From the NCBI RefSeq assembly GCF_003334255.1, contig NZ_QOWU01000243.1: 429 bases of DNA. One strand, given 5' to 3'. The notes beneath the pieces were generated by a model that was not told the DNA's origin, did no database searches, and was given only the letters and a program-made list of their open reading frames with translations. Positions within the stretch are counted from its first letter, which is position 1. The number at the start of each line of letters is the position of its first letter. Source of the DNA: Escherichia coli (GTDB lineage Bacteria; Pseudomonadota; Gammaproteobacteria; Enterobacterales; Enterobacteriaceae). The position numbers and the translations under genes were made by a program. This document shows, one piece after another, positions 1 to 429 of the stretch.

Positions 1-16
1 AATTTGAGAGACTCAC

Positions 17-34
17 GAACAACTTTCGTTGTTC
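17..34 (-). other. Predicted RNA hairpin with GNRA (GAAA) tetraloop in the pre-23S spacer
   Basis: The transcript reads GAACAAC-GAAA-GTTGTTC, a perfect 7-bp stem closed by a GAAA tetraloop (plus-strand gaacaac ttt c gttgttc). It is read directly from the sequence; no function is assigned. Confidence 0.45.
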
Positions 35-60
35 AGTGTTTCAATTTTCAGCTTGATCCA

Positions 61-75
61 GATTTTTAAAGAGCA
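61..75 (-). promoter_or_regulatory. Spacer boxA-like transcription antitermination element (TGCTCTTTAAAAATC in the transcript)
   Basis: Plus-strand gatttttaaagagca (61..75) reverse-complements to TGCTCTTTAAAAATC. This closely resembles the rrn boxA consensus (TGCTCTTTAACAA) that nucleates the Nus-factor antitermination complex. A second boxA copy in the 16S-23S spacer is a described feature of E. coli rrn operons (established knowledge). Function here is inferred from sequence similarity only. Confidence 0.6.
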
Positions 76-138
76 AAACTTCGCAGTGAACCTTTGCAGG
101 TACACTCTGAAGTATTTTTTATTTAATCACTACAGAGA

Positions 139-214
139 TGGTGGAGCTATGCGGGATCGAACCGCAGACCTCCTGCGTGCAAAGCAGGCGCTCTCCCAGC
201 TGAGCTATAGCCCC
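139..214 (-). tRNA. alaT: tRNA-Ala (anticodon UGC), 76 nt with encoded CCA
   Basis: Reverse complement of 139..214 is GGGGCTATAGCTCAGCTGGGAGAGCGCCTGCTTTGCACGCAGGAGGTCTGCGGTTCGATCCCGCATAGCTCCACCA. The anticodon loop is CTTTGCACG (anticodon TGC = plus-strand gca at 179..181). The G3:U70 alanine identity pair is present (G at plus 212, U from plus-strand a at 145). It has a T-arm GGTTCGATCC and an encoded CCA at 139..141. It matches the E. coli rrn spacer tRNA-Ala as I recall it. The gene symbol is a family label (alaT/alaU/alaV). Confidence 0.96.
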
Positions 215-256
215 ATAACATGTAGTTAAAACCTCTTCAAATTTGCCGTGCAAATT
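215..256 (-). other. Inter-tRNA spacer between tRNA-Ile and tRNA-Ala (42 nt)
   Basis: It is bounded by the tRNA-Ile 3' CCA (257) and the tRNA-Ala 5' G (214). It is short, AT-rich and non-coding, as expected for co-transcribed spacer tRNAs processed by RNase P and 3' nucleases. Confidence 0.85.

Positions 257-258
<2 letters not shown>
238..258. repeat. Tandem pair of the self-palindromic octamer CAAATTTG separated by 5 nt, abutting the tRNA-Ile 3' end
   Basis: CAAATTTG occurs at 238..245 and 251..258 with spacer ccgtg between them. Each octamer is its own reverse complement, so the pair can also fold as an 8-bp hairpin with a 5-nt loop in the precursor RNA. The copy at 251..258 overlaps the final CA of the tRNA-Ile CCA end. 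Confidence 0.4.
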
Positions 259-333
<75 letters not shown>

Positions 334-401
334 GTAGAGGTTTTACTGCTCATTTTCATCAGACAATCTGTGTGAGCACTGCAAAGTACGCTTCTTTAAG
401 G
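334..401 (-). other. Internal transcribed spacer segment between 16S rRNA 3' end and tRNA-Ile (68 nt)
   Basis: It lies between the 16S terminus (402) and the tRNA-Ile 5' end (333). The transcript reads AAGAAGCGTACTTTGCAGTGCTCACACAGATTGTCTGATGAAAATGAGCAGTAAAACCTCTAC. There is no ORF and no independent promoter signature. This position corresponds to the 3' strand of the 16S processing stem in enterobacterial rrn operons (established knowledge). Confidence 0.85.
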
Positions 402-429
402 TAAGGAGGTGATCCAACCGCAGGTTCCC
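402..429 (-). rRNA. rrs: 16S ribosomal RNA, 3'-terminal fragment (gene continues beyond the window's high-coordinate edge)
   Basis: Reverse complement of 402..429 reads GGGAACCTGCGGTTGGATCACCTCCTTA, the universally conserved 3' end of bacterial 16S rRNA, including the anti-Shine-Dalgarno CCUCC (plus-strand ggagg at 405..409). Only 28 nt are present, so the call rests on this terminal signature and on the operon context. Confidence 0.93.

Follow-up and report, generated by a model that had tools for sequence, protein, structure and literature searches.

Introduction

The leader and trailer of Escherichia coli pre-23S rRNA are known to pair with each other, and this leader–trailer helix is quoted as 27 bp in a passage of PMC10250234 and given as ~30 bp in a passage of PMC8782170. 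RNase III leaves exactly seven precursor nucleotides 5' of 23S (PMC7261194). Variable leader–leader helices have been described within rRNA leader–trailer structures in the main text of PMC11404451. Per the main texts of Warner et al. 2023 (PMC10250234) and Gemler et al. 2024 (PMC11404451), such helices are local, interrupt leader–trailer pairing, vary between and within species, and are removed in maturation, as is also the case for the small spacer hairpin analyzed here; those main texts mention neither this hairpin nor the outer helix beside boxA that we predict below.

A boxB-boxA-boxC set is also described upstream of 23S (in the main text of PMC10250234, with the same order given in PMC8632103), and the rrn boxB has been reported to be dispensable (PMC8632103). 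The same spacer is the source of StyR-44 (Rfam RF01830), a discrete, growth-regulated RNA of ~109 nt that northern blots detected in S. Typhi and E. coli, though its discoverers could not exclude that it is a metastable processing intermediate (PMC2943607). StyR-44 was found again as sYJ118, which is induced by tigecycline and ampicillin, and the authors of that work themselves raised the possibility of a by-product (PMC3511261). Another likeness is to the V1 and V6 stem-loops of 16S rRNA, in which compensatory change keeps the structure while sequence, length, and often the loop vary, and to the variable hairpins of mature rRNA generally, which are modules that a fixed insertion point tolerates (cf. 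PMC8545133). Unlike the V1 and V6 hairpins, which are part of the mature ribosome, the hairpin studied here sits in a discarded spacer. Our literature search, which did not extend to older subscription literature, returned general accounts of leader–trailer pairing and of boxA, boxB, and boxC and no description of this specific hairpin.

Results

Layout of the operon and position of the hairpin

The window, i.e., the whole 429-nucleotide stretch of DNA that was analyzed, is the antisense strand of an rrnD-type E. coli rrn operon (100% identity). In our genome search, it matches E. coli chromosomes at 100% and has matches in all 5,426 complete genomes. In strain E2865, it falls in the rrnD-type operon adjoining aroE/yrdA, referred to here as locus L001, in which window position w is found at 4929−(w−1). 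Rfam and ARAGORN place on the minus strand, in operon order, the 3' end of 16S, tRNA-Ile, and tRNA-Ala, and the pre-23S spacer follows them (Table 1). The annotated 23S start, L001:4966, lies 37 nt past window position 1. With tRNA-Ala ending at window position 139 and 23S running from L001:4966, the hairpin does lie where the first-pass annotation had put it, in the spacer lost as 23S matures; from its end it is 52 nt to mature 23S and ~45 nt to the RNase III cut, with the hairpin outside.

Table 1. Features of the window and of locus L001 around the pre-23S spacer hairpin.
Feature	Window position	L001 position	Strand	Basis
16S rRNA 3' end	402..429		−	Rfam and L001 annotation
tRNA-Ile(GAU)	257..333		−	Rfam, ARAGORN, annotation
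tRNA-Ala(UGC)	139..214		−	Rfam, ARAGORN, annotation
Predicted hairpin directly upstream of boxA, distinct from the studied hairpin	78..113		−	Fold
Spacer boxA UGCUCUUUAAAAA, antitermination element upstream of 23S	63..75		−	Read from the sequence
Post-boxA block AAUCUGGAUCAAGCUGAAAAU, predicted 5' strand of the outer leader–trailer helix	44..64		−	Co-fold
Full hairpin CAC-U(bulge)-GAACAAC-GAAA-GUUGUUC-GUG, 10 bp	14..38	4892-4916	−	Fold, Rfam
Core hairpin GAACAAC-GAAA-GUUGUUC, 7-bp stem with GNRA tetraloop	17..34	4896-4913	−	Inverted repeat, fold, covariation
UCUCUCA, next leader segment past the hairpin, predicted to pair with trailer UGAGAGA	5..11		−	Co-fold
StyR-44 (RF01830), 5' part, clipped by the window end	1..71		−	Rfam, 81.5 bits
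Local partner AAAUUUUCGC of GCUGAAAAUU	7..1 plus 3 nt beyond the window		−	Rfam, MFE fold

We take the 13-mer UGCUCUUUAAAAA to be the spacer boxA on the strength of the known boxA consensus. The predicted hairpin directly upstream of it sits at the position that the literature gives to the spacer boxB, and the boxB-boxA-boxC order suggests that it is the boxB. The post-boxA block occupies the boxC slot in the same order. Further toward 23S, the UCUCUCA block is conserved across Enterobacterales.

A small hairpin near boxA with a GNRA-type loop resembles the boxB of lambda nut and rrn sites, and it could accordingly be imagined as a lambda-nut-like boxB, downstream of boxA, that takes part in assembling an antitermination complex. 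It does lie 24 nt downstream of the spacer boxA, which is the lambda order of boxA then boxB, and lambda boxB is itself described, in part of the literature on it, as taking a GNRA fold. The rrn order, however, puts boxB before boxA, and a separate hairpin fills that upstream slot, whereas the hairpin studied here comes downstream of boxA and after the block in the boxC position. In addition, it has a tetraloop instead of a pentaloop, the loop is not conserved beyond Escherichia, and a passage of PMC10250234 has the host N protein missing in E. coli. As such, we regard a boxB role of this kind as exceedingly remote.

Stability of the hairpin and its frequency by chance

A perfect hairpin had been claimed for this site, and the sequence confirms it as a 7-nt inverted repeat at window positions 17-23 and 28-34 with a 4-nt gap. 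The GAAA loop belongs to the minus strand, which is the transcribed rRNA strand; on the plus strand the loop reads TTTC (UUUC as RNA). The 18-mer has a folding energy of -7.4 kcal/mol (z = -4.8, with 2 of 200 shuffles equal), and a bulged U followed by CAC/GUG pairs lengthens the hairpin to 10 bp and -11.4 kcal/mol (window 38..14). Among dinucleotide-shuffled windows, 14.6% contain a perfect 7-bp hairpin with a loop of 3-8 nt somewhere along their length, so the stem by itself is unremarkable and the case for something beyond chance is comparative. The description of the stem as unusually clean is correct as to its form, but taken alone the stem is only mildly unusual. A perfect 7-bp hairpin with a GNRA cap is found in 0.26% of the shuffled windows.

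The hairpin is predicted to form in every context that we modeled. Its pairs have probabilities of at least 0.988 in nascent transcripts, for any 3' end between a point immediately downstream of the hairpin and 135 nt inside 23S, and likewise in the StyR-44 fragment once excised and in the co-fold of the full leader and trailer. The global fold that the first-pass annotation had proposed as a check thus leaves the hairpin in place.

Other readings of the element were set aside at this stage. An intrinsic terminator was rejected, with only 2 G-C pairs among the 7 of the stem and an empty terminator scan on both strands; neither a promoter nor a terminator was detected on either strand of the window. 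An antisense function was also rejected, the plus-strand hairpin with its UUUC loop folding slightly worse and nothing hinting at antisense transcription. Plus-strand Rfam matches to HPnc0260, OxyS, and Plastid-ycf2 were weak and fell far under their gathering scores.

The stem is kept by compensatory change across Enterobacterales

One genome per species was scanned with a pattern anchored on the spacer boxA and the block that follows it, the hairpin itself being excluded from the pattern, which yielded 120 loci from a species sample without Salmonella and Klebsiella. Between the conserved blocks, the first ending in GCUGAAAAUUGAAA and the second being UCUCUCAA, there are 20 unique Enterobacterales forms in 8 genera. 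Their sequences are unrelated, and each of the 20 folds as one hairpin, the shortest with 8 bp and the longest with more than 20 bp (z = -2.7 to -6.8).

When the 14 short forms were aligned with plain MAFFT, RNAalifold returned a hairpin with compensatory double changes in 8 of its 12 pairs. In the 8-bp core, 93.7% of alignment cells are paired vs. 72.5% in shuffles (0/500), and controls in which the partner strand was slid leave 30-61% of cells paired. Both sides have changed in 7 of the 8 core pairs, with a covariation score of 0.742 vs. 0.340, although sequence relatedness and homogenization by gene conversion mean that such counts overstate the number of independent events. In the sister species E. 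albertii, whose form is GAAUAGUC-GAAA-GAUUAUUC, two pairs have changed on both sides in a compensatory way relative to E. coli, and one pair is inserted. Comparison with orthologous spacers, which the first-pass annotation had named as a way to judge the stem, thus reveals changes that are compensatory and not disruptive.

Beyond Enterobacterales, the same site holds one or two unrelated hairpins in Vibrionales and Alteromonadales. No hairpin is present in Moritella and Aeromonas, where 11 nt and 10 nt, respectively, separate the conserved blocks, and the element is therefore dispensable in some Gammaproteobacteria. These lineages are represented by L021 (Moritella sp. PE36) and L035 (Aeromonas popoffii), compared at the spacer position that corresponds to window 14-38.

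The hairpin is a predicted side branch of an extended leader–trailer helix

Co-folds were run with the leader (from boxA to 23S nt 10) and the trailer (from the 23S 3' end to 5S) as inputs. For E. coli, they predicted about 59–64 intermolecular pairs, with the hairpin as a side branch at a probability of at least 0.998. The same architecture was predicted in 21 distinct operons, i.e., 19 operons from E. coli, Enterobacter, Citrobacter, Vibrio, Grimontia, Pseudoalteromonas, and Moritella together with one from Xenorhabdus and one from Photorhabdus. It consists of an outer helix between the post-boxA block and the trailer, one or more local leader hairpins, further leader–trailer helices, and the RNase III stem. 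In the Moritella co-fold, which has no hairpin, the leader–trailer duplex runs straight on.

The predicted partner of the block AAUCUGGAUCAAGCUGAAAAU is GAUUUUCAGCCUGAUACAGAUU, located ~36 nt past the 23S 3' end (L001:7905-7927), and the hairpin starts 5 nt after this block. Compared with shuffled trailers, the E. coli outer-helix duplex has a z of -5.4 (0/300), and the post-boxA block has a far better partner in the real trailer (beyond +25) than in shuffled versions of it, as seen in 23 distinct operons that represent 12 species in 9 genera (z = −2.2 to −7.8). The partners also covary, with GGAUCAAGCUG facing CAGCCUGAUAC, GGAACAAGCUG facing CAGCUUGUUC, and GGAAAGCUG facing CAGCUUUCC; the independent information in the outer helix comes from the trailer side, because the search pattern largely fixed the 5' strand. 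Past the published 27-30 bp, the leader–trailer architecture is a thermodynamic prediction joined to covariation seen in 12 species. On this prediction, pairing between leader and trailer of E. coli pre-23S would extend all the way to the block just after the spacer boxA.

All 59 leader–trailer pairs persisted unchanged in silico when the hairpin was removed, when its 3' arm was scrambled, or when its loop was changed, and also when the hairpin of E. albertii, Enterobacter, or Citrobacter was put in its place. By this in silico measure, the hairpin is therefore modular.

The models also point to a competition just beside the hairpin. Both Rfam and the MFE prediction for the excised fragment pair the segment GCUGAAAAUU (window 41-50) locally with AAAUUUUCGC, and this local StyR-44 stem around the hairpin competes with the long-range pairing to the 23S trailer; with the trailer present, GCUGAAAAUU pairs with GAUUUUCAGC (L001:7905-7914). 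As such, GCUGAAAAUU may switch partners, with one pairing in the leader when nascent or excised and the other in the full-length precursor.

Stable caps are favored, and the GAAA loop is confined to Escherichia

The loop of the window's hairpin, GAAA, fits the GNRA consensus. Among the Enterobacterales forms, GAAA and GAGA are confined to Escherichia, and the other genera have unrelated loops, including GCUCA in Enterobacter cloacae, UUUAU and UUUAAU in E. asburiae, GAAU in Xenorhabdus, and ACCGA, GCCGA, and GACAA in Photorhabdus. A CCGUAAUA loop is found in Citrobacter, Escherichia sp. ESNIH1, and Shimwellia. With six other loop types in other Enterobacterales, GNRA is not conserved while the stem varies. 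The long-form hairpin with the CCGUAAUA loop had no match in the 5,426 E. coli genomes.

The long-form hairpins, despite their differing stems, share a loop motif, YCCGUAAUA or CCGUAGA, at loci L107 and L115-L118 (Citrobacter), L059 (Escherichia sp. ESNIH1), L060 (Shimwellia), L025 (Serratia oryzae), and L055/L056 (Rahnella). On sequence grounds, this motif may be a conserved element.

Within E. coli, the hairpin varies little. K-12 rrnA, C, D, and E have a form identical to that of the window, rrnG and rrnH have the loop-closing C-G replaced by U·G, and rrnB has a GAGA loop; C-G to U·G and GAAA to GAGA are the sole hairpin changes among the K-12 operons. Exact 42-mer searches with these three forms in E. 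coli returned 20,469, 4,256, and 11,866 places, the last being the GAGA form. Their total, 36,591 places, compares with ~37,982 expected (5,426 genomes × 7), so nearly every E. coli copy retains the paired 7-bp stem and a GNRA loop, with GAAA or GAGA in ~96% of copies. These alleles weigh little as independent evidence, because they trace to at most two mutations spread by gene conversion.

Across the 68 unique segments at the site, 20 of the 37 tetraloops are of the GNRA (11) or UNCG (9) type, i.e., 54% vs. 5.6% in shuffles, and such caps occur in several unrelated lineages. The UNCG caps are enriched like the GNRA caps, and selection for stability therefore fits better than recognition. This points to spacer hairpins at this site being selected for self-pairing and stable caps, and not for their sequence or for a contact specific to GAAA.

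The first-pass annotation had raised the loop as a tertiary-contact or protein-recognition element, and the comparison with other lineages goes against that idea. On such a reading, the GAAA loop would dock into an RNA receptor or bind an assembly factor or nuclease and so aid 23S folding or processing. Its best points are the retention of GNRA in ~96% of E. coli copies with loop polymorphism solely from GAAA to GAGA, the GAAA kept in E. albertii despite an altered stem, and the rarity in shuffles of a 7-bp stem with a GNRA cap. Yet that polymorphism is a single event spread via gene conversion, and Enterobacter, Citrobacter, Photorhabdus, Xenorhabdus, Serratia, Brenneria, and Shimwellia do not keep the loop. 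In Aeromonas and Moritella there is no hairpin to recognize, and the UNCG caps show just as strong an enrichment although they do not engage in contacts of the GNRA type. The GAAA-receptor half-sites CCUAAG and UAUGG occur at or below chance across the operon, with none in the 23S-proximal spacer or the 23S trailer. Minor-groove docking of a GNRA loop on tandem pairs, a contact that sequence alone does not show, may still occur. Taken together, we judge GNRA-specific recognition to be distinctly improbable.

The main rival to a maintained structure is a neutral origin, in which palindromic insertions, already self-paired when they arrive, turn over quickly at a permissive site as tolerated and functionless passengers. 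The hypervariability of sequence, length, and loop between genera, the absence of the hairpin in Aeromonas and Moritella, and the intact leader–trailer pairs after in silico deletion or scrambling would all be in keeping with such passengers. Neutral passengers do not, however, account for the double compensatory changes seen in 7 of the 8 pairs and in the comparison of sister species, for a roughly 10-fold enrichment of extra-stable tetraloops, or for the pairing of extra nucleotides in each lineage that carries them at the site. Compensatory change, cap enrichment, and this universal pairing of extra nucleotides all point to purifying selection on structure, and a neutral origin is accordingly disfavored and, in our view, unlikely.

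The hairpin is part of StyR-44, which has its 3' end at the RNase III cut

The hairpin belongs to the StyR-44 family without any difference in membership, lying upstream of 23S as family members do. The RF01830 match in the window (71..1, minus strand) scores 81.5 bits and the full-length match in L001 (4859-4958) scores 106.9 bits, vs. a gathering threshold of 54. The hairpin matches the Rfam StyR-44 consensus <<<-<<<<<<<____>>>>>>>>>> base for base (a 3+7-bp stem with a 4-nt loop), and the element is found in all seven K-12 operons. What we add to the family is that its 3' end is the RNase III cut and that the hairpin is its most variable part.

The full-length match starts inside boxA and stops 7 nt before the annotated 23S, which places the RNase III cut between L001:4958 and 4959 and the hairpin, which runs to 4916, on the removed side. 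With its 3' end at the RNase III cut, StyR-44 is therefore the piece of spacer 5' of that cut. This supports the view that the StyR-44 "small RNA" is a released spacer fragment and a by-product of processing.

The hairpin could alternatively be a module of a trans-acting small RNA (StyR-44/sYJ118), e.g., as a stabilizing or protein-binding stem-loop. The discrete, growth-regulated RNA of ~109 nt on northern blots from S. Typhi and E. coli (PMC2943607) and its induction by tigecycline and ampicillin (PMC3511261) would suit such a role, as would the MFE fold of the excised fragment, which puts the hairpin at a stem-loop tip. Against this, the 3' end of the fragment is exactly the RNase III cut, its abundance follows rRNA synthesis, and both author groups left a processing intermediate or by-product possible (PMC2943607, PMC3511261). 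Furthermore, the hairpin sequence is not conserved and therefore offers no conserved seed or binding site. A trans-acting role for the hairpin is, in our estimation, highly improbable.

Other variable hairpins in the rrn spacers

A perfect 9-bp hairpin, CAAAUUUGC-ACG-GCAAAUUUG, lies right after tRNA-Ile in the spacer between tRNA-Ile and tRNA-Ala (window 238-258, minus strand; L001:4672-4692). E. asburiae has AAUUCGC-CCU-GCGGAUU at this site, with a compensatory change; other genera have long unrelated hairpins there, and Xenorhabdus has none. The post-tRNA-Ile hairpin is the same kind of variable spacer hairpin as the pre-23S one.

A second small leader hairpin lies nearer 23S (L001:4935-4945) and has two allelic forms among the seven K-12 operons (L122-L128). 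In rrnD and rrnG it reads CUCUGAAGUG, with 118 nt from boxA GCUCUUUAA to 8 nt into 23S. The form in rrnA, B, C, E, and H is of the ACACGAUGAUGAAUCGAAAGA type, with 127 nt from GCUCUUUAA to 23S nt 8 and further single-base differences.

Discussion

The analysis confirmed the hairpin as real and evolutionarily maintained, and at the same time as an ordinary and interchangeable side branch that is already catalogued in the Rfam StyR-44 family. It is likely a leader–leader helix of the pre-23S leader with a passive structural role. The leader segments on both of its sides are predicted to pair with the trailer, its stem covaries, and it lies outside the RNase III cut.

As a leader–leader helix, the hairpin would branch off the long leader–trailer helix between the spacer boxA and the RNase III stem. 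It would fold on its own once transcribed and stay folded through the synthesis of the ~2.9 kb 23S and the pairing of the trailer. RNase III would then release the spacer fragment and the hairpin with it, and this fragment is what was cloned as StyR-44/sYJ118; the hairpin probably adds to the metastability of the released fragment. Extra leader nucleotides at the junction would in this way be packed into a compact, fast-folding module, and the packing would keep a single-stranded A/U-rich stretch from mispairing with nascent rRNA or being attacked by nucleases before the leader and trailer pair. We infer a kinetic or protective benefit of this sort. Since the hairpin is missing from two lineages and its deletion does not alter the predicted equilibrium structure, any such benefit should be small, kinetic, or lineage-specific.

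The persistence of GNRA within Escherichia could nevertheless reflect something more specific than stability. It is conceivable, though very unlikely, that the Escherichia GNRA cap docks in the minor groove of the adjacent leader–trailer helix or binds an antitermination or chaperone component at boxA. If that were true, the three-way junction would be clamped, delivery of the post-boxA strand to a trailer made ~3 kb later would be aided, and the YCCGUAAUA loop of other genera would be an alternative solution to the same task.

Taken alone, the hairpin is of little importance, as it lies in the best-studied rRNA operon, has a curated Rfam structure, and falls in a class of leader–leader helices that has been described. 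The predicted outer helix bears on models in which the antitermination complex brings the leader strand to the trailer. For the design of rrn spacer mutants and for strain typing by spacer sequence, the hairpin site should be treated as a module that is free to vary.

What the first reader, a model, noticed from the sequence alone, without database searches (positions are those of the whole stretch)
61..75. boxA-like antitermination motif inside the spacer
The transcript carries TGCTCTTTAAAAATC, which differs from the leader boxA consensus only in its 3' half. A spacer boxA is thought to reload or maintain the antitermination complex for transcription through 23S. It is a known element, but it is the main regulatory signal visible in this window.
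Basis: partly seen in the sequence, partly recalled or inferred. Interest (0 to 1): 0.2.

Follow-up and report, generated by a model that had tools for sequence, protein, structure and literature searches.

The report
Known spacer boxA of E. coli rrnD
The motif is the well-known second "boxA" signal that sits between the 16S and 23S ribosomal RNA genes of E. coli and recruits the NusB/NusE transcription factors; it is real and strongly conserved, and it is ordinary textbook biology.

Summary
The window is the reverse complement of the E. coli rrnD 16S-23S spacer. It runs from the 16S 3' end through tRNA-Ile and tRNA-Ala into the pre-23S leader. On the transcribed (minus) strand, 75..61 reads TGCTCTTTAAAAATC, as reported.

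Bases 74..64 (GCTCTTTAAAA) match the published functional boxA consensus GYTCTTTAANA perfectly. The 8 nt that NusB/NusE contact (GCUCUUUA) are identical to the leader boxA. The only internal difference from the leader (C to A, window 65) falls on the consensus N.

All seven K-12 rrn operons carry exactly two copies: one 143 nt before 16S and one 110 or 119 nt before 23S. In spacers retrieved by an anchor in 23S, not by the motif, 75 of 76 complete spacers from 19 gammaproteobacterial genera carry it. Only 7% of shuffled spacers do.

A hairpin of non-conserved sequence (boxB-like) ends 2-3 nt upstream. They begin the 5' strand of the long-range helix that pairs with the 23S trailer.

The element has been described since 1989 and was mutated in vivo in 1997. 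Whether its main job is antitermination or tethering for rRNA folding is debated in the literature. Verdict: confirmed, already known, low interest.

The parts
64..74 (-). boxA proper: GCTCTTTAAAA, a perfect match to the published functional consensus GYTCTTTAANA. Bases 74..67 (GCUCUUUA) are the 8 nt contacted by NusB/NusE. Base 65 is the 'N' position, the only internal difference from the leader boxA (C there, A here).
   Evidence: consensus from PMC5725501; 8-nt contact from PMC3177189
61..75 (-). T75 is variable between genera. AATC (64..61) overlaps the start of the long-range helix.
78..113 (-). boxB-like hairpin ending 2-3 nt 5' of boxA (MFE -15.5 kcal/mol for the 64-nt segment window 118..55 folded; z -2.25). 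tRNA-Glu-type spacers and both leader types carry hairpins of unrelated sequence at the same place.
   Evidence: sequences
1..64 (-). Pre-23S leader, cut off by the window end. Its 5' part (64..47) is predicted to pair with the trailer 3' of 23S, outside the window. It includes a local hairpin (about 38..13). It matches Rfam StyR-44 (RF01830) over 71..1.
139..214 (-). tRNA-Ala(UGC), context gene upstream of the boxB/boxA set
257..333 (-). tRNA-Ile(GAU), context gene

Best explanation
This is the spacer boxA of the E. coli rrnD operon, a single-stranded RNA signal in the nascent pre-rRNA. As it leaves RNA polymerase, the NusB-NusE(S10) heterodimer binds GCUCUUUA. Together with NusA, NusG, SuhB and S4, it forms or re-forms the rrn antitermination complex (rrnTAC) on the polymerase that is about to enter the 2.9-kb 23S gene. 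The complex makes elongation fast and resistant to Rho and to pausing. Because boxA stays bound at the RNA exit, it also keeps the RNA just 3' of boxA next to the polymerase. That RNA is the 5' strand of the pre-23S leader-trailer helix, and it is held there until the complementary trailer is transcribed, which favours RNase III processing and 50S assembly. Shown here: identity, strand, position, copy number, conservation, the upstream hairpin and the immediate juxtaposition to the long-range helix. Taken from the literature: NusB/NusE binding to this sequence class, antitermination, and reduced rRNA synthesis when boxA is mutated. Inferred: the tethering role for the 23S helix, by analogy with the 16S leader.
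For: Sequence and placement. All seven K-12 operons have exactly one leader copy and one spacer copy, and the spacer boxA and the sequence 3' of it are identical in both spacer types even though the upstream sequence differs. Cross-species, with a motif-independent anchor in 23S: 75 of 76 complete spacers carry it, against 7% of shuffles. boxA 9-mers occur in 16-17 of 19 genera, more widely than any tRNA 9-mer. In the full operons sampled (about 45 from 10 other genera, plus the K-12 operons) there was one leader match and one spacer match to GYTCTTTAANA, with a single Vibrio operon lacking a strict spacer match; variation fell at the published Y and N positions. An upstream hairpin of non-conserved sequence leaves boxA unpaired. 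The segment starting at window 64 pairs with the 23S trailer: cofold; duplex energies beat shuffles in 12 genera, z -2.4 to -6.8; 90% of cells are paired against 18-44% in slid controls, with two compensatory pairs. The leader shows the same geometry, with the 16S helix arm starting right after the leader boxA (I1). Literature: boxA sets in leader and spacer (PMC6614797; PMC10250234; PMC4807359); NusB/E binds boxA upstream of 16S and 23S (PMC5725501); 8-nt recognition (PMC3177189); rrnTAC as chaperone and boxA tethering promoting the leader-trailer helix (PMC8632103; PMC10250234; bioRxiv 10.64898/2026.03.17.712431); boxA mutation reduces rRNA synthesis, citing Pfeiffer and Hartmann 1997 on the spacer boxA.
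Against: No binding or functional assay can be run here. I could not read the primary papers on the spacer copy (Berg et al. 1989; Pfeiffer and Hartmann 1997); I saw only their titles and how others cite them. [quoted passage not shown] One Vibrio operon with a short, tRNA-less spacer has no spacer boxA at all, so the element is not indispensable in every operon copy. Covariation support for the helix next to boxA is modest: 2 of 15 pairs have double changes, 8-12 of 500 shuffles reach the observed values, and I trimmed the trailer segments around the predicted duplex.
Confidence: 0.93

Rival explanations
1. The spacer boxA does not mainly serve antitermination. Its chief role is as a tether: NusB/E-bound boxA holds the 5' strand of the pre-23S leader-trailer helix at the RNA exit of the polymerase, so that it can pair with the trailer 2.9 kb later. 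Its main output is therefore 50S assembly and processing quality, not read-through. This is a rival about mechanism, not about identity.
For: The helix strand begins 0-3 nt after boxA in both leader and spacer, and this juxtaposition holds in 12 genera. For the 16S leader, insertions between boxA and the helix phenocopy boxA deletion (PMC10250234). A stable rrnTAC raised co-transcriptional RNase III cleavage from 3% to over 30% in vitro (bioRxiv 10.64898/2026.03.17.712431). PMC4807359 argues against antitermination as the major function.
Against: All the experimental support concerns the 16S leader, not the spacer copy. The title of Pfeiffer and Hartmann 1997 and citations of it point to reduced 23S synthesis when the spacer boxA is mutated, which fits either model. 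The two roles are not mutually exclusive.
Confidence: 0.4
2. The conserved block matters mainly as the 5' end of a stable small RNA (StyR-44, about 109 nt) with a function of its own. On this view boxA-like conservation reflects that RNA rather than Nus factor binding.
For: The Rfam StyR-44 model matches 71..1 at 81.5 bits against a gathering score of 54, starting inside the motif. The RNA was cloned and seen on northern blots in S. Typhi and E. coli (PMC2943607).
Against: The authors themselves say it may be only a metastable rRNA processing intermediate. The 5' GCU of boxA lies outside the StyR-44 model, yet it is as conserved as the rest. The same motif is conserved in the 16S leader and far beyond the range of StyR-44.
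Confidence: 0.04
3. The motif is a chance resemblance in an AT-rich spacer with no function.
For: The spacer is AT-rich. A relaxed search (13-mer, up to 3 mismatches) also hit an irrelevant site inside tRNA-Ile.
Against: The expected number of consensus matches in the window is 0.01. There were four of four expected sites and no others in 47 kb containing two operons, against 0.14 expected. The motif is present in 75 of 76 orthologous spacers against 7% of shuffles.
Confidence: 0.01

Closest known systems
rrn spacer boxA of E. coli (Berg, Squires and Squires 1989; Pfeiffer and Hartmann 1997)
   Same: It is this element. The window is 100% identical to rrnD of K-12, and the motif lies at the described place upstream of 23S.
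   Different: Nothing differs. This analysis only adds that the last four bases of the reported 15-mer belong to the adjoining helix.
rrn leader boxA (TGCTCTTTAACAA, 143 nt upstream of 16S)
   Same: The same 8-nt NusB/NusE contact segment GCUCUUUA, the same sense strand, the same upstream hairpin, and the same immediate juxtaposition to the 5' strand of a leader-trailer helix.
   Different: C instead of A at consensus position 10, so the leader has an ACA that the spacer copy lacks. The leader is followed by the GU-rich boxC inside the 16S helix strand, and no comparable GT-rich block follows the spacer copy.
Phage lambda nut sites (boxA-spacer-boxB)
   Same: A NusB/NusE-binding boxA next to a hairpin on nascent RNA nucleates a termination-resistant polymerase (PMC8632103).
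   Different: The order is reversed (boxB then boxA in rrn). No N protein is involved; SuhB and S4 take part instead. boxB is dispensable in rrn.
Rfam RF01830 StyR-44
   Same: It covers window 71..1 above the gathering score.
   Different: It is defined from a cloned cDNA fragment of the pre-23S leader, possibly a processing intermediate. It is not a functional definition of boxA, and it omits the 5' GCU of the motif.
boxA upstream of suhB and other mRNAs (Baniulyte et al. 2017)
   Same: The same consensus GYTCTTTAANA and the same Nus factor recruitment.
   Different: Those sites regulate protein-coding genes, and at suhB the boxA promotes Rho termination. The present site lies within an rRNA operon.

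Membership tests
rrn boxA (NusB/NusE-binding antiterminator RNA) | Matches the functional consensus GYTCTTTAANA | tested here: met
   One perfect match at 74..64 on the minus strand, 0.01 expected; consensus from PMC5725501
rrn boxA (NusB/NusE-binding antiterminator RNA) | The 8 nt contacted by NusB/NusE (GCUCUUUA) are intact | tested here: met
   Identical to the leader boxA in all 7 operons; 8-nt recognition from PMC3177189
rrn boxA (NusB/NusE-binding antiterminator RNA) | Lies on the transcribed strand of an rRNA operon, upstream of a large rRNA gene | tested here: met
   Sense strand, 110 nt before 23S in rrnD
rrn boxA (NusB/NusE-binding antiterminator RNA) | Conserved at the orthologous position in related genomes | tested here: met
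   75 of 76 complete spacers from 19 genera against 7% of shuffles; k-mer census; leader and spacer pairs
rrn boxA (NusB/NusE-binding antiterminator RNA) | Single-stranded, preceded by a boxB-like stem-loop (typical, but not required for function) | tested here: met
   Hairpin at 113..78, with boxA unpaired in local folds of all spacer and leader types. The two-strand cofold pairs it weakly, paired probability 0.01-0.77 over the 11-nt boxA.
rrn boxA (NusB/NusE-binding antiterminator RNA) | Binds the NusB-NusE heterodimer | not testable with these tools
   Literature only, for this sequence class
rrn boxA (NusB/NusE-binding antiterminator RNA) | Mutation lowers read-through or 23S synthesis | not testable with these tools
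   Pfeiffer and Hartmann 1997 as cited in PMC4807359; the primary paper is not held in the library
Rfam RF01830 StyR-44 | Covariance-model score above the gathering threshold | tested here: met
   81.5 bits against 54, model positions 1-71 of 107, cut off by the window end
Lambda-type nut site | Order boxA then boxB, with boxB bound by an N protein | tested here: not met
   The hairpin lies 5' of boxA. The reversed order in rrn is stated in PMC6614797 and PMC8632103.

The most novel reading that the evidence does not exclude
The spacer boxA may work chiefly as a tether rather than an antiterminator. Its conserved placement 0-3 nt before the 5' strand of the pre-23S leader-trailer helix, seen in 12 genera, would let NusB/E-bound boxA hold that strand at the polymerase until the trailer emerges 2.9 kb later. 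This has been argued and tested only for the 16S leader. A smaller point: in the Escherichia, Citrobacter and Enterobacter spacers sampled, the copy has lost the ACA that makes the leader boxA a MazF cleavage site, so the two boxA copies might differ in sensitivity to that toxin.
Probability: 0.35. Interest if true: 0.35.

Novelty: already known. Interest (0 to 1): 0.1.

Why it matters
The finding itself adds nothing new. The spacer boxA of E. coli rrn operons has been in the literature since the 1980s, and all recent rrnTAC papers mention it. Its value here is as a correctly recognised landmark: it fixes the strand and identity of the window (the rrnD spacer) and marks where the pre-23S leader-trailer helix begins. 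The only open question it touches is whether the spacer copy acts mainly in antitermination or in co-transcriptional folding and processing of 23S rRNA. That question is being addressed for the 16S leader copy and has not been revisited for the spacer copy.

Tried and rejected
A relaxed search (13-mer, up to 3 mismatches) gave one spurious extra hit inside tRNA-Ile (305-317, plus strand), so loose matching is uninformative.

The first Python calls failed or printed nothing because all loci are stored in shared files.

I judged aligning the whole 23S trailers with MAFFT too unreliable, because they are too variable. I used per-genus duplex energies against shuffles instead, plus an alignment of trimmed segments. 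The trimming biases the percentage paired, so I give little weight to the modest covariation.

Seventeen retrieved loci had too little upstream sequence (17-270 nt) to test for the motif, and I excluded them from the 76 complete spacers.

L021 (Pantoea) has a duplicated 23S start with an N, which is an assembly artefact. For L080 (Gullanella) my script picked a second, non-orthologous match. I left both out of the helix analysis.

ORFs (8 of at least 20 aa, all trivial), promoter-like sites (0) and terminator-like sites (0) in the window gave nothing. I dismissed the weak Rfam hits (OxyS, HPnc0260, Plastid-ycf2), which score far below their gathering scores.

I could not read Berg 1989, Pfeiffer and Hartmann 1997 or Arnvig 2008, which are not held.

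Full report
**What the window is.** The 429-base window is the reverse complement of a 16S-23S ribosomal spacer. ARAGORN and Rfam place tRNA-Ala(UGC) at 214..139, tRNA-Ile(GAU) at 333..257 and the last 28 nt of 16S rRNA at 429..402, all on the minus strand. The window is 100% identical to thousands of E. coli genomes. In K-12 MG1655 it matches only rrnD exactly.

- The published functional boxA consensus for gammaproteobacteria is GYTCTTTAANA (Baniulyte et al. 2017, PMC5725501).
- It occurs once in the window (74..64, minus strand), against 0.01 expected.
- In a 47-kb stretch of K-12 holding rrnB and rrnE it occurs four times, against 0.14 expected. These are exactly the two leader and two spacer sites, all on the sense strand.
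- In the 8.4-kb rrnD locus, TGCTCTTTAA occurs only at the leader and at this site.
- A repeat finder recovers the pair without being told what to look for (D5).

**Comparison with the leader boxA.**
- All seven K-12 operons carry exactly two GCTCTTTAA: one 143 nt before 16S and one 110 nt (rrnD, rrnG) or 119 nt before 23S.
- The leader reads TGCTCTTTAACAATT and the spacer TGCTCTTTAAAAATC in every operon.
- The crystal structure of NusB-NusE-BoxA shows that only the first 8 nt are recognised (PMC3177189). Those 8 nt, GCUCUUUA at window 74..67, are identical in leader and spacer.
- The single internal difference (window 65, C to A) falls on the N of the consensus.

I retrieved loci by an anchor in the 5' end of 23S, independent of boxA. 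This gave 120 loci from Enterobacterales, Vibrionales, Alteromonadales, Aeromonadales and Pasteurellales.
- Of 76 spacers that were complete back to the 16S 3' end, 75 carry GCTCTTTAA with at most one mismatch (67 exactly), against 7% of shuffled spacers.
- In a census of all 9-mers shared among the complete spacers of 19 genera, GCTCTTTAA (17 of 19) and TGCTCTTTA (16 of 19) are beaten only by CACACAGAT, the 16S trailer strand. They exceed every tRNA 9-mer.
- In the full operons sampled from 10 other genera (about 45 operons), and in the K-12 operons, there was one leader match and one spacer match to the strict consensus. A single Vibrio operon had no strict spacer match. Variation fell at the Y and N positions and at the base before G.
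- Most genera have C at the N position in the spacer, as in the leader. Escherichia, Citrobacter, Enterobacter, Cedecea, Steffania, Pseudoalteromonas and Pasteurella have A.
- One exception is a 193-nt tRNA-less spacer in a Vibrio draft scaffold, which has no spacer boxA at all.

**Anatomy around the motif.**
- Immediately upstream, 113..78 folds into a hairpin that ends 2-3 nt before boxA. The tRNA-Glu-type spacers and both leader types have hairpins of unrelated sequence at the same distance, and boxA is left unpaired in each local fold. This is the boxB-boxA order described for rrn operons, reversed relative to lambda nut (PMC6614797, PMC8632103).
- Immediately downstream, a cofold of the pre-23S leader with the trailer 3' of 23S pairs AAUCUGGAUCAAGCUGAAAAU with the trailer segment AUUUUCAGCCUGAUACAGAUU.
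- In 12 genera the 42 nt starting at boxA form a duplex with their own trailer that is far stronger than with shuffled trailers, z -2.4 to -6.8.
- Two pairs in that alignment show compensatory changes. U-A changes to C-G in one sequence, and A-U changes to U-A in four sequences.
- In the same alignment, 90% of cells pair, against 18-44% when the partners are slid.
- The covariation is modest and I trimmed the trailer segments by hand, so the helix rests mainly on conserved complementarity in each genus.
- The last four bases of the reported 15-mer (AATC, 64..61) are thus the start of the leader-trailer helix, not a divergent boxA 3' half.
- The 16S leader has the same layout: the 48-nt inverted repeat that forms the 16S leader-trailer helix begins right after the leader boxA (I1).

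**Overlapping annotation.** Rfam StyR-44 (RF01830) matches 71..1 at 81.5 bits, with a gathering score of 54. It was defined from a 109-nt cDNA found upstream of 23S in all seven operons. Its authors could not exclude a metastable processing intermediate (PMC2943607). It is best read as the pre-23S leader fragment, not as a rival identity for boxA.

**Mechanism.** From the literature, NusB-NusE binds boxA in the nascent RNA upstream of both 16S and 23S. With NusA, NusG, SuhB and S4 it forms the rrnTAC, which resists Rho and pausing and forms an RNA chaperone ring at the exit channel.
- Mutation of boxA lowers rRNA synthesis from a plasmid-borne operon. For the spacer copy the cited work is Pfeiffer and Hartmann 1997, which I could not read.
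- Whether antitermination is the main function at rRNA is contested (PMC4807359).
- For the 16S leader, tethering of boxA to promote the leader-trailer helix has experimental support (PMC10250234; bioRxiv 2026).
- The conserved boxA-then-helix geometry that I find for the spacer copy fits the same role for 23S, but that is inference.

**Comparison and novelty.** The element is the known rrn spacer boxA. Every defining feature that can be tested by sequence is met, and binding and function are not testable here. It is not a lambda-type nut site, because the order is reversed and there is no N protein. Nothing about it is new, and I score interest at 0.1. The most novel reading still open is that the spacer copy works mainly as a tether for 23S processing (probability about 0.35). 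A minor side observation is that the E. coli spacer copy lacks the ACA that is reported as a MazF site in the leader boxA (PMC12541390).

Noticed in passing
window 355-402 (minus strand): This is the 3' (trailer) arm of the 16S leader-trailer helix. It is 77% complementary over 48 nt to L001 2356-2403, which begins right after the leader boxA. Its core CACACAGAT is the most widely shared spacer 9-mer (18 of 19 genera).
   Followed up: partly
window 333-345 and 227-239 (minus strand): A 13-nt inverted repeat (92% complementary), TAAAACCTCTACA / TGAAGAGGTTTTA, brackets tRNA-Ile. It may be a processing helix around the tRNA.
   Followed up: no
window 1-71 (minus strand): An Rfam StyR-44 (RF01830) match at 81.5 bits starts inside boxA. 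The cloned 109-nt RNA spans roughly from boxA to the 23S 5' end and may simply be the excised pre-23S leader.
   Followed up: partly
window 65 (minus strand) vs L001 2353: The leader boxA reads AACAA and so contains an ACA, reported as a MazF cleavage site within the leader boxA (PMC12541390). The E. coli spacer boxA reads AAAAA and has no ACA inside it. Most other genera keep C in the spacer copy.
   Followed up: partly
L075 about 9093-9285: Vibrio sp. Isolate32 has a 193-nt spacer with no tRNA and no boxA, while its leader boxA is present (about L075 6990). It was the only complete spacer of 76 without the motif. The scaffold contains an N, so an assembly artefact is not excluded.
   Followed up: partly
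L002-L007 (K-12 operons): The distance from spacer boxA to 23S is 110 nt in rrnD and rrnG but 119 nt in the other five operons. This is a 9-nt length difference in the pre-23S leader that does not follow the tRNA-Glu versus tRNA-Ile/Ala spacer types.
   Followed up: no
L001 2398-2415 and 2666-2683: There is a 17-of-18 identical direct repeat, TAACGTCGCAAGAC(G/C)AAA, between the 16S leader and the 5' domain of mature 16S rRNA.
   Followed up: no
L021 (Pantoea sp. 1.19 scaffold): Two 23S 5' ends lie 199 nt apart and are joined across an N. This looks like a scaffold assembly artefact in a collapsed rRNA repeat.
   Followed up: no

Follow-up and report, generated by a model that had tools for sequence, protein, structure and literature searches.

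In the precursor transcript of the Escherichia coli rRNA operon, C75 and A76 of tRNA-Ile, together with the first 19 nucleotides of its trailer, are predicted to fold into a 9-bp hairpin. Because spacer positions +21 to +30 are predicted to pair with leader positions -12 to -3 directly past this hairpin, the hairpin, the leader-trailer helix and the tRNA-Ile acceptor stem would meet in a tight three-way junction, in which the hairpin is nested within the leader-trailer helix and the predicted linkers measure 2, 2 and 1 nt. Structure prediction and covariation make this structural part alone (hairpin, leader-trailer helix and junction) very probable. The best explanation of the whole is that this conserved precursor structure also delays or orders the release of tRNA-Ile, a reading to which we would give an even chance. 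The hairpin itself is a variable ITS helix of an ordinary kind, and we have found no description of the tRNA-Ile-specific three-way junction in the literature.

The window, that is, the whole 429-nt stretch of DNA that was analysed, carries on its minus strand an Ile/Ala-type 16S-23S spacer of E. coli. Complete E. coli genomes contain the sequence at 100% identity; all 5,426 of them yielded a match, which covered at least 80% of the window in 5,408. Features were placed using ARAGORN and Rfam, and all RNA features are read in the direction of the transcript (minus) strand. They are as follows.

1-71: pre-23S leader (Rfam StyR-44), placed by Rfam.
139-214, minus strand: tRNA-Ala(UGC), placed by ARAGORN/Rfam; a neighbour outside the junction.
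215-226, minus strand: predicted single-stranded tail ACUACAUGUUAU, lying between the junction and tRNA-Ala, from folding.
227-236, minus strand: 3' arm of the leader-trailer helix, spacer +21 to +30, AGAGGUUUUA, from inverted repeat I2, folding, covariation and the swap control.
238-258, minus strand: RNA hairpin of 9 bp containing both CAAATTTG octamers, from the repeat finder, folding, covariation and shuffles.
257-333, minus strand: tRNA-Ile(GAU), its encoded CCA (259-257) included, placed by ARAGORN/Rfam; contributes its acceptor stem as the third junction helix.
336-345, minus strand: 5' arm of the leader-trailer helix, tRNA-Ile leader -12 to -3, UAAAACCUCU, from inverted repeat I2, folding, covariation and the swap control.
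402-429, minus strand: 3' end of 16S rRNA, placed by Rfam; context.

An earlier note on this DNA had drawn attention to two copies of an octamer, 5 nt apart, one of them including the last two bases of the CCA, and had proposed that they can pair as a hairpin over the tRNA 3' trailer. The two copies do lie at 238-245 and 251-258, positions 257-258 are A76 and C75 of tRNA-Ile, and the predicted fold sequesters just these two bases and the first 19 nucleotides of the trailer. The inverted repeat is one base longer per side than the octamers: the repeat finder gives 9-nt arms (238-246 and 250-258; I3), 100% complementary, around a 3-nt loop. Read along the transcript, the 5' arm (258 to 250) is C75 A76 AAUUUGC, the loop (249 to 247) is ACG and the 3' arm (246 to 238) is GCAAAUUUG. 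The look of a direct repeat arises in E. coli because the arm CAAAUUUG is self-palindromic; the repetition as such is incidental. What the octamers reflect is an RNA hairpin in the precursor transcript of the rRNA operon rather than a repeat at the DNA level. The octamer did not survive comparison with relatives as a repeated motif: once these were aligned, the pairing proved to be kept, whereas the stem sequence has changed outside Escherichia, Citrobacter, Klebsiella and some Enterobacter. A search of the complete E. coli genomes showed that the short hairpin is confined to the spacer.

The evidence for the hairpin from the single E. coli sequence is moderate to strong, and the comparative evidence is decisive. 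A perfect hairpin of at least 9 bp appeared in 14 of 20,000 dinucleotide-preserving shuffles of the spacer (0.07%), and a hairpin of at least 6 bp that starts in the CCA arises by chance in 1.9% of shuffles. Folded by itself, the spacer has a free energy of -9.5 kcal/mol (z = -2.35), a value reached by six of 200 shuffles.

The leader (23 nt), tRNA-Ile and the spacer were also folded together, with the cloverleaf either enforced or free. Both MFE structures have the same architecture, with the acceptor stem intact and the hairpin present, and the identical three-way junction is predicted in either case; the hairpin is thus compatible with the acceptor stem, with which the earlier note had allowed for a conflict. 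The hairpin begins two nucleotides past the acceptor stem, and a single nucleotide (237) separates it from the trailer arm at 227-236. The leader-trailer helix comprises 10 bp; its outermost pair has a probability of 0.57, and the other nine have probabilities of 0.93-1.0. With the cloverleaf enforced, the free energy is -45.8 kcal/mol, compared with -35.7 kcal/mol when the hairpin region is forced open, a cost of about 10 kcal/mol. Elsewhere in the window the repeat finder reported a 23-nt inverted repeat (66-88 and 377-399; I1) that is 74% complementary and would allow pairing between the 16S 3' trailer and sequence that overlaps the spacer boxA (the reverse complement of 63-75 is TGCTCTTTAAAAA); the repeat may be no more than a likeness between the spacer boxA region and the 5' leader from which the 16S processing stem is built.

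About 30 distinct Ile-Ala spacers were assembled as relatives from a genome scan (20 loci), chromosomal rrn fragments in a plasmid collection and one metagenomic contig, the Ile/Ala operons of Yersinia, Vibrio and Pasteurellaceae lying outside the sample. Three length classes can be recognized. Spacers of 35-43 nt are present in E. coli, Citrobacter amalonaticus, Klebsiella pneumoniae, four Enterobacter species, Franconibacter, Pectobacterium, Serratia, two Xenorhabdus species and the metagenomic contig L037, an independent lineage in which the same three-way junction is found. Every sampled spacer of this class opens with a hairpin of 5-9 bp, the 5' arm of which starts at C74, C75 or A76 in all lineages but one. 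The stem sequences vary (CAAAUUUGC, CAAAUUCGC/GCGGAUUUG, CAAAUCUGU/GCAGAUUUG, CAACUC/GAGUUG, CCACUU/AAGUGG (CCACUUC/GAAGUGG) and CCAAUUC/GAAUUGG), and the identical E. coli stem is capped by loops that differ at all three positions (ACG, ACC, GAU and GAA). Spacers of 105-142 nt are present in Salmonella, Kosakonia, Klebsiella, Enterobacter hormaechei, Citrobacter freundii, C. portucalensis, Proteus and Providencia; here the slot is occupied by an irregular, covarying rod of about 75 nt, the base of which is built from the same AAUU.../...AAUU arms as the short form. Both forms exist within each of the genera Klebsiella, Enterobacter and Citrobacter. The remaining spacers, of 10-23 nt, belong to some Xenorhabdus operons, Neptuniibacter, Oceanospirillum, a Piscirickettsiaceae genome and Aeromonas, and all of them are without the hairpin, which is therefore dispensable. 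Throughout Enterobacterales this slot is occupied by a variable stem-loop, either as stubs of 5-9 bp or as the rod of about 75 nt; the hairpin of E. coli is its short form and looks like the basal stub of the long rod. The leader-trailer helix is weak in C. freundii, C. portucalensis, Oceanospirillum and the Piscirickettsiaceae genome.

Two operons of Xenorhabdus sp. BG5 (L007 and L008) have 20-nt spacers whose trailer arms differ (GGTTCAAT vs GGTGACAT) and an identical leader, and the leader-trailer helix is therefore weaker in one copy. A genome labelled as a Bacillota MAG (L004) and one labelled as an uncultured Desulfovibrio (L013) contain an Ile-Ala spacer identical to that of E. coli. 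In the former, the E. coli sequence changes within tRNA-Ala to another 3' half (GGCCAGCGGTTCGAACCCGCTAAGCTCCACCA), which reads as Firmicute-like, and more tRNA genes follow; this looks like chimeric assembly or contamination. Several records of the plasmid collection, among them CP125156.1, NZ_OL790812.1 and NZ_AP026896.1, are 4-5 Mb in size or small rrn-only fragments. These are chromosomes or misassemblies and are misleading as plasmid data. A feature of L023-L034 (for example, L024:406-494) matched no Rfam family, is absent from E. coli, and suggests a specific recognition site.

Covariation was assessed in two alignments. In the first (A1), an unbiased MAFFT alignment of 12 short-form precursors from eight genera, RNAalifold itself predicts both the leader-trailer helix and the hairpin. 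Over 12 pairs, 95.1% of the cells are paired, compared with 78.9% in shuffles, and none of 500 shuffles was as high; nine of the 12 pairs have changed on both sides, and pairing falls to 37-57% when the register is slid. The leader-trailer helix shows covariation at five of seven aligned pairs. In the second alignment (A2), of nine long-form precursors, compensatory change is seen at 16 of the 29 pairs of the rod, and 93.1% of the cells are paired, a value again reached by none of 500 shuffles. An alignment-free control gave native leader x spacer duplexes an average of -9.7 kcal/mol, compared with -5.8 kcal/mol for swapped partners, and in most taxa no diverged partner matches the native duplex. 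The same procedure applied to tRNA-Ala yielded no signal for a leader-trailer helix (-5.8 kcal/mol native vs -5.3 kcal/mol swapped), and the helix is therefore specific to tRNA-Ile and not a by-product of AU-rich composition.

The E. coli tRNA-Ala leader (ACUACA) can pair with its own trailer (UGUAGU; 216-226 vs 127-136), a complementarity that is not conserved across other genera. The sequence that follows tRNA-Ala partly matches the complement of the tRNA-Ile leader (125-135 vs 332-342; inverted repeat I4), and this too is not conserved elsewhere. In the other spacer type the first tRNA is tRNA-Glu (L038-L047), the leader and trailer of which are complementary in Serratia (AUCGGA/UCCGAU) and Pasteurella (CAUCUUUA/UAAAGAUG) and possibly, through G.U-rich pairing, in E. 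coli and Klebsiella. The swap control for tRNA-Glu, which comprised 10 sequences, is weak; these spacers hint that the first tRNA after 16S may generally be enclosed by a helix. In the Glu-type spacer of Salmonella Senftenberg (L039:277-330), about 38 nt are inserted right past the tRNA-Glu CCA; beyond them the tRNA 3' end occurs once more (AGGGGACGCCA), and the E. coli-type trailer CUUGCUGG comes last. The arrangement looks like the outcome of an insertion that duplicated its target.

That the complementarity is a coincidence in an AT-rich spacer, as the earlier note had thought equally possible, or that the hairpin is a terminator or a pause signal, is next to negligible. The sequence is AT-rich, and two octamer matches with at most one mismatch were obtained in 10 of 200 shuffles of the window (5%), but perfect hairpins of at least 9 bp were far rarer in shuffles, as described above, and coincidence is rejected by the covariation and the shuffles. 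As for a terminator, the stem is AU-rich and no U-tract directly follows it; neither an intrinsic terminator (a G+C-rich stem plus a U-tract) nor a promoter was found in the window. Positions 238-258 also form a near-perfect palindrome of 21 bp at the DNA level, which might bind a dimeric protein or act as a cruciform or replication-slippage hotspot. We consider such an element very improbable, since relatives keep the complementarity and not the sequence, the reverse of what is expected of a protein-binding site, and since the palindrome is located within a heavily transcribed operon with no promoter-like site found. Moreover, G.U pairs are tolerated only on the transcribed strand: when they are counted, the short hairpin is 91.5% paired on that strand compared with 79.7% on the other, a comparison that does not discriminate for the rod.

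The main rival is a neutral relic, which we regard as a serious possibility but an improbable one. It supposes that an ancestral Enterobacterales rod of about 75 nt was reduced by deletion (slippage across the arms) to a paired stub with no function, and that selection acts only on the rod and/or on the leader-trailer helix. The coexistence of short and long forms with common basal arms in Klebsiella, Enterobacter and Citrobacter is consistent with this, as are the full loss of the hairpin from 10-23-nt spacers that retain the leader-trailer helix and the absence of the rod from all 5,426 complete E. coli genomes. The short forms themselves weigh against it, because among them the loop varies at all three positions while the identical stem stays intact, a compensatory change from U-A to C-G has occurred in Enterobacter asburiae and E. 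ludwigii, and pairing with the CCA is common to the stubs of Serratia, Pectobacterium, Xenorhabdus, Franconibacter and L037, which are unrelated in sequence. An RNase III site, in which the rod, or in E. coli a coaxial stack of the stub and the leader-trailer helix (about 19-20 bp), would be cut as a duplex and would release tRNA-Ile as the 16S and 23S stems release rRNA, seems unlikely. It draws on the strong covariation of the rod, an irregular helix of about 29 pairs, on the resemblance of the leader-trailer arrangement to rRNA processing stems, and on the raised rrn spacer signal seen in arrays upon loss of RNase III (PMC3082872). However, the E. coli helices are only 9-10 bp each, their coaxial stacking is an assumption, and sequence homology to other elements excised by RNase III is lacking. 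In addition, the published RNase III map lists rrn sites 5' and 3' of 16S and 3' of alaT, gltT, 23S and 5S, with none between ileT and alaT, the rrn operons having been excluded from the refined set (PMC6212723).

Other identities were considered for the hairpin and the rod. At the gathering score, no Rfam family matched 215-258 or the rod, and a sub-threshold match to HPnc0260 turned out to be an antisense tRNA T-arm. The rod is not a dispersed palindromic repeat (REP, ERIC or MITE), as the plasmid collection has a single copy of it per Ile/Ala rrn operon and E. coli has none; nor is it a detectable homologue of the 23S IVS, given that no sequence similarity was detected outside the Ile-Ala spacer. 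The K-12 'rsl' spacer loop, which we took to be a candidate identity of the long rod, was rejected because no match to the rod exists in any of the 5,426 complete E. coli genomes, and our search of the literature found no use of the term 'rsl'.

Several known systems resemble the structure in part. In the RNase III processing stems of 16S and 23S, as here, the sequences flanking the mature RNA pair and the pairing is kept by covariation, but those stems exceed 20 bp, whereas the stem described here has 7-10 bp and encloses a tRNA plus an extra hairpin. The two-turn duplex of about 20 bp that is typical of an RNase III stem is not reached by the 10-bp helix and 9-bp hairpin of E. coli, and only the rods of other genera approach it. 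Among named features, the V2 helix of the cyanobacterial ITS comes closest, a stem-loop between tRNA-Ile and tRNA-Ala that is variable in length and sequence and exists only in some operons (PMC5658200); the order in that ITS is D1-D1', D2, D3, tRNA-Ile, V2, tRNA-Ala, Box-B, Box-A, D4 and V3 (PMC5658200). The Enterobacterales slot likewise has a comparatively supported stem-loop, and among taxa and operons it contains nothing, a stem of 5-9 bp or about 75 nt. This likeness is one of description. The helix described here has two further traits, a start in or next to the CCA and nesting within the leader-trailer helix. The 23S IVS are extended stem-loops that are excised by RNase III and are known from Salmonella, Citrobacter, Klebsiella, Proteus and Providencia but not from Escherichia. 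The rod, too, is an extended irregular stem-loop in the rRNA precursor, and its taxon distribution is similar to that of the IVS. The two differ in location and have no sequence similarity, and excision is a property known of the IVS.

The release of tRNAs from Ile/Ala operons is usually described only in terms of RNase P, RNase E and exonucleases. RNase E requires single-stranded RNA; RNase P base-pairs with the 3' RCCA through its RNA and touches the single-stranded leader with its protein subunit. In E. coli, tRNA 3' maturation starts with an endonucleolytic cut a few nucleotides past the CCA in AU-rich sequence, followed by exonucleolytic trimming, and RNase P generates the 5' end (PMC4681348). 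Mapped 3' cuts (carets) include CCAA^UUU^AU for tRNA-Gln and CCA^A^UU for tRNA-Tyr, which the trailer described here, CCA followed by AAUUUG, resembles (PMC4681348, Table S4). Such RNase E-type trailers need a single-stranded site, whereas here the motif is predicted to lie within a 9-bp stem worth about -10 kcal/mol. tRNA-Ile is absent from the mapped sites in the dRNA-seq Table S4 (PMC4681348), possibly on account of its three identical gene copies, and no cleavage map or experiment for this spacer was found in the literature on tiling arrays, the RNase III map, the dRNA-seq Table S4, RNase P, Salmonella RNomics and TRIC-seq.

On our preferred reading, that of a conserved precursor structure that delays or orders tRNA-Ile release, the junction would bury in duplex the AU-rich, CCA-proximal trailer, C75 and A76, and leader positions -3 to -12, and in this way might delay the cuts by which tRNA-Ile is freed, or set their order. 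Before RNase E-type cleavage, 3' exonucleases or RNase P could act, the junction would have to open or be cut as a duplex, and the long rods are of sufficient length to be plausible RNase III substrates. An ordering role in 3'-end processing is plausible from the predicted structure. A wider proposal, which we advance with considerable doubt, is that the first tRNA after 16S is packaged by a dedicated 'tRNA processing stem', in which the leader-trailer helix and a CCA-sequestering hairpin or rod would form a three-way junction with the acceptor stem and serve during rRNA transcription as a checkpoint fixing the order of the RNase III, RNase E and RNase P cuts, or would protect the precursor ends. 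Such a stem, so far uncatalogued, would be to a spacer tRNA what the processing stems are to 16S and 23S rRNA, and it would be conserved throughout Gammaproteobacteria.

Should access to the tRNA-Ile ends depend on the junction, the orderly release of spacer tRNAs from the cell's most heavily transcribed RNA would be explained, and a functional meaning would be given to the variable helices that serve as taxonomic markers, such as the cyanobacterial V2 and the enterobacterial variable blocks. If the hairpin is only the stub of a larger helix, it would still clarify why Ile/Ala spacers in Enterobacterales come in discrete lengths, with about 20, about 40 or about 105-140 nt between the two tRNAs.
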